A stretch of DNA of 64,000 nt from Candidatus Obscuribacteraceae bacterium (GTDB lineage Bacteria; Cyanobacteriota; Vampirovibrionia; Obscuribacterales; Obscuribacteraceae): NCBI GenBank assembly GCA_044229845.1, contig JBGASG010000004.1, forward strand, positions 96,001-160,000. Reading direction: 5' to 3'. Shown here one piece after another: positions 1 through 64,000 of this stretch. The translations under genes were made by a program, and so were the position numbers. Position 1 is the stretch's first letter; every line of letters begins with the position of its first letter. Below the pieces are notes generated by a model that saw only the letters and a program-made list of their open reading frames with translations, made no database searches and was not told the origin of the DNA.

Positions 1-2
1 CA

Positions 3-1208
3 GCAAGCGAAGCATCGGCAGGCGAAACTGCAAAAGAAACCGGCACCACCGGTGAAACCATCAACAAAAGTGAAACCATCAACATCACAGCCAAGCCGCT
101 TAGCGATGAGGTCAATCGCGGGCTCGCGTATCTAGTATCGCAACAGGATAAATCCGGCGGCTGGGCGCAGGGCGACGAAGCGAAAAGCATGGGCAACACC
201 GCAAAAGTCGGTGAGGTCCCCAACGTTGCCGATACATGTCTGGCCGGTCTGGCGTTGATACGCTCCGGCAACTATCCCAACTCAGGGAAGTACGCCGACA
301 ACGTCAACCGTGCCGTTTCCTTCGTTTGCGAAAGTGTCGAGAAGGCTGATGCAGACTCGATCTACATCACGGATGTACGCAATACCCGCGTGCAAATGAA
401 GCTCGGTCCGTACGTGGATACTTTTTTCGCTTCCCTGTTCTTGTCCGAAGCCAAAGACCACATGTCGGATGATGCGGGACTCGCTCGCGTTCGTATTGCA
501 TTGCAGAAAGTGGTGCACAAGATCCAGCAAAACCAACAGACTGATGGTCAATGGGCCGGCGGCGGCTGGGCTCCGATCCACTCACAGGCTCTGGCAATTC
601 GTGGATTGAACCGCGCCAAACAAGTAGGCGCCGTTGTATCGGACGACTCGTTGGTCAGCGCGGAAACTTTCGCCAAGAAAAACTTCGATCGGCGCACCAA
701 TTCATTTGGCGGTTTGGGATCGGCCGGCATCGGGCTTTATTCAGCAGGCGCCACGGTCGGCGCGTTGCAAGGTTCAATCGACACAAACACCCTGAAAAAG
801 AGCGGACTCAATCAGCAGATTGCCAGTGCCACCACGTCGGAAGAGGTGAAAGCCAATGCCCGCAAAGAATTGACCCGCATTCAGGATGCGGAAGACGAGC
901 AGAAACAAGCAATGGACGCCGTTTCGAATCAAATTCGCGACGACAGATTCGTTGCCGGATTCGGCTGCAACGGTGGCGAAGAATTCCTCAGTTACCTGCA
1001 CATAAGCGAGGGACTGATTGCCGGTAAGCGTTCTGAATTTCCCGCCTGGGATAAGAAAATCACCGCCAACCTCAACAAAGTGCAAAACCAGGACGGCAGC
1101 TGGATGGGTCAGCATTGCATCACCAGTCGCACGTTCTGCACGGGAGCTGCGCTCATGGTGTTGATGGCCGACCGGTCAGCGAACCCATCGATTGCTTCTT
1201 CTAAGTGA
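3..1208 (+). CDS. Prenyltransferase/squalene-oxidase repeat (QW-motif) protein, 5'-partial
   Basis: Frame is open from base 3, upstream of the ORF-track start at 189. QxxxGxW repeats: QQDKSGGW, QQTDGQW, QNQDGSW. Confidence 0.75.
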   Translation, partial: ASEASAGETAKETGTTGETINKSETINITAKPLSDEVNRGLAYLVSQQDKSGGWAQGDEAKSMGNTAKVGEVPNVADTCLAGLALIRSGNYPNSGKYADNVNRAVSFVCESVEKADADSIYITDVRNTRVQMKLGPYVDTFFASLFLSEAKDHMSDDAGLARVRIALQKVVHKIQQNQQTDGQWAGGGWAPIHSQALAIRGLNRAKQVGAVVSDDSLVSAETFAKKNFDRRTNSFGGLGSAGIGLYSAGATVGALQGSIDTNTLKKSGLNQQIASATTSEEVKANARKELTRIQDAEDEQKQAMDAVSNQIRDDRFVAGFGCNGGEEFLSYLHISEGLIAGKRSEFPAWDKKITANLNKVQNQDGSWMGQHCITSRTFCTGAALMVLMADRSANPSIASSK

Positions 1209-1226
1209 GTTTCGACCTAGCCCGAC

Positions 1227-1706
1227 CTAGCGCCAGTTCTGCACCAGCGGCTTGACCCGTTTATGACTGATGCGAGCCTTCGTTTTGGTCGCAACAGCAG
1301 GTTTCTTCGCCGGCTTGACATAAGCATTCGAGTCAGTCTTCGAGTTGACGTTTGAATTGAGATTCGGGTTGACCTTCGAACTTACGTTCGGGTTTACCTT
1401 CGAATCGATGTTCGGATTAACCTTCGAATTAACTCTGGTATCGACTTTGGTGTCCCATTCCTTAATCGTCGAGCTGTAGCTTGGATTTACCGAGTTAGTC
1501 GTAGGACTTGCAGGCGCGGGCGTCGTCATCACGCCGGAGGGAGTGACCACTGTGTTAGCAGGGGGTGTCAGAATGACCGGTCCCGGTGCCTGTGAGCTTG
1601 CCTGACTGCCGGCTTCCGATCCACCAGCGTACGCTATTTGATAGCCTCCGGCCGCGCAAGAGACCAAGGCCAGCAAGGCAAAGCTCAGCATTTTCGTTCT
1701 GTTCAT
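1227..1706 (-). CDS. Secreted low-complexity protein with SKVNPN repeats
   Basis: GAGGAG RBS before ATG 1706; signal peptide MNRTKMLSFALLALVSCAA; 8-aa-period repeats; basic tail. Confidence 0.7.
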   Translation of the reverse strand: MNRTKMLSFALLALVSCAAGGYQIAYAGGSEAGSQASSQAPGPVILTPPANTVVTPSGVMTTPAPASPTTNSVNPSYSSTIKEWDTKVDTRVNSKVNPNIDSKVNPNVSSKVNPNLNSNVNSKTDSNAYVKPAKKPAVATKTKARISHKRVKPLVQNWR

Positions 1707-1734
1707 AGGTCGACTCCTCGTATGCAAAAGAGGT

Positions 1735-1761
1735 GGACGGAGCCTCCTGTGAATTGGTTCC
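1735..1761 (-). promoter_or_regulatory. ECF sigma-type promoter GGAACC-N16-CGTCC
   Basis: Minus strand ggaacc aattcacaggaggctc cgtcc; the same architecture occurs at 24805-24831. Confidence 0.6.
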
Positions 1762-1937
1762 GGCTGAGTTACCGCCGCACCATTGCACCAGTTTCTGTGC
1801 AGCAACCCCAGTTTTTGCACTCGAAACACCTGGCGCAGGCTAGTTCGAGTGCAGGTTTAGCTCAACTTGCACCAAACTTGCTTAGTGCACTGGCGGGGTT
1901 AATCGAACGCGTCGATCTGATGCGCCGCGGCCGTCGC

Positions 1938-2759
1938 TCAGAGCATCGTGAACTTTTCTTTTTCCATCCCATGCAAAACGGTGATAGATGCGGCTGTCTT
2001 CAAGATTTTCTCAAAAAGCTGCCGGTCTACTTTGTTCTTTGACTTAGCGAGATCTCTAATCCGCTTCATGTGCGCCACCGCTGAAAACATCGAGTAATCC
2101 GCCATGAATACGCGCGTGCCGTCAGCCGCTCGCATCTCCCTCAGATGACGATGTCCAACAAAGAGAGCAGGATGCAATTCCTTCAAGGATTTGCTTGGAT
2201 GTTTGGTAAGCGTCACTTGCATACCGGGCTTCATCGAGATGACACCATCGACGGTGCGCACCAGCACCGTGCCTCGGTGCGCATCATAGAGGTCGAGAAC
2301 CGTTACGCCATCGTCTCTCTTCAAGACGACCGCGACGCAACCAGCCCCCACGGTGATCTGCCCTTCATCAGTGGTGACGGTGGTGTCCTTATCCGGACGC
2401 ACTAAAACACTTCCACCATCAAGGTCGTAGTTGCCGATCTCCGGATGGAAATCGACGTCGACGGGCTCGCGAGTGAGATTCACCAGTTCCTGAGTAGCTT
2501 CATACTCGGTCGGGTCGGTTTCTTCAAAAGTGCCTGCATGCAATTCACCTTCGACCGTCGATACCTCGTTGGTCTGAATTTGCTGCACGAACTGCGTCGA
2601 TTGTTCTTGATTGACTCTCGATGTCGGAGTGATATCGGTCTGAACGCGGAAGCGGGTCGCGTCCTGAGATTCGGACTGCGCCCGCACCGCCTGGCTGTTG
2701 TTCGCAAACACCAGAGTTAAAGCGATAGCGATTGTCAATTGTGGACGGCGACAGGGCAC
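1938..2759 (-). CDS. Secreted hypothetical protein, FecR-like beta-rich domain
   Basis: Signal peptide; segment LDGGSVLV..TVTT..GQITV..V.VLD..GTV.V..MKPGMQVTL resembles FecR. Confidence 0.55.
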   Translation of the reverse strand: MPCRRPQLTIAIALTLVFANNSQAVRAQSESQDATRFRVQTDITPTSRVNQEQSTQFVQQIQTNEVSTVEGELHAGTFEETDPTEYEATQELVNLTREPVDVDFHPEIGNYDLDGGSVLVRPDKDTTVTTDEGQITVGAGCVAVVLKRDDGVTVLDLYDAHRGTVLVRTVDGVISMKPGMQVTLTKHPSKSLKELHPALFVGHRHLREMRAADGTRVFMADYSMFSAVAHMKRIRDLAKSKNKVDRQLFEKILKTAASITVLHGMEKEKFTML

Positions 2760-2810
2760 GGCATTTCATTTGAGGTAACACCATAGTCTACCCCAGCCGC
2801 GTTCGTTAGT

Positions 2811-3635
2811 TTAAGCCGTCAATTTTTGATCCCGATTGCGATCGAGGGGCGTGTCCGGACCACTGATTTGCAAAGAAGGAAGTTGCAGTTTCTTCTGTTC
2901 TTGCAGTTGGGCTTTCTGCTGGTCCTTCAGCCACTGGTCCAGATCCTGGCGATATATACCCTGGCGTTCCGCCCCCGGTACACCTGGGACATGATCTGCA
3001 GTGTTGGCAATCTTGTCCCAGTTATTCAGAATCACGTTCAGGCTGGTCCGCTTCTCACCAGGAACAGACTTGAGGAAATTCTCGAACTCCGCTTTCGTCA
3101 GCGAGCCGTTGCCGTCAGTGTCAATCTTGTCGAAACGGGTCGTTTGTCCCGGCTCCGGACGGAAGAAGAAACGTCGCATGTCGCCGATGGCGACCGGTTC
3201 GTTGGTTTCGACGTGAGTGCTCATGCCGGTCGGATGCTGTGCGTCGCGCTTTTGCTCTCTGGTAATCGGTCCGGCGGGCTTGCCGTTTTTCCAGGCACAT
3301 TCGCCGACAACCTTGCCGTCTTTCGCATCGACGATGTACATCTCATCAGCCTGACTCTTACCGTGCGGGACATGGGCGATCATCAGGTGTCCGGTCTTAT
3401 CGAAGCCCACCAGATGCAAATCATCCTTGCCATGCAATGGTCCACCCGGAGCATGCAGCCCCTTATCGAACTGCTGCATCTGGTGGGAAAAACTCTTGTG
3501 GGCATTGTTTCCGGCATCGACTGTGTGACTGCGCGACCAGATATGGGCGGCTTCAGTCATCATCTTTTCGCCGGCGCCATTCTGTGTGTGATTGACCAGG
3601 GTCTCGCCTAGCTCATGGTGCAGGTGTTTGCTCAT
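2811..3635 (-). CDS. EF-hand-containing hypothetical protein
   Basis: EF-hand DTDGNGSLTKAE; GGAG before ATG 3635; no signal peptide. Confidence 0.65.
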   Translation of the reverse strand: MSKHLHHELGETLVNHTQNGAGEKMMTEAAHIWSRSHTVDAGNNAHKSFSHQMQQFDKGLHAPGGPLHGKDDLHLVGFDKTGHLMIAHVPHGKSQADEMYIVDAKDGKVVGECAWKNGKPAGPITREQKRDAQHPTGMSTHVETNEPVAIGDMRRFFFRPEPGQTTRFDKIDTDGNGSLTKAEFENFLKSVPGEKRTSLNVILNNWDKIANTADHVPGVPGAERQGIYRQDLDQWLKDQQKAQLQEQKKLQLPSLQISGPDTPLDRNRDQKLTA

Positions 3636-3665
3636 TTGCGCCGCTCCGATGGGGTCGATAGCGAC

Positions 3666-3721
3666 ACTGTATGGAAACCGCCGACCAAATTCGGGACACG
3701 CTTGTGACAATTTCGGGTCAG
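3666..3721 (-). promoter_or_regulatory. 11-bp-period direct-repeat (pho-box-like) promoter with -10 TACAGT
   Basis: Minus strand ctgaccc gaaa ttgtcac aagc gtgtccc gaat ttggtcg N10 TACAGT. Confidence 0.5.
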
Positions 3722-3844
3722 CAAAACTGGCGGTGCGTAATTATGCACTTTGCTATGCATGGATAACCATTGGAGATACAGATCTAGAAAGAGACAATTC
3801 AAATGTAAAAGGGGTTGGGCGTTATTTCGCCGAGGCAATTACTA

Positions 3845-4270
3845 ATGACGAACCTGGAGCAGCAACTGCACACACCGCAAGCCACGATGGCTGTCGCTGG
3901 TGCACCCACGTATCCGGCGCGCGCGCCGGTAGTCGACCGGCAGTTCGAGACCGGCGGACTGGACCAATTGCCCGACGGACAGTTATTTAATCGGCGCGGC
4001 GTTGAAGCATTCAATCGCGCCCGACAAGAAGCCCTGGCTCAGGGGCTCGATATAAAAGTCGTCTGCGCGCTACGCAGTGAGCCGACGATGCCGCTTTATC
4101 CATTCCGCGGACGCCGTTCTGCTGCCAGTTGCTCCACTCACGACCTCGAACGCGGCGCGATCGGTATCGATATCGACAAGTGGTGGCAGGTCAAAGAAAT
4201 TTTGGAGAAACACGGATTCCGCTGGAAAAACCATCCGGATCATCCGGGTCACTTCGATTTCGTCAACTAA
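3845..4270 (+). CDS. Divergent M15-family (D,D-carboxypeptidase-like) metallopeptidase
   Basis: IKVVCALRS, STH..AIGIDI, LEKHGFRW and HPGHFDF follow the M15 motif order. Confidence 0.6.
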   Translation: MTNLEQQLHTPQATMAVAGAPTYPARAPVVDRQFETGGLDQLPDGQLFNRRGVEAFNRARQEALAQGLDIKVVCALRSEPTMPLYPFRGRRSAASCSTHDLERGAIGIDIDKWWQVKEILEKHGFRWKNHPDHPGHFDFVN

Positions 4271-4285
4271 CTAAGCTAAGTAGCC

Positions 4286-6298
4286 TCAGAACGAGAACTC
4301 TTTTTCGCGAGAGCAGTACTGGAACATCGAGATAGGTCTGCCAGTGAACTTCTTCAAACTCTTAGCCAGCGAAACGAACGGGGAATAGTCCTTCAGGTTC
4401 TCACCTCCGGACACGTTCAAAGAATAAAACGGAATCTGCGGTTGGCGCTCAACGTAACCGAAGGGATTTTCGCCTGTATCGGGGACGCGCTCGCTTGATT
4501 CGATGACGGTCGTGGTGGCAGGAATTCCACCCACAGACTGCTGGTGCAGTCCATCAAGAATTACTTTCTGAATCTTCACGCCATCTTCGGCGCGGACGTT
4601 CCAGACAATCGGCGCGTAGCCGCACAGCACCAGAATCACATTCGGGTGGTCGATCGATAGATTAACGTCGATGTGTCCGATGTGCTGGTAATCGTTGTCC
4701 TGACCGTTGCTCTGATCCCAAGCCTGGTGCGCGTAGACAACGAGCATCTCAGGTTCGCCGGTGGGCACCGGATTGCTCCACGTGATCAAAGGATAGTTAG
4801 TTTCATTGCGCTTCCATCTCGCAGCCATCTTGTCGCGAAACTGAACGCGCCTCGCTTCCGGTCCTCCCCCCATACCACCCATACCGAGGGAGACTCGCTT
4901 GCCTTTGCCGTCATCGACAAAGATAGAACCATTGCTCATGCGAACGGTTTTGCCGTTCTTGTCGCGGATGGTCATTCCATCAGGACCAATCTGAACGTTG
5001 TCCGGATCGCCTTCCGCCTGATCTTGTGCCTCGTCACGACGGTCCTGCTCAGCATCTGCCGCATCTTGTGCTTGATCCGCTGCTTCCTGAGCAGCATCGC
5101 CATCGGCGCTAGGCACGTTGAGCGAAACAGAGGACTGCCCCTCAGGCGGCGGCCGATCGGGTGGGTTGCGCCCAGCCACACCGACTATCAAAGCCACCGC
5201 GCCTAAAAGAGCGAAGGCAGCCAGGAGAATCGCAATGCCGGCGATCGGCGAAATCACGATGCCTCCAGACTTGGAGCTGGTTGCCGGGCTTTCGCTCGCC
5301 GCTGCTCCAGATTTAGCGGTACCACCACCGGTGATGTCGACGACAGTTTTGTCTTCGAACGGCGCGGCAGTTGCCGGCGCCACTGCGGAGGCAGCAGTCC
5401 CGCCCGCCGCAACGGCTGGCACCGGCGCGCTCGCGGCTCCGGACACAGCGCGTGCCAGCGCCTCGCTCATCTCTCCGACAGTCTGGTAGCGGTCGTCGCG
5501 ATTCTTGGCCATCGCTTTGCGAATCACTTCTTCTACAGCCGGTGAGACGTTAGCCGGCGGACACACCTCTTTAATTGGTGGTGGCAACTCATTCATGTGC
5601 TTGAAGATCGTTTGCACGATGGTGTCACCACGCAGCGGAACATTGCCGCTCAGCACCTCGTACAAGAGACAACCGATGGAATAGATATCAGAACGCGCGT
5701 CGATTTGAGTGCCGGAACACTGCTCGGGGCTCATGTAGAGCGGGCTGCCGAAAAGCTCGCCCGTCTGCGTCAGGTGCTGGGTGTTATCTACTTCTTTAGC
5801 AATTCCAAAGTCGAGCACTTTGGCAATGCGTTCGCCGTCGCTTTCGGTGAGCATGATGTTGCTCGGTTTCAAATCGCGGTGCACCAGTCCTCGACCGTGT
5901 GCATGCGCCAGTCCCTTGCAGATTTGCTGGAAGATCGGCAACGACGCCGCCACACTCAAATAGCCGCGTTCTTGCAAAAGCGCAGCAAGAGTTTTGCCCT
6001 CCAGATAGTCCATCACCAGATATGGTGCCCCGGACTCGAGCTGCCCGTAGTCATAAACGTGCGTCACGTTCGGATGATTCAGAGACGCCGCCAGTTTGGC
6101 TTCCTGCTGAAAGCGGCGCAAATACTTCTCATCTTTTGATAGCTTCTCGACCAGCACCTTGACTGCAACTGGGCGACCAAGTTCAGTGTGCTGTGCCATG
6201 TACAGCGCACCCATGCCGCCTTCGCCGACACGCGCCATCACTCTGTATTTACCGCCAAGCACTTGCCCGACGAGACTGTCGCTACCCTCTACTGACAT
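4286..6298 (-). CDS. Membrane Ser/Thr protein kinase with extracellular C-terminal domain
   Basis: GEGGMG, VAVK, HRDLKPSN, DFG, YMSPEQ; one TM helix. Confidence 0.95.
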   Translation of the reverse strand: MSVEGSDSLVGQVLGGKYRVMARVGEGGMGALYMAQHTELGRPVAVKVLVEKLSKDEKYLRRFQQEAKLAASLNHPNVTHVYDYGQLESGAPYLVMDYLEGKTLAALLQERGYLSVAASLPIFQQICKGLAHAHGRGLVHRDLKPSNIMLTESDGERIAKVLDFGIAKEVDNTQHLTQTGELFGSPLYMSPEQCSGTQIDARSDIYSIGCLLYEVLSGNVPLRGDTIVQTIFKHMNELPPPIKEVCPPANVSPAVEEVIRKAMAKNRDDRYQTVGEMSEALARAVSGAASAPVPAVAAGGTAASAVAPATAAPFEDKTVVDITGGGTAKSGAAASESPATSSKSGGIVISPIAGIAILLAAFALLGAVALIVGVAGRNPPDRPPPEGQSSVSLNVPSADGDAAQEAADQAQDAADAEQDRRDEAQDQAEGDPDNVQIGPDGMTIRDKNGKTVRMSNGSIFVDDGKGKRVSLGMGGMGGGPEARRVQFRDKMAARWKRNETNYPLITWSNPVPTGEPEMLVVYAHQAWDQSNGQDNDYQHIGHIDVNLSIDHPNVILVLCGYAPIVWNVRAEDGVKIQKVILDGLHQQSVGGIPATTTVIESSERVPDTGENPFGYVERQPQIPFYSLNVSGGENLKDYSPFVSLAKSLKKFTGRPISMFQYCSREKEFSF

Positions 6299-6389
6299 CC
6301 AATCAAATCCCAGGACCCGGTATGAGTTGCCCCATTTTATCGGCTATCATTAGCCTTTTGCTATAGACTCTCGCTATAGAGGAACGCCA

Positions 6390-7715
6390 ATGCAGACAGT
6401 GCCTGCAGCAACCCCGGCTCCCGCGCTCTCCCAGTCTGATTCGGAAATGGAACAATCCAACCGTCCCTGGCATGTGCTGCTCGCCACCTGGTTGGGTGGC
6501 GTCTTCGACGGCATGGACTCGTCTATTTTCGCCATCGTGCTCTTTCCAGCGCTGTCCGAATTGATGCACACAAATTCGCATGCGGTGGCGGGACAGTACG
6601 GCTCCTATATCGTGGCGTTCTTCATGGTCGGCTGGGCTCTGGGCGCGATGCTGTTCGGCACGCTGGCTGACTACATCGGGCGCGCTCGCACCATGACGAT
6701 TACGATTTTGCTCTATGCGCTCTGCACCGGTCTATGCGCCATAGCCAACAGCTGGTGGGAGTTGGGTATCTATCGGTTTCTTGTCGGCGCCGGCATCGGC
6801 GGCGAGATGGGCGTGGCGGCAGTATTTTTATCGGAGTGCTGGCCGAACAAGTCGCGCATGAAAGCGGTTTCGCTCATGGCCACATCGTTGGGTTGCGGCT
6901 ATCTATTGACGGCGCTACTGAATCTAACGCTCGGACACCTCGGCTGGCGGGCGCTCTTCGTAGCCGGCGTCGCACCGGCGTTTCTCACCGTCTACATGCG
7001 GTTCAAATTGAAGGAATCGCATAAGTATCAACAAGCCGACGACGCACGCCGCGCGATCAAAGCTAAGAGCGCCGACGAGCGCACCCAGGAAGAAACTGAC
7101 AGTTTGCGCCTGACCGTCTGGGAACTCTTCACGCCCGAAAACCGCATCCGCACGCTGAATGTCAGCCTTCTGGCCAGCGTCGCGATTATCGCCTGGTGGG
7201 CGGTGCTCGCCTGGATTCCCGCCTGGGTCAATCAGTTGACCGGAACGCTCGCTGTAGAACAACGCTCGCACGCCATGTTCGCCAAGGATGCCGGCATGAT
7301 TATGTCGGGACTGATCGGCGGCATGCTGGTGATGCGCTACGGCTACAAGAAATGCATGATGGTGACGATGGCTCTTGCTTGCGTGATCGCCATCGGCATG
7401 TTCACCACGGTGCATTCATTCTCGCTGAACTTGCTGGCCTGGATTCTCGGATTGGGTTTCTTCGCGCACCTGCCCTTCGTGCTGCTCTGGATGTACATAC
7501 CGGAACTCTATCCCTCGCGCATCCGCAGCACCGCCTTCGGTCTCTCCTACAACGTGGGACGGTTCCTGGCTGCGTTTGCCGTGCTGGGAAGCGGTGCGCT
7601 GATCAAAGCGTTGGATGGCTCCTACGCCATCGCCGCCTCAATCGTGGCATCGGTCTACATCTTCGGTGTGGTCGCGGCTGCTTTCATGCCCAAGACATCA
7701 GGCGAAATCAACTGA
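6390..7715 (+). CDS. MFS transporter
   Basis: GTLADYIGRAR motif A, RFLVGAGIGGE, PELYPSRIRSTA; about 12 TM helices. Confidence 0.95.
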   Translation: MQTVPAATPAPALSQSDSEMEQSNRPWHVLLATWLGGVFDGMDSSIFAIVLFPALSELMHTNSHAVAGQYGSYIVAFFMVGWALGAMLFGTLADYIGRARTMTITILLYALCTGLCAIANSWWELGIYRFLVGAGIGGEMGVAAVFLSECWPNKSRMKAVSLMATSLGCGYLLTALLNLTLGHLGWRALFVAGVAPAFLTVYMRFKLKESHKYQQADDARRAIKAKSADERTQEETDSLRLTVWELFTPENRIRTLNVSLLASVAIIAWWAVLAWIPAWVNQLTGTLAVEQRSHAMFAKDAGMIMSGLIGGMLVMRYGYKKCMMVTMALACVIAIGMFTTVHSFSLNLLAWILGLGFFAHLPFVLLWMYIPELYPSRIRSTAFGLSYNVGRFLAAFAVLGSGALIKALDGSYAIAASIVASVYIFGVVAAAFMPKTSGEIN

Positions 7716-7735
7716 CCCGAGCGCCTCATCAGGAG

Positions 7736-7850
7736 GAGTTGCGGGATCCGCACATTTTGAGCGTGTCCGTGCTCACTTTGAGATTAGAACGCAGCCTCGA
7801 ATGCAAAAACTGCGCACGCGAGGCTCCAAAATGTGCGGATCCCGCAACTC
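7736..7850. repeat. 115-bp element with perfect 24-bp terminal inverted repeats (MITE-like or long hairpin)
   Basis: GAGTTGCGGGATCCGCACATTTTG at 7736-7759 and its reverse complement at 7827-7850. Confidence 0.8.
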
Positions 7851-8142
7851 ATTGATTTGGTGAGGAGTAGGGTTGCGCAGGACGGTGCTCCACCGCCACA
7901 AAGCTTAACTCGATTTAAGGTCGAGCTTTGAACTTTTTCGCCCCCTCGAACGTTAAAGGTATGTGAGACACCTTTTTGTGGTTCCGGAACGAACATGATG
8001 TTCGCGGTTCCGTTTTGGCGCGCGTCCGGCAGATCGCCGAATGCCACCACCCGGCGTGCGCAACCCCGGCATGGGCAATCAATTCATTCACACGGCATTC
8101 AGTTTCAACGGCAGTCAGTTTCAACGGCAGGCACGCACTGAT

Positions 8143-8991
8143 ATGAATATGGCTTCTGCAACAACGACTCTTGTTCATCAGCAACAACTACCGGCGCAAG
8201 CTGCAGGCAGAGCCCCGGTTCCACCCGCGCTGATGGCGATGGTGGCATTTGCCGCCGCAGCGCTGGCGGTTTCTTCCCTGGGACTGGTTATCGATCCGCG
8301 ACTTATCGATGGACAGCATGCCTGGCTGCATGCCTTCAAGTTCAGCGCGTCGCTGTGCATATTCGGCATCACGATGGCGTGGATGTCCACATTCATTGAG
8401 CGCACTCGCAATTGGCTGCCACTCTGCGCCGTTTCCGCTCTCACCGGCACAGTGTGCGAGTTGACCACACTGACTCTGCAAGCCTGCCGCGGTGCCAGTT
8501 GCGCCGTCAACTTCAGCACGCCGGTTGACGCCGCGATGTGGACGCTCGCCACAGTCTCGATATTGCCGGTGGCGTTTGCAACGCTGGTGATCTTCGTACT
8601 GCTGATGCGGGAACCGGATCTGCCGCCGGTGCTCGGGCTTTCGCTGAAGCTGGGCGTATTCCTCACGCTTCTGGGAATGGCACCAGGGGTGGTGATGCTG
8701 CTTCCTCAATTATGGAAGGCTTCCCACTGGTTGGCTCCGAATCTCACAACCTCGTTTAGTCAACTGGCCACGCTGATGCAACACATCGATGCGGCTGGCG
8801 TCAAAGACAAGCTGCGCGCGGTTCACTTCATCGGATTGCATGCGTTCCAACTCGTGCCGACTGTGGGTTTTATATTGACGCGCATTCCCTACTCGCTGTC
8901 GGAGCGCGGTCGCTGCACCCTGGTTTTGACTGCAGCCATCGTTATCTTTGATCTGATGCTGCTACTTGTCTGCGAAGCGCTCTACTTTTAG
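8143..8991 (+). CDS. Uncharacterised multi-pass membrane protein
   Basis: Several TM helices; conserved-looking motifs WLHAFKF and LRAVHFIGLHAFQ; start uncertain (8041 possible). Confidence 0.7.
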   Translation: MNMASATTTLVHQQQLPAQAAGRAPVPPALMAMVAFAAAALAVSSLGLVIDPRLIDGQHAWLHAFKFSASLCIFGITMAWMSTFIERTRNWLPLCAVSALTGTVCELTTLTLQACRGASCAVNFSTPVDAAMWTLATVSILPVAFATLVIFVLLMREPDLPPVLGLSLKLGVFLTLLGMAPGVVMLLPQLWKASHWLAPNLTTSFSQLATLMQHIDAAGVKDKLRAVHFIGLHAFQLVPTVGFILTRIPYSLSERGRCTLVLTAAIVIFDLMLLLVCEALYF

Positions 8992-8999
8992 GGCACGGC

Positions 9000-9113
9000 T
9001 GGCCGCCATGGCGGTCACGAAATGGTGAATTTGACCGCCATGGCGGCCAAAGCACCTCGGAATGGCCGCCGTGGCGGTCATATTCGGGGTGTTGGTGACC
9101 GCCACGGCGGCCA
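9000..9113. repeat. REP/REPIN-like cluster of four 18-bp palindromic units in two inverted pairs
   Basis: TGGCCGCCRTGGCGGTCA at 9000 and 9063; inverted copies at 9032 and 9096. Confidence 0.85.
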
Positions 9114-9151
9114 CATTGACTGACGGCATGAACGGGTTGAATGTCCGGAAA

Positions 9152-9937
9152 TCAGTGCTCGGCCATGGCTCTCGTCATGTGAGCCATGAGTCCGCGCGGA
9201 ATCATCTTGCCACTGGTGACCGCAAACTTGTTCGCGATGCCGGTAATCACGATCGTCTGCCCGCGTTTAAATCCGCGATAGCCTTCATCGGCGACCGCGG
9301 CAGCCGACTGCACCGGACTCAACTTGAACAATTTGCTCCCGTCGACATCGGCACGCTTCTGGAAATGCGTATACGTCGGTCCCGGACACGTACAACTGAT
9401 CACAACACCTGTGCCTGCCACCTCATTTGCCAGCGCCTCCGACAGTGAGATGACATACGCCTTGGTGGCATAGTACACGGACATCATCGGACCAGGGAAG
9501 AAACCAGCTACAGAGGCGACGTTCAAGATGCCTCCGCGCTTGCGCTGCAACATGCCCGGCAGATACATGCGCGACAAGCGCGTCAGTGCCACCATGTTTA
9601 CTTCTAGAATGTCCATCTGCGTTTCCAAGTCGGCTTGCGCAAAGGCGGTCTTCATACCGAAACCCGCATTGTTGACCAGCACATCGACGGGCTGCGACAG
9701 TTTCTTTAAAGCATCGTCAATCTCGAGACACGATTCTTTCGGCTTCGACAGATCTGTCGCGACGATGTGGCAAGTCACCTGCGCGTTTACGGCATTCATT
9801 GCTTGCGCAGCCTGGCGCAATTCGTCCTCGCTGCGCGCCACAAGCACCAGGTCATAACCGTCGCGCGCGAAGCACTTCGCCAGTTCTAACCCGATGCCTT
9901 TGGACGCGCCTGTGATCAGCGCCAGTTGTGTCGTCAT
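9152..9937 (-). CDS. Short-chain dehydrogenase/reductase
   Basis: TGASKGIG, NNAG, YYATK. Confidence 0.95.
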   Translation of the reverse strand: MTTQLALITGASKGIGLELAKCFARDGYDLVLVARSEDELRQAAQAMNAVNAQVTCHIVATDLSKPKESCLEIDDALKKLSQPVDVLVNNAGFGMKTAFAQADLETQMDILEVNMVALTRLSRMYLPGMLQRKRGGILNVASVAGFFPGPMMSVYYATKAYVISLSEALANEVAGTGVVISCTCPGPTYTHFQKRADVDGSKLFKLSPVQSAAAVADEGYRGFKRGQTIVITGIANKFAVTSGKMIPRGLMAHMTRAMAEH

Positions 9938-9972
9938 GCCAGTACCATTAATGAACCCGCGTCATTATAGAG

Positions 9973-10911
9973 CTATGGCAACTTTCTGAGAAATGCATCG
10001 ATGCTTTCGTTGTAGAGCTTTTCGTTGACATCGATCATGTCATTGTGTCCCGCGCCGGGCACCATGACGACGGTCTTGGGCTGCGACGCTTCGGTGAACA
10101 GTCTGTGTGATTGCGCCGGCGGAACCAGATGGTCCTTATCGCCATAAAGAATCAACAGTGGCGGGTGCGCTCCTCTGACATAGCTGAGATTTTCATAGTC
10201 GGGTTGGGGGAACGCCCAGTCAGGATAGAGGCGCAGCAAAAGGGCACCATCCTGCGCCACATTGGGCAACGAAGTAAAGGGTGAATGCATAATGATGCCC
10301 GCGACCTTGCGCTGCTCGGCGACGCGGGATGAGATGCCGCCGCCGATAGATTCGCCGTACAGGACAATCTGTTGCGGCTGATAGCCGAGTTTGTCTTTCG
10401 TGTAGTCGTAAACAGCGAGCGCGTCATCTTTAAGTCCAGCTAGGCTGAGCGCACCTTCGCTGCGTCCATAACCGCGATAGTCATAGATGATTACGGAGAC
10501 GCCTGATTGCAGCAAGCTCTTGGCGATGAACAGGCGGTTGAGCAGATTGCCGGCATTGCCGTGATTGACTATGACTACTTTTGAAGAGCCCGGCGCCTTG
10601 AAATACCAGGCGTCTAATTTAGCACCGCCGACGGTGGCGATCTTCAGTTCTTGCTTCGGTATATTGATGATTGAAGGTATTTTGAACAGCGGGCTTTCAG
10701 CGCCGATTGGTCTGAGCGCCACCATCGTGTAGACGGGCGAGTGCAGCAGCAGCCCGGTCAAAAGATAACAACTGAGCGCAATAATCGCCAGATTGCGCAG
10801 TTGCAGGCGGAGCAGGCGCTTGCGAACTTGCGGGCTCGCGGAAGTAGCTGTGGTAGTTTCTTCACTCATCGGTGTGTCGATGCGGTCGGCGGCTGTCGTC
10901 CCCTCATTCAT
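9973..10911 (-). CDS. Alpha/beta hydrolase with N-terminal membrane anchor
   Basis: HGNAGN, DYRGYGRS, GESIGG, GDKD, GAGHND. Confidence 0.9.
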   Translation of the reverse strand: MNEGTTAADRIDTPMSEETTTATSASPQVRKRLLRLQLRNLAIIALSCYLLTGLLLHSPVYTMVALRPIGAESPLFKIPSIINIPKQELKIATVGGAKLDAWYFKAPGSSKVVIVNHGNAGNLLNRLFIAKSLLQSGVSVIIYDYRGYGRSEGALSLAGLKDDALAVYDYTKDKLGYQPQQIVLYGESIGGGISSRVAEQRKVAGIIMHSPFTSLPNVAQDGALLLRLYPDWAFPQPDYENLSYVRGAHPPLLILYGDKDHLVPPAQSHRLFTEASQPKTVVMVPGAGHNDMIDVNEKLYNESIDAFLRKLP

Positions 10912-11040
10912 CGTATGGTACCTCGTGGCAGTTGCTTTTATGAGCCTACGAGGCGGAAGGGCACACCCGTGGGCACTCTTTGACAGTTAATAAAGTGTAG
11001 AAGGGGAATAAGTGTTCGTAGAGTTGACGAGATTGCTGGG

Positions 11041-13005
11041 ATGACCGACGTAACGCCTGCCGCGATATCCGCGGCTACCGAGTCCAAAGCAAGTGCGCGC
11101 GAGGCAGAGCGCAAGAAGTTTCAGCAACATATCGAAAAGCTGGACGAGCTTTGCAAGACCCGCCCTAATGTCTATTTCGCCCGCCTGATCGCCCTGGCTG
11201 CCCTGGGCTATGCCTACATCTGGTTGGTTCTGGCGGCGCTGGCGTTTTTCTGTTTTCTCTTGTTGCTCCTGCTCATCAAATTGCCGTTTCTGGCACTAAA
11301 ACTTGGTCTGCCGCTTTTGATACTAATCGGCGTGATCATGCGTTCCTTCTGGATTAAGGGCACCCCGCCGCCGGAAGGTGTCTACCTGAAGAAACATGAG
11401 TATCCTCAGGTCTTCGAAATCGTTGAAGAAATCAGGCAAGCCATTAACGCACCGCGCGTCGATGCCATCGTTGTGATTCCCGACTTCAACGCAGCCGTCA
11501 TGCAGCGGGCACGCCTGGGACTTCTCGGCTGGCACAAAAATTATTTGCTCCTGGGGATGCCGCTCATGCAAGCGTTTCCGCTCGATCAATTGAAGGCAGT
11601 TCTGGCGCACGAAATGGGACACCTGGCGAAAAGTCACAGCGCTAATTGCGCCTGGATATACCGGGTGCGCGGAGTCTGGACGCAGCTCATGGACAACCTC
11701 TCCGGTGATCAGTCGGTCGCAACCGTGTTGTTCGGCAAATTCTTCGACTGGTACGCACCATATTTCGATGCTTCATCTTTTGCCCTCGCTCGCATGCAGG
11801 AGTACCACGCCGACGAGTGTGCGATACAGCTCGCCGGTCGCGACGCCAGCGCTGCCATGCTGATTGGCACGCACGTGAAGGGACAGTTTATCGAACGCAA
11901 GTACTGGCAAAATCTCTGGAACGACACAAAACATCTCAACACACCCTACGAACGCCCATTCACAGACATCACCGAAAAGATCAACGGCACAATGTCTCTG
12001 GAGCAAGCGAGCATCTGGCTCGAACTGGGTTTCAAGCAAAAGACCAACTACCTCAACACGCACCCCTGCCTGAAAGAGCGGTTGCGCGCCATACTCAAGG
12101 TCTCTGACGAAGAAGTGGTGGCTTGGGCGCAGTCCAATCTCGATGACATGCTCAAGGTTTCTGTGCCGGCATCCGAAAGTCTGTTCGGCGAGCGGCTACC
12201 CGCATTGCTGCGTGAGTTGGACAAAAACTGGTGCACACTGGTAGGACCAGCCTGGGAAGAGCAGCACAAGCAACTTGAAGAATACCGCAAGGAGATCAGC
12301 GACCTCGAAGAGAAGTGCGCGCAAGACGGCAAGCTCAGTGATGACGATCTCGTCACTCTTGCAGCCATGAAAGCGCGAGTCGATAGCTTCGAGGCAGCCA
12401 TGCCTCTGTTCAACCAGGCATTCGAGCAGGCTCCGGATAATGCGTTGCTGCAATACACCTATGGACAGTGGCTGGTGGATGAAGAGAACGCCGAAGGCGT
12501 GCAATACCTGGAGCGCGCAATGGAACTGGATGGCTCACTGGCATTGAATTGCTGCCAGGCGATTTATTCATTTCTACATGAGCGCGGTGAGAACGAGGCG
12601 GCTGATCGATTTCTGGATAAGGCACAGGAATGCGTTGAGAAATGGGTCTTGTCGCAGCAGGAACGCTCCAACGTCTTTGACGCCGACACCTACGAAGAGC
12701 ATGATGTAGAGCCGGAGAAGATGAGCAAGCTGACGGAGTATTTAGAAACCCAGGGAAAGGTGGCGCGGGCTTATTTCGTACGCAAGCACTGCAAAATATT
12801 TCCGGAGAAACCTTTATACGTGCTGGTGATCGACTTCAAATTCGGACCCGGCGGCAATTATCCGCCCGATGATCAAGTGCTTCAAGAGATCGCGCAAAGC
12901 GGCGCGGTCCCCGGCGAAACAATAATTGTCGCGCGCATCAAAGCACCAAGGAATCTGCTCAAGGTAATCACCGACATGAGCAGCGCACAGATCCTGTCGA
13001 GTTAA
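11041..13005 (+). CDS. M48-family Zn metalloprotease with C-terminal TPR-like region
   Basis: TM helices, FNAA, LAHEMGH, QEYHAD, THP..ERL. Confidence 0.9.
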   Translation: MTDVTPAAISAATESKASAREAERKKFQQHIEKLDELCKTRPNVYFARLIALAALGYAYIWLVLAALAFFCFLLLLLLIKLPFLALKLGLPLLILIGVIMRSFWIKGTPPPEGVYLKKHEYPQVFEIVEEIRQAINAPRVDAIVVIPDFNAAVMQRARLGLLGWHKNYLLLGMPLMQAFPLDQLKAVLAHEMGHLAKSHSANCAWIYRVRGVWTQLMDNLSGDQSVATVLFGKFFDWYAPYFDASSFALARMQEYHADECAIQLAGRDASAAMLIGTHVKGQFIERKYWQNLWNDTKHLNTPYERPFTDITEKINGTMSLEQASIWLELGFKQKTNYLNTHPCLKERLRAILKVSDEEVVAWAQSNLDDMLKVSVPASESLFGERLPALLRELDKNWCTLVGPAWEEQHKQLEEYRKEISDLEEKCAQDGKLSDDDLVTLAAMKARVDSFEAAMPLFNQAFEQAPDNALLQYTYGQWLVDEENAEGVQYLERAMELDGSLALNCCQAIYSFLHERGENEAADRFLDKAQECVEKWVLSQQERSNVFDADTYEEHDVEPEKMSKLTEYLETQGKVARAYFVRKHCKIFPEKPLYVLVIDFKFGPGGNYPPDDQVLQEIAQSGAVPGETIIVARIKAPRNLLKVITDMSSAQILSS

Positions 13006-13044
13006 GAGAGTATCTAGCATCCACCGCCAGTGGTATCAACTACT

Positions 13045-13668
13045 TCAATAAGGCTCGACTATCATATTGTTATCCTGAGCCGTTTTCAAAATCTCGACAC
13101 GAAGTGCATCGTCTTTGAGGGGGCAAACAGCCGTTGCAGAAAATGCTGCTGCGCAGCGCTCATAAAAGGCAAATGCATTCTCATCGTTGTGTGCATTGCC
13201 GAAGATAATTCCGTCGAGGTGCCCGTACACGAAAGTGTTCTCATAAAAGAATCGGGACCATGCTTGGCTGAATTGCCGGTTGCTGTCTTTGCAAACCGCC
13301 GATACAGTTCCGGCATTCATTGCACCCGTTCCTCGAAGATCAAGAAGGTTCAAGTCACGACTCACTGCTAAAGACGCGACCTCCACATTGCTCGTCTCAA
13401 CAATCTTCGCATCGCCAAAAATTTCAACGAGGCACCCGGAAAGAGCCTGAGCTGCATAAATGATGCCGCGGTCAGCGTCGTGCGCAGTTGTCGGAAAAGG
13501 TGCCCGATGGTGGTCGAACCGCGAGACTGGTCCGAAGTGGCGAAAACTTAGTGCTGTCGCACCGAACTTGGTCGGGTCAAATAGTCTGATCAGCTTCGAA
13601 CCCGCAGGCAGCACATAGAGAATTGGCTGAGGCGGATTCACAGGTGGTGGAAGAGTAATTTGAACCAA
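13045..13668 (-). CDS. RES-domain toxin (NAD+ phosphorylase-like)
   Basis: SRFDHH, IIYAA..LVEIF, LLDLRG, SQAWSR, DGIIF; lies directly downstream of the antitoxin; TTG start. Confidence 0.85.
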   Translation of the reverse strand: MVQITLPPPVNPPQPILYVLPAGSKLIRLFDPTKFGATALSFRHFGPVSRFDHHRAPFPTTAHDADRGIIYAAQALSGCLVEIFGDAKIVETSNVEVASLAVSRDLNLLDLRGTGAMNAGTVSAVCKDSNRQFSQAWSRFFYENTFVYGHLDGIIFGNAHNDENAFAFYERCAAAFSATAVCPLKDDALRVEILKTAQDNNMIVEPY

Positions 13669-13671
13669 ACC

Positions 13672-14280
13672 TTATGTCACCCCTACAGCCTGAGCTTCAT
13701 GGATGACTTCATCCAATTTTCCCTTTTTGAGGAGGTCCACCGGTCTCAAGCCCTCAAAAACCTTATTCGGGGAGGAAAGCCAACTGATTTTCGTGAACGT
13801 ATTGCAGCTCAGAGCTTTCATCACATCGGTTAGACCTTCTACAACACCGTTTGGACTCTGATGATCAAATTGCCAGTCAGGAAACTTCAATACGTTGTTA
13901 TCGAGGATGCCGAGCAACTGTCCTGTTCGGACGCGATCGTGCACGGTCTGGCGAGAGACACCCAACATGTCCGCGACAGTGGTGGCTGGGATTGCATGTG
14001 CCAAAAGACTCTTCCGATAGGCGAAAAACTTATACAGCGCGGCAAGGTCCAGCGCCTTTTGTTCATCGGGATCAGCCTGCCGCGCGCCTATCAAATTAGC
14101 GAATGAGGTGTTACCAGTGGAGGCGATTTTTTCTGGTGGCAAAACTCGTTTTTCGAGCCACTGCTCTCCTTCCGGTCCTAAGGTCTCTAACAGCTCATGC
14201 ACGAACGCACGCATCGCCGGCTCGTTTCTCAGGAACTCGAGTGCTCTTTGTTCAATTGGAGTCGGCTGCGTAGGAGACAT
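13672..14280 (-). CDS. Xre/MbcA/ParS-type antitoxin with HTH
   Basis: HTH VADMLGVSRQTVHDR, FPDWQF, C-terminal WLSSPN..EGLRPVDLL. Confidence 0.85.
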   Translation of the reverse strand: MSPTQPTPIEQRALEFLRNEPAMRAFVHELLETLGPEGEQWLEKRVLPPEKIASTGNTSFANLIGARQADPDEQKALDLAALYKFFAYRKSLLAHAIPATTVADMLGVSRQTVHDRVRTGQLLGILDNNVLKFPDWQFDHQSPNGVVEGLTDVMKALSCNTFTKISWLSSPNKVFEGLRPVDLLKKGKLDEVIHEAQAVGVT

Positions 14281-14311
14281 GCTGATTGACCTGCATAACT
14301 ACCCCATTCTC

Positions 14312-14361
14312 AGCCTATCATGACTCGTCCATCTCGTCAACTTGACCAACTTGACGAGATG
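14312..14361 (-). promoter_or_regulatory. sigma70 promoter of the TA operon overlapped by an inverted-repeat operator
   Basis: TTGACG-17-TAGGCT with extended TG; inverted repeat CATCTCGTCAA-N10-TTGACGAGATG at 14330-14361. Confidence 0.7.
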
Positions 14362-14502
14362 CAGCCCAGAAGATACCAACGATTTGGATTCGATGGCAAC
14401 GCTCTTGATGAGCAAAATCGGAACGCGCGCGTGCCGTATGGTTTTCGGGGAGACCATTAGTGTTGGGCGACTAACTTTGGATTCCGAATCAGAGAATGCC
14501 CG

Positions 14503-17500
14503 CTAGGGATTGGGGACTGGATCTTTGCGCGCGTTGCGCACAAGAACCAGGATCAGGTTAGCGGCGAATCCAAATCCGACCAGCATCGCGATCCAGAAGA
14601 CGCAAGCCAACGCCATCTGCTGCATGAACATCGGACCGTAATCCATGCGGAAGCTGCCTTCTGGCGCGCCATGCATAGTTATAGTGCCGGCTGTCGGCGC
14701 ATCCGCACTGGCGGTCGGACTGCTCGGTTCCTCATTGTTGAACCGGTCTGCGGCCGACTGACTCATCTGGTCGTACTTCAAGTTGCCATCTTTGAACTGC
14801 AGTGAACGATCGCCGTTGTAGGCTTTTTCAGTTTCCTTCTTGCTCTCCATCAGCTTATCGTCGGCGGTGGCTTTCGCAGCGCTCGTTTTCTGTCTATACA
14901 ACAGCTTGGCGTTGAGCGATTCACCAGATTCACGCTCATCACGAACAATGACGCCACCCGGTCCGATAGTGCCGTTGGTTGCACCTTGCAGTTCCGGAGC
15001 CTGTTGCTGCCCAGACAGTGGAGTGCTGTAGCTTGTGGTGTAATTTGATGAATTAGCTCCACCCGTTGTGATATCGGCTGTGCCGAAAACATCTCCGCCA
15101 CCACTACCGCCACCGCCGGCAACGACGGGTCCGCTAAAGTTGGGTACTGCCGGTACGCCCGCATCTTGTGCACCCCGCCAGGTGTTCGGCGCAAAGTTAA
15201 AGCGGTTTCCTGACTGCGGCAATGGTGTCACTCTCCCCTGAACGCGCAGGCGCATGTTTCCAGGGACAGGAGCGGGCGCCGCAGTCGGCATGCCGGCCAT
15301 CGGTTTGTTGGCGGCAGTCTGTCCACCGCGCCCAGCCCAATCGAGCAGTGCGTCATCTTGTGAAGAAGAGGATTCGCCCCCACCAGTGGTGGCACCAGCT
15401 TCGCCCTCGTCGACAGAGGCGTACCCCCCGCCGTACCCAGGAGCGATCTGCGAGGTCTGCGTGCGCTGAGCCAGCTCTTCCTGCCGCTCGGCAACCGGCG
15501 CGGGTGCAGCAAACTCGATGTCCGTAACCTGCTGCTTGCTTTGATTGACGTTGAGTCGATTCAAGTCGCTAGTGATTTTGCTAAATGCTTGATCGACGAA
15601 GGCCTGCAAGTTCAAATTTGCCAGCCACTGGTCCACAACGGGCAGCGGCGCAGTAATCTCGCCAGCCAACTGCGGAATGTCTTCAACGACGATGGCGCTG
15701 GTTGCCGGTGTGATCAGGTGATAGTGCAGTGCTATGGCACCAGCCCCTCGCTGCTCAGCACGATTTGGCGAACCGGAGTGCCGCAGCACACTGTCGTATG
15801 CCATCAGTTGAGCCAATTCCGGCAGAGTCTTCTGAGCGGTATCACCCTCGATGCGCGTGCCGAGGAACTCGTACTCATCGGCGGCATTGACCTTGCTGGT
15901 CCATGTTGAGTAGAGATGCTTCAGGTCACTGCTGATGGAACCGGTGGGCGCCACTGTGATCAAGCTCGGGCAGCTATCGGCAAACGCCAGAAACTCATTG
16001 GGACCGGGCGCCACCTGCAAGTCATATAGGGCAGGCTGCACGCCCGCTTGTTGCAGGAAATATTTGACCCCACTTGTGCCATCGTCGCCGGCGCTGGGCT
16101 GGGCACCGTGTATCCACAGCACTTGGGTCCCCGGCTTAGCCTTGCTGCGTGCCAGTGCGCGCACAACGATGCTGTCGTCTTGACCGCCTACGGGCTGGTA
16201 CTCTACGAGCGTCTGCATAGCCTGCTTGAACGCTGCATCCGCAGGTTTCGTGCCGGCTTTGCAAAGAAACTGGTCTCTGTCCGAAACCAACACTACTTCA
16301 GTGGGCACCGTGGGCGGTAGCGCCTTCAAACCTTCCACGATGTCAGCCATCCGCCCGCGCATCTGCAACGAGCCGTCGATGACTACGATCAACTGTGCAG
16401 GCGTTTGATGCTGCTCGGGGCGAATCAACCGTTTCACGACCGAGTTCATATCGGTCCAACTATCATTACTAAAGACGCTTTTGCACTCTGCATTACGTTG
16501 CAAGCGCAGCACCGCATCAAAACGAGACAGCTGCTTGTCCCCATTTTCTCCCACTGAGGTCAGCGCATGCGAGCCCTTGCCCGTGCTCAGTCCATCAATT
16601 TGCAGAGGCGCGTCAGCCTGGAAATTCTTCTCCGAGAAACTCGGCAACACCAGGGTCGCCTGGCTTTGATCAATTCCCAGTGTCGCCGGCGCAACGATCT
16701 TCAAAGACACACTGATGTTGCTGCCGTGACGTATCGGATAGCATTGGACGAGCACTTGATCGTTGCCGCAAACACTGACCAGCAATGGATTCTTCCTGGC
16801 TTTAACAGCTGCCGTATAGGTCTCGCGCGCTTCCTGGCGCTCTTGAATTATCGCTTCGTGGGCAACGCCATCAACAGTCATGACGGCTTTGGTTACTACA
16901 GCGCCCGGTGGCAAAAGAATTTTGCAGCGAGCTTCGCGATCATATGTAGATGAGTTTTGGAATCCGAATGTCCAGTCCATCACCGCCAGTAGTGCATCAG
17001 CATCTACCGTTCCAGTCAATTTCGATGAAGAAACGGCAAGCCCACGGGCGTTGCCGCTCACTGTTTCTCCAGCGATGTCGGCGTCATAATCGAAGTCGTC
17101 TTGAACACCAGCGTTGAGGTCGGCAGGATCATCGACCAGCGAAGTGTTTTTGATCGTAGCCCGTGCCGAGGCAGGAATCGGTACTGAGTTGAACGGCTTG
17201 CCGGTGACTTTATAGAAGATGCTGCGCGCTTCCGGCATCGAGACTGGATGTACGTGTTCGGCAATCGAGCCGAGAATATCGGTGGCGCGCCCCGAGCGTT
17301 CATAACACGCACGCAGCATTACTTCCTGGCTGCCGTATTTCCTCAGCCAGCTGATTGCCGCCTGCGACTTGGCGCTGTTGTTTGCGTCGGCGGCTTCGCC
17401 CAGATAGACGCGTGTCAGCGTGGATGGCAGTTCAATCGCCACCACCATAATCAAGATCACCAGGTGACCGATGTGTTCCATCTGGTGGGCATCGAAGAAT

Positions 17501-17991
17501 GTGCGGCGGTCGGCAGAGAGCGAACAGACCGATTTGCCTGCCAGCCATGAACACGGCAGGGACAGCAAAGGTGCAAAAGCCAACAGCCCGAAGCCGAGGA
17601 AAAGAATGCCCAGGCAAGCGGTTCCGGAGATGGGCAAAAACATCAATGTATAGAGGCACCCGATGCCCAACGCCATGCCATTGCCGAGCGCAATAAATAG
17701 ATAGAAAGCCGATAGGTCACGACGGCTGGCCAGCCACGTCATGAAATTGGTCAACGGAATGAGCAAGAACAGCAGTATATGAGCCGTTGAAGGAAACGGA
17801 TCGAAGAAGTGCTGGGCGCAGTAATGCGTTGTGGTCTCAAAAATCAGCGCCAACAGGGGCAGGATTACCCCGAAAAAGAAAAAGAAGATGCCGGGTTTGC
17901 GCGCCGGTCCATGTTTCTTGCCCTCAGCAGCAGCTACTGCCGGCAGACTGGCGGGGACTTGCTCGGATTGGGGCGCGTTTGCTGCCGTCAC
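14503..17991 (-). CDS. Membrane-anchored VIT-domain (vWA-like) protein
   Basis: N-terminal TM bundle; VIT-like EARCKILLPPGAVVT..A.I.ER.EARETY..RKNPLLV; VVIDGS; C-terminal TM. Confidence 0.75.
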   Translation of the reverse strand: MTAANAPQSEQVPASLPAVAAAEGKKHGPARKPGIFFFFFGVILPLLALIFETTTHYCAQHFFDPFPSTAHILLFLLIPLTNFMTWLASRRDLSAFYLFIALGNGMALGIGCLYTLMFLPISGTACLGILFLGFGLLAFAPLLSLPCSWLAGKSVCSLSADRRTFFDAHQMEHIGHLVILIMVVAIELPSTLTRVYLGEAADANNSAKSQAAISWLRKYGSQEVMLRACYERSGRATDILGSIAEHVHPVSMPEARSIFYKVTGKPFNSVPIPASARATIKNTSLVDDPADLNAGVQDDFDYDADIAGETVSGNARGLAVSSSKLTGTVDADALLAVMDWTFGFQNSSTYDREARCKILLPPGAVVTKAVMTVDGVAHEAIIQERQEARETYTAAVKARKNPLLVSVCGNDQVLVQCYPIRHGSNISVSLKIVAPATLGIDQSQATLVLPSFSEKNFQADAPLQIDGLSTGKGSHALTSVGENGDKQLSRFDAVLRLQRNAECKSVFSNDSWTDMNSVVKRLIRPEQHQTPAQLIVVIDGSLQMRGRMADIVEGLKALPPTVPTEVVLVSDRDQFLCKAGTKPADAAFKQAMQTLVEYQPVGGQDDSIVVRALARSKAKPGTQVLWIHGAQPSAGDDGTSGVKYFLQQAGVQPALYDLQVAPGPNEFLAFADSCPSLITVAPTGSISSDLKHLYSTWTSKVNAADEYEFLGTRIEGDTAQKTLPELAQLMAYDSVLRHSGSPNRAEQRGAGAIALHYHLITPATSAIVVEDIPQLAGEITAPLPVVDQWLANLNLQAFVDQAFSKITSDLNRLNVNQSKQQVTDIEFAAPAPVAERQEELAQRTQTSQIAPGYGGGYASVDEGEAGATTGGGESSSSQDDALLDWAGRGGQTAANKPMAGMPTAAPAPVPGNMRLRVQGRVTPLPQSGNRFNFAPNTWRGAQDAGVPAVPNFSGPVVAGGGGSGGGDVFGTADITTGGANSSNYTTSYSTPLSGQQQAPELQGATNGTIGPGGVIVRDERESGESLNAKLLYRQKTSAAKATADDKLMESKKETEKAYNGDRSLQFKDGNLKYDQMSQSAADRFNNEEPSSPTASADAPTAGTITMHGAPEGSFRMDYGPMFMQQMALACVFWIAMLVGFGFAANLILVLVRNARKDPVPNP

Positions 17992-18128
17992 AAAAGCTCT
18001 CCTGCTGGCAATTTCCGGTAACTGGGTACAACTGAGAGTGGCTGATTAGCAGCCTAACTGAAAATCGGCATGCGGATAAGCGGGTTTTTCAGGTGTTTCA
18101 TCCAATATTCCCCGTGTAGATTGGGCTT

Positions 18129-18737
18129 ATGTTTGAGATTGTCGGCGGCATTCTAGTTTTACTGCTCACCGTCCTGTTCTCCGGAATCAAGGCGGTGAAG
18201 GACTCCAGCGCGCTGGTCATCTATAGATGCGGCAAGATTTCGCGCTGCGTGGGTCCGGGACTGCAATTCGTCTTCCCGCTCATCGAGAAATCGGAGTCAT
18301 TCGACACCCGCATAGTCACACTGCCACTAGAGCATCTCTCAGAAATCACGATGGACAACTATCCGGTCAACATATCGGCCGTTTGTTTCTATCAGATCGC
18401 CGACCCAAAGCGGTGTGCCGCCAAGGTCCAGGACGTCGCAGCGGCAGTCCAGCAAGCTTGCGAAATATCGATGCGGACCATGGTCGGGCAACACGATGTG
18501 CGCCACCTCCTTTCGGACAAGGTGCGCATCAACTTCACGCTCAAGACAATTCTGGAGCGGCGTCTGCGTGAATTCGGAGTACGCGTTTCATCAATCGAAG
18601 TGAAGGAAGTGCAACTGACCACCGAAGGATGGAAAGCAATCGCCGCCGATCCTAAGGGTCAAAATGGCAACGGCATGAAACTGGCACAGGCCGCCGAAGA
18701 GTCTTTGCTCCGTATGGACCCGTTGCGCGACGACTAA
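18129..18737 (+). CDS. SPFH/band 7 (stomatin-like) protein
   Basis: N-terminal TM, GPGLQFVFPLIE, DTRIVT, ITMDN..V.ISAV, FGVRVSSIEVKEV. Confidence 0.9.
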   Translation: MFEIVGGILVLLLTVLFSGIKAVKDSSALVIYRCGKISRCVGPGLQFVFPLIEKSESFDTRIVTLPLEHLSEITMDNYPVNISAVCFYQIADPKRCAAKVQDVAAAVQQACEISMRTMVGQHDVRHLLSDKVRINFTLKTILERRLREFGVRVSSIEVKEVQLTTEGWKAIAADPKGQNGNGMKLAQAAEESLLRMDPLRDD

Positions 18738-18824
18738 GAAAGTACGTGAGTGCGTACCGGATGCGGCTGCGCATGCGTATGAATGCACATTACTATCTGG
18801 CGGTGCCAATGCCAAGATGGGGGC

Positions 18825-20438
18825 ATGCCACCAGAAACACCACCTGACAGAAATCCATCCGCCGCAATTGACGATCAGTTAAATCCGCTGCGCAACCTGG
18901 TGCAGGCATACGGACAGCTTGCCGGACTGGACACCAACGGCAACGGTTTTCTCAGCCGCAGAGAACTCGACCGCGGCATAGCCGACCCGCGCTTCCAGGG
19001 CGATGAAGCGGCTGCCCTTGCCACTCTGCAGCGGCACCGCGGAGACATCAAGAAACTGCACCAGGATGGTGCGAACGAAATCACCGGGCTCAGCCGCGCC
19101 GATGTGCTGGAGCTCGCGCGCTTCTCACGGCTGGAAGCCATGCGATTGATTGCGGCAGGCGTGCCGATATTCCGCTCGTTCGACCGGGATGGCAGCGGCA
19201 ATTTGAGCCGTGAAGAACTGCGCACCGCGGCAAGAAACCTGCAAGACGGCGCCACCAAAGATGCCGTTCAGCAAATGCTCGACGACTTCGCGATTATCTC
19301 CGAGAACGGCGATAACATCACGTCCGCGCAGGTGCAGGACTATGTGGCGCGCCGAATGACGGCAGAGCAGCAGAGAACGACCACAGCTGTTGCCGGCAGT
19401 ATGCGGGAAGCGCAAACCGCAATTCGAGAGCAAGACCCCAGGTTATTCCGGGATGCACTGTCTCCATTCATGGCGATTCGCGGCGACTTGCTCCGGCAGG
19501 GGCGCGCCGGCGACTGCTGGCTGCTGTCGGCAGTTTCTTCCTACGCGCAGCAAAATCCGTGGGCCATTCCAAGAATGATCACGCGCAATGAAAACGGCAC
19601 GCTGACGGTGAATTTTCCTTTCAGGACTCCCGATGGCCAGCCCATTTCGGCGACGGTACAGCCGCCTACACAGGCAGAGATTGCCCGGTTCGCAAACAAC
19701 GGTTCTGCTGGAACATGGCTGCCGGTGATTGAGAAAGCGATCGGGCAATACTTCAAGGATCATCCGGAACAGCGCCGTCCGCTGACGGGGGTCGATCCAC
19801 CGCGACGCAATCATCTGTTGCCGCAGGATCACTTGCACGGCGCGGCCAATGCGTTCGCAACCAGCCTGGTATCAGGCGAAGCGGCGGCAACCGTGAGCCT
19901 GTCCACGCTCAACGACGACCAGTTGGATGCCATGTTGAGGTCGAACTTCCGCAATCCGTTGACGGCAATTTCTGATAGCAACTGGCCCAGACCGGTCGGC
20001 ACCGCCGTGCGTCAGCCAGGCAGAGTGAGGGCCGGCGCTCCAGGGGAGCCAATCAGAGAGCCGGATAACGCACCGCCGGATAGGGAGCCGGAACGGGAAC
20101 GAGAGCCGGATCTCTTTCCTCCGCGCCCGGAGCCGCGCCCGCCGCGTCCGAACATGCCGGAAGACCCGGAGGATGATGGGGAAGGCGATGATGACGACGA
20201 TGAAACGAAATCAGACGCCCACGAATTCGCTATTCTCAATTACAATTCGATCGACCGAGTGGTCACAATTCGCAACCCATGGGGCAGCGGCGAGCTGACA
20301 GACCAGCAAGGCAGACCGCGCGATGGTACCGATGACGGTATCATGCGGCTGAGCCTGGCGGAGTTCCGCGCTTACTTCACTGACTTGTCCGGTCCGGCTG
20401 TGGCGGAGTATCGCCGCCGTGCAGCACGACGCCCTTGA
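18825..20438 (+). CDS. EF-hand plus C2-family (calpain-like) cysteine protease
   Basis: EF-hands DTNGNGFLSRRE and DRDGSGNLSREE; catalytic motifs QGRAGDCWLLSA, HEFAI, IRNPWG. Confidence 0.85.
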   Translation: MPPETPPDRNPSAAIDDQLNPLRNLVQAYGQLAGLDTNGNGFLSRRELDRGIADPRFQGDEAAALATLQRHRGDIKKLHQDGANEITGLSRADVLELARFSRLEAMRLIAAGVPIFRSFDRDGSGNLSREELRTAARNLQDGATKDAVQQMLDDFAIISENGDNITSAQVQDYVARRMTAEQQRTTTAVAGSMREAQTAIREQDPRLFRDALSPFMAIRGDLLRQGRAGDCWLLSAVSSYAQQNPWAIPRMITRNENGTLTVNFPFRTPDGQPISATVQPPTQAEIARFANNGSAGTWLPVIEKAIGQYFKDHPEQRRPLTGVDPPRRNHLLPQDHLHGAANAFATSLVSGEAAATVSLSTLNDDQLDAMLRSNFRNPLTAISDSNWPRPVGTAVRQPGRVRAGAPGEPIREPDNAPPDREPEREREPDLFPPRPEPRPPRPNMPEDPEDDGEGDDDDDETKSDAHEFAILNYNSIDRVVTIRNPWGSGELTDQQGRPRDGTDDGIMRLSLAEFRAYFTDLSGPAVAEYRRRAARRP

Positions 20439-20460
20439 TCGACACCGCCTGCAGTGCCAG

Positions 20461-21051
20461 TTATTTGAAGCCCTTGATGGCATCGAGAATCGGCTTCGTG
20501 ACTTCCGGATCGAATGATTCGTGCTCAGGCTCCAGCTCTTGAATCATCAAGGCTTTGCCGCCCGGCAAAATGACTACGCCCATTTCCATTTGCGCAACTT
20601 TGCCTTTGCTGGTCATCTTGCCGCGCAGGTAGGGCATGTCTTTGCCGCCGACTACGCGTGTGCCCTGCGACTCCTTCTCGAACTTGCCTTTCGTGCTGGA
20701 TCCGGGGGTGTCAAAGTTGGCGCCGGCCGAGTCGATAATCTGTTCTGCGGTTTGATTTTTGGAGTTGGGCACTTCAATCAGTTGCACGATAGCGGTGCCT
20801 TCCGCATTTTTGATCGAGCACATCTTTGCAAAGCCCATATTCATGCCCATCAGATATTCCCATCCTGAAGGCAGCGGGTCGGAAATATCAACCAGCTCCT
20901 GAGCGACCTTAGATGCGTTGCCGGGCTTGACCGCATCCATCGCCATGTTGACGCCAAAGATGCACAGTCCCACAAAGCCCACAATGCCGACAACGATCAC
21001 GACCAGCAATACCTTGAGCCACCCGGGCACAGCCCCTCTTTGCGAACGCAT
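20461..21051 (-). CDS. Single-pass membrane hypothetical protein
   Basis: GGAG RBS before ATG 21051; N-terminal TM helix. Confidence 0.7.
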   Translation of the reverse strand: MRSQRGAVPGWLKVLLVVIVVGIVGFVGLCIFGVNMAMDAVKPGNASKVAQELVDISDPLPSGWEYLMGMNMGFAKMCSIKNAEGTAIVQLIEVPNSKNQTAEQIIDSAGANFDTPGSSTKGKFEKESQGTRVVGGKDMPYLRGKMTSKGKVAQMEMGVVILPGGKALMIQELEPEHESFDPEVTKPILDAIKGFK

Positions 21052-21126
21052 AGACAACACTCCCTTTGCCGAAAGTCCAATTGTAAACGATGGAGAGCGT
21101 TGACCAGCCGCCCTGGGCATAAAGTA

Positions 21127-23463
21127 ATGGCTCCTTCCGTAGCGCTCTTGATGACCGAGCAGATAAACGCTGAGGTAGAACAACAGAAGACCCTGTCAGC
21201 AAGCTTTAACGAGCTTGCCAAACTGTTTTGCGCCCAGCAGAAGTACGAAGAAGCAGAGGCTCTATATTCGCGAGCGTTGACCGTCGAAGAGAAAGCACTG
21301 GGTGAGGATCACCCGGGTCTGATTCCAAGCATCTCGCGCCTGGCAATCGTTTACAGGATTCAAGAAAAGTTCGATGCCGCGGAACCGCTTTATGTTCGGG
21401 CGCTGGAGCTGGCGCGAAAACATTACGGACCGGACGACCTGCGCACCGCCCAACGGCTTAACTATCTTGCCGGACTGGCTAACGGGCGGCGAGATTTCGC
21501 CCGCGCCGAAGAACTCATCCGTCAGTCGCTGGTCATCTACGACAAGCGGCTCGGCAGCCAGCACCGCACCGTCGGTCTTGCTTATCTGTCGCTGGCACTG
21601 GTAAAGCAGCGCACCGGCGATGTCAAAGTAGCCGACCAGTTTTTCGACCGTTTCATCTACATCGTCCGCCAGACTTCCGACGCGACCGATCAGGTGCTGC
21701 ATCTGGCTGAGATCTTCTACAAACAGAGTCGCTTCGATGACGCCGAGCTGTTGTTCCGCTATTGCTTGTTGTTGGGAGAAGAAGAGATCTGGCCCGACCA
21801 TCCGTTTGTCGCTAGCGCTCTCAATGGACTGGCGCGGTGGCACGTCGCCCAGGGGCAATACGACCTGGCAGCGCCGCTCTATACGCGCGTCCTGAAAATC
21901 ACCGAAAACATCGTCGGCGAAAAACATTCATCTCTGGAACCAATCTTGAAGAACTGCGCGATAGCGCTCTACCACTGCGATCAGTCGGAAGAAGCGGTGA
22001 AAATGGAGAAGCGCGCGGCAGACATTCGCGCGGAGCAAGAGTTGCCCACCGACGTTGCCACCGTCATTGGTGAAAAATATCAGATCATCAAAATGCTCGG
22101 CAAGGGCGGCATGAGCACTGTCTATCAGGCTCGCCACCAGCTCACCAATAAAGTGGTGGCGGTAAAAATGCTGAACGTCGATTTGCTGGAAGACAAAAAT
22201 AGTTTCCGCCGTTTCCACCTGGAAGCAAAAGCTTCAGCAGCGCTCAATCACCCCAATGTGGTTGCAGTCCATGACTTCGGCAGCACGCCGGAAGGCATTC
22301 CTTATATCGTCATGGATTACCTGGACGGCAACGACCTCAAGGTTCGCATCAAAGAAGCTGTGCCGGTTTCCTTCAATCAAGCAGTGAAAATATTTATTCA
22401 ATGCTGCGATGCTCTGGCGACTGCGCACGAAGCAGGTGTGGTGCACCGCGATCTAAAACCGGGCAACATCATGCTGGTTACACAAAATCGCGAAGTCGAT
22501 GTCGTCAAAATCGTCGACCTCGGAATTGCAAAACTCCTGCCTCTATCAGGAGTGGACGTTTTCGATCTGACGCAGTCGGGACAGGTCTTCGGCAGTCCGA
22601 CGTACATGAGTCCGGAGCAAGCGCGCGGCGACCTGGTCGACCATCGCTCAGACATTTACTCGCTGGGTTGCGTCATGTATGAGTTGTTGACGGGGCGTCC
22701 GCCGTTTCAGGGCACCAACGCACTGGCGGTCTTGCACAAGCATTTGAGCGAAGAAGCTACGCCAATGGCTCAAGTTGGGATGCGCACCGCCAACGCAGAC
22801 TTGCTTGATCCCCTGGTCCTGCGCTGCCTGGCGAAGGAACCCGCCAAGCGCTATCAGTCAATGCTCGAACTCAAACAGGATCTGGAGCAGCTCAATCCGA
22901 GCGCGCCCAGATCATCATCAGTTTCCGGCACCGCCACCACCAGGACCGAAACCGCAGCCAATGCGGATGCCGGCGGAGCCATGTCCGATTGGCGAGTCAA
23001 AGCGGGCTTGGCTGCGGTCGCCGCCGGGTGCGCGCTGGCCGCGGTCGCCACGTATTGGCAAATGACCTCCGCACAGAGAACCACTGCGGCACCGCAAGTG
23101 CAGTCCAGCACTACCACAGTCGCCCCATCAATAGTCGCGCAAACAGCACCGGTGCAAGAAACTCCCCAAGCGTCCCCGCCAGAGGAAACCGGCAAGGGCG
23201 GCGGCGCTAGCGACAACGCGGAGCAAACGGCCGAGTCGCGGATCACTCGCATAGCCACGCTGGCCGCCGAGTGTCATGCCAACGGTCAGTGCAATGAAGC
23301 CGAGGGCTATTTCAAGGAAGCGCTGGCCATCTCCGAAAAAGTGTTTGGCAAAAACAGTCCCAAGACCCGAGAGCGAGTGCGCGAACTAGCTCTCTTCTAT
23401 GAAAGTATGGGCGAGCAGGACAAGGCGCAACCGTTCCGGGACCGTTATCTGAAGATGAAATAA
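21127..23463 (+). CDS. TPR-Ser/Thr kinase-TM-TPR protein
   Basis: Kinesin-light-chain-type TPRs, GKGGMS, HRDLKPGN, DLG, YMSPEQ, TM helix, C-terminal TPR; start approximate. Confidence 0.92.
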   Translation: MAPSVALLMTEQINAEVEQQKTLSASFNELAKLFCAQQKYEEAEALYSRALTVEEKALGEDHPGLIPSISRLAIVYRIQEKFDAAEPLYVRALELARKHYGPDDLRTAQRLNYLAGLANGRRDFARAEELIRQSLVIYDKRLGSQHRTVGLAYLSLALVKQRTGDVKVADQFFDRFIYIVRQTSDATDQVLHLAEIFYKQSRFDDAELLFRYCLLLGEEEIWPDHPFVASALNGLARWHVAQGQYDLAAPLYTRVLKITENIVGEKHSSLEPILKNCAIALYHCDQSEEAVKMEKRAADIRAEQELPTDVATVIGEKYQIIKMLGKGGMSTVYQARHQLTNKVVAVKMLNVDLLEDKNSFRRFHLEAKASAALNHPNVVAVHDFGSTPEGIPYIVMDYLDGNDLKVRIKEAVPVSFNQAVKIFIQCCDALATAHEAGVVHRDLKPGNIMLVTQNREVDVVKIVDLGIAKLLPLSGVDVFDLTQSGQVFGSPTYMSPEQARGDLVDHRSDIYSLGCVMYELLTGRPPFQGTNALAVLHKHLSEEATPMAQVGMRTANADLLDPLVLRCLAKEPAKRYQSMLELKQDLEQLNPSAPRSSSVSGTATTRTETAANADAGGAMSDWRVKAGLAAVAAGCALAAVATYWQMTSAQRTTAAPQVQSSTTTVAPSIVAQTAPVQETPQASPPEETGKGGGASDNAEQTAESRITRIATLAAECHANGQCNEAEGYFKEALAISEKVFGKNSPKTRERVRELALFYESMGEQDKAQPFRDRYLKMK

Positions 23464-23466
23464 GTC

Positions 23467-23522
23467 ATTTCACGAAAATTCCACGAACGTTTCACGAATC
23501 TGCCACGCTTGTCTCCTATGCT
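23467..23522 (+). promoter_or_regulatory. Four 11-bp-period direct repeats (pho-box-like) plus -10 TATGCT
   Basis: CACG at 23471, 23482, 23493 and 23504; TATGCT at 23517. Confidence 0.65.
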
Positions 23523-23594
23523 GCAAAAGTTCCCGCCGCTTTACTAAATGCAGCTTTTTGCATCCGTCCGGTTACTTCCCTTTTGGGTTTTACT

Positions 23595-23777
23595 ATGGCC
23601 GTAGATAAGAGCATTCCAGTCATGGAAGGTGCTGAAGCACGTGTCAAGCCTGCCGGCGACGGTGGCGTGACTCTGGGTGCCAACGCACTATCCGATCCCA
23701 CCGCCGGCGATCACATCGTCGGGATGAAACCCCACCACTCCGCAGCGAGTGGAACCGGCGCAGGGCAACCAACATAA
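23595..23777 (+). CDS. Small hypothetical protein (60 aa)
   Basis: ORF lies between a repeat-containing promoter and a strong terminator. Confidence 0.4.
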   Translation: MAVDKSIPVMEGAEARVKPAGDGGVTLGANALSDPTAGDHIVGMKPHHSAASGTGAGQPT

Positions 23778-23928
23778 CGAGCGGGCAGCAAGGACACATG
23801 CCGAACAACGAGACATCGCAGCCCGTGGAAGTAAAAGAAGACGTTCCGATGTCCTGATCTGTTCAACGCAACGTCGATCAAGCAACGTCGATCAACAAAG
23901 ACTTAGTAGAAGGTTCAGCGTAGACAAT

Positions 23929-23970
23929 AAGGACCCCTCGAATTAAGAACTCGAGGGGTCCTTTGTTTTT
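23929..23970 (+). terminator. Intrinsic terminator
   Basis: AAGGACCCCTCGA-N9-TCGAGGGGTCCTT followed by a T-rich tail. Confidence 0.85.
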
Positions 23971-24009
23971 CACTCTCATTGTGGCCGTGTACACGGCAGT
24001 ATCACTGAC

Positions 24010-24759
24010 CTAGTCGGCGACGATGCCGATGCGGGCGCGACGTTTGCTGGTTTCAGCCAGATCGCCTGCCATGTCGGCTTGTATGTTGGCAAACTTGTTT
24101 TCGATGCGACGCAGTGTCGATGCACTCAGTTCACCCTTGCGATTTGTTTTACGCGAAAGCACCGCTATTTCGTCGAGCTCTTTGCGCAGGTTTCTCACTT
24201 GATTGTGGCTCAGTTTGCCGCTGGCATGAGCGACACCGATTTGCAGATCGAGTTTGGCACGTCGATACGCGATGTTGTCGGCAAAGTAAACGAGCTTACC
24301 TTCCACGACCAAGAAGTGATCCGGCAATACTGCCGTCGCAGGCAGCGCAGTTACTGTGACCAGGCTTCCGGTCGCATCGACGGTGGCATAAACTTTGCCG
24401 GTCGATTGGTCGACGATGTATTCTCCTACTTCCAACGGAGCACCGTTGATCATGCGGGTGGCGATGTCGAATCTGCCGGTGATGATACCGCGGGTCGGAT
24501 GGACAACTATGTAGGATGGACCAGCCGGCAGCACCGCTGGTGATGACGAAACCACTGTCTTCGTCGCAGTCACAGTTCCGCCGGGCAGAGTCGTTGTTTC
24601 GGTGGTGGTGGTCTTCACTGTCTCGGTGACCGTGGCGGCTGGGATCGTGGTTTCGGTGACCGTGGTGGCGGGATACGTGATCACCTGCACGACTTCAGCA
24701 TTGGCCAACTGAACCGAACCCAATAAAGCTACGGACAGTGCCAGCAAGGTTGCTCTCAT
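24010..24759 (-). CDS. Secreted Thr/Val-rich hypothetical protein
   Basis: GAGGA RBS; signal peptide ending ANA; PAxTVTET repeats. Confidence 0.8.
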   Translation of the reverse strand: MRATLLALSVALLGSVQLANAEVVQVITYPATTVTETTIPAATVTETVKTTTTETTTLPGGTVTATKTVVSSSPAVLPAGPSYIVVHPTRGIITGRFDIATRMINGAPLEVGEYIVDQSTGKVYATVDATGSLVTVTALPATAVLPDHFLVVEGKLVYFADNIAYRRAKLDLQIGVAHASGKLSHNQVRNLRKELDEIAVLSRKTNRKGELSASTLRRIENKFANIQADMAGDLAETSKRRARIGIVAD

Positions 24760-24804
24760 GACTGATTCCTCTAATGTTATGCGTTAATTCCAGAACCTTC
24801 CGGG

Positions 24805-24831
24805 GGACGGAATCGGGCTGAGTATGGTTCC
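24805..24831 (-). promoter_or_regulatory. ECF sigma-type promoter GGAACC-N16-CGTCC
   Basis: Minus strand ggaacc atactcagcccgattc cgtcc. Confidence 0.6.
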
Positions 24832-24919
24832 CTGATTTGATGAGGAAGATCCCTGGTCAGATGCTCAGCTCAGCAACGAGGTACAAGATACTGGTACCCG
24901 TCACCGTCCCACCGGCGTT

Positions 24920-26278
24920 ATGACCCAGGTTGACGAGCTAAAAGTCGCACAACTGTTTTTGGAACGGCATCGTCCAGCAGATGCCGAACAGCACGCGCGC
25001 AAGCATCTCTCGCAGAGCCCTGATGATGCGTGGGGACATCAGACGCTCGCACTGGCTCTCAACGCCCAGAAGCGCTACCGAGAAGCGCTCGCTGAGGCTA
25101 AGTTGGCAGTCAGTCTGGCTCCCGAAGAAGCCCACATCTATTACACACTGGCCAATGTTTACTACCACACCGACCTGTTGCAAGAATGCGAGACCGCAGT
25201 CGATCGAGCGATAGAACTATGCCCGACGCACGCTCCGTACTGGGGATTGAAAGCCAACGTCAAAATGGCGCAGGACAACTGGAGAGGCGCGCTCGCGGCT
25301 GCAGATGAAGGGCTGCGGCACGCGCCCACCCACATTCATTGCCAGAACTTGCGAGCACTGGCACTGGCGAGATTACACAAGAAGGATGTAGCCGAGACCG
25401 GTTTTGAAGAGTCGCTGCGGCAGGATCCAGACAATGCCTTGACGTTCGCATATCAGGGCTGGATGTATGTGCACCACGCCGACGCAGATAAGGCGCTAAC
25501 CGCGTTTGCTGAGGCACTGCGACTGGATCCTACCAATGACTGGGCCCGCACCGGCATGTTCTATGCCTTGCGCGAGAAACATCTCTTGTTTCACCTGGCT
25601 CGCAAAGTTCAACGTCCCGTGCCCATGGTATTCGGCTGGATGGGATTTATATTTGGGCTGCCGATATCCATTACCTTGATGGTAATGGCGGGTCAGAATT
25701 TCTGGTTGATACCGCTTGCGGTGCTCTCCTGGACGATCACAATCTCTTTGCTCGTGTTGCTCTATGTGCCGATCGATATGCGAGACGACACATTGAAAGC
25801 AATCATGCTTTTCGATAAGCGCGGTAAATATCTTCTGTCACCAGCGGAGCGGTCACAAGCCGCGCGCGTCTACTTTGGCGCATTCATTGGACTCTTTATC
25901 GGCATTGGTCTTGGTTTTGCCAAGGACAGCAAGCAGTGGAAATTTCTTGAGTTTCCCAAATTGACCAACTCAGAACAGACGGCGCTTGTCTGCATCGGTC
26001 TGGAGCTGGTGCTGATTTTGATTGCGGTGTTGGCGTTCTTCGGGAATGAGATGCCGGAGCAGCGGCGTAACAGTTTGACCGGCGTGCTGCTCACGCAAAT
26101 CGTGTTTCTGCCCGTCGCCATTTGCTCTGCCATCGGATTCTTCACCCCCTCTCTCCAAACCATGCTGATGACCGTGTCATCAGTATGGATCTTGTTTTCG
26201 GGGCTGCTCATCTGGATTTGCGCCGCACGGCTGCGCAGCTGGATCTCCAAACAACTGGAGTTACTCATCCCCAACTAG
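24920..26278 (+). CDS. TPR protein with C-terminal multi-pass membrane domain
   Basis: About 6 TPR repeats followed by about 6 TM helices. Confidence 0.85.
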   Translation: MTQVDELKVAQLFLERHRPADAEQHARKHLSQSPDDAWGHQTLALALNAQKRYREALAEAKLAVSLAPEEAHIYYTLANVYYHTDLLQECETAVDRAIELCPTHAPYWGLKANVKMAQDNWRGALAAADEGLRHAPTHIHCQNLRALALARLHKKDVAETGFEESLRQDPDNALTFAYQGWMYVHHADADKALTAFAEALRLDPTNDWARTGMFYALREKHLLFHLARKVQRPVPMVFGWMGFIFGLPISITLMVMAGQNFWLIPLAVLSWTITISLLVLLYVPIDMRDDTLKAIMLFDKRGKYLLSPAERSQAARVYFGAFIGLFIGIGLGFAKDSKQWKFLEFPKLTNSEQTALVCIGLELVLILIAVLAFFGNEMPEQRRNSLTGVLLTQIVFLPVAICSAIGFFTPSLQTMLMTVSSVWILFSGLLIWICAARLRSWISKQLELLIPN

Positions 26279-26440
26279 GGAAAATTTCACCTACCGCGCA
26301 GACAAACGTGTCAAGATAGAGGTAACTGAACTGAATATTCTATTCGCTTCGACCGCCGAGCCACTCGGAAGCGCGGACGAGCCGAATCTTCTGCCGTCTC
26401 CTGATCCAAGAAACGGATACCCCCTCATGAGGACGGGACC

Positions 26441-27004
26441 ATGGAAGGAACCTCTCGCAGTGCCCTGCTCAAGACGCTCGCTGCGGTGCCGCTTGCCGCC
26501 ACAGTCGGTGTCATTGTTTCTCCTTTAGTAAGATTTGTTTTGCCCACGCGTAAGCCGCTCGATCTGTTCGCCCCATCGGATCAACCCGTGGTGCTGCAGT
26601 CAGTATCGTTTGCGGCGAACCAGTTCCCCACCGCCTGGACCTGCCAGGAATTCACCTTCGTCCAGCAATATGTGCAGTACAACCCGGAAGGCAAGGATTA
26701 TCGCAAAATCCCCGGATACGCGGTCAAACTGCCGAGCGGCGAAGTGGTGGCATACAGCCGCATCTGCCCGCACCTCGGTTGTATCTTCAACTTCGTAGAA
26801 GACCCGGATGAGTGCGCCAAGAAATACAACTACCGGCCGCAAGGTCCGGTGTTTGCCTGCCCATGTCACCAGAGTGTCTACGATATCGCTAATGATGGCA
26901 GAGTCGTGAGCGGACCCGCTCCCCGACCGCCGCGCAAGTTCACCATCCACAAGGCGGGCGACACAATAGCTATCACCGGGCTGGAGTCCGGTGGCATCGC
27001 GTAA
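26441..27004 (+). CDS. Rieske 2Fe-2S protein (QcrA/PetC-like)
   Basis: CPHLGC and CPCHQS boxes, GPAPRP, N-terminal anchor. Confidence 0.93.
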   Translation: MEGTSRSALLKTLAAVPLAATVGVIVSPLVRFVLPTRKPLDLFAPSDQPVVLQSVSFAANQFPTAWTCQEFTFVQQYVQYNPEGKDYRKIPGYAVKLPSGEVVAYSRICPHLGCIFNFVEDPDECAKKYNYRPQGPVFACPCHQSVYDIANDGRVVSGPAPRPPRKFTIHKAGDTIAITGLESGGIA

Positions 27005-27027
27005 CATGCATTCGCGCTGACTCTCGG

Positions 27028-29085
27028 TTATGGCTTCCGGCGCCGTCTTTCGATGTCTTGCCGGATCTGGTCGCCGTATTGCTGCCACAGTTTGGCTGCC
27101 TTTTGCGGCGACTCGAACTGGTAGTGCCACTCATCTCCACGGACAAATTTGCCTCTCCAGCCGACCGCACGCAGTGCCGCGTCGACATCGGGATCCTGGA
27201 AGTTTTTCACATCCATGGCGCTGCCGCGTTCGTGCATCGAGCGTCCTTCCGGAGCATGAATGCCTTGAGCGAGACGTTGCTGAGTATGGGTGCGACCGGC
27301 GGAGTTCTGCTGATCGGTGGTCCCTTCCGACGCCAGAATGACGCGCTTGCCTTTGGCTTCGAGTAGTTTGTTGGCGAGGGCCAGCGATTCAGCCGCTGGG
27401 CGGTCTAGCCAGAGCGGCTGGTCGGCGATCACCTGACGGCGGCCCCGTGCATCGGGTCCGGTAATAGTGCCTTTGTATCCAATATAGACAGGCTCGATTT
27501 TCTTGCCGCCGCCCGGACGGTTCCCGACGTCGTTGACAATTTTAGGATCGGTTACTGCATCAAGCATCAAGGGATCGCCGTCGGCTCTGGGCGGTAGAAC
27601 CGTGGGTGGTGGCACTTTGTCTTTCACCACAGGCGGCGTCACTTCCGGTGGGCGCACCACAGGCGGACGCACTACCGGTGGGCGAACCTCAGGAGGGCTC
27701 ACCACAGGCGCCCCGGTGGCGCGCTCGGCGTATTGCGAAACCGTGCTGTCGCCAACGTTCGCGCCCCACCACTTGCCGTGGAAGTCCGAGTCGCCGCGGC
27801 GGTCTTTCTGCTTGCTGATCGCTCCATTGCGGTCGACCCAACGCAATACCGGGTGCTGTCCACCAGCGGTATCGGCAGCGTGTACGTTCATAAGCTTGGT
27901 GACTTTGCCCATCGAGATGCGGTGGATATCGAACTCGCGCATGGTCTCGCCGTCTTTGAGGGCGACTCGCACCTTGCCGTCTTTGGTCTTCGGACCCTGT
28001 TCCCAGAGCTTGGCGAAGGCAGAGGCTTTGTCGTTGAACGAGGCTTTCGGATCTTCGATGGTCGAGATCAGTTTCTGATCGACTCCCTTTTGCCATTCCG
28101 GCACGGTGACGTCGCCGCTGCGCGGAGCCGGCAATACTTCCTGTCCGCGCGGTGGACGGACGACTGGCGGTTCGCCTTCGCGTTTCGGTGGCTTGTCTTT
28201 ACCGGGCGGAGCGATTGTGCCGTCGTTGTTGATCTTCGTATTGAGAACTTCCATGGAGAATCCGTGTTTGACGTGCGGACTGTTCCACGCTTCTATTTCA
28301 GGTCGGCTCTTGCTGCCGGGGTCGACAGCCAGGTCCACGCGTCCCGCGCCCTTAATGCTGCCACCGGTGTCGACTACGCGGAAGTGAACTCCGGTCAGGT
28401 CGAATCCATATTTCTGTTTGTAGGCGTCGCCCCATTTGGCAATCCAGGCATCTTTGGACATGCCGGTCATCTGCTGGAAGAAAGCGTCGTTCTGCATTTC
28501 AGCAATGCGGAACATGGTGCCGTATTTGCCGTTGGCGTGCCGAGGATCGCCTGCGGCGGCGGCATATCCGGCTTTAACCGGATCGGCGAGAAACTTTTGC
28601 AGGGTGTGATCGGGAAGATAGACTGGTGGTGTACGGTCGGGAGGGGTCGAACCGTAGGCTCCGCCCTGACCGCGGACCGGTTCATAAACGGTTTGCCAGG
28701 ATTGCAACTTGGACACCACCTGCGGTGCCTTATCGGCGGTGGACGGCACTGCGTCGGCAGCCAGATTCACCTGTCGGTCGTTGCCACTGGTACGACGCAC
28801 CGGGCTGTTATAAGTAATGTCCAGAGTCGGAACCGGCATGTTCCAATTAGCCATAGCATTGGAGAACCAGAGGCTGCCGTTGTTCTCTGTCGAACCGAAC
28901 GAGAATCCACGGTTAGTAATGTCGGTGCGTCCTGATAGTTCCAGGGTGCGCGCGGCGGCAAAAACATCAGGTCCGGCTGCCGTGATAGCCAGGTCGTTAT
29001 CGCCTGCGGTGCGAAGCGGGGGGACATCCAGAACGGTAGACGTGTCCGGATCGTGATCCGGCGTTCTATGGGGTGCGCCTGTCAT
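27028..29085 (-). CDS. 3D-domain plus M15 peptidase multidomain peptidoglycan hydrolase
   Basis: AGDP..G and VVDTGGSIKGAGRVDL (3D); SAGRT..QQ, SMHERGSAMD, DEWH (M15); VVRPP linkers. Confidence 0.75.
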   Translation of the reverse strand: MTGAPHRTPDHDPDTSTVLDVPPLRTAGDNDLAITAAGPDVFAAARTLELSGRTDITNRGFSFGSTENNGSLWFSNAMANWNMPVPTLDITYNSPVRRTSGNDRQVNLAADAVPSTADKAPQVVSKLQSWQTVYEPVRGQGGAYGSTPPDRTPPVYLPDHTLQKFLADPVKAGYAAAAGDPRHANGKYGTMFRIAEMQNDAFFQQMTGMSKDAWIAKWGDAYKQKYGFDLTGVHFRVVDTGGSIKGAGRVDLAVDPGSKSRPEIEAWNSPHVKHGFSMEVLNTKINNDGTIAPPGKDKPPKREGEPPVVRPPRGQEVLPAPRSGDVTVPEWQKGVDQKLISTIEDPKASFNDKASAFAKLWEQGPKTKDGKVRVALKDGETMREFDIHRISMGKVTKLMNVHAADTAGGQHPVLRWVDRNGAISKQKDRRGDSDFHGKWWGANVGDSTVSQYAERATGAPVVSPPEVRPPVVRPPVVRPPEVTPPVVKDKVPPPTVLPPRADGDPLMLDAVTDPKIVNDVGNRPGGGKKIEPVYIGYKGTITGPDARGRRQVIADQPLWLDRPAAESLALANKLLEAKGKRVILASEGTTDQQNSAGRTHTQQRLAQGIHAPEGRSMHERGSAMDVKNFQDPDVDAALRAVGWRGKFVRGDEWHYQFESPQKAAKLWQQYGDQIRQDIERRRRKP

Positions 29086-29153
29086 AGGTTGGTATTCCTA
29101 CCGGGAGCTCAGGGGGTGGCTCGCGGCTTTTATATCAAGGGGAGGATTTTTGC

Positions 29154-29187
29154 AGGGTAGAACTAGAATGTGGCAGATTTGTGAAAC
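29154..29187 (-). promoter_or_regulatory. pho-box-like direct repeat plus -10 TACCCT
   Basis: GTTTCACAAATCTGCCAC-N10-TACCCT-GCAAAA; 17/18 identical to the box at 23489-23506. Confidence 0.65.
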
Positions 29188-29264
29188 GCGCATGGGAGAA
29201 TTCCCATTGCCCTGTTCAATCCTATGCTAAAGTGCGAGGACCTTAGACAGAAAGGACTCTGAGC

Positions 29265-29711
29265 ATGAGCATCTCGAACTTCAAAACGGCAGCAATCAGC
29301 TTCGTCTTCGGCTTTGCCGGTGCCTGCACCGCCATAGCCGTTGCCGCCGGTCCAAAAGCCTCGGAGGAAGTAGTAACCAAGAAATTCACCCTGGTCAACT
29401 CCGCCGGCAAGCCCGTAATCATGATGATGACTGATGGAGAGAAGGGACACCCCCGCTTACTGGTGAAAGCAGCAGATGAAAAATCGGGCGTCTCGCTGCG
29501 TGTCGATGAAGAAACAGGTAGGGGTCAGGTGGCGGGATTGAGCGCCGAATACGGCACTAAGACCGGGGCGGTAGTGGGCGTTAGCGAGGGCGAGTCACGT
29601 GTGCGCGTCTTCTGCGGCGACCAGTCCAAATTTGCCGCGGTCAACGCAACAAAAGCACGTCAGGAATTCGTAGTGATGGACGGCAAAGACGTGCATTGGC
29701 GCTCCAAATAA
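29265..29711 (+). CDS. Exported hypothetical protein
   Basis: AAGGA RBS, signal/TM segment, beta-rich body. Confidence 0.7.
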   Translation: MSISNFKTAAISFVFGFAGACTAIAVAAGPKASEEVVTKKFTLVNSAGKPVIMMMTDGEKGHPRLLVKAADEKSGVSLRVDEETGRGQVAGLSAEYGTKTGAVVGVSEGESRVRVFCGDQSKFAAVNATKARQEFVVMDGKDVHWRSK

Positions 29712-29738
29712 GACCGCGCCTTCTGCTAATATTTGCCA

Positions 29739-30893
29739 ATGAACCTGAAATCCGAGTCAATCAAATTTGGCGAATTGCTTGTCAAGCTAGGATTGGCAAC
29801 GGAACAGGATTTGCGCCAGGCGTTGCAAGCGGCGCCGCAATTCGGGTTGCCGGTGGGCAGAACTCTCGTGTTGTCAGGTCGCCTGACTGAACAAGAGTTG
29901 CAGCTGGCCGTTGAACTGCAAGCTTTGATCAACCGCGAAGGCTACTCGATAGAGGCGGCTCAGCGAGCGGCACAACTGGTGCGCACGCAAGGACAGTCGC
30001 CGCAGGATGCGCTCAAACAGATAGGCGTGTCCGAAACTCCTGATCGCACCACACTGGGCAATCTCTTAATCGAAGCCGGCGCAATCACTAGCGAGAATCT
30101 GCAGGATGCGCAGAAAGGCAGCTATGAATCGGGCATGCGGCTCGGTCGGCTGCTCGTGCTCAAGGGTTTCATCACCCATCAACTTCTGACGCGCGCCCTG
30201 GACTTTCAACAGATGGTGCGCGACCAACGCATCTCGCTCGATCAGGCAGTGCAGATGTTGAAAGCGCAAGTGCCTAACGAAGTTTCTCGCGCAGTGGCTC
30301 TGGAAGCGCATGGGATGAAACCAGCCCCGGCGTCTAAGAACGTGCGCTTCGGTGAGTTTCTTGTATTAAGCGGACTGGCCACTGAACGCGAAATCTTGAA
30401 CGCGATGGAAACCAGCATGACCCAGCAATGCAGCCTCAGCGAAGCATTGATCAAGTTAGGTCTGGTATCGCAAACTGTTTTCGATTGCGCGGCGCAGTTG
30501 CATCAAAAGGTCTGCCACGGCGAAATCACGGTCGAACATGCGACATCGGAAATTCACGATATGGTTTTTGGACCGTCGATGAAGAAACCAGAAAAGCAGC
30601 CTGTTCTGGGCGAGCTGCTCAAAATGACAGGACTGGTGACTGACACCGACATCACAGAAGCGATTGAATTGAGCAACAAATATCCGTCTTTGATCGGCAA
30701 GATGCTCGTAATCTCGGGTGCGATCGATGAAGCAATGTTGATTGCGTCACTGCGGTGCCAGTATCTGATCAAGCATGGCTATCTGGGTGTCGAAGATGCC
30801 GTCAAGGCCCTGCAGTACACCAAGAAAACTCGCGTCAGCTTTGACGATGCCATGGACGAACTGGGCATGCGCACTACTACTACGCACGTATAG
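29739..30893 (+). CDS. Tandem MshEN-like (GspE N-terminal) repeat protein
   Basis: Eight xLGxxLxxxGxxxxxxLxxAL motifs, e.g. RLGRLLVLKGFITHQLLTRALDFQ. Confidence 0.75.
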   Translation: MNLKSESIKFGELLVKLGLATEQDLRQALQAAPQFGLPVGRTLVLSGRLTEQELQLAVELQALINREGYSIEAAQRAAQLVRTQGQSPQDALKQIGVSETPDRTTLGNLLIEAGAITSENLQDAQKGSYESGMRLGRLLVLKGFITHQLLTRALDFQQMVRDQRISLDQAVQMLKAQVPNEVSRAVALEAHGMKPAPASKNVRFGEFLVLSGLATEREILNAMETSMTQQCSLSEALIKLGLVSQTVFDCAAQLHQKVCHGEITVEHATSEIHDMVFGPSMKKPEKQPVLGELLKMTGLVTDTDITEAIELSNKYPSLIGKMLVISGAIDEAMLIASLRCQYLIKHGYLGVEDAVKALQYTKKTRVSFDDAMDELGMRTTTTHV

Positions 30894-30951
30894 ATTTTTC
30901 GCTGGACAGATCAAGGTATCCGGCGAGCGGGTATGAAACAACGGAGAAACT

Positions 30952-31671
30952 GTGAGGTATGCCATGCCGGTATCAATGAGAAGTCGACACAAGCAGCTCT
31001 GCACAAGCGGGTTCCTCGCCGCAATGATGTCTCTTGGCGCTGGAGGCACGACACCGGCGTCTGCGGATGCCGCCTTCGATGCCGCGGTCAAATCGTACAA
31101 CAGCCGCAACTTCCGTGAGGCAGTCGCTCAGTTCACGGCTTTGAAAAACGCCAATCCGAAAAATGCCACCATCCACTACTATCTGGCGCTGTCGTACCAG
31201 GGCGTCGGCAACCGCAGCGGAGCCAAGACTGAGTATGAATGGATTGTTGCCAACGACCGCACCCAACTGAAAGCTATGGCCGAGAAAGGGCTGCAAATCG
31301 TGGGTGGATCCGGCGGCTCTGTTTCCTCATCGAGTTCATCATCGTCGGATCCGAATGTTGCGGGCGCACCACCAGCGGCCGCTCCATCTGGTCCGAAAGT
31401 TAAGACCATTATCGACTTTTACACGACCTGGTGCGGTCCGTGCAAGAAGTTCGAGCCCATTTTCGATGAGGTAAAACGCAAGTACCCCGATATCACGTTC
31501 AAGCGCCTGGATGCCGAAGATTCCGCCAATGCCGATCTGGTGGAAAGGTACGGGGTGAAAGCCTATCCAACCATCGTAAAACTGGATGGCAGTGGCAAGG
31601 TGCTGGCAAATTCCGCCGGTGCGCCTCGGACCGCTGAGGACTTCGAAGCGGAAATCAAGCAATTTCATTGA
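30952..31671 (+). CDS. Exported TPR-thioredoxin protein
   Basis: Signal-like N-terminus, TPR, DFYTTWCGPC, YGVKAYPT. Confidence 0.88.
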   Translation: MRYAMPVSMRSRHKQLCTSGFLAAMMSLGAGGTTPASADAAFDAAVKSYNSRNFREAVAQFTALKNANPKNATIHYYLALSYQGVGNRSGAKTEYEWIVANDRTQLKAMAEKGLQIVGGSGGSVSSSSSSSSDPNVAGAPPAAAPSGPKVKTIIDFYTTWCGPCKKFEPIFDEVKRKYPDITFKRLDAEDSANADLVERYGVKAYPTIVKLDGSGKVLANSAGAPRTAEDFEAEIKQFH

Positions 31672-31696
31672 TGCCCGAATGCCGGCTCCAGTGAGC

Positions 31697-31752
31697 CGTA
31701 CACAAAACATACACAAGAAATTCACAAGATATTCCGGATTTGTTCCGATGCT
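31697..31752 (+). promoter_or_regulatory. 11-bp-period direct repeats with a possible -10
   Basis: CACAA at 31701, 31712 and 31723; GATGCT at 31747 in the same register as 23517; an extra CACGAA pair at 31794/31804. Confidence 0.45.
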
Positions 31753-31882
31753 CTCCTCTAGAGTAGGTGCGCTTGGACTTCATCCCGCCGTGTCACGAAA
31801 ATCCACGAATTGGGTATAAAGCTCAAGGACCCGCAACTTTTACCATCCGTCATTTCGAGCCCGCCGAAGAGAGGATTTTGTC

Positions 31883-32257
31883 ATGGTCGCCAAACCTGCA
31901 CATGTAGAAAGCGCCGACGACGCCGCCGTTGCCCGTCCGGTCGAGACCGCAGTTATTCAACAACAGACTGCTACAGCATTAACAACGCCGGAATCCACTG
32001 TCGCCTACCAGCAGATGCAGGGCACAACGAACACCGAAGGCTGGCTCAATAACAATCTGTCCCTGGTCGACGACAAGGCAAGCAAGGGCAAGCCTACCGA
32101 CTCAACAACTCAAACTCTGTCGACCGACCCGAGCGAGACGCCGGAACCGCCGCCGCCCGAGTATGCGGTCAAGCAAAATGAAGGCCGCGTGTTCCTGGCT
32201 TCGGATGATACCTATCCATCCGAAACACCCGAACCACCGCCGCCCGAGAACGCTTAG
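31883..32257 (+). CDS. Small acidic protein with duplicated PSETPEPPPPE motif
   Basis: GAGGA RBS; 11-aa motif present twice. Confidence 0.7.
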   Translation: MVAKPAHVESADDAAVARPVETAVIQQQTATALTTPESTVAYQQMQGTTNTEGWLNNNLSLVDDKASKGKPTDSTTQTLSTDPSETPEPPPPEYAVKQNEGRVFLASDDTYPSETPEPPPPENA

Positions 32258-32266
32258 GCTGGAGGA

Positions 32267-34816
32267 TCAGTCGAGCAACCGGTCTAGACCGTGAATAAGT
32301 GATGGTGCAACCAGGCTGACGGTTGCAGCCACCAGTCCGACGCGCCCTTTGGCTCCCAGTTTTAACGCCGACCAGGCCGACAATCGATAGGCACCATATC
32401 CGGTACCAGCGAGGATGGTGGCGTCCGCCGCCACGCGGAAGCCCGTGCTGGGAGACATATTATTGGCCAGGTTATAGACGTGCGAACCGACGTCCATGTA
32501 GCCGCGTGTGATCGGATTGACTCCCAACATCGCGTCCTTGACTTCGCCCTCGTTCTTAACCGTCGGGATGCCGGAGTTGTTCAGTTGCAACTCGATTGGC
32601 ACTTGCGACTTGGCGAACAGCGCCGTTCGCATCCAGCCTGGCAGCGGATTGTCGGTACGCATCCGGTAATATGGAACGCCGGACCCATCAAGCTTTTGCG
32701 CTATGTCTTTCACAGAAACCGACAGATCGCGACCAGCAGCATTCAACTGAAAGTTGATGCCGCGAATATTCTGTAGCGCCGGTCGTCCTTGCTGCTGAAT
32801 CAGGTCAAATGCAGGATCATCGAAAGTGATTGATTTGAGAGTCGCCGCTCCGGCACTGCGATCGATCGAGATCTGTTGCGGTGCGCTGAGGTCAAACTCG
32901 ATGTGCGGCCCGGTCATCGAAATTTTGTCTGTGGCTCGGGCGAAATTGCTGATGGCATCGTCGAGGCGCACGCCAGTGCGTTTCTCGAAATTATTGAGAG
33001 TATTGGCAGGCGAGAAATTGCCATTTCCAAGCGACTGCACTTCGTTGAGCATGTCGCCCGTGTCCATCTCCAATCCGTGAATGCCGCGCGTGCGGACATG
33101 CTGCTGCAAACGCTCGACTACATCCAGGGGCTCTTCCGGTTTAGGCTGCTGCGTGTGCGAGACCGGTCCGGTGGCTTTCGGGTGGGCTTTGAGAAACTGC
33201 CAGATGGTGTTGACGGTGCCGTCGATATCGTCGGGAACGTGATGGCCGCCGGCGATAGTGTATTCGTTGACCTCGACGCCGTTCTTCGGATTGACGTATC
33301 GGCGCTCTGTGACGTTGCCGTGGCGCTCGACCACGGGCGCCGCCGAGATTTCATTTTGCTCGACCCAGTATCTGGTCGCATAGTCTTGGGGCTTGAAGTT
33401 AGGCAATCCGACTGCGTTCAGCGAAGCCGGGACATTTTTCAGTCCATCATAAGGAATGATTTCATCTTCGGTTCCATGCATGTTCAAGATGGAAATCGGG
33501 GCTTTGAGCGGAGGCTCCTTGCCGCTCATGGCGCCGCTAATAATGGCTACGGCAGCGACTTTATCCGATAGCTCGCCGGCGGCGCGGTAAGCCATCATGC
33601 CACCATTGGACAGTCCACCCATAAAGATGCGCTGGGGGTCTACTTTATAGTTCTGCTCCGCGGTATTAATGATATGGCGAAGAAACCCGACGTCATCAGC
33701 ATGTTCGCCAGGGGCCGTCAGACCGTTCTCGGTGTCCCAGGCGCGCCATTCTTCGCGGCCGGCCCAGGTGCGCGCATCAGGATAAACCGCGATGAAACCT
33801 TCGCGATCGGCTACCTTACTCATTTTCGTCAGGCGAGCGATCTCGGCGCCATCCTGCGAGTGTCCGTGCAACAGGAGCACCAGTGGCATCGGCTTGGCAG
33901 GGTCGTAACTGGGTGGCACGTGAATCTTGTAGTGCCGCTCCACGCCGGATATCGTGGTGGAGAAGTCGTAGTCGCCCGGCTTGGTGACATCGACTGGAGT
34001 GCCGGTGGAATTTTTCGGCACCAGATTGGCGTCGCCGGGGGTTGCCGGGTTGGGTTTGCCAGGGTTGGTAGCGCCGGTCCCGGTTCCGCCTTCCACATGG
34101 ACAGAGGTCGCGGGAGCGGGGTTATCCGGTTCAGTCTGGGAAAGCAACTGCTTGTAGATCTGACGCAGTGCCGGGTCGACAACCTGTCCGACCCATTTCG
34201 GATTTGATTCGGCGAAGAGAGCCACCTTAGAGGCTTCATTCAAGGCATCAGAAGTAAGCAATCCGGCAATTGAAGGTCCTGTCGTCTTGGCCGCGTCGCT
34301 GAACACCTGGCTGATACGCGCCGTGCCGAAGCTGCCGTTGGCGAGGACTGGAATCTCCACGTTGACGACATTCGGCATGCCGAGAATGCGCTGGGCCGCG
34401 GTGGGCAGCGGGCTGGCGAATTCGGCGTTGAGGACCTTGTTGCCCGCCTGGTCCTTACCCAAGTGAGCGTTTTTGAGCGCGGCCGCGTAGTCGGAGCCAA
34501 AGAACGATATGTTGAGCGAGACGCCGTCGATATTCGACAGCGAGTGCGTGTTGCGGTCATAGTCGAAACTGACGCTGCCGCCGAAATTCAGCGTTTTGAC
34601 CTCAATATTGCTGTTCAGGAAATCGCCGCCCACCAGCACCGACGTCGGTGCATCCCGTTGAATGGTGATGCGCGGTCCGGACTGGTCCACAGAACGAATC
34701 CCGGTCAATACGGGCGCCAGTTCATTAAGCGCCGACTGCGAGAACGTCGTTTGGGCGTCCTGGACTACAGGCACCAGCTTCGGGCTAATTTCGATGGGCT
34801 GATCTGCGGCGGGCAT
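32267..34816 (-). CDS. PHB depolymerase/LpqC-family esterase flanked by two copies of an unknown domain
   Basis: PLVLLLHG, GFIAVYPD, DDVGFL, GLSNGG, HGTED, GGHH. Confidence 0.8.
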   Translation of the reverse strand: MPAADQPIEISPKLVPVVQDAQTTFSQSALNELAPVLTGIRSVDQSGPRITIQRDAPTSVLVGGDFLNSNIEVKTLNFGGSVSFDYDRNTHSLSNIDGVSLNISFFGSDYAAALKNAHLGKDQAGNKVLNAEFASPLPTAAQRILGMPNVVNVEIPVLANGSFGTARISQVFSDAAKTTGPSIAGLLTSDALNEASKVALFAESNPKWVGQVVDPALRQIYKQLLSQTEPDNPAPATSVHVEGGTGTGATNPGKPNPATPGDANLVPKNSTGTPVDVTKPGDYDFSTTISGVERHYKIHVPPSYDPAKPMPLVLLLHGHSQDGAEIARLTKMSKVADREGFIAVYPDARTWAGREEWRAWDTENGLTAPGEHADDVGFLRHIINTAEQNYKVDPQRIFMGGLSNGGMMAYRAAGELSDKVAAVAIISGAMSGKEPPLKAPISILNMHGTEDEIIPYDGLKNVPASLNAVGLPNFKPQDYATRYWVEQNEISAAPVVERHGNVTERRYVNPKNGVEVNEYTIAGGHHVPDDIDGTVNTIWQFLKAHPKATGPVSHTQQPKPEEPLDVVERLQQHVRTRGIHGLEMDTGDMLNEVQSLGNGNFSPANTLNNFEKRTGVRLDDAISNFARATDKISMTGPHIEFDLSAPQQISIDRSAGAATLKSITFDDPAFDLIQQQGRPALQNIRGINFQLNAAGRDLSVSVKDIAQKLDGSGVPYYRMRTDNPLPGWMRTALFAKSQVPIELQLNNSGIPTVKNEGEVKDAMLGVNPITRGYMDVGSHVYNLANNMSPSTGFRVAADATILAGTGYGAYRLSAWSALKLGAKGRVGLVAATVSLVAPSLIHGLDRLLD

Positions 34817-35010
34817 CAGACATCTTCCACAAGAGACCTCTATTCTTATGGAAAATGTCGCCCAAGTCATTGTTGAAACTACGTAGTCAGCCTCATGTCA
34901 CAATTCGCGGATTGCGTCGGTGGCGACCCGCGTAAACTTTTCGTGTAAAACCGGAATTCCCGAGCGGCACCATATTTGGTGGCAAGGCGAGCACCGCCAG
35001 AGATCCGTGT

Positions 35011-35604
35011 CTAAAAGGATTGATTGCCTACGGCAGCGGTGTCCAACCGAGAGATCCAGTTAGCCTTTTCCGGATGGTCTTGCGGCGCCGGCATGTACCA
35101 GATGCGCACAGGCAGCCCCTCTTTAATCGGTCCGCCATGGGATGTCGCGTTGCGAAATCCAGGATTGGTCATGTCGAAGTCACTGTATGCAAATGGAATT
35201 CCGTTGACTCTAAAGCTCTCATTTTTATGTCCGGAAGCGGGCATGGGATCGAATTGGGAAACCACACCCTCTACCTTCTGGTGCGGTCCATGCTTCAAGT
35301 ATTCGAGTGCCTGGCAGTGGTGCATGAAGCTAGCACCCATGACACTTGTGACAATCAGGCAGATGGTGCCACAGAAGATGCCGGCGATGATTCGATTGAA
35401 TCTTGCGGCGGATTTTTCATTTTCGCGAACGGTTTTATTGTCGGCTACAGAGATGCGAACATCGGATGATCGGCGATGGACGCTTGGTCCTGCAATTACG
35501 ATTATGAGCGAGATGGCGATGAAGAATACCGGCAAGAAAAGCGCTTGTATCCATCCATCCCACGGATTCACCCGGGCCACATCAAACACAGTCTGGTAGT
35601 TCAT
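35011..35604 (-). CDS. Membrane hypothetical protein
   Basis: Two TM helices plus a beta-rich C-terminus; ATG 35604 is downstream of the rrn terminator. Confidence 0.7.
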   Translation of the reverse strand: MNYQTVFDVARVNPWDGWIQALFLPVFFIAISLIIVIAGPSVHRRSSDVRISVADNKTVRENEKSAARFNRIIAGIFCGTICLIVTSVMGASFMHHCQALEYLKHGPHQKVEGVVSQFDPMPASGHKNESFRVNGIPFAYSDFDMTNPGFRNATSHGGPIKEGLPVRIWYMPAPQDHPEKANWISRLDTAAVGNQSF

Positions 35605-35659
35605 CGCACAATGGTACACCGGCGCCACCAGAAGTGGTGCACAGCAAAGCTGTGCACAG

Positions 35660-35693
35660 AAAAAACCCCTCGACTTATTCAATCGAGGGGTTT
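35660..35693 (-). terminator. rRNA operon terminator
   Basis: AAACCCCTCGA-N9-TCGAGGGGTTT with a T-run on the minus strand, immediately after 5S. Confidence 0.85.
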
Positions 35694-35698
35694 ATAAA

Positions 35699-35815
35699 TC
35701 CTGGCACCGGGCTATCTTTCCGGGCGGTCTCCCGCCAAGTATTGTCGCTGCTGACCGTCTTTACCGTCGTGTTCGGGATGGGAACGGGTGTGTTCCGGTC
35801 GCATCGGCACCAAGA
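35699..35815 (-). rRNA. rrf: 5S rRNA
   Basis: Minus strand TCTTGGTGCC..CCCGTTCCCATCCCGAACACG..GGTGCCAGGA; about 117 nt. Confidence 0.97.
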
Positions 35816-35961
35816 AGCTTTAGGTCTGGCTCTTCTTGGGGATCTTTTCAGATCACTGCGGGCACTGGAGCCCTATTTAAGAGCCGTAACCTGAGACTGC
35901 ACACCTGAGAAGGTTTGGCTATGTATTTCGATTCGAGGATCTAGCATCCAGTGATAGATCA

Positions 35962-38920
<2,959 letters not shown>

Positions 38921-39344
38921 GATAGACTTGTCACTCAGCCGCAATGCTCACGCCGACTTTCGCCGACGAGGGCACCGCATTTGGTGCAAGCCTGATCTAT
39001 TTCGATACTAGACTTTCGTTTCTATTGTTTCTCAGATATGCAGTTTTCAGGGTACGGACCAGAATTGATACGGCTTCTGGAGCGCCGTCACGTATTGACC
39101 CGTGCGAATTGCTTATAGTACCAGATATCTTTCTTGCCGTGCAATCCGTTCAATGAAATTCACTGAAGAATTGCTCTGCGAGCGAACCCTGGTGTTTCGA
39201 GGGTCATACACCGAACATTCGCGCTCACCAAGCAGTTAGCTCGTGACCGCGGATTTATAAGAGTATCACACCGACTTGGAGCTATCCGCTCTTTGTTTTC
39301 CGATGTGAAGGGAGCGTTGGAAACGCTCACCCTACCTCAATCTC

Positions 39345-39417
39345 TGGAGGCTAGCGGAGTCGAACCGCTGACCTTCTCCGTGCAAAGGAGACGCTCTACC
39401 AACTGAGCCAAGCCCCC
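39345..39417 (-). tRNA. tRNA-Ala(TGC)
   Basis: Cloverleaf, anticodon loop TTTGCAC, G3:U70, no encoded CCA. Confidence 0.97.
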
Positions 39418-39545
39418 ACAGTACTGGTTTCTTCCTTATAGAGGATCTGGTTGGGTGCACATCGAGCCGTTAACAATGTCTTCAAGCTTTGAAAACGGTT
39501 GTGTTACAGCGGGCAGCCGCCAAACATATTTATAGGGAGGAAAAC

Positions 39546-39619
<74 letters not shown>

Positions 39620-39630
39620 TCAGCGTATTC

Positions 39631-39659
39631 ATTCTATCTATAGCCGCCTTTTTAGTCAA
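39631..39659 (-). promoter_or_regulatory. sigma70 promoter for the tRNA-Ile/tRNA-Ala/23S/5S unit
   Basis: TTGACT-17bp-TAGAAT, 11 bp upstream of tRNA-Ile. Confidence 0.8.
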
Positions 39660-39753
39660 AAGCAGACCTGAAATTTGCGGGTTTTGTGAACCCCCAACGC
39701 TTGTCTTCTCTCCAGCCCCGGCACCGGTATCGCGGGCAGTGACCGTTTATCTA

Positions 39754-41943
39754 CTACACAGAGATTGCGGCTTCTTCTTTCAGCTTCTGGAAAGCTTCTT
39801 CCGGATCGACTTGCTCGCTCGTGATCTTATTCATTATGTAGGAGATGGCGAAAACGCCCTCGTCAAGCGAGAGTGTATTGGCGCGAACGGCTTCGTAAAT
39901 ACGGACGATCGCTTCGATGCAGCGGTCGTCGAGCACTCCGACCATCGACAGCGAAGTGGCAACGATCAACGGCGTACGCACGGCGAGTGCCAGAGCGTTC
40001 TTGATGTCGGCCTCATGGGCAACGCTAGACAGCATGAGGAACTTGTTGAACGCCAGCTGGCTGTTGTCAACTTCTTCGGTGCCGATCTCGGTTTTCTTCG
40101 GCTCAGGATCTTGCGGCTCAACAGCGGCGCCCTCTTCGACGAGCGCCTCCAACTGATCTTCATAGGTCTTACTGGAGACCGGCGCTGCCACTGCTTCCTG
40201 CTGCGCCTGTTGAATTTGTTTCTCCTGCTGCACTTGCTTGGCTTCGCGCGCGGCTTTCGCTTTGGCATCAGCCTCAAGAAGCGCTTTGCGGGCGGCTTCG
40301 GTTTCCGCTTCGATAATCTGCATGCGCAGCAATTCCACTTCGCTCAATCCACCGGCACCGATAGCCGGTCCGGGCGGAGTCGATGGCGCTTGCGGCGGCA
40401 AAGTGTCTTTATCCAGACCACGCAACAGTCCTTTCGCTTGACCGATCGGTACATGCACCGGTCCAGCGGGCATCGGCGCTGCGGGCGGCGGCTCGGGCGC
40501 TTTCTCTGGCTCAGGTTCAGCCTGCGGCTCCGGCACGGAAGGGACCGTCAGCCCTTTAGGCTTCGACGGTTCAGTGGCATAGGAAAAAACTTTCGGGGGT
40601 CGCGTCGCCGTCAGGTCTGCATCGCCATCGAGGGCAGGCTGCGAGCCTGTATTTACATTAAGAGCGGGTTGCGAGCCGGTGTTGGTCTGTTCAAACATAC
40701 CGCCGCCGCCGCGCACGTTCTGCATAGACTTGGCAAAAGCTTCTTCCAGGTCGGCCATCACCATCTTTTTCTCTTCGGTATGGCTGGCTTTTTGGGCCAC
40801 CTGACCGGGCATGGCAATGGCGCGCATCTGCTGCGTTTCATCCTGCGGCATGATGATGTTGCCCAGCACGGTGCTGGATGCCATAGGTCCGCCGGCGCCG
40901 ACTTCCGGCTCCGGTTCGCTCAACAAGCCACCCTGAAGATCTTCCATAGATATGGCTTTCATCTGCAGAGTGTCGGACAGCACTTGCGGTGGTGCCGCCT
41001 TGGTTGCCAGCGACATCTTGAGGGCGTCTAGAGTTTCTTGTTTGACTGGAAATGCACAGTGCACCTCCCACAACTCTTGATAGGCATCTTCAGGACTGCA
41101 TGTACCGTTGCGGGCCGCAGTCTGCAGCTCGATGGCGGCCGAAAGCGTTTCTTCCGAGACCAGTCCGTTCTGCACCAGCATCGTGCCGACGTTTTTGTTT
41201 TGCTCCAGCCCCATCTCGACCGCATTGCGCACATCGAACTCGGTGGCGATGCCGGCACAAATGACCAGATCGCCTAATTTGAGGTTGGCTTTCTGAGTCT
41301 TCTTCTTTTCTTCGTCGTCGACGGACAGCTGTCTTTTGTAGGCGATATTGAGCGCCTTGATGGCTACATCACGCTCGACCTTGCCGTCCCGGATCAATAC
41401 TTGTGCGTTGAGGGCGGCGTTCAGGAAAGTTTCGGTGAGCACGCCGGAAAGCACCAGAGTGCGTCCCAGGGGCAAACCGGTAGAGTTACTCTTCAGCCTG
41501 GCTTTCTCTACCTGTTCCGTTGACAGAATTCCGGCATCAATAAGGAATTCACCCAACTGACTGACGGGGTTGATGTCTTTGCCGCCGGCAGAAGGCGCAG
41601 TATGACCAGCTCTTCCCAGGGCATCGGCGAAGCTTATGCCGGAACGATGAGCCAGGCGCAAGGCCCGCACCGCGTTATAGAGGTCGAGTGAGCCGTCTTT
41701 GATCATGTCTTGCGCCTGGATCGCCATGTCCAGGTGCTTACGCTGAATGTAATTCATGGCCAGCAGGATTTCGCCCACGCGGGCTGTATTGGTTCCCGCC
41801 TGCCGCATGGCATCGGTAAGCACTTCCTGAGGAATAATTCCAGCTCTCACAAGCAGGTCGCCAAGCCTGACTTGAGCATTCTTACCCGCCCAGAACGACT
41901 GGGAAAGCAGACTCGGGGACTTACCTGATTGGTCTTGCGACAC
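39754..41943 (-). CDS. MshEN-like repeat protein with Pro/Ala-rich linker
   Basis: RLGDLLVRAG, RVGEILLAMN, QLGEFLIDAG, PLGRTLVLSG, KLGDLVICAG; GTG start with RBS. Confidence 0.75.
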   Translation of the reverse strand: MSQDQSGKSPSLLSQSFWAGKNAQVRLGDLLVRAGIIPQEVLTDAMRQAGTNTARVGEILLAMNYIQRKHLDMAIQAQDMIKDGSLDLYNAVRALRLAHRSGISFADALGRAGHTAPSAGGKDINPVSQLGEFLIDAGILSTEQVEKARLKSNSTGLPLGRTLVLSGVLTETFLNAALNAQVLIRDGKVERDVAIKALNIAYKRQLSVDDEEKKKTQKANLKLGDLVICAGIATEFDVRNAVEMGLEQNKNVGTMLVQNGLVSEETLSAAIELQTAARNGTCSPEDAYQELWEVHCAFPVKQETLDALKMSLATKAAPPQVLSDTLQMKAISMEDLQGGLLSEPEPEVGAGGPMASSTVLGNIIMPQDETQQMRAIAMPGQVAQKASHTEEKKMVMADLEEAFAKSMQNVRGGGGMFEQTNTGSQPALNVNTGSQPALDGDADLTATRPPKVFSYATEPSKPKGLTVPSVPEPQAEPEPEKAPEPPPAAPMPAGPVHVPIGQAKGLLRGLDKDTLPPQAPSTPPGPAIGAGGLSEVELLRMQIIEAETEAARKALLEADAKAKAAREAKQVQQEKQIQQAQQEAVAAPVSSKTYEDQLEALVEEGAAVEPQDPEPKKTEIGTEEVDNSQLAFNKFLMLSSVAHEADIKNALALAVRTPLIVATSLSMVGVLDDRCIEAIVRIYEAVRANTLSLDEGVFAISYIMNKITSEQVDPEEAFQKLKEEAAISV

Positions 41944-42137
41944 GGAATTCCTCTTGCACTCCAAAATGCCTAAGTGCGAAGCTCACTAGATCGGTCATGC
42001 CACACCAGGGACAGAACCTATCGCCTCCGACAACATTAATACCATTGATCGACTGATATTCATCAAATATCAACACACTGGTTGACTAAAGATGTCAGCT
42101 TGGGCACATTCCTATGTAACCGGTTCAAGCTAACCCC

Positions 42138-45100
42138 ATGCTGATATTCACGCTGTCCGTCAAGAGCAATTCTCAATTCGTCGCCGTCCTCAGTGAAGTT
42201 CGCAAACACTCGGACGTGCGTTACGGCATGTTGCGAGTAGCTTCCAGCGAAACCAGCGGTCGCATCTTCATTGTCGACGGTGCCTTCATCATCGGTTGCG
42301 AATTATCTGACGGTAGAAAGGGCGCCGTCGCGCTCACCACACTGCTCTCCATGGAGCGGGCCATCGTCGGCTTTCTGGAGATGCCTCGGCGCACCGGCGG
42401 CGGCGGGGTGGCGGTCAACATCGAAAACATGGTCAATGATTGCAATGCGTCCCAAGACGAAAACGTCGGCAACGTGCTGCGCCGCATCCTCAATCAAGCG
42501 CCGCTTACGGATCTGCCCGCGGGCGCCGACGCACCCAAACAGCCCGCACCGCACAGTCTGATGATGCACGTTATCCACAACCAGGTGCGCAAGGAGCTCG
42601 GACCCACGCGTGATGCCACTAGCAGTGGTGCGGCAGCAACACTCACCGAAATCGTACTGCGCAATTTAGATACGTACAACAAGTTACTGCAGAGGCTGGA
42701 TCGTGCCCCGGACAAAAACTTCATCAGCCGCTCGGAACTCTTGTGCGCCGACATCGCCATGTTCGAGTCGCTGCTCGAATCTTCGCACCGCAACACTTAC
42801 GCCGCCCAGAGCGTCAAGCGTTTGCGCCAGACTTTGCTCAAATTGATCAAGCGCGCCCGCGCTCAACCGTTAGACTACGAGCCGGTCGCCGCTACCGCTG
42901 CACCGGCGGCACCGACGACGTCGCAGCCAAAGCCCGCAGCACCGGCGGAAGATCGCGAGGAAGAGGCGATCACGCCGGCCGGACTGGTCAACAATCTGGC
43001 ATCCACGCTGCAGCATGACATCTCGAATTTGCCTGACTCCGAAGCTGCTTACACGCAGGCAGACGAAGCGCCGGCAGCCAGCGCCGGCGGCGGCGCACCC
43101 AGCTATTCCAAAGTCGTCACCTCCGATACCGGCTCGATTCGCGTTTTCGCCACCGACACCGACTTCGAAGACGGTGGGTTGACCGGCGGCGGCGGGCTGA
43201 CCAACAGCGACACCTGGGAGTACGGCAGCGACGATCCTTTCGATTGGGGAGAATCGCTGTTTCTCTCAGAGGAAGAACTTTCCACGCAACCGGCAGAAAG
43301 CGAGGCGGACGAAGAAGAGCCGGATCGCAGTTACAAATTGGACACCGGCGCCGATAACGGTGCTCGCATCATGTCGGCGGCAGCAGCCATGAGCGCCGTG
43401 CCGCCTTCACCGAATTTCAGCGCCGAGCCTCCACCGGCGTCAACAGAACCAGCACCAACCCCATCGGCACCACTGGAGCCGGCGCCGGCAGAACCGGCAC
43501 CGCCGCCGCTTTCCGCATCCAGCAGCGGCACCCACTCGCGCGTCAGCGGTGCAACAGAGATTCCAGAGAATCTCCGATATCCGCATGCCGGGCTGTCGGG
43601 CGGACTTGCTCACGAACACGACGCCAAAGACAAACCGACCGATTCCAGCTTCCGCAGAGAACTGAAACAAACCGACTCGCTGGCTAAAAAGCGCATCGAG
43701 AAACACGCCAAGTCCAAGGACACACGCGGTTTTGTCGTCGGCATTCTGGTTCTGGGTCTGCTGGGCGTGGGCGGTTATTTCGGCTATGTTTACTACCTGG
43801 CACCACCGACACCCAAACAACTATATGATCGCGCACTGCTCGCCGAGCAGCAGAAGTATTATTTGCGCGCTCGCGAACAGGTCGACAAAGCCATCGAGCA
43901 AGAGCCGAATTTCGCTCCCGCATTTCTTTTGAGAGCACGCCTGCACACGAATAACGGCGAGTACGCCGACGCGCTTGCCGATTACAATCGAGCCACCCAG
44001 TTGGGCTCGACTGACGACGAGTCTGTCTTGAAAGCTCGCGCCGAAGTGGCTTTCAAAGCCGATGCCTGGGCCGATGCCCAGGATGCCTTGAAGAAACTTC
44101 TGGAGAAGTCTCCGGACGATCTGGAACTTCATCAGAAGCTGGCCACAACGTACCTGCGCCTGGACAAATCGAAGATGAATCCAGACGAAGTCAAGGCAGC
44201 TCTGGAGCAGGCCGTCGAACACTACACGCGCGCCATTACCGGCGGTGCCGCCGATCCGGGTCCGATTTATCGCAGCCGCGGCATGGTCTACGAAGAACTG
44301 AAAGACTTTCCCAAAGCCACCGCCGATTACACGGAGGCGATCAAACTCAACCCGCAAGATCAGCTGGCCTACGCCCGCCGCGGCTCACTCTATCTGAAAA
44401 ACGGCGATGCCGACAAAGCATTCGCCGACCTTTCCAAGGCAGTCGAGAAAGCCCCCAGCCCCGAAGCCCTGGTCGATCTAGCCAGCATCTACGAAAAGAA
44501 AGGCGACCGCGCCAAAGCCGGCGGGCTTGCCGCTCGGGCGCTCGAACTCAACAGTAAAAACGTCGGCGCCTTGATTATTCGCGCCAACAGCTATCTAGCC
44601 CAGAAAGCATTTCCTCGCGCTCTCGATGACTACGACGCTGCCATGCAGCTCGAACCGGACAACGCAACGGTCCGCACGCTGCGGGAGAAAGCTCTGTCGG
44701 CGTATCGCGCCGCTTCACCATCGGCGGTGCGAGAGCTGGAGTCTTCCGATCAACCACGTAAGTTGCCGCCCATTCCAAAAAATATGCCGGAAGGCTCGCT
44801 GATCTTGAAAGGATACGAGCAGCTGCGCGATGGACACACTGATGTTGCCATCCAGATGCTCACCGAAGCTTTGAATAAGGAGCCCTCGAACGAAACAGCC
44901 AGGCGATACCTGGCACATGCTTACTTCCGGGCCCATCATCCGGCTCAAGCAGCCGAACAATTCAAGAGCGTCGCCGGTACCGCCGAATTGACCGAAGCAG
45001 ATCAAATTGTTTACGGCGACGCCTTATCACAGGCGAATCAGCCTGCCGAAGCAGTCGAAGTTCTCAATACCGTTGTCGCCAACCGGCCGACGTCAGTCGC

Positions 45101-45305
45101 CGCTCGCGTTCTTTTGGCTCGCTGCCTGCTTAAAACCGGAGATCGTGCCAAGGCCCAGCAAGTAGTCAATGACGGGTTGCAACTGACAAGTGATCCGGGC
45201 GAAAAACGTGAACTTAATGCGGTGCTGGCGTCCGAATCAGGAGCCGCTCCCAGCCCCAAACCAGACAATTCTTCAAGTCCGAATAACAATTCCGGAACGC
45301 CGTAG
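42138..45305 (+). CDS. Single-pass membrane TPR protein with DUF4388-like N-terminus
   Basis: YGMLRV..GRIFIVDG..G..AL..LL; low-complexity linker; TM helix; many TPRs. Confidence 0.8.
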   Translation: MLIFTLSVKSNSQFVAVLSEVRKHSDVRYGMLRVASSETSGRIFIVDGAFIIGCELSDGRKGAVALTTLLSMERAIVGFLEMPRRTGGGGVAVNIENMVNDCNASQDENVGNVLRRILNQAPLTDLPAGADAPKQPAPHSLMMHVIHNQVRKELGPTRDATSSGAAATLTEIVLRNLDTYNKLLQRLDRAPDKNFISRSELLCADIAMFESLLESSHRNTYAAQSVKRLRQTLLKLIKRARAQPLDYEPVAATAAPAAPTTSQPKPAAPAEDREEEAITPAGLVNNLASTLQHDISNLPDSEAAYTQADEAPAASAGGGAPSYSKVVTSDTGSIRVFATDTDFEDGGLTGGGGLTNSDTWEYGSDDPFDWGESLFLSEEELSTQPAESEADEEEPDRSYKLDTGADNGARIMSAAAAMSAVPPSPNFSAEPPPASTEPAPTPSAPLEPAPAEPAPPPLSASSSGTHSRVSGATEIPENLRYPHAGLSGGLAHEHDAKDKPTDSSFRRELKQTDSLAKKRIEKHAKSKDTRGFVVGILVLGLLGVGGYFGYVYYLAPPTPKQLYDRALLAEQQKYYLRAREQVDKAIEQEPNFAPAFLLRARLHTNNGEYADALADYNRATQLGSTDDESVLKARAEVAFKADAWADAQDALKKLLEKSPDDLELHQKLATTYLRLDKSKMNPDEVKAALEQAVEHYTRAITGGAADPGPIYRSRGMVYEELKDFPKATADYTEAIKLNPQDQLAYARRGSLYLKNGDADKAFADLSKAVEKAPSPEALVDLASIYEKKGDRAKAGGLAARALELNSKNVGALIIRANSYLAQKAFPRALDDYDAAMQLEPDNATVRTLREKALSAYRAASPSAVRELESSDQPRKLPPIPKNMPEGSLILKGYEQLRDGHTDVAIQMLTEALNKEPSNETARRYLAHAYFRAHHPAQAAEQFKSVAGTAELTEADQIVYGDALSQANQPAEAVEVLNTVVANRPTSVAARVLLARCLLKTGDRAKAQQVVNDGLQLTSDPGEKRELNAVLASESGAAPSPKPDNSSSPNNNSGTP

Positions 45306-45403
45306 GCGTTGCGATAAGGTAAATGGTAACATCCGTGATGCCAAAAGGCGTTTGCTGGGCACATCATTTCTTAGGACGCTTTGCTTTATCCGGTCGTTAG
45401 CGG

Positions 45404-48400
45404 ATGCTGCTCTTTACACAACCCATAAATTCCAACCGGCAATTGTCCGATGCATTGTCGCGGGTGCTTCAGCATCCGGAAGTGCAATACGGCATTTTGC
45501 GCATCACGGACGGCGTGACCAACGGACGCATTTTCATTGCCGACGGCAGCGTGTTCGTGGGCGCCGAAGTAGTCGGGGGCAAGATGGGCGCCGAAGCAGT
45601 CTACCGTCTGCTGCATCTCGAAGATGCCATCGTCGGCTTCTTGCAAGTGCCGTTCGAACCGATGGATGACAGCACCTTTGTCGATATACGCACACTGCTC
45701 TTTGAAATGGAGCAATCGCCCGACATCAAGCTCTCCGATGCATTGCTCAAGATTGTCGGCAACACGGCCAAAGACCCCGATACGCCGCCACCCGCAGCCG
45801 GCAGCATGGAATCACCGGCGCGCTTGATGGCTGATGCCATCCACACCCAAGTGCAAAAGGAGCTGGGCAAGAAAGCTTCTGATACCACGGACGGTGACAG
45901 CGAGAAATTATTGCTGGACAACCTCAACTATTACAACAAGCTGCTCAGCCAGCTGGACCGCGCGCCGTACAAAACCTGGTTATCGCGGGCCGAACTTTTG
46001 AACGCCGATCTGGTCGTCTACGAGTGCTTGCTGGAAGGCGAAGAGCGTCAGACAGAAGTCGCCGCAGCCATGAATCGCCTGCGCGAAACCCTCACGAAAG
46101 CGATCGTGCGCGCCGCCGAGACCGCTGCATTGCTCGCCGAAGTAGACACTCCCTATCAATCCACTTCCGAATTGTTTAAACCAGCCGCTGCTCCACAGGC
46201 TCCGGCTGCGGTTTCCGAAAGTAATCGGGTCGACGAAGTAGCAAAAGCCCAGCCCCCCGAATCGGCAAAGCCGGCCACTCCGGTCAGCTCCGCGCCGCCA
46301 CCGGTGTCGGAAGCCAACCGCATGGACAAAATTGCGGTAGCCAAGTCGCCGCACGACGGTACCAATGCCGGACCGGCGGCAACACCTTCGCCGCCGTCGG
46401 CACCGCCACCAGTTTCTGCGGCCAACCGCGTCGACAGAATTGCCATGCCGGCCTCCAGCGTTGCCGCCAAAGCAACCGGCGGTCAAGCAAAACCGGCGCC
46501 GGCAGCTGCCACCACAGCATCAAAACCGGCCGCGGCTGAACCGCCGAAACCGGCGGCTGCGCCACCCAAGCCAGCACCAGAGCCACCCAAGCCAGCACCA
46601 GAGCCACCCAAGCCGGCACCAGAGCCACCCAAGCCGGCACCAGAGCCACCCAAGCCGGCACCCTCCACTCCACTTTCAGACGCGTCCAAAGCCACCGTCG
46701 ATATTGCCAAGCCCGTGGCCACCGCCGGTGACGACTCCGGGCGTTCTGCCTCGCTGGCGGATGCCTGGCAGAAGGCGCTCGCGGAAGCCGAATCCAAGCC
46801 GGCGGAAGAGTCCAAGCCCACCATGTCCGCAGCCGAGCGTGCGGATCTGCCGGAAGAACTGGCTAACTTGCCGATCTCTGCCGCCACCGAAGAATACGAA
46901 GCGTTCGACGACCAGAGCTTTCCAGGTTTCAACGCACCGCCGGCAGCGCCGGCCGCGCCACCCGCCGCGCCTGAGGAAGATGCCGCACCACTGCTCATGC
47001 AACTTACCTCACTGGCGGCGTCCTCCAGCAAAGAATTCAAAAAGCCGACGCCGCTTGGTGAGCCGGACGATCCCAACTCATCGACGATCCAGACTAAGGC
47101 CATCAAAGAGAGCGACCTGCCCGACTGGGCCAGAGATGAAGCTCCTGCCGCCACCGCCGCCAAGCCACCCGCCAGCCCGGCACCAGATACGGTGCCCGCC
47201 AAACCGGCGCCCGCACCGGTGACCGGCAAGTCACCAACTGGTGAGCAAAAGAAAGAACCACCCAAGCCGGCCGCCGCCAAACCTAGCAGCAGCGAGAAGA
47301 AGCCTGCAGAAACGCCACCACCGGCCCCGGCAAAGCCCGCCGCGTCACTTGACTCCCTGCTCAGCTTCGATGATGAAGACGAGTCAAAGCCGGCTCCGCC
47401 GGCCGCTGCCTCTGCTGAATTTGACCCGGACGCCACGCTCACCGACCCGGTGACCGCCATTTCGGCGAGCGAATCCCTTTCCTCAGAAGATGAAGAGGAC
47501 ATGTCGGTCTGGGATGTCTATGAATCACCGAAAGATAAAGCGGAAGCCGCGAAAATCGATACTTCCAAACCGGTGAGAGCCTCTGCGCTCGATGACGATC
47601 TGTTCGGCGATTTCCAATCGGCTCGCAAACCGGCAGTGACAGCCACCCCGACTCCGGCCGCTGCCAGTCAGACTCCCGCACCGACTGCGGAAGAAACAGC
47701 CAAAGACACTTTCTCCAAACTGGAATTCAAACCGGCTCGCCCGGCGACCGGCTCGCAAGCCAGTGGTGAAGCCGTTTCCGCCTTGCAGGCAAAACTCGAT
47801 GGCACCGCACCGACAGGCAAGCCTTATGTTCCTGCCGGCAAACCAGGTGCCACCGGAAAAACGGGACAACAAGGCAAGCCCGCTTCACCCAATCAATCTC
47901 CGGCGGGCAGCGGCGCCGTGTCGTACCAGTCACCCATGGGACCCGATGACGAGATGCCGTCGTCAGCCGCGGAAGATTACACGCGTGAAGCGTTGAACGC
48001 CATTCCCACCCCCGGCAAGGGAGCACCATCATCAGCATCGGCCTCGTCGATGTCTGCTTCTTTGGATGCGATTCCGACACCCCTGGGCGCAACCCCGACA
48101 ACCGCTCTAGATGCCATTCCCACTCCCGGCAGCGGCAAGGCGAAAGCGGTTCCGATCGACCAGTCCGCACAGGATGCGGCCAAAGGCAACGCGGCCGATA
48201 CGTTTGCCGATGGACCAAGCAGACTGATGGGCAAAATCGCTACATCAAAATCAAGTCAGGTGCAGCTGGGCGCCACACCAGGCGCGCGCGGCAAGACCAA
48301 CGAAGCGCTGGTCAATGCGCTCTCGCAGATGTTCGAAGGTCTGGAAATCGACGAAACCGAACTGGACACCATCGAAGAACAGGCAAAGAAAGCCGAAGAA

Positions 48401-50071
48401 GAGAAGCGTCGCTTCAAACAAGAAATTGCCGAAGCGGAAAAACAGCAAGATATGTTGTCGGCCGCGGCTATTGCCAGCATTCGCACGCAAGAGGCTCAAG
48501 CCGCCGACAAAGAACTGCGCACCGAGTTGAAGTCACTCAGGCAACAACAGACTTTCAACAAGCGCTACCTAATCGGCGGTGCGGTCGCCGGCGTTCTGGT
48601 TCTCGGCACCATCGTCTACTTCGTCTTTAATCCGCCCGGTCCCTCGATTTCCAGCGACATTCAATCAGCCAAGCAGCACCTGAAAGACAATTTGCGTTCG
48701 GTGGCTCGCGAAGAGATCAAAATGGCCATCAGCAAAGATCCGAAGAGCGCCGAAGCACACCAGATTCTCGGACAGATCTTGTTCGAAGAAGGCGAATACA
48801 CTGAAGCTCTCACCGAATTGAAACAAGCTGAAACGCTGGGCGCCAAGCCCGATGCAGCGACACTGCACATGATGGCGGAATCGGCGATCAAAACTAAAAA
48901 CTGGAAAGAAGCGCGAGCAATTACAGAGCGTCAAATCAAGAAAGGCTCTACAACAAAACTGCAAGTTCAGCTCGGACGCATCGAGCGCGACTCAGGCAAC
49001 TGGACAGCAGCATTGCCCTACTTCAACAAGGCGATCAGCGGCGGCTACAAAGAAGCGTACCGCGAACGCGGCGAACTGTACTTCAAATTGAAGCAGCCCA
49101 AGAAAGCGCTCGGGGACCTCGACCAGGCGATCAAGAGCAACGATAAAGACATGCGCGCACATCTTTTGCGCGGACGCTGCTACCTGCAAATCGGCGATAC
49201 GAAATCCGCGCTCGCAGACTTCGCTAAGGCGCAAGCGCCACTGCACCCCGACGCAAATGTGCTGTCCTATCAAGCCATCGCTTACTTCCGCAGTGGGCAA
49301 TACGAGAAAGCCATCGAAGCTGCCAGCAAAGCGCTCGACATAGATCAAAATTCGGTGCCGGCTTATATGGTCCGCGGTGATGCCTTCATGGCGTTGCGCA
49401 CATACCAGCGCGCCGTCAATGACTTCGATCAGATTCTGCAACTGGACGAGAAAAATCCCGAAGCCAAACGCAAACGCCAGGCCGCATACGTCGCTTACCG
49501 ACGCAGCGCCGCTCGCGGTGATGTTTATGGACTGCAGTCGGAGTCCGTTTCCATACCTGCCAATCTTTCCGGCGCCCAGCTGGTGCAGCGCGGCTACGAG
49601 CTGTTGCGCTCCGGTCAGTACAACCAGGCGACAGCATATTTCACCGCCGCGCTCAAGAAGCAACCTAACGATGCCACCGCGCGCATGTATCTCGGTCACG
49701 CTCTCAACAAATCCGGACAGGATTCTGATGCAGCCGAGCAGTTCCGCCTGGCTGATCAGATGGGCGCCCAAATGCGTCCGCTCGATCGCGCTGCCTGGGC
49801 TGACTCTCTGCTTTCCGCCGGACAGAGCGAACAAGCGAAAACTATGTTCGAGCAGATTCTGCAGTCATCGCCAAAACTGCTTGCCGCAAGAATGGGACAG
49901 CTGAAGGCTTATATCGCCCTCGGCGATCGCAAGAAGGCCGAGTCGCTGGCCCGTACATATATGGTGGATTCCAACGAACAAGAACAAGAGGCGTTGTCCA
50001 GTCTGTTCAGGAAGCAAGACGACAGTCCGCCGCCTCAGCAGGAGGAGCAAAAGGCCCCTCCAACAGGTTAA
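45404..50071 (+). CDS. Paralogous large single-pass membrane TPR protein
   Basis: N-terminal ~230 aa homologous to the upstream gene; Pro/Ala-rich linker; TM helix; TPR array. Confidence 0.8.
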   Translation: MLLFTQPINSNRQLSDALSRVLQHPEVQYGILRITDGVTNGRIFIADGSVFVGAEVVGGKMGAEAVYRLLHLEDAIVGFLQVPFEPMDDSTFVDIRTLLFEMEQSPDIKLSDALLKIVGNTAKDPDTPPPAAGSMESPARLMADAIHTQVQKELGKKASDTTDGDSEKLLLDNLNYYNKLLSQLDRAPYKTWLSRAELLNADLVVYECLLEGEERQTEVAAAMNRLRETLTKAIVRAAETAALLAEVDTPYQSTSELFKPAAAPQAPAAVSESNRVDEVAKAQPPESAKPATPVSSAPPPVSEANRMDKIAVAKSPHDGTNAGPAATPSPPSAPPPVSAANRVDRIAMPASSVAAKATGGQAKPAPAAATTASKPAAAEPPKPAAAPPKPAPEPPKPAPEPPKPAPEPPKPAPEPPKPAPSTPLSDASKATVDIAKPVATAGDDSGRSASLADAWQKALAEAESKPAEESKPTMSAAERADLPEELANLPISAATEEYEAFDDQSFPGFNAPPAAPAAPPAAPEEDAAPLLMQLTSLAASSSKEFKKPTPLGEPDDPNSSTIQTKAIKESDLPDWARDEAPAATAAKPPASPAPDTVPAKPAPAPVTGKSPTGEQKKEPPKPAAAKPSSSEKKPAETPPPAPAKPAASLDSLLSFDDEDESKPAPPAAASAEFDPDATLTDPVTAISASESLSSEDEEDMSVWDVYESPKDKAEAAKIDTSKPVRASALDDDLFGDFQSARKPAVTATPTPAAASQTPAPTAEETAKDTFSKLEFKPARPATGSQASGEAVSALQAKLDGTAPTGKPYVPAGKPGATGKTGQQGKPASPNQSPAGSGAVSYQSPMGPDDEMPSSAAEDYTREALNAIPTPGKGAPSSASASSMSASLDAIPTPLGATPTTALDAIPTPGSGKAKAVPIDQSAQDAAKGNAADTFADGPSRLMGKIATSKSSQVQLGATPGARGKTNEALVNALSQMFEGLEIDETELDTIEEQAKKAEEEKRRFKQEIAEAEKQQDMLSAAAIASIRTQEAQAADKELRTELKSLRQQQTFNKRYLIGGAVAGVLVLGTIVYFVFNPPGPSISSDIQSAKQHLKDNLRSVAREEIKMAISKDPKSAEAHQILGQILFEEGEYTEALTELKQAETLGAKPDAATLHMMAESAIKTKNWKEARAITERQIKKGSTTKLQVQLGRIERDSGNWTAALPYFNKAISGGYKEAYRERGELYFKLKQPKKALGDLDQAIKSNDKDMRAHLLRGRCYLQIGDTKSALADFAKAQAPLHPDANVLSYQAIAYFRSGQYEKAIEAASKALDIDQNSVPAYMVRGDAFMALRTYQRAVNDFDQILQLDEKNPEAKRKRQAAYVAYRRSAARGDVYGLQSESVSIPANLSGAQLVQRGYELLRSGQYNQATAYFTAALKKQPNDATARMYLGHALNKSGQDSDAAEQFRLADQMGAQMRPLDRAAWADSLLSAGQSEQAKTMFEQILQSSPKLLAARMGQLKAYIALGDRKKAESLARTYMVDSNEQEQEALSSLFRKQDDSPPPQQEEQKAPPTG
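46561..46662 (+). repeat. Coding 21-bp tandem repeat (PPKPAPE, about 5 copies)
   Basis: Unit GCCACCCAAGCCRGCACCAGA. Confidence 0.9.
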
Positions 50072-50101
50072 AAACGGCGGGGCTTCTTACCCCGCCGTTT
50101 T
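50071..50101. terminator. Bidirectional intrinsic terminator
   Basis: AAAACGGCGGGG-loop-CCCCGCCGTTTT between a convergent CDS and tRNA. Confidence 0.85.
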
Positions 50102-50109
50102 CGAATGAT

Positions 50110-50182
50110 TGGAGATAAGGGGATTCGAACCCCTGACCTCACGGGTGCGATCCGTGCGCTCTACCAACTGAGCTATATCCCC
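50110..50182 (-). tRNA. tRNA-Ala(CGC)
   Basis: Anticodon arm CACGG-ATCGCAC-CCGTG; G3:U70; no encoded CCA. Confidence 0.93.
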
Positions 50183-50293
50183 ATAAAGGGAACGTTCAAC
50201 ATTATAATCCGGAATCTGTCGAATCAGTTGCCTTCCATCCAGAAGCTGTAAAGCGGAGCGGAGTTGTGAATACCATGAAAGGAATGTCCTGAC

Positions 50294-53200
50294 ATGAAGA
50301 GCGAAACAGCTCCAGGTGATTCGCTCGACGGTTTTGAAGAGCCGGGAGAGCCGGAAGAAGAGGGCGAGGAGGAAGAAGAAACTCCGCAGGAGTCCCGGTC
50401 GGTAAGCTTGCTGTTTCTGGCTGTAACAATTCTCTTCCTGGGTTCCGGACTCTCCAGCTTGATCTACCAAGTGATCTGGCTGCGCATGCTGTCGTTGATC
50501 TTCGGTTCCACAACCTTCGCCACAGCCAGCGTCCTGGGAGTTTTCATGGGCGGGCTGGCGCTCGGTTCGTTTCTTGCCGGTCGCTATGCTGATCGGCTGC
50601 AACGACCTTTGCTCTGGTACGGCATTCTGGAAGCCATCATCGGCATCTGGGCACTGGCCGTGCCCTTGTTGTTCGCAGCGGCCGAGCCGCTTTACGCCGC
50701 AGCATTTCAAGCATTTCACCTCTCGGTCATTCCGTTCAGCGTACTGCGGCTACTGATGGCGGCACTGATTCTGATCGTGCCCACCGCCTGCATGGGGGCG
50801 ACTTTGCCGCTTTTGGCGCGCTTTGTGACCACCGAACTTTCCGCCGTCGGCAGAAAAGTCGGCACGCTGTATTCATTCAATACACTTGGTGCCGTGGGTG
50901 GTGCCATGATCGCCGGCTTCTTTCTCTTGCCGGCGATTGGCTTGAAAGCCACCATATTCTCGGCAGCCGCTCTCAACTTTGTGCTCGCCGGTATCGTTGC
51001 CGTGCTGTCTCGCCGCCAGGAAACCGGCAAGGTCCTGGCGCTCACCGAAGCTCCCGAACAGAAAGAGCGGGCGCCGCTACCCTGGACGATCAAAGCAGTG
51101 TTGATCTCGTTTGCGATCTCCGGCAGCTTCGCCATGATTTACGAAGTGGGATTCACGCGGGCTTTGCTGATGGTGATTGGTTCCACAACCTATGCCTTCT
51201 CGATCATGCTCTCGACATTTTTGATCGGGCTTTCATTGGGCAGCCTCTGGGTCGCGCGCTTTGTCGACCGCCTCTCGCGTCCGGTGGTGGCTCTGGCAAT
51301 CACACAAATATTGACCGGCATCGTCGCCTTCGGGAGCCTGAAAGTATTCAATCTCTTGCCGTGGTGGAACCTGCAACTGGCTTCTGCGTGGCACGCCAAC
51401 TCCGACATCGGCATGTTGATTCGCTTTCTCCTTTCGGGACTGGTGATGTTTCCCTTGACGCTCTGCCTGGGCGCCGCCTTCCCGATCGTGGTCAGATGCT
51501 GCACCTCCGAACTAGATCGAGTCGGGCGTTCAGTCGGCACCGTCTATTCAGTCAATACCATCGGCGCCATCATCGGTTCCCTGGCAGCCGGTTTCCTTTT
51601 GATTCCCAACTTCGGCACCGAAACGGCTTTGATCGTCAGTTGCGCCGGCAACGCGCTTCTGGCTATGTTTCTTCTTTCAACGCAGCAAAAAACACTCAAG
51701 CGCTCGGAGAAAATTGCCGCCTGGGTGGTGGCATTCCTGGCTTTCTTCTGGGCCGTGAAAGCTCCGACAGTCTGGGATCACACTTTGTTAGCCCATGCGC
51801 AAGCAGAGCGCCGCAAGCTTTCTACAGATCGCGCCCTGCCCTATCCCGATCTGTACACCCTTTTGAAAGCTATCGAAAGCAGCTGCAAGCTTTTGTATTA
51901 CAAAGACGGCGCATCATCTACGGTGGCAGTTCTGGAATACAACATTCACGGAAATCTGACACACTCGCTGGTGACCAACGGTCACGTCGACGGTTCCGAT
52001 ACTGCAGACATGCCGATTCAATGCATGTTGACGGGCTATCCGCTGCTGATGAAACCTGAGGCGAAAAGCGTCTGCGTGGTGGGTTGGGGATGCGGTGTAT
52101 CCACCGGTGTGGCGACACGCTTCCCGGTGCAATCGATCACCGCCGTCGAACTGGAGCCCTCGGTAGTCGAAGGCGCCCGCTATTTCCATCACGTGAATCA
52201 CAGTCCCGAACGCGATCCTCGCGTCAAGCTGGAATTCAATGATGGAAGAAACTTCTTGATGGCCACCAAAAACAAGTACGACGTCATCGTTTCCGAACCT
52301 TCTAACCCCTGGCAGGCGGGGGTTTGCAACCTGTTTACCCGGGAGTATTTTCATATCTGTCACGAACGCCTCAACCCGGGCGGCGTGCTCTCTATCTGGC
52401 TGCAGACCGTGGAGGTGCCGCCCGAAAACATTCGCGGCGTGCTGCGCTCGCTCACTGATGAATTCAAGCATGTAGTGGCGATGCGCATCACCTCCGGCAA
52501 TGTCATCCTCATGGCTAGCGATCAGCCCCTCCCGATTCCAGTGCAAGCCACCAATTATTTGCTCAGCAAAGACCCGAAAGTTTCTGCCGAAATGCGCAAG
52601 ATCGGCATCAACAGCGCGGCAGATCTAATCGCCAACCTGGCTCTCGATGAGGAGTCGGCGCGCAAGTTTGCCGAAGGCGGCGTCGCCAATGTCGACGATA
52701 CAAACAAACTCGAGTATTCAGTCGGCAAGACATACGAAGAGAAAGAATTTCTGGAACAGAACCTGGAAGGATACAGGCACGCCCGGATCAAAGACTCCAT
52801 GCTCAAGCAGATTGACTGGGGGACGCTCGACAACAAACAACGTTCGCTGGTGCTGGATCTGGCAGCTGCTAATTGCTTGCGTTTAGAAGATCCTGAGTAC
52901 GCGGAGCAGTTGATCAACACGGCCTTAAAAGAATCGCGCGATCCGTTGACTCTGGAGTGTTACGGACAGGTGCAGGCACACCTTGGTCATCCGAAAGAAG
53001 CCTTGGCAGCCTGGGCTGAGGCCCTGAAAATTGACCCGACCAATCGCGAGATTCTGGTGGCGCGAGCCCGGACAAGTGCCTACATGGGTGACATGAAACA
53101 GTGCCGGTCCGACTCAGAAAAATTGGCGGCGCTGGAAAAGGATCCCAAAGAGAAAGCTTACATGACCGCTCTGTGCGAGTTTCGCTTCGGCGGCAAAGAA

Positions 53201-53779
53201 GCGACGCCGGAGAAGATCTTAGGCATTCTGGGCAAGCTGCCGGAAGACGCGGAATACGTGCGCAAAGCTCCGGCGGTATTATATTTGGTGGCAACGCAGG
53301 AAGCCCGAGCGCACAAAATCGAACAGGCGGAAGTCCACTTACGCCAATACCTGATCTTGCGCCCGCAGGACGTCGATGCCGTCAAACTTCTGGGGTCGCT
53401 GCGCATGCTTCGCGGTGACCCGGCGGAAGCCTCGGCTCTCTGGCAGTACGCAGCAATCCTCGGACAAAGGCAATATCGCCGCCCCTTACAAGATGCGTTC
53501 ACGCTCAGTCAACAGGGGCGCAACAGTGAAGCGCTCAGCTCACTGGCCAAGGCGGTGGAGCTCTGGCCGTCTGACAGCCAGAGCGTTTCGTTGCTCAGCA
53601 AGATGGCAAAAACCGAGCCGAAGGCGCAGACCCTGTTGCAAAAATTGCAGGTGCTGCGACCATACCTGGGCTTCGAGCCGGCATTCCCACACGGGGCGCA
53701 CCAGCACAGAGTATTGGAGATACCGAAATCCGGCGAAGCAGCGAAATCCGGCGAAGCACCGTTACCGGCCGGTCACTAA
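50294..53779 (+). CDS. Fused MFS-like/spermidine synthase protein with C-terminal TPRs
   Basis: SGLSSLIYQVIW, VGWGCGVS, VELEPSV, DGRNFL, YDVIVSEPSNPW, LFTREYF. Confidence 0.9.
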   Translation: MKSETAPGDSLDGFEEPGEPEEEGEEEEETPQESRSVSLLFLAVTILFLGSGLSSLIYQVIWLRMLSLIFGSTTFATASVLGVFMGGLALGSFLAGRYADRLQRPLLWYGILEAIIGIWALAVPLLFAAAEPLYAAAFQAFHLSVIPFSVLRLLMAALILIVPTACMGATLPLLARFVTTELSAVGRKVGTLYSFNTLGAVGGAMIAGFFLLPAIGLKATIFSAAALNFVLAGIVAVLSRRQETGKVLALTEAPEQKERAPLPWTIKAVLISFAISGSFAMIYEVGFTRALLMVIGSTTYAFSIMLSTFLIGLSLGSLWVARFVDRLSRPVVALAITQILTGIVAFGSLKVFNLLPWWNLQLASAWHANSDIGMLIRFLLSGLVMFPLTLCLGAAFPIVVRCCTSELDRVGRSVGTVYSVNTIGAIIGSLAAGFLLIPNFGTETALIVSCAGNALLAMFLLSTQQKTLKRSEKIAAWVVAFLAFFWAVKAPTVWDHTLLAHAQAERRKLSTDRALPYPDLYTLLKAIESSCKLLYYKDGASSTVAVLEYNIHGNLTHSLVTNGHVDGSDTADMPIQCMLTGYPLLMKPEAKSVCVVGWGCGVSTGVATRFPVQSITAVELEPSVVEGARYFHHVNHSPERDPRVKLEFNDGRNFLMATKNKYDVIVSEPSNPWQAGVCNLFTREYFHICHERLNPGGVLSIWLQTVEVPPENIRGVLRSLTDEFKHVVAMRITSGNVILMASDQPLPIPVQATNYLLSKDPKVSAEMRKIGINSAADLIANLALDEESARKFAEGGVANVDDTNKLEYSVGKTYEEKEFLEQNLEGYRHARIKDSMLKQIDWGTLDNKQRSLVLDLAAANCLRLEDPEYAEQLINTALKESRDPLTLECYGQVQAHLGHPKEALAAWAEALKIDPTNREILVARARTSAYMGDMKQCRSDSEKLAALEKDPKEKAYMTALCEFRFGGKEATPEKILGILGKLPEDAEYVRKAPAVLYLVATQEARAHKIEQAEVHLRQYLILRPQDVDAVKLLGSLRMLRGDPAEASALWQYAAILGQRQYRRPLQDAFTLSQQGRNSEALSSLAKAVELWPSDSQSVSLLSKMAKTEPKAQTLLQKLQVLRPYLGFEPAFPHGAHQHRVLEIPKSGEAAKSGEAPLPAGH

Positions 53780-53872
53780 CTAACATGTATCGGAATACTG
53801 CTCCCGCAAACCCACAGGCGTCGCACCTGGGTTAGAATGTGCGGTCTTAACCGTCTGTTAGTGAGGGACGAT

Positions 53873-54514
53873 ATGAAAAAACTAGTTGGCGCGTTGTCAG
53901 CGCTTGTCATCACGGCAGCCATGGGAGCATCTCTGTCCGCTCCCGGTTATTGCGCCCCTGAAGCCGGCGCTCAAATCGCCGCCGGTAGCAAAGCGCCCGC
54001 CGTAAAGCTCAAGGATAGTCACGACAAGCAAGTTTCGCTCGACGATTACAAAGGCAAAATCGTCGTGCTGGAATGGGTCAACTTCGACTGTCCTTTCGTG
54101 AAAAAGCACTATGACTCAGGCAACATGCAAAAACTGCAAAAGACATACACCGGCAAGGGTGTGGTCTGGCTCTCGATTAACTCGTCGGCGCCTGGACGTC
54201 AGGGCAACTACGACGGCAAGAAAATCAACGAATTGCTCACCGAAAAGAAAGCCACGCCGACCGCCTACTTGTTCGATCCGACTGGAGAAGTCGGTAAGGC
54301 ATATGGCGCGAAAACAACACCTCATATGTTCGTGATCGACAAACAAGGCAGCGTCATTTACGCCGGTGCCATCGACGATCATCCGGGAGTAGATGCGACC
54401 GAGATCTCCGCCTCCAAAAATTACGTGCAGCAAGCACTGGATGAAGCGCTCGCCGGCAAGCAAGTGACGACGGCCGCAACCAAATCGTACGGCTGCTCCG
54501 TCAAGTATCAATAG
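53873..54514 (+). CDS. Exported redoxin/thioredoxin-family protein
   Basis: Signal peptide; EWVNFDCPFV; YGAKTTPHMF; YGCSVKY. Confidence 0.9.
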   Translation: MKKLVGALSALVITAAMGASLSAPGYCAPEAGAQIAAGSKAPAVKLKDSHDKQVSLDDYKGKIVVLEWVNFDCPFVKKHYDSGNMQKLQKTYTGKGVVWLSINSSAPGRQGNYDGKKINELLTEKKATPTAYLFDPTGEVGKAYGAKTTPHMFVIDKQGSVIYAGAIDDHPGVDATEISASKNYVQQALDEALAGKQVTTAATKSYGCSVKYQ

Positions 54515-54529
54515 GGAGTTTTGAAAGTA

Positions 54530-55147
54530 ATGACTAAAGCAAACACAGCAGCAGTCTGGGCAATCGCTGCAGCCTGCATACTCACGCAATCCACAGTTGT
54601 CGCGGCGGCAGAGTGGTCGCTCGATCCGGCTCACTCGAGCGCCGGATTCAAAGTCCGCCACATGATGGTCTCGAATGTCAGCGGACAATTCGGAGGCGTC
54701 ACCGGCACGGCTGAGTACGACGGCAAAGACATCAAATCGCTGAAGGTCAATGCCGAGATCGATGCCACTACAGTTAATACCGGCGACAAAGCCCGCGACG
54801 AGCACCTGCGCAAAGCCGACTTCTTCGACGTCGAAAAATATCCGAAGATGTCATTCAAATCGACCAAGGTCGTGCCACAAGGCAAGGACAAATTTCAACT
54901 GGTCGGCGACTTCACGCTGCATGGCGTGACAAAGCCGGTCACGCTGGAAGTGGAAGGACCTTCGGCCGTCATCACGGATAAGAAAGGCGGCACTCGCACC
55001 GGTGCCTCAGCGACGGCGACCTTGAAGCGCAAAGATTTCGGCATCAGCTATGGTGGCGTGCTCGACAACGGCGGAGCCGCAATCGGCGATGACGTCAAAA
55101 TCGAATTAGAAATCGAAATGACCAAGGCTAAAACAGCCAGCAAGTAG
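54530..55147 (+). CDS. YceI-family lipid/polyisoprenoid-binding protein
   Basis: WSLDPAHS..FKVRHMMVS, RDEHLRKADFFD, LHGVTKPV. Confidence 0.95.
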   Translation: MTKANTAAVWAIAAACILTQSTVVAAAEWSLDPAHSSAGFKVRHMMVSNVSGQFGGVTGTAEYDGKDIKSLKVNAEIDATTVNTGDKARDEHLRKADFFDVEKYPKMSFKSTKVVPQGKDKFQLVGDFTLHGVTKPVTLEVEGPSAVITDKKGGTRTGASATATLKRKDFGISYGGVLDNGGAAIGDDVKIELEIEMTKAKTASK

Positions 55148-55154
55148 TTCAGGC

Positions 55155-55646
55155 TCAGGCAGCCGAACCTTGACCGGCAGCGCGCAACGCTGCCAGTTGT
55201 TTGTGCGCCTGCATGCCCCGATAAATGAAGAAGAGCGCCAGCCCGTGGAAACCTATGGCAATCCAGTTGGCAGTCAGCACGTAGAGCAGCGCGTCGGCAC
55301 CATAACAGATCATGCCGAGCATAAATGCCCAGTCGTGTCCTTTTCTGGCGAAGGCGCCGAAAAGGACGAATAATCCCGACACGACCAGATCGGCAACAAA
55401 CGCACAAGCCTTGGCGGCAATTACCATGTCGCCGCTGGCACCCTTGGCTAATGCCAGGGCGATTCCGTCGATGAACTGGGTCATGCCCAAACCGATCACA
55501 AATCCGAAGTCGCTGTTGCTCATGGCTGCGATCGAATTGACCAGCGAGAGGGCGGCGATCCAGTAAAACCAGCGCGACCCCGATGCGTGGAGGCGCTCCA
55601 GGTCTAATTCACGGGCTACCGATTGGCGATCAGGGGGCTGATTCAT
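55155..55646 (-). CDS. Membrane hypothetical protein
   Basis: Four to five TM helices; WFYWIAALSLVNS. Confidence 0.8.
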   Translation of the reverse strand: MNQPPDRQSVARELDLERLHASGSRWFYWIAALSLVNSIAAMSNSDFGFVIGLGMTQFIDGIALALAKGASGDMVIAAKACAFVADLVVSGLFVLFGAFARKGHDWAFMLGMICYGADALLYVLTANWIAIGFHGLALFFIYRGMQAHKQLAALRAAGQGSAA

Positions 55647-55700
55647 AGCCGGCTCCAGCTAAGGGCGTATCTCCTTTATGCCCCCGAAGTGCGGAACCTT

Positions 55701-57212
55701 CTACGTTGATCGCAGCAAATCCGAGCAGAAGTATTGGATAAACTCTCGGCTGGCGTCGCTGATTTTGGCGGCACCAAAGATAACCTCATCGATAGCCGCA
55801 ATCTCTGCATCAAAAGGCTGAGTACCGGAGGCAAACGCGCGGCGCGCAATCGAGGTCAGCCGCCGCTTCTGCGCAGCCGAAAGTGAGATGAGCGGAATCC
55901 GCGCTACATAGCCGGAGGTAATCATGTTGGTGCGCAGCAAAACGCCGCGAACCAGATATGTGACAAGCGTGCTGTTCAAATACGCAAGCAGCCACCAGAT
56001 ATCTTCACTCTCCGGAAAAATATTGGCGTTGACGCCGAACAACGCACCGGCAGGCAGATAGGTGGCAGCAAACGACACGCCCATCGACGAACAGGAAATC
56101 CCCTCTCTGAACAACAGGTGGTGGTTGCGCACGATAAAGTTGGGGACGGCGCGCGAGATTTCCAGAAAGTTCGCATCGATGTACTGCACGCCTTCATACC
56201 GAAAGCGCTGGCGTCCCGGATTCTTATAGAACGGCACCGTAAATGGTGCGCGCCGCCGCGCCGAAATATACCGCGCATCGTTGCCTGTGGAGATGCCGGT
56301 CGCACAGGCAAAAACATCTCCCAGGCGCGGTCCTTCAAAAAGCGTTCTGACGTCTACAGGGCAACCGATGACAAATTGCAGATGATCGGTCTCACCAAGC
56401 ATCAAATCAACAAAGGGTGTTCTGGAGAAACTGCCCGAGGTCAGCTGTTTCTTGAACTGACGCGTATCCGGTGGACGATTGGCTGTCTTTACGATCGGCA
56501 ACTGGTGCTGGTTTCCCTTCTGCAAAATGATAATGCAAGTGCGCACGTCAGCGCTTTGCTGATGAAACAGGTCAGTCGGGCATAGTGCCACCAGATGCAC
56601 CGCACATTGCGAAAAAATCCGGCGCCGTAAGGCTGCATGCATGCGCGCGGTCAGAAACGAATCGAAGGTCAAAAGACCGATGAACGCGCCGTCAGCGGCC
56701 ATATCGATAAGGGCGGCCACGAACATGGCAAACATATTGCCGATGCCCACCTCGGGAAACGCGTCGGACAGCCGTTTCTTATTAGCCCTGACATAATCTG
56801 CTTCGTGGCAATTGTAGGGGGGATTGGCGACCAGCAAATCATGCGGCAACGGTTTGCGGCGTGAGGAGTTTTTCCACCCGGCGTAAAACTCGAGAAAGTC
56901 GCGTCGCTCGAAGTTGCATACATATTCGTGCGACGCGGCGAAATTTTCGATGTCATATCCGGTGCAGGACAGTTCTCGATCTATAAATGGTGCAAGCAAT
57001 TCCTCTTTGCCCACACAAGGATCGAAGACGCTTTCAGCATCGGGAGCCAGGTGCAAAAGCTGCTCTGCGAGAAACTGCGCGACGAAGTCGGGCGTGCTGT
57101 AATAACCGGCAGCGCGCCGGTCCAGTCCCGAATCAGTCAATACAGTTTTGGTGCCGCGTCCCACAATAAAAAGTTGGGGCAAAAGCTTGACATTTTCAAG
57201 AGCGTGCCCCAT
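55701..57212 (-). CDS. Orphan N6-adenine DNA methyltransferase (gamma class, TaqI/Eco57I-like)
   Basis: GYYSTP, FDPCVG (motif I) preceding ANPPY (motif IV); TGISTGND; LLAYLNS; start uncertain. Confidence 0.85.
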   Translation of the reverse strand: MGHALENVKLLPQLFIVGRGTKTVLTDSGLDRRAAGYYSTPDFVAQFLAEQLLHLAPDAESVFDPCVGKEELLAPFIDRELSCTGYDIENFAASHEYVCNFERRDFLEFYAGWKNSSRRKPLPHDLLVANPPYNCHEADYVRANKKRLSDAFPEVGIGNMFAMFVAALIDMAADGAFIGLLTFDSFLTARMHAALRRRIFSQCAVHLVALCPTDLFHQQSADVRTCIIILQKGNQHQLPIVKTANRPPDTRQFKKQLTSGSFSRTPFVDLMLGETDHLQFVIGCPVDVRTLFEGPRLGDVFACATGISTGNDARYISARRRAPFTVPFYKNPGRQRFRYEGVQYIDANFLEISRAVPNFIVRNHHLLFREGISCSSMGVSFAATYLPAGALFGVNANIFPESEDIWWLLAYLNSTLVTYLVRGVLLRTNMITSGYVARIPLISLSAAQKRRLTSIARRAFASGTQPFDAEIAAIDEVIFGAAKISDASREFIQYFCSDLLRST

Positions 57213-57387
57213 AGTATGAAAGCCATTTTAGGCAGGCGCACTTTTCGCGTCTTTGACCTCTCTCTTACTAGAACGAAAAATCGGTTCCTCTGCAGGATTT
57301 GCAATCCGCTATTTCTTGCTGCGGTTCCCCATCTTCACGCCCTTGCACAATCTCTCGCATCCATTTTGGAAAGCGGAGGTAACTTCT

Positions 57388-58602
57388 TTGAACACGTTGA
57401 AGAATAAGAGTCTGATTCCGGTGCGGCTCGGTCGCCTGCTGCAGGCCGCCGGCATCATTCAACCCTCGGCCCTGACGACGGCGCTGGCATGTGCTCGCAC
57501 GCGTCATATGAAAGTCGGCGAGATTCTCTGCGAATGCAACCTCGTGCGCGAACCGGTTCTGCAGGCGTCCCTGGAAGCACAACGCCTGGTGCGTGAATCG
57601 CTGCTTTCCTTCGAGCTGGCAGTGGAAGCTCTCAGACTGGTGCAGACCCATAACATGGGCATTCATCATGCCTTGAAGAGGCTGGGCTGGAATGCGGAGA
57701 ATCAATTCGACACCAGCGATTCGCTTTCGCGATTGCTGATTGCCGTGCACGCCGCCAATCAGATGCAGCTCGACCAGGCGCGCTGGATGGCGCAAAAACG
57801 ACAGATTACTTTTGGAGAAGCCCTGATTCAGGAGGCCGGGTTGCCGCCTAAACTCCTGATCGCGGCACTGGACTCGCTGGTTCTCATCCGGGACGGCAAG
57901 CTGAACGCACAACAAGCGGTGGACGCTCTGACGCGCGTCAAACGCGAGGGGATCACCATCTACGAAACTCTGGAGGAGCCACCATACCCGGTGGCGCGCA
58001 TCGGCGAGCTGTTGACGATGTCGGGAATCTTGAGCGAAACAGATGTGACCCACGTGCTGGAAGTTGCATTGCTGGAACAGAAGCGCATCGGCGAAGTCCT
58101 CATGCAGTCCGCGTTGATCACGCCCGTGGTCGTTGACGGCTGCCTGCGCACGCAATCGCTGATCTCGCAGGGACGCCTGTCTCTGTGCGACGGCATTGAT
58201 CTCTTGCGCAGCGTCCACGAACAGCAACGCAGCCTGGAATCAGTCGTGCGCGAAATGATCGCGATCAGGCTCCAGGCTTGCGGGCTGCTGCACCAACTCA
58301 ACTTCATCAGCGATGCGGAACTGTTCGAAGCCGGACGCATTCTGGAAAATCTCGGCGATCCGATGCTGGCATTTGCCTTGAACGGACGCATGAATGGCTT
58401 TCTTCTGCAGACGGCAGTGGAATGCTCGATTCGCATCTACGAAAAGTCGATTACGCTCAACGAAGCCTTGAATGGGCTGACCTACTGCGCCAGCGGGCAA
58501 GGCAGCCTCGACTCCTACATCGAGCAAGTAGAACTTGCCGAGCTGCGCACCTTCTTTGGAGGGACACAGCAAGGAGCGCACCAAGTAGCGCGCAGCGCCT
58601 GA
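57388..58602 (+). CDS. MshEN-like repeat protein
   Basis: GGAGGT RBS before TTG 57388; RLGRLLQAAG, KVGEIL, RIGELLTMSG, RIGEVLMQS. Confidence 0.72.
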   Translation: MNTLKNKSLIPVRLGRLLQAAGIIQPSALTTALACARTRHMKVGEILCECNLVREPVLQASLEAQRLVRESLLSFELAVEALRLVQTHNMGIHHALKRLGWNAENQFDTSDSLSRLLIAVHAANQMQLDQARWMAQKRQITFGEALIQEAGLPPKLLIAALDSLVLIRDGKLNAQQAVDALTRVKREGITIYETLEEPPYPVARIGELLTMSGILSETDVTHVLEVALLEQKRIGEVLMQSALITPVVVDGCLRTQSLISQGRLSLCDGIDLLRSVHEQQRSLESVVREMIAIRLQACGLLHQLNFISDAELFEAGRILENLGDPMLAFALNGRMNGFLLQTAVECSIRIYEKSITLNEALNGLTYCASGQGSLDSYIEQVELAELRTFFGGTQQGAHQVARSA

Positions 58603-58653
58603 CGGCACCCGCGCCTCCGACGGATTACCGTCTCTCTTCTCCAACCCCCTGCT

Positions 58654-58685
58654 AAGCCGCGCGGACAAGCCTTCCCGCGCGGCTT
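58654..58685. terminator. GC-rich hairpin between convergent genes
   Basis: AAGCCGCGCGG-N10-CCGCGCGGCTT. Confidence 0.6.
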
Positions 58686-58698
58686 CCCCTTGCGGTCT

Positions 58699-59625
58699 TT
58701 ACTTGCCGGCTTTAGCAGTCAGTTGGTTGCAGCAGCGCGGAATGTCGTCGATCACTGATTCTTGTGTCGGCAGCCAACCCAATTTGCGGGCGCGTTCTCC
58801 ACGGATGCGCGAATTGGATCCGAGCGCGAAGACTGCCATGCCCTTGCCCCATTTTTTCGTCGCTTCAGCAATCGGCCATTCTTCGACGGCGGCTTTAATC
58901 TTCAGAGCTTCGCGAATTTTTTCTGCGATTTGCTTGAATGTCGTTTCGCCGCTTTCGGCGAAGAAAAAGACGCCGCCTTCCGGAGCAGCCTTGATCACCG
59001 CCATATAGAGTTGCGCTAGGTCCTGGATATGAATCGTCGACCAGGTGTTTTCACCTCGCCCGACGCAGCGCACCACGCCGCTCTCGATCGCTTGCTTGAT
59101 CAAAGCGGGCACTTGCTGACTTTCCGAATTGACACCCTTGCTCTCGCCGTAAATCAAACATGGGCAGATGACTACAGAACGAATTCCTTGCTTGCCTGCC
59201 GCCAGCACTTCGTTATCGATGGCGACGCGTGCTTTCTTTTCGGCTTCGGGAGTGAATTTGCTGTCTTCTTTGAAAACTTTGTCCGACGGTTCGCCATTAG
59301 CCTGGTCGGACACAATGCTGGATCCGCTGGTATGGATAAGGACTTTGTCAGTGCCTTCCAGCGCCTTGATCAGGGTTTCGACTGTCTTCGCGTCGTCCGA
59401 GTCGGCGGCGTTCACGACAATATCCGCTTCCTGAGCGTGCTTGGTCAAAAGAGCCGCATCCGACATTTCGCCGACCACAGGTTCGATGCCCTGTTTCTTC
59501 ATTTCGGCGGCTTTGTCCTTGGACCGGGTCAGCCCTTTGACCGTGTACTCGTTTTCAGCCAACAGCGCTGCAACCGCGCCGCCAATATAACCGGACGCCC
59601 CAACAACGAATACCTTTAATGACAT
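58699..59625 (-). CDS. NAD-dependent epimerase/dehydratase-family (atypical SDR) protein
   Basis: VGASGYIG, HTSGSS, PCLIYG. Confidence 0.9.
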   Translation of the reverse strand: MSLKVFVVGASGYIGGAVAALLAENEYTVKGLTRSKDKAAEMKKQGIEPVVGEMSDAALLTKHAQEADIVVNAADSDDAKTVETLIKALEGTDKVLIHTSGSSIVSDQANGEPSDKVFKEDSKFTPEAEKKARVAIDNEVLAAGKQGIRSVVICPCLIYGESKGVNSESQQVPALIKQAIESGVVRCVGRGENTWSTIHIQDLAQLYMAVIKAAPEGGVFFFAESGETTFKQIAEKIREALKIKAAVEEWPIAEATKKWGKGMAVFALGSNSRIRGERARKLGWLPTQESVIDDIPRCCNQLTAKAGK

Positions 59626-59718
59626 TCCTCGAACTCCGTTTCGACGAAGACAGACAACGCCTTGATTTTACTGGATTCACTTTGCCAAGCGCGACGGTAG
59701 CTTTCCAAGCGCGAACAG

Positions 59719-60996
59719 TTACTTTGCCAAGCGCCCGGTCACCTTGACGAACTTGCGCCGTCCGATTTGCAGCACGAAGGTATGACTGTCGTCCGGCGTG
59801 ACCATGGCATTTGCATCCGACCACGGTTCACCGTCCACTTTGACGCCGCCGTCTGCAAAACTGCGTTTGGCTTCACCTGTACCACCAACGAGCTTTGCCT
59901 CAGCAAGAACTCTAAACAGCATCATTTCTTCCTGCACCACATACGATGGCATGTCTTCAGGCGCCTGCCGTTCGCTGTGTACACGTTTCCATTCTTCCTG
60001 CGCCTTATCGGCCGCCTCGGCTCCGTGGTATTGCAACACAATCTGGTGCGCCAGGCGATGCTTAACTTCCATGGGATGCGCCCCGCTCTTCAGTTCAGCA
60101 GCAATTGCGTCAACTTCCGCGCCGGTCAGGCTGGTAGCCAGGTTGAAGTATTTAACCAACAGTCCATCGGGAACGCGCATCGACTTGCCGTACATGTCGC
60201 CGGCGGCTTCCTTGAGGCCGATGTAGTTGTCGTAGGTCTTGGACATCTTCTGCACGCCATCGGTGCCTTCCAGCAACGGCAGCAGATACGCGAGCTGTAC
60301 ATCCATGTCAAAACGCTCTTGCAAATCGCGCCCTTGCAAAATGTTGAAGCGTTGATCGGTTCCGCCCAACTCCACATCAGCCTTGATGGCAACTGAGTCG
60401 TAGCCCTGCAAAATCGGATAGAACAACTCATGCAATCCAACAGGCAAGCCTTTCTCAATGCGGTCGCCGAATGCTTCTTTTTGCAGCATCTGGTTGACAG
60501 TCGCTTTCGCAGCCAGTTTAAGAACCGCATCCAGAGTCAAGGGTGCCAACCAATCTGCATTGTTGGTCAGTTCAATTTTGTCGAGATCGAGAATGGTGCT
60601 GATTTGTTCGAGGTATGTTTTGGCGTTGGCTTGCACGTCTTCGGCAGTGAGATTGGGGCGGGTTTTGTTTCTCCCAGAGGGGTCACCAATCTGCGCAGTA
60701 AAGCCGCCGATGATCAACACGACCTGATGCCCGTGGTCCTGAAAACGCTTCAGGGTGCGAAACTGCACCGCATGCCCCAAGTGCAAATCGACGTGGGTTG
60801 GGTCGACACCCAGCTTGACGCGCATTTTGCGCCCGGCAGCCTGGCACTCCATGATCTTGCGGGCCAGTCCTTCGGCGCCGTCCGGAATTACTTCCGCGCC
60901 TCGAGAAAGCTCCACTGCCTCTGCCAAAATCTCAGGCGGAATCGGGGCATCCTTGCCTGATTTGCCGTCCTTCACCGTCTGCTGCACGTTCACCAA
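59719..60996 (-). CDS. tyrS: Tyrosine--tRNA ligase
   Basis: GVDPT..LHLGH, YPILQGYD, GGTDQRFN, KMSKT, C-terminal S4 domain. Confidence 0.98.
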   Translation of the reverse strand: MVNVQQTVKDGKSGKDAPIPPEILAEAVELSRGAEVIPDGAEGLARKIMECQAAGRKMRVKLGVDPTHVDLHLGHAVQFRTLKRFQDHGHQVVLIIGGFTAQIGDPSGRNKTRPNLTAEDVQANAKTYLEQISTILDLDKIELTNNADWLAPLTLDAVLKLAAKATVNQMLQKEAFGDRIEKGLPVGLHELFYPILQGYDSVAIKADVELGGTDQRFNILQGRDLQERFDMDVQLAYLLPLLEGTDGVQKMSKTYDNYIGLKEAAGDMYGKSMRVPDGLLVKYFNLATSLTGAEVDAIAAELKSGAHPMEVKHRLAHQIVLQYHGAEAADKAQEEWKRVHSERQAPEDMPSYVVQEEMMLFRVLAEAKLVGGTGEAKRSFADGGVKVDGEPWSDANAMVTPDDSHTFVLQIGRRKFVKVTGRLAK

Positions 60997-61155
60997 TCAA
61001 TCTCTCCCGCCTAGTCTCCCAAGATATCAAAACGATTCGTTGCAAGGAGCCGCTTTTGCTTGCTCCTGTGCATTCAGTTCGCTAAGATTCCATATCTTAC
61101 GGCGTTTCTATAAGAAATCCCATATCCCGCCATTTTGCACGGAGGCATTCGCAAC

Positions 61156-63771
61156 ATGGCATCTCCTTACAGCCCGCAGGAAATCGAAGAGAAGTGGCAG
61201 TCCGCCTGGGAAGAGGCGGGCATTTATAAAGCCAAGGACAATGACACCAGTCGTCCGAAGTTTTACTCACTCGTCATGTTTCCCTATCCGTCGGGCGACC
61301 TGCACATGGGTCACATGCGGGTGTACACCATCTCTGATGTCATCTCCAGACAACGGCGGATGATGGGTTATAACGTCCTCAATCCTATGGGTTGGGACGC
61401 ATTTGGTCTGCCGGCTGAGAACGCCGCCATCAAGCACAAAAAACATCCGGGCGACTGGACCTCCAACAACATTCGCCACATGCGCGATGCGCAGTTGAAG
61501 AAACTGGGCACCAGCTACGACTGGGAAAGAGAAGTCACAACGTGCAACCCTGACTACTATCACTGGACCCAGTGGATCATTTTGCAGTTGTACAAAGCCG
61601 GTCTGGCTTATCGCAAAAACGCACCAGTCAACTGGTGCCCTTCTTGCGCCACCGTACTGGCTAACGAGCAGGTTGAGAACGGCGCCTGCTGGCGGCATCC
61701 GGAGACGCGTGTCGAGCAGAAGCAGATGGAGCAGTGGTTTTTGAAAATCACCGCCTACGCGGATCAACTGCTGGATGATCTGGAGAAACTGACCGGCTGG
61801 GCGCCGCAAGTGCGCGTCATGCAGCAAAACTGGATCGGCAAGTCGCAAGGCGCCGAGCTTTCCTTCACGGTGGAAAGCAAACCGAATATTCAGATCAAAG
61901 TTTTCACCACGCGCGCCGATACCGTATTTGGTGTCAGCTATCTGGTTCTCGCTCCGGAAAATCCGCTGGTCGCCGAGCTGACCACGCCCGAAAACAAAGC
62001 GGCGGTGGAAGCGTACGTGGAAGAAGCGAAACGCAAGACCGAACTCGATCGCATCACTACCGAAAAAGCAAAGACCGGAGTGCCGCTGGGCACACACGTC
62101 CTCAATCCCTATAACGGCGATATCGTACCGATTTGGGTCTCCGACTATGTGCTGATGTCGTACGGCACCGGCGCGGTCATGGGCGTGCCCGCTCACGATG
62201 AGCGTGATTTTGAGTTTGCCAAGAAATTCCATCTGCCGATCACCGAAGTAATTTCACCGACCGGCGAAGCCAGCGGCGAGCTGAAAGCGGCATTTCTGGA
62301 AGACGGCACGATGGTCAATTCCGGACAGTTCAACGGATTGAAATCCGACGAAGCCCTGCCCAAGATGATCAAATGGGCAGAAGAAAACGGCGTCGGCAAA
62401 GGACGCATTCAATATCGCCTGCGCGACTGGCTGATCAGCCGCCAGCGTTATTGGGGCTGCCCGATCCCCCTGGTGCACTGCGAGCAATGCGGAGTGGTGC
62501 CGGTGCCCGACGACCAGCTGCCGGTGACGCTGCCTCTGGATATCAACTTCACCGGCGAAGGCGGATCGCCGCTTACAAAATTAGATGCTTGGGTCAACAC
62601 CACTTGCCCCAAATGCGGTGGCAAGGCAAAACGCGAAACCGACACGATGGATACATTTATTTGTTCCAGCTGGTATTTCTTCCGTTATGCCGATGCCCGC
62701 AACGACAAGCAAGCCTGGGACACCGCCAAGGTCAATTACTGGATGCCGGTAGACCAGTACGTCGGTGGTATCGAGCATGCCATTTTGCACTTGCTCTATT
62801 CGCGTTTCTTCACCAAAGCTCTGCGCGATATGAAACTCGTGGACTGCGACGAACCCTTCACCAACTTGCTGTCGCAGGGCATGGTGACCAAGTTTTCACC
62901 GCAATCAGGACGCATCGAAAAGATGTCGAAATCGCGGGGCAACGTAGTCGGCACTACCGATTTCTTCCAGCGTTACGGCGCCGATGCCGCACGACTGTTC
63001 ACACTGTTCGCCGCGCCACCTGAGCAAGAACTGGAGTGGTCGGAGGAAGGCGCCACCGGACAATTCCGTTTCTTAGGCCGCATTTGGCGTCTGGTTCAAG
63101 ACCTGGTCGACAAGGGCGTCATCGCGGAAAGCGGCAAGGCCCGCCAGTCTTTCGGAGACGCAGGCATCACCAGCTTCGAGGGTTTCGACTCGCGGGGCAA
63201 AGCCTTGCTGCAAGCGGTGCACCGCACCATAAAAGCGGTCAGCGACGATCTCTCGCAGGAACGGTATCAATTCAACACCGCCATCGCCCGCTGCATGGAG
63301 TTGGTCAACGCGTTATACGCGTACGTAGGCGGTGGCGCCCACGGTGGCGACAGTGACAGCGGCAATGGCGCTGGCGGCAACGGCAGTGACGGCAGCAAAC
63401 GCTTCACCGCCCAGGAGAAGGATCTGCTCTCCTTCGCGGTGCGCAGTTTGTTGTTAGTGCTGGCACCGATGGCACCACACTTGACGGAAGAACTGTGGCA
63501 TCAGGCTGGTTATTCGGACGGCTCCACAGACTCCATACACACACACACCTGGCCGACCTACAAAGCGGAACTGACCATCGCTGATGAAATCGAACTGGTG
63601 CTGCAGGTGAACGGCAAGCTTGTCAGCAAGGTTCTCGCCCAGCGGGGTTTATCAGACCCACAGGCGCAAGAACTGGCACTAGCCGATACGAAAGTGCAAA
63701 AGAAAATCGAAGGGCAATCCGTGCGCAAGGTGATTGTGGTGCGCGACCGCCTGGTCAATGTCGTGGTGTAA
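61156..63771 (+). CDS. leuS: Leucine--tRNA ligase
   Basis: [45 protein letters not shown]. Confidence 0.99.
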
Positions 63772-63907
63772 ATCATCAACAGGCATTGCGATTATCTGAC
63801 TTACTTTCAGTTACAAAGAAACTGCATTTGGGTATTCTCAGTTAGAAGGCGGCGATTTAGCGTCGCCCTCTAGTGGTGACTCATCTGACATGAGATAATT
63901 CGGCGTT

Positions 63908-64000
63908 ATGACTGGGATTCGCAAAGCCAAACAAGAAGAATATAAGGAGCAAGCCAAGCAGCCAGCTTTGACTTTGCTGGCGATGATCGGACCGCCCCTT
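63908..64000 (+). CDS. Possible CDS start, 3'-truncated by the window edge
   Basis: ATG 63908 is open to the end of the window (MTGIRKAKQEEY...). Confidence 0.35.
   Translation, partial: MTGIRKAKQEEYKEQAKQPALTLLAMIGPPL

Follow-up and report, generated by a model that had tools for sequence, protein, structure and literature searches.

The E. coli pho box, a 7-4-7 direct repeat with an 11-bp period that ends 10 nt before the -10 element, is the described operator closest in geometry to the promoter element reported here. The cyanobacterial RppA/NrsR-type regulators form another point of comparison, with NrsR having a comparable TTTCA direct repeat. HLR1 of RpaB, an OmpR-family direct repeat from the same phylum, has an 8-nt repeat unit, a 2-nt gap and a TTACA core, and activates near -51, as given in the accessible part of the source (PMC6525291). 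The named motif nearest in letters is the cre/blr-tag, TTCACnnnnnnTTCAC, of E. coli CreB and Aeromonas BlrA, which in the portion of the source available (PMC3660660) has a TTCAC core at an 11-bp period in the promoters of OmpR-family regulons.

Like these elements, the motif belongs to a known kind, being an OmpR-type activator box with pho-box geometry. It differs from the pho box in that its half-sites end in CAC, not CAT, and phosphate genes are not its targets. It differs from HLR1 in having an 11-nt rather than a 10-nt period and in abutting the -10 element. The TTCAC-N6-TTCAC core of the cre/blr-tag matches the box, whereas the informative spacer (RAAW), the second half-site (often TKCCAC) and the unrelated targets set the two apart. 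What is new is the regulon, a candidate regulator, paralogue-specific subtypes and an order-wide type IV system as candidate exporter. We found no account of the motif, the regulon or the secretion system in the literature lying outside subscription journals and supplements.

The window analysed is a 64-kb stretch (G000:C19:96001-160000) of the genome of an Obscuribacteraceae member, a non-photosynthetic relative of cyanobacteria in the same phylum. This source genome, G000, has 5.16 Mb and is 88% complete; G001 is its sister species. The named sequences closest to its TyrRS come from Obscuribacterales genomes (93% and 61-64%), in keeping with this placement. Genes were predicted by a simple dicodon model (4420 in G000, with approximate start positions), and motifs were counted over 2961 gene-oriented upstream regions of G000. 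The RNA data are assembled contigs from sludge RNA libraries (runs X1, X5, X10 and X13), from which transcript starts are not readable. Contig cover indicates sequence presence only, and stretches with none, e.g. 24936-26770, are uninformative. Runs with small word shares were excluded from the habitat reading.

Site A (23467..23506, + strand) consists of four heptamers at an 11-bp period, that is, two type-I boxes in tandem (29.6 and 32.5 bits). A predicted -10-like hexamer, TATGCT (23517..23522, +), lies 10 nt past the last heptamer, and the whole spans 23467-23522. Site B is a single type-I box, GTTTCAC-AAAT-CTGCCAC (29170..29187, -; 28.7 bits), with a -10-like TACCCT (29154..29159, -) 10 nt past it, together spanning 29187-29154. 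The two share the box GTTTCAC-RAAT-CTGCCAC, the 10-nt spacing and the hexamer position, as the initial annotation had claimed, and the exact 16-mers of A and B are the sole zero-mismatch matches within the window. The GCAAAA that had been counted into the motif after the -10 hexamer drops out of it, since it reads TCAAAA at A in G001 and carries no information in the family matrix.

Site A is followed by a 60-aa orphan ORF (23595..23777, +), for which a Pfam scan gave no match. The sequence of site A is identical in G001, and the ORF is preserved there with one silent and two conservative changes; it is covered by RNA-library contigs in X1 and X5. Site B is identical in G001 as far as the edge of an insertion. 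The alignment with G001 breaks about 20 nt upstream of the site B box, and a 148-aa gene upstream of site B (29211-29711) is missing at the same place in G001.

The gene of site B encodes a 685-aa protein without a signal peptide (27028..29085, -), pieces of which are present in RNA-library contigs of X1, X5 and X10. Its layout comprises an acidic leader, a probable 3D domain, Pro repeats, a probable M15 peptidase and an Arg-rich C-terminus. The initial labels 3D and M15 were borne out weakly by Pfam (3D, E 0.059; VanY, E 0.022; both below cut-off). The single-sequence fold was poor (pLDDT 39) and gave no significant structural match, the hedgehog/VanY-like rows being without significance. The protein is likely a peptidoglycan hydrolase.

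Site C (3682..3721, -) also has four heptamers but belongs to a rarer subtype, with TGACCC / TGTCAC half-sites. As claimed for it earlier, it keeps the 11-bp register and is followed, 10 nt past the last heptamer, by TACAGT (3666..3671, -), although its half-sites differ from those of A and B. It precedes a 274-aa protein without a signal peptide (2811..3635, -), whose EF-hand label was confirmed. Site D (31697..31747, +) has five heptamers of a genus-specific subtype (TACAC, TTCAC, TTCCG, TTCCG) and precedes a 124-aa orphan Pro-repeat protein (31883..32257, +) with RNA-library contigs in X1 and X5. The box reported at 31697-31752 was real; its assigned -10, GATGCT, was wrong. In G001 GATGCT has become GATGCG and four spacer bases have changed while TAGAGT is retained, and we therefore reassigned the -10 of site D to TAGAGT (31759..31764, +), 11 nt past the last heptamer. 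Between site D and its gene lies a second conserved element, GTGTCAC..ATCCAC with a 10-bp period and then TATAAA (31790-31820, +). The beginnings of RNA-library contigs from two studies, at positions 31836 and 31837, hint weakly at a nearer start or at processing.

Several unboxed features of the window were also observed. A 249-aa orphan with a signal peptide (24010-24759, -) is the sole gene under X13 contigs in the compared stretch. An EF-hand and calpain-like protein (18783-20438, +) is a paralogue of the boxed C1:258395. A RES-domain toxin with an Xre/MbcA-like antitoxin (13045-14280, -) lies in a region that differs in G001. The 23S and 5S rRNA genes, with tRNAs, are at 35699-39619 (-) and 50110-50182 (-); the rRNA genes look unlinked, no 16S match being present between the tRNAs and a 736-aa gene at 39754.

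The initial annotation had read the box as an OmpR/PhoB-type direct repeat standing in the -35 place, and genome-wide period and gap statistics bear this prediction out. When YCAC..YCAC pairs were counted over the 2961 upstream regions, a count made without use of the four window sites, the only peak was at 11 bp (77 against 26.7 expected); on the opposite strand 46 were found at 11 bp against 23.5 expected. Of the 77 pairs, 15 were followed by TAnnnT at gap 10, five at gap 21, four at gap 11 and at most two at any other gap, against a background of 1.1%. An iterated matrix gave 53 promoters of at least 14 bits with the consensus RTTTCAC-RAAW-YTKCCAC-R-N9-TAnnnT, and 49 of the 53 retained 12 bits when left out of the matrix. 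Many sites are arrays of four heptamers in the 11-nt register with the -10 behind the last. For 51 sites found by the box alone, the -10 was at gap 10 in 14, at gap 11 in seven and at gap 32 in seven. Box-only matches of at least 18 bits were intergenic in 47 of 49 cases, though non-coding DNA makes up 15% of the genome.

Scanning with shuffles as control, which had been proposed as the check on the motif, supported it: 28 upstream regions reached 18 bits, compared with none in each of five shuffles. The full search procedure returned 13, 14, 10 and 0 sites on shuffled DNA and 47 on real DNA, so the low-scoring part of the list is noisy and about 35-40 entries are safe. By these predictions G000 has some 35-50 boxed promoters. 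Promoters with -35 and -10 elements and a 17-nt spacer also exist in G000 (152, compared with 41-74 at other spacers); the boxed promoters are thus a separate class.

Other motifs were met in the same DNA. The palindrome GCACC-N6-GGTGC is abundant in intergenic DNA of G000 (core 171 against 10.6 expected; 548 strand-matches). GGAAC-N16-CGTC pairs, which we take to resemble an ECF sigma promoter, are enriched upstream (63 against 9.4), as is the motif AAGCGATAT / TGA..GATATC. A further subtype with 11-bp period is built of CTCCACACTT units, with nine matches, often in arrays of four or five (examples at G000:C8:74744, C6:117339, C1:776146 and C1:778613).

The box is not confined to the source genome. 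The exact 17-mer box, without the -10, is present in 15 of 24 family genomes, and of 36 exact boxes in other genera, 14 are followed by TAnnnT at gap 10 and three at the next most frequent offset. A looser pattern including the -10 gave 182 matches in 23 of the 24 family genomes, and the reversed control gave 20; outside the family, in 16 genomes, the pattern matched four times and the control seven times. A matrix built from 79 sites of other genera alone ranked B 2nd, A 3rd, D 40th and C 233rd among the 2961 G000 promoters. As judged from these sequences the box geometry is clearly inherited across the family, in which the genomes are related and the counts not independent. Tad pilin/TadG-like genes are boxed with a spacer variant of their own in several genera (L156, L157, L146, L086, L225), not in G000.

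A single regulator had been proposed for all four window sites. If one regulator of relaxed specificity read them, the CAC cores at an 11-bp period common to all four would be explained, and one matrix does score at least 20 bits for every one of them. By sequence, however, the sites fall into three subtypes, type I (A and B), C and D, which differ in half-sites, spacing and neighbouring regulators. Site C has one other copy of its subtype in the genome (C18:6934); a matrix of the two gave 49.6 bits, and everything else 20.1 or less. Site D scored 47.8 bits on its own matrix and 39.8 with itself left out, while the D matrix gave A 12.3 and B 1.9 bits. When that matrix was built from six sites with no -10 columns, it found three new sites, each with TAnnnT at gap 11, making nine promoters in total. 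The D pattern occurs in G000 (six) and G001 (four) and in none of 39 other genomes, i.e. in 2 of 41. The TTCCG half-sites, the 11-nt gap, this narrow range and the low cross-scores argue against a common reader, as do D-type boxes that adjoin another regulator in two separate loci, and we regard a single regulator as unlikely.

The pho-box geometry made an unusual Pho regulon an obvious candidate, and the initial annotation had raised it. On the G000 model, the phoB and pstS promoters of E. coli K-12 score 19.1 and 15.7 bits, phoB having the same spacing, and G000 holds a PhoR-like/PhoB-like/PhoU-like operon whose PhoB-like gene, C1:252078, could supply the reader. The best box score upstream of this operon is, however, -3.1 bits, and pstS was sought in G000 and G001 and not found. 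Among 16 pstS-like loci of the family, of which one alone passes the PstS cut-off and most are weak matches, none reached 11 bits (the best, at 309 nt, had 10.8). The box that pstS or phoU had been expected to carry is thus absent from the loci scanned. Phosphate uptake or scavenging genes were found neither among 40 G000 first genes nor among 51 relatives' genes scanned, and the type-I regulator candidate C19:60763 scores 209 bits against the PhoB model, with a cut-off of 296. A Pho regulon is extremely improbable.

The reader might also be an ancestral cyanobacterial RpaB or RpaA, or DnaA. RpaB passes its NCBIfam cut-off in G000, and an RpaA-like gene is presumably present as well. Some second half-sites fit the DnaA box consensus; on the other hand, CAC is followed equally often by G and by A, unlike the DnaA box. 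The box period of 11, not 10, speaks against the HLR1 architecture. According to the available part of the source (PMC4040986), every order of the class has rpaA and rpaB; the box, by contrast, is limited to a single family. We consider these readers very improbable. CreB was also tried as reader and rejected: it falls outside the expanded regulator clade in the tree, and C19:60763 reaches 176 bits against a CreB cut-off of 273.

That expanded clade offers more suitable candidates. G000 has 26 OmpR-type genes, 14 full-length ones of which form one clade (support 99/98). The clade is present in 17 of 17 family genomes, with 3 to 31 close copies each, and was matched in 1 of 10 other genomes. 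Across five genomes with 8, 14, 24, 35 and 86 regulators, box matches numbered 0, 0, 6, 15 and 24, and the two rise together. Over the whole of G000, boxes near clade regulators were not enriched (4 of 70 against 2.3 expected).

One member of the clade, C19:60763-61434, is an orphan OmpR-family regulator with no adjacent kinase, 35 kb away; three genes upstream of it is a small gene whose sequence reads as Hpt-like. Among NCBIfam models the regulator matches RppA best, below the cut-off (227.8 bits against 250). The RppA/NrsR-type regulators differ from the situation here, where 3 to 31 close clade copies occur per genome, box variants seem to be particular to each subclade and no kinase lies next to the type-I member. 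In three genera, the regulators that adjoin type-I-like boxes are orthologues of C19:60763 (65-73%). Its protein sequence retrieved 30 loci, in five of which the regulator was not parsed; 13 form one branch with a common recognition helix. On the sister side of the C19:60763 branch, 7 of 8 regulators, from seven genera, have a box and gap-10 -10 directly behind them, whereas control windows scored as high in 1 of 66. A box-only matrix made from these seven regulator-adjacent boxes ranked B 3rd, A 8th, C 50th and D 171st of 2961. Over 23 genomes, orthologue identity and the exact type-I box count correlated with rho 0.60, kin not being independent. As C19:60763 and its four closest orthologues have no adjacent box (0 of 5), its link to the box draws on the sister branch and on this correlation across related genomes. 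We consider it fairly probable that this regulator is the reader of A and B.

In the same seven genera (L267-L271, L275, L279), a boxed gene for an orphan protein of 65-96 aa with an LKSLQ-like motif, possibly a feedback inhibitor, comes after that of the type-I-like regulator.

For site D a separate reader is quite likely. Three D-type sites flank C19:430172-430849 and its kinase. The nearest G001 protein to C19:430172 (63%) is its tree sister at a different locus and has a D-type box with a gap-11 -10 adjacent to it; G001 has D-type boxes, yet only this 63% relative.

In G000 the genes behind the boxes are mostly orphans that appear to lack signal peptides, and in this the initial annotation has held up. 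A Pfam scan gave no match for 27 of 40 G000 first genes. The 40 come from the 58 top genes outside the window; the second 20 were hand-picked, with some housekeeping genes omitted, so that the share is inflated. The other first genes include RHS/YD-repeat, LysM, EF-hand, clostripain, trypsin, FHA, kinase, GNAT and transpeptidase genes and two sensor kinases. Targets longer than 900 aa were frequent (11 of 53, against a background of 3.7%), and those with signal-peptide-like starts were rare by a crude hydrophobicity rule (7 of 53, against 27%). As predicted from these data, the type-I regulon of G000 likely comprises roughly 30-45 genes, mostly encoding orphan proteins without signal peptides.

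Two further traits were seen in the G000 targets. A classifier trained on 15 unboxed YD-family proteins found an acidic leader in 20 of 56 (above the 95th percentile; 5% expected), while only 17 of 178 acidic-leader genes are boxed. Arginine in the last 12 residues averaged 1.46 (n=56) against 0.85 (p 1.5e-4; tested after being noticed). Neither was enriched in the targets of pooled relatives, where leaders were found in 3 of 33 and 0 of 40, Arg tails gave 0.94 against 0.85 and 11 of 40 targets had signal-peptide-like starts; this pool mixes several box subtypes and rough ORF calls. A box found only in G001 precedes an acidic-leader protein without a signal peptide. The G000 proteome has at least 26 YD-like repeat proteins and more than 100 acidic disordered-leader proteins without signal peptides, most of them unboxed.

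Several box-gene pairs persist across genera, e.g. those of an EF-hand/calpain-like protein and of a secreted protein. A YD-repeat giant is boxed in three genera. Its C-terminal domain (pLDDT 73) matched calpain cores at middling Z of 6.3 and 6.1 over about 170 residues; these came from a wide aligner only, Foldseek giving no match for the domain. The Arg-rich tail of this calpain-like protein is conserved in all three, including where the protease part has disappeared. An iterated search for a middle domain shared among targets found none. An N-terminal [LF]P-x-h-x-h-x-D profile derived from G000 targets was present in 5 of 33 relatives' targets and in 49 of 4038 other proteins. As an export tag it was rejected and is kept as a weak lead: a second set gave 3 of 40, there was no genome-wide N-terminal enrichment, and a homologue search was empty.

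If such proteins leave the cell, a type IV-like system is the candidate exporter. G000 has two VirB4-like ATPases, which surfaced through weak FtsK matches after being missed by a search with the Pfam VirB4 family. An orthologue is present in 24 of 24 family genomes and in three of three other genomes of the order, mostly at 76-86% identity; 13 genomes of other orders gave two weak matches. Two syntenic chromosomal clusters recur (L101:1255-14816, i.e. G000:C17:20254-33815; L102:8297-10915; L117-L124; L177) with TrbL/VirB6-like proteins, a pilin-like gene, a VirD4-like protein and a Replic_Relax gene. The VirD4-like gene is found in G001 and another 25 genomes of the order; in G000 it would lie past a contig end. 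The best models for VirB4 are Gram-positive-like/F-type, below their cut-offs. The Replic_Relax gene adjoins one of the clusters and points to DNA transfer. Searches for type III, type VI, sheath and flagellar-type export ATPase genes found none in G000, which is 88% complete; it has two Tad clusters and two secretins besides. A scan of 26 genes of G000 for secretion, Tad and related functions found no box upstream of any, and one VirB6-like gene is boxed in G013.

Two systems are comparable, as described in the available parts of both sources: bactericidal type IV secretion in Xanthomonadales (PMC8740702) and a predatory type IV system that has been proposed in Vampirovibrio chlorellavorus (PMC4451040). 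The present case resembles them in combining chromosomal VirB4/VirD4-like genes with probable wall hydrolases that lack signal peptides; positive C-termini are export signals in several type IV systems (PMC8740702). It differs from the Xanthomonadales in that no XVIPCD-like shared domain was seen among the targets. The VirB4 of Vampirovibrio is reported in the accessible text as T-type (PMC4451040), not the type found here, and a Replic_Relax gene beside one cluster sets the present system apart from both. Export of the targets we infer only tentatively, as possible and still doubtful.

The same regulation could instead serve an envelope, surface or developmental programme, with the proteins acting in or on the producer. 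The boxes of other genera precede genes for signal-peptide proteins, Tad pilin, TPR, GGDEF, thioredoxin-like and efflux proteins, as this would lead one to expect, and the missing effector traits in pooled relatives agree with it, as does the lack of type III, type VI and sheath genes. Against it, the probable hydrolase and the LysM, clostripain-like and YD-repeat proteins, which have no signal peptides, lack an obvious cytoplasmic substrate, the Arg-rich tail persists in three genera even without the protease part, and the relatives' pool is mixed in subtype and rough in its ORF calls. We consider such a programme rather unlikely. The effector programme suggested earlier is plausible in G000, where a candidate exporter is present; its traits were not replicated in the pooled relatives.

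The reading that we favour, with moderate confidence, is that of an OmpR-type promoter element read by paralogous regulators, which in G000 would control a cell-contact regulon. A phosphorylated OmpR-family regulator would bind the box of A and B, replace the -35 element and recruit the housekeeping sigma factor. A head-to-tail dimer would cover two heptamers, and the four-heptamer array at site A could hold two dimers. Sites C and D would follow the same logic and are likely read by sister paralogues of the clade expanded in the family, for site D C19:430172 with its kinase. The targets would be inducible cell-contact proteins with acidic leaders and hydrolase-like or YD-repeat bodies, and would most likely leave the cell through the chromosomal type IV secretion system of the order.

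Obscuribacterales are widespread, uncultured, non-photosynthetic relatives of cyanobacteria. The box gives a first promoter code for the family, and C19:60763 is a specific candidate regulator open to in vitro tests that need no culture. The subtypes are also a natural example of parallel divergence between regulator paralogues and their boxes. In its widest form, which is speculative and in our judgement improbable as a whole, the order would consist of contact-dependent antagonists or predators in which the order-wide type IV system delivers orphan hydrolases by the dozen, the type-I box and one orphan OmpR regulator act as the switch, and duplicated regulators with re-tuned boxes run further effector sets. 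If the targets are exported, the finding would mean a predatory or antagonistic lifestyle for the order and would provide a list of new wall hydrolases and proteases.
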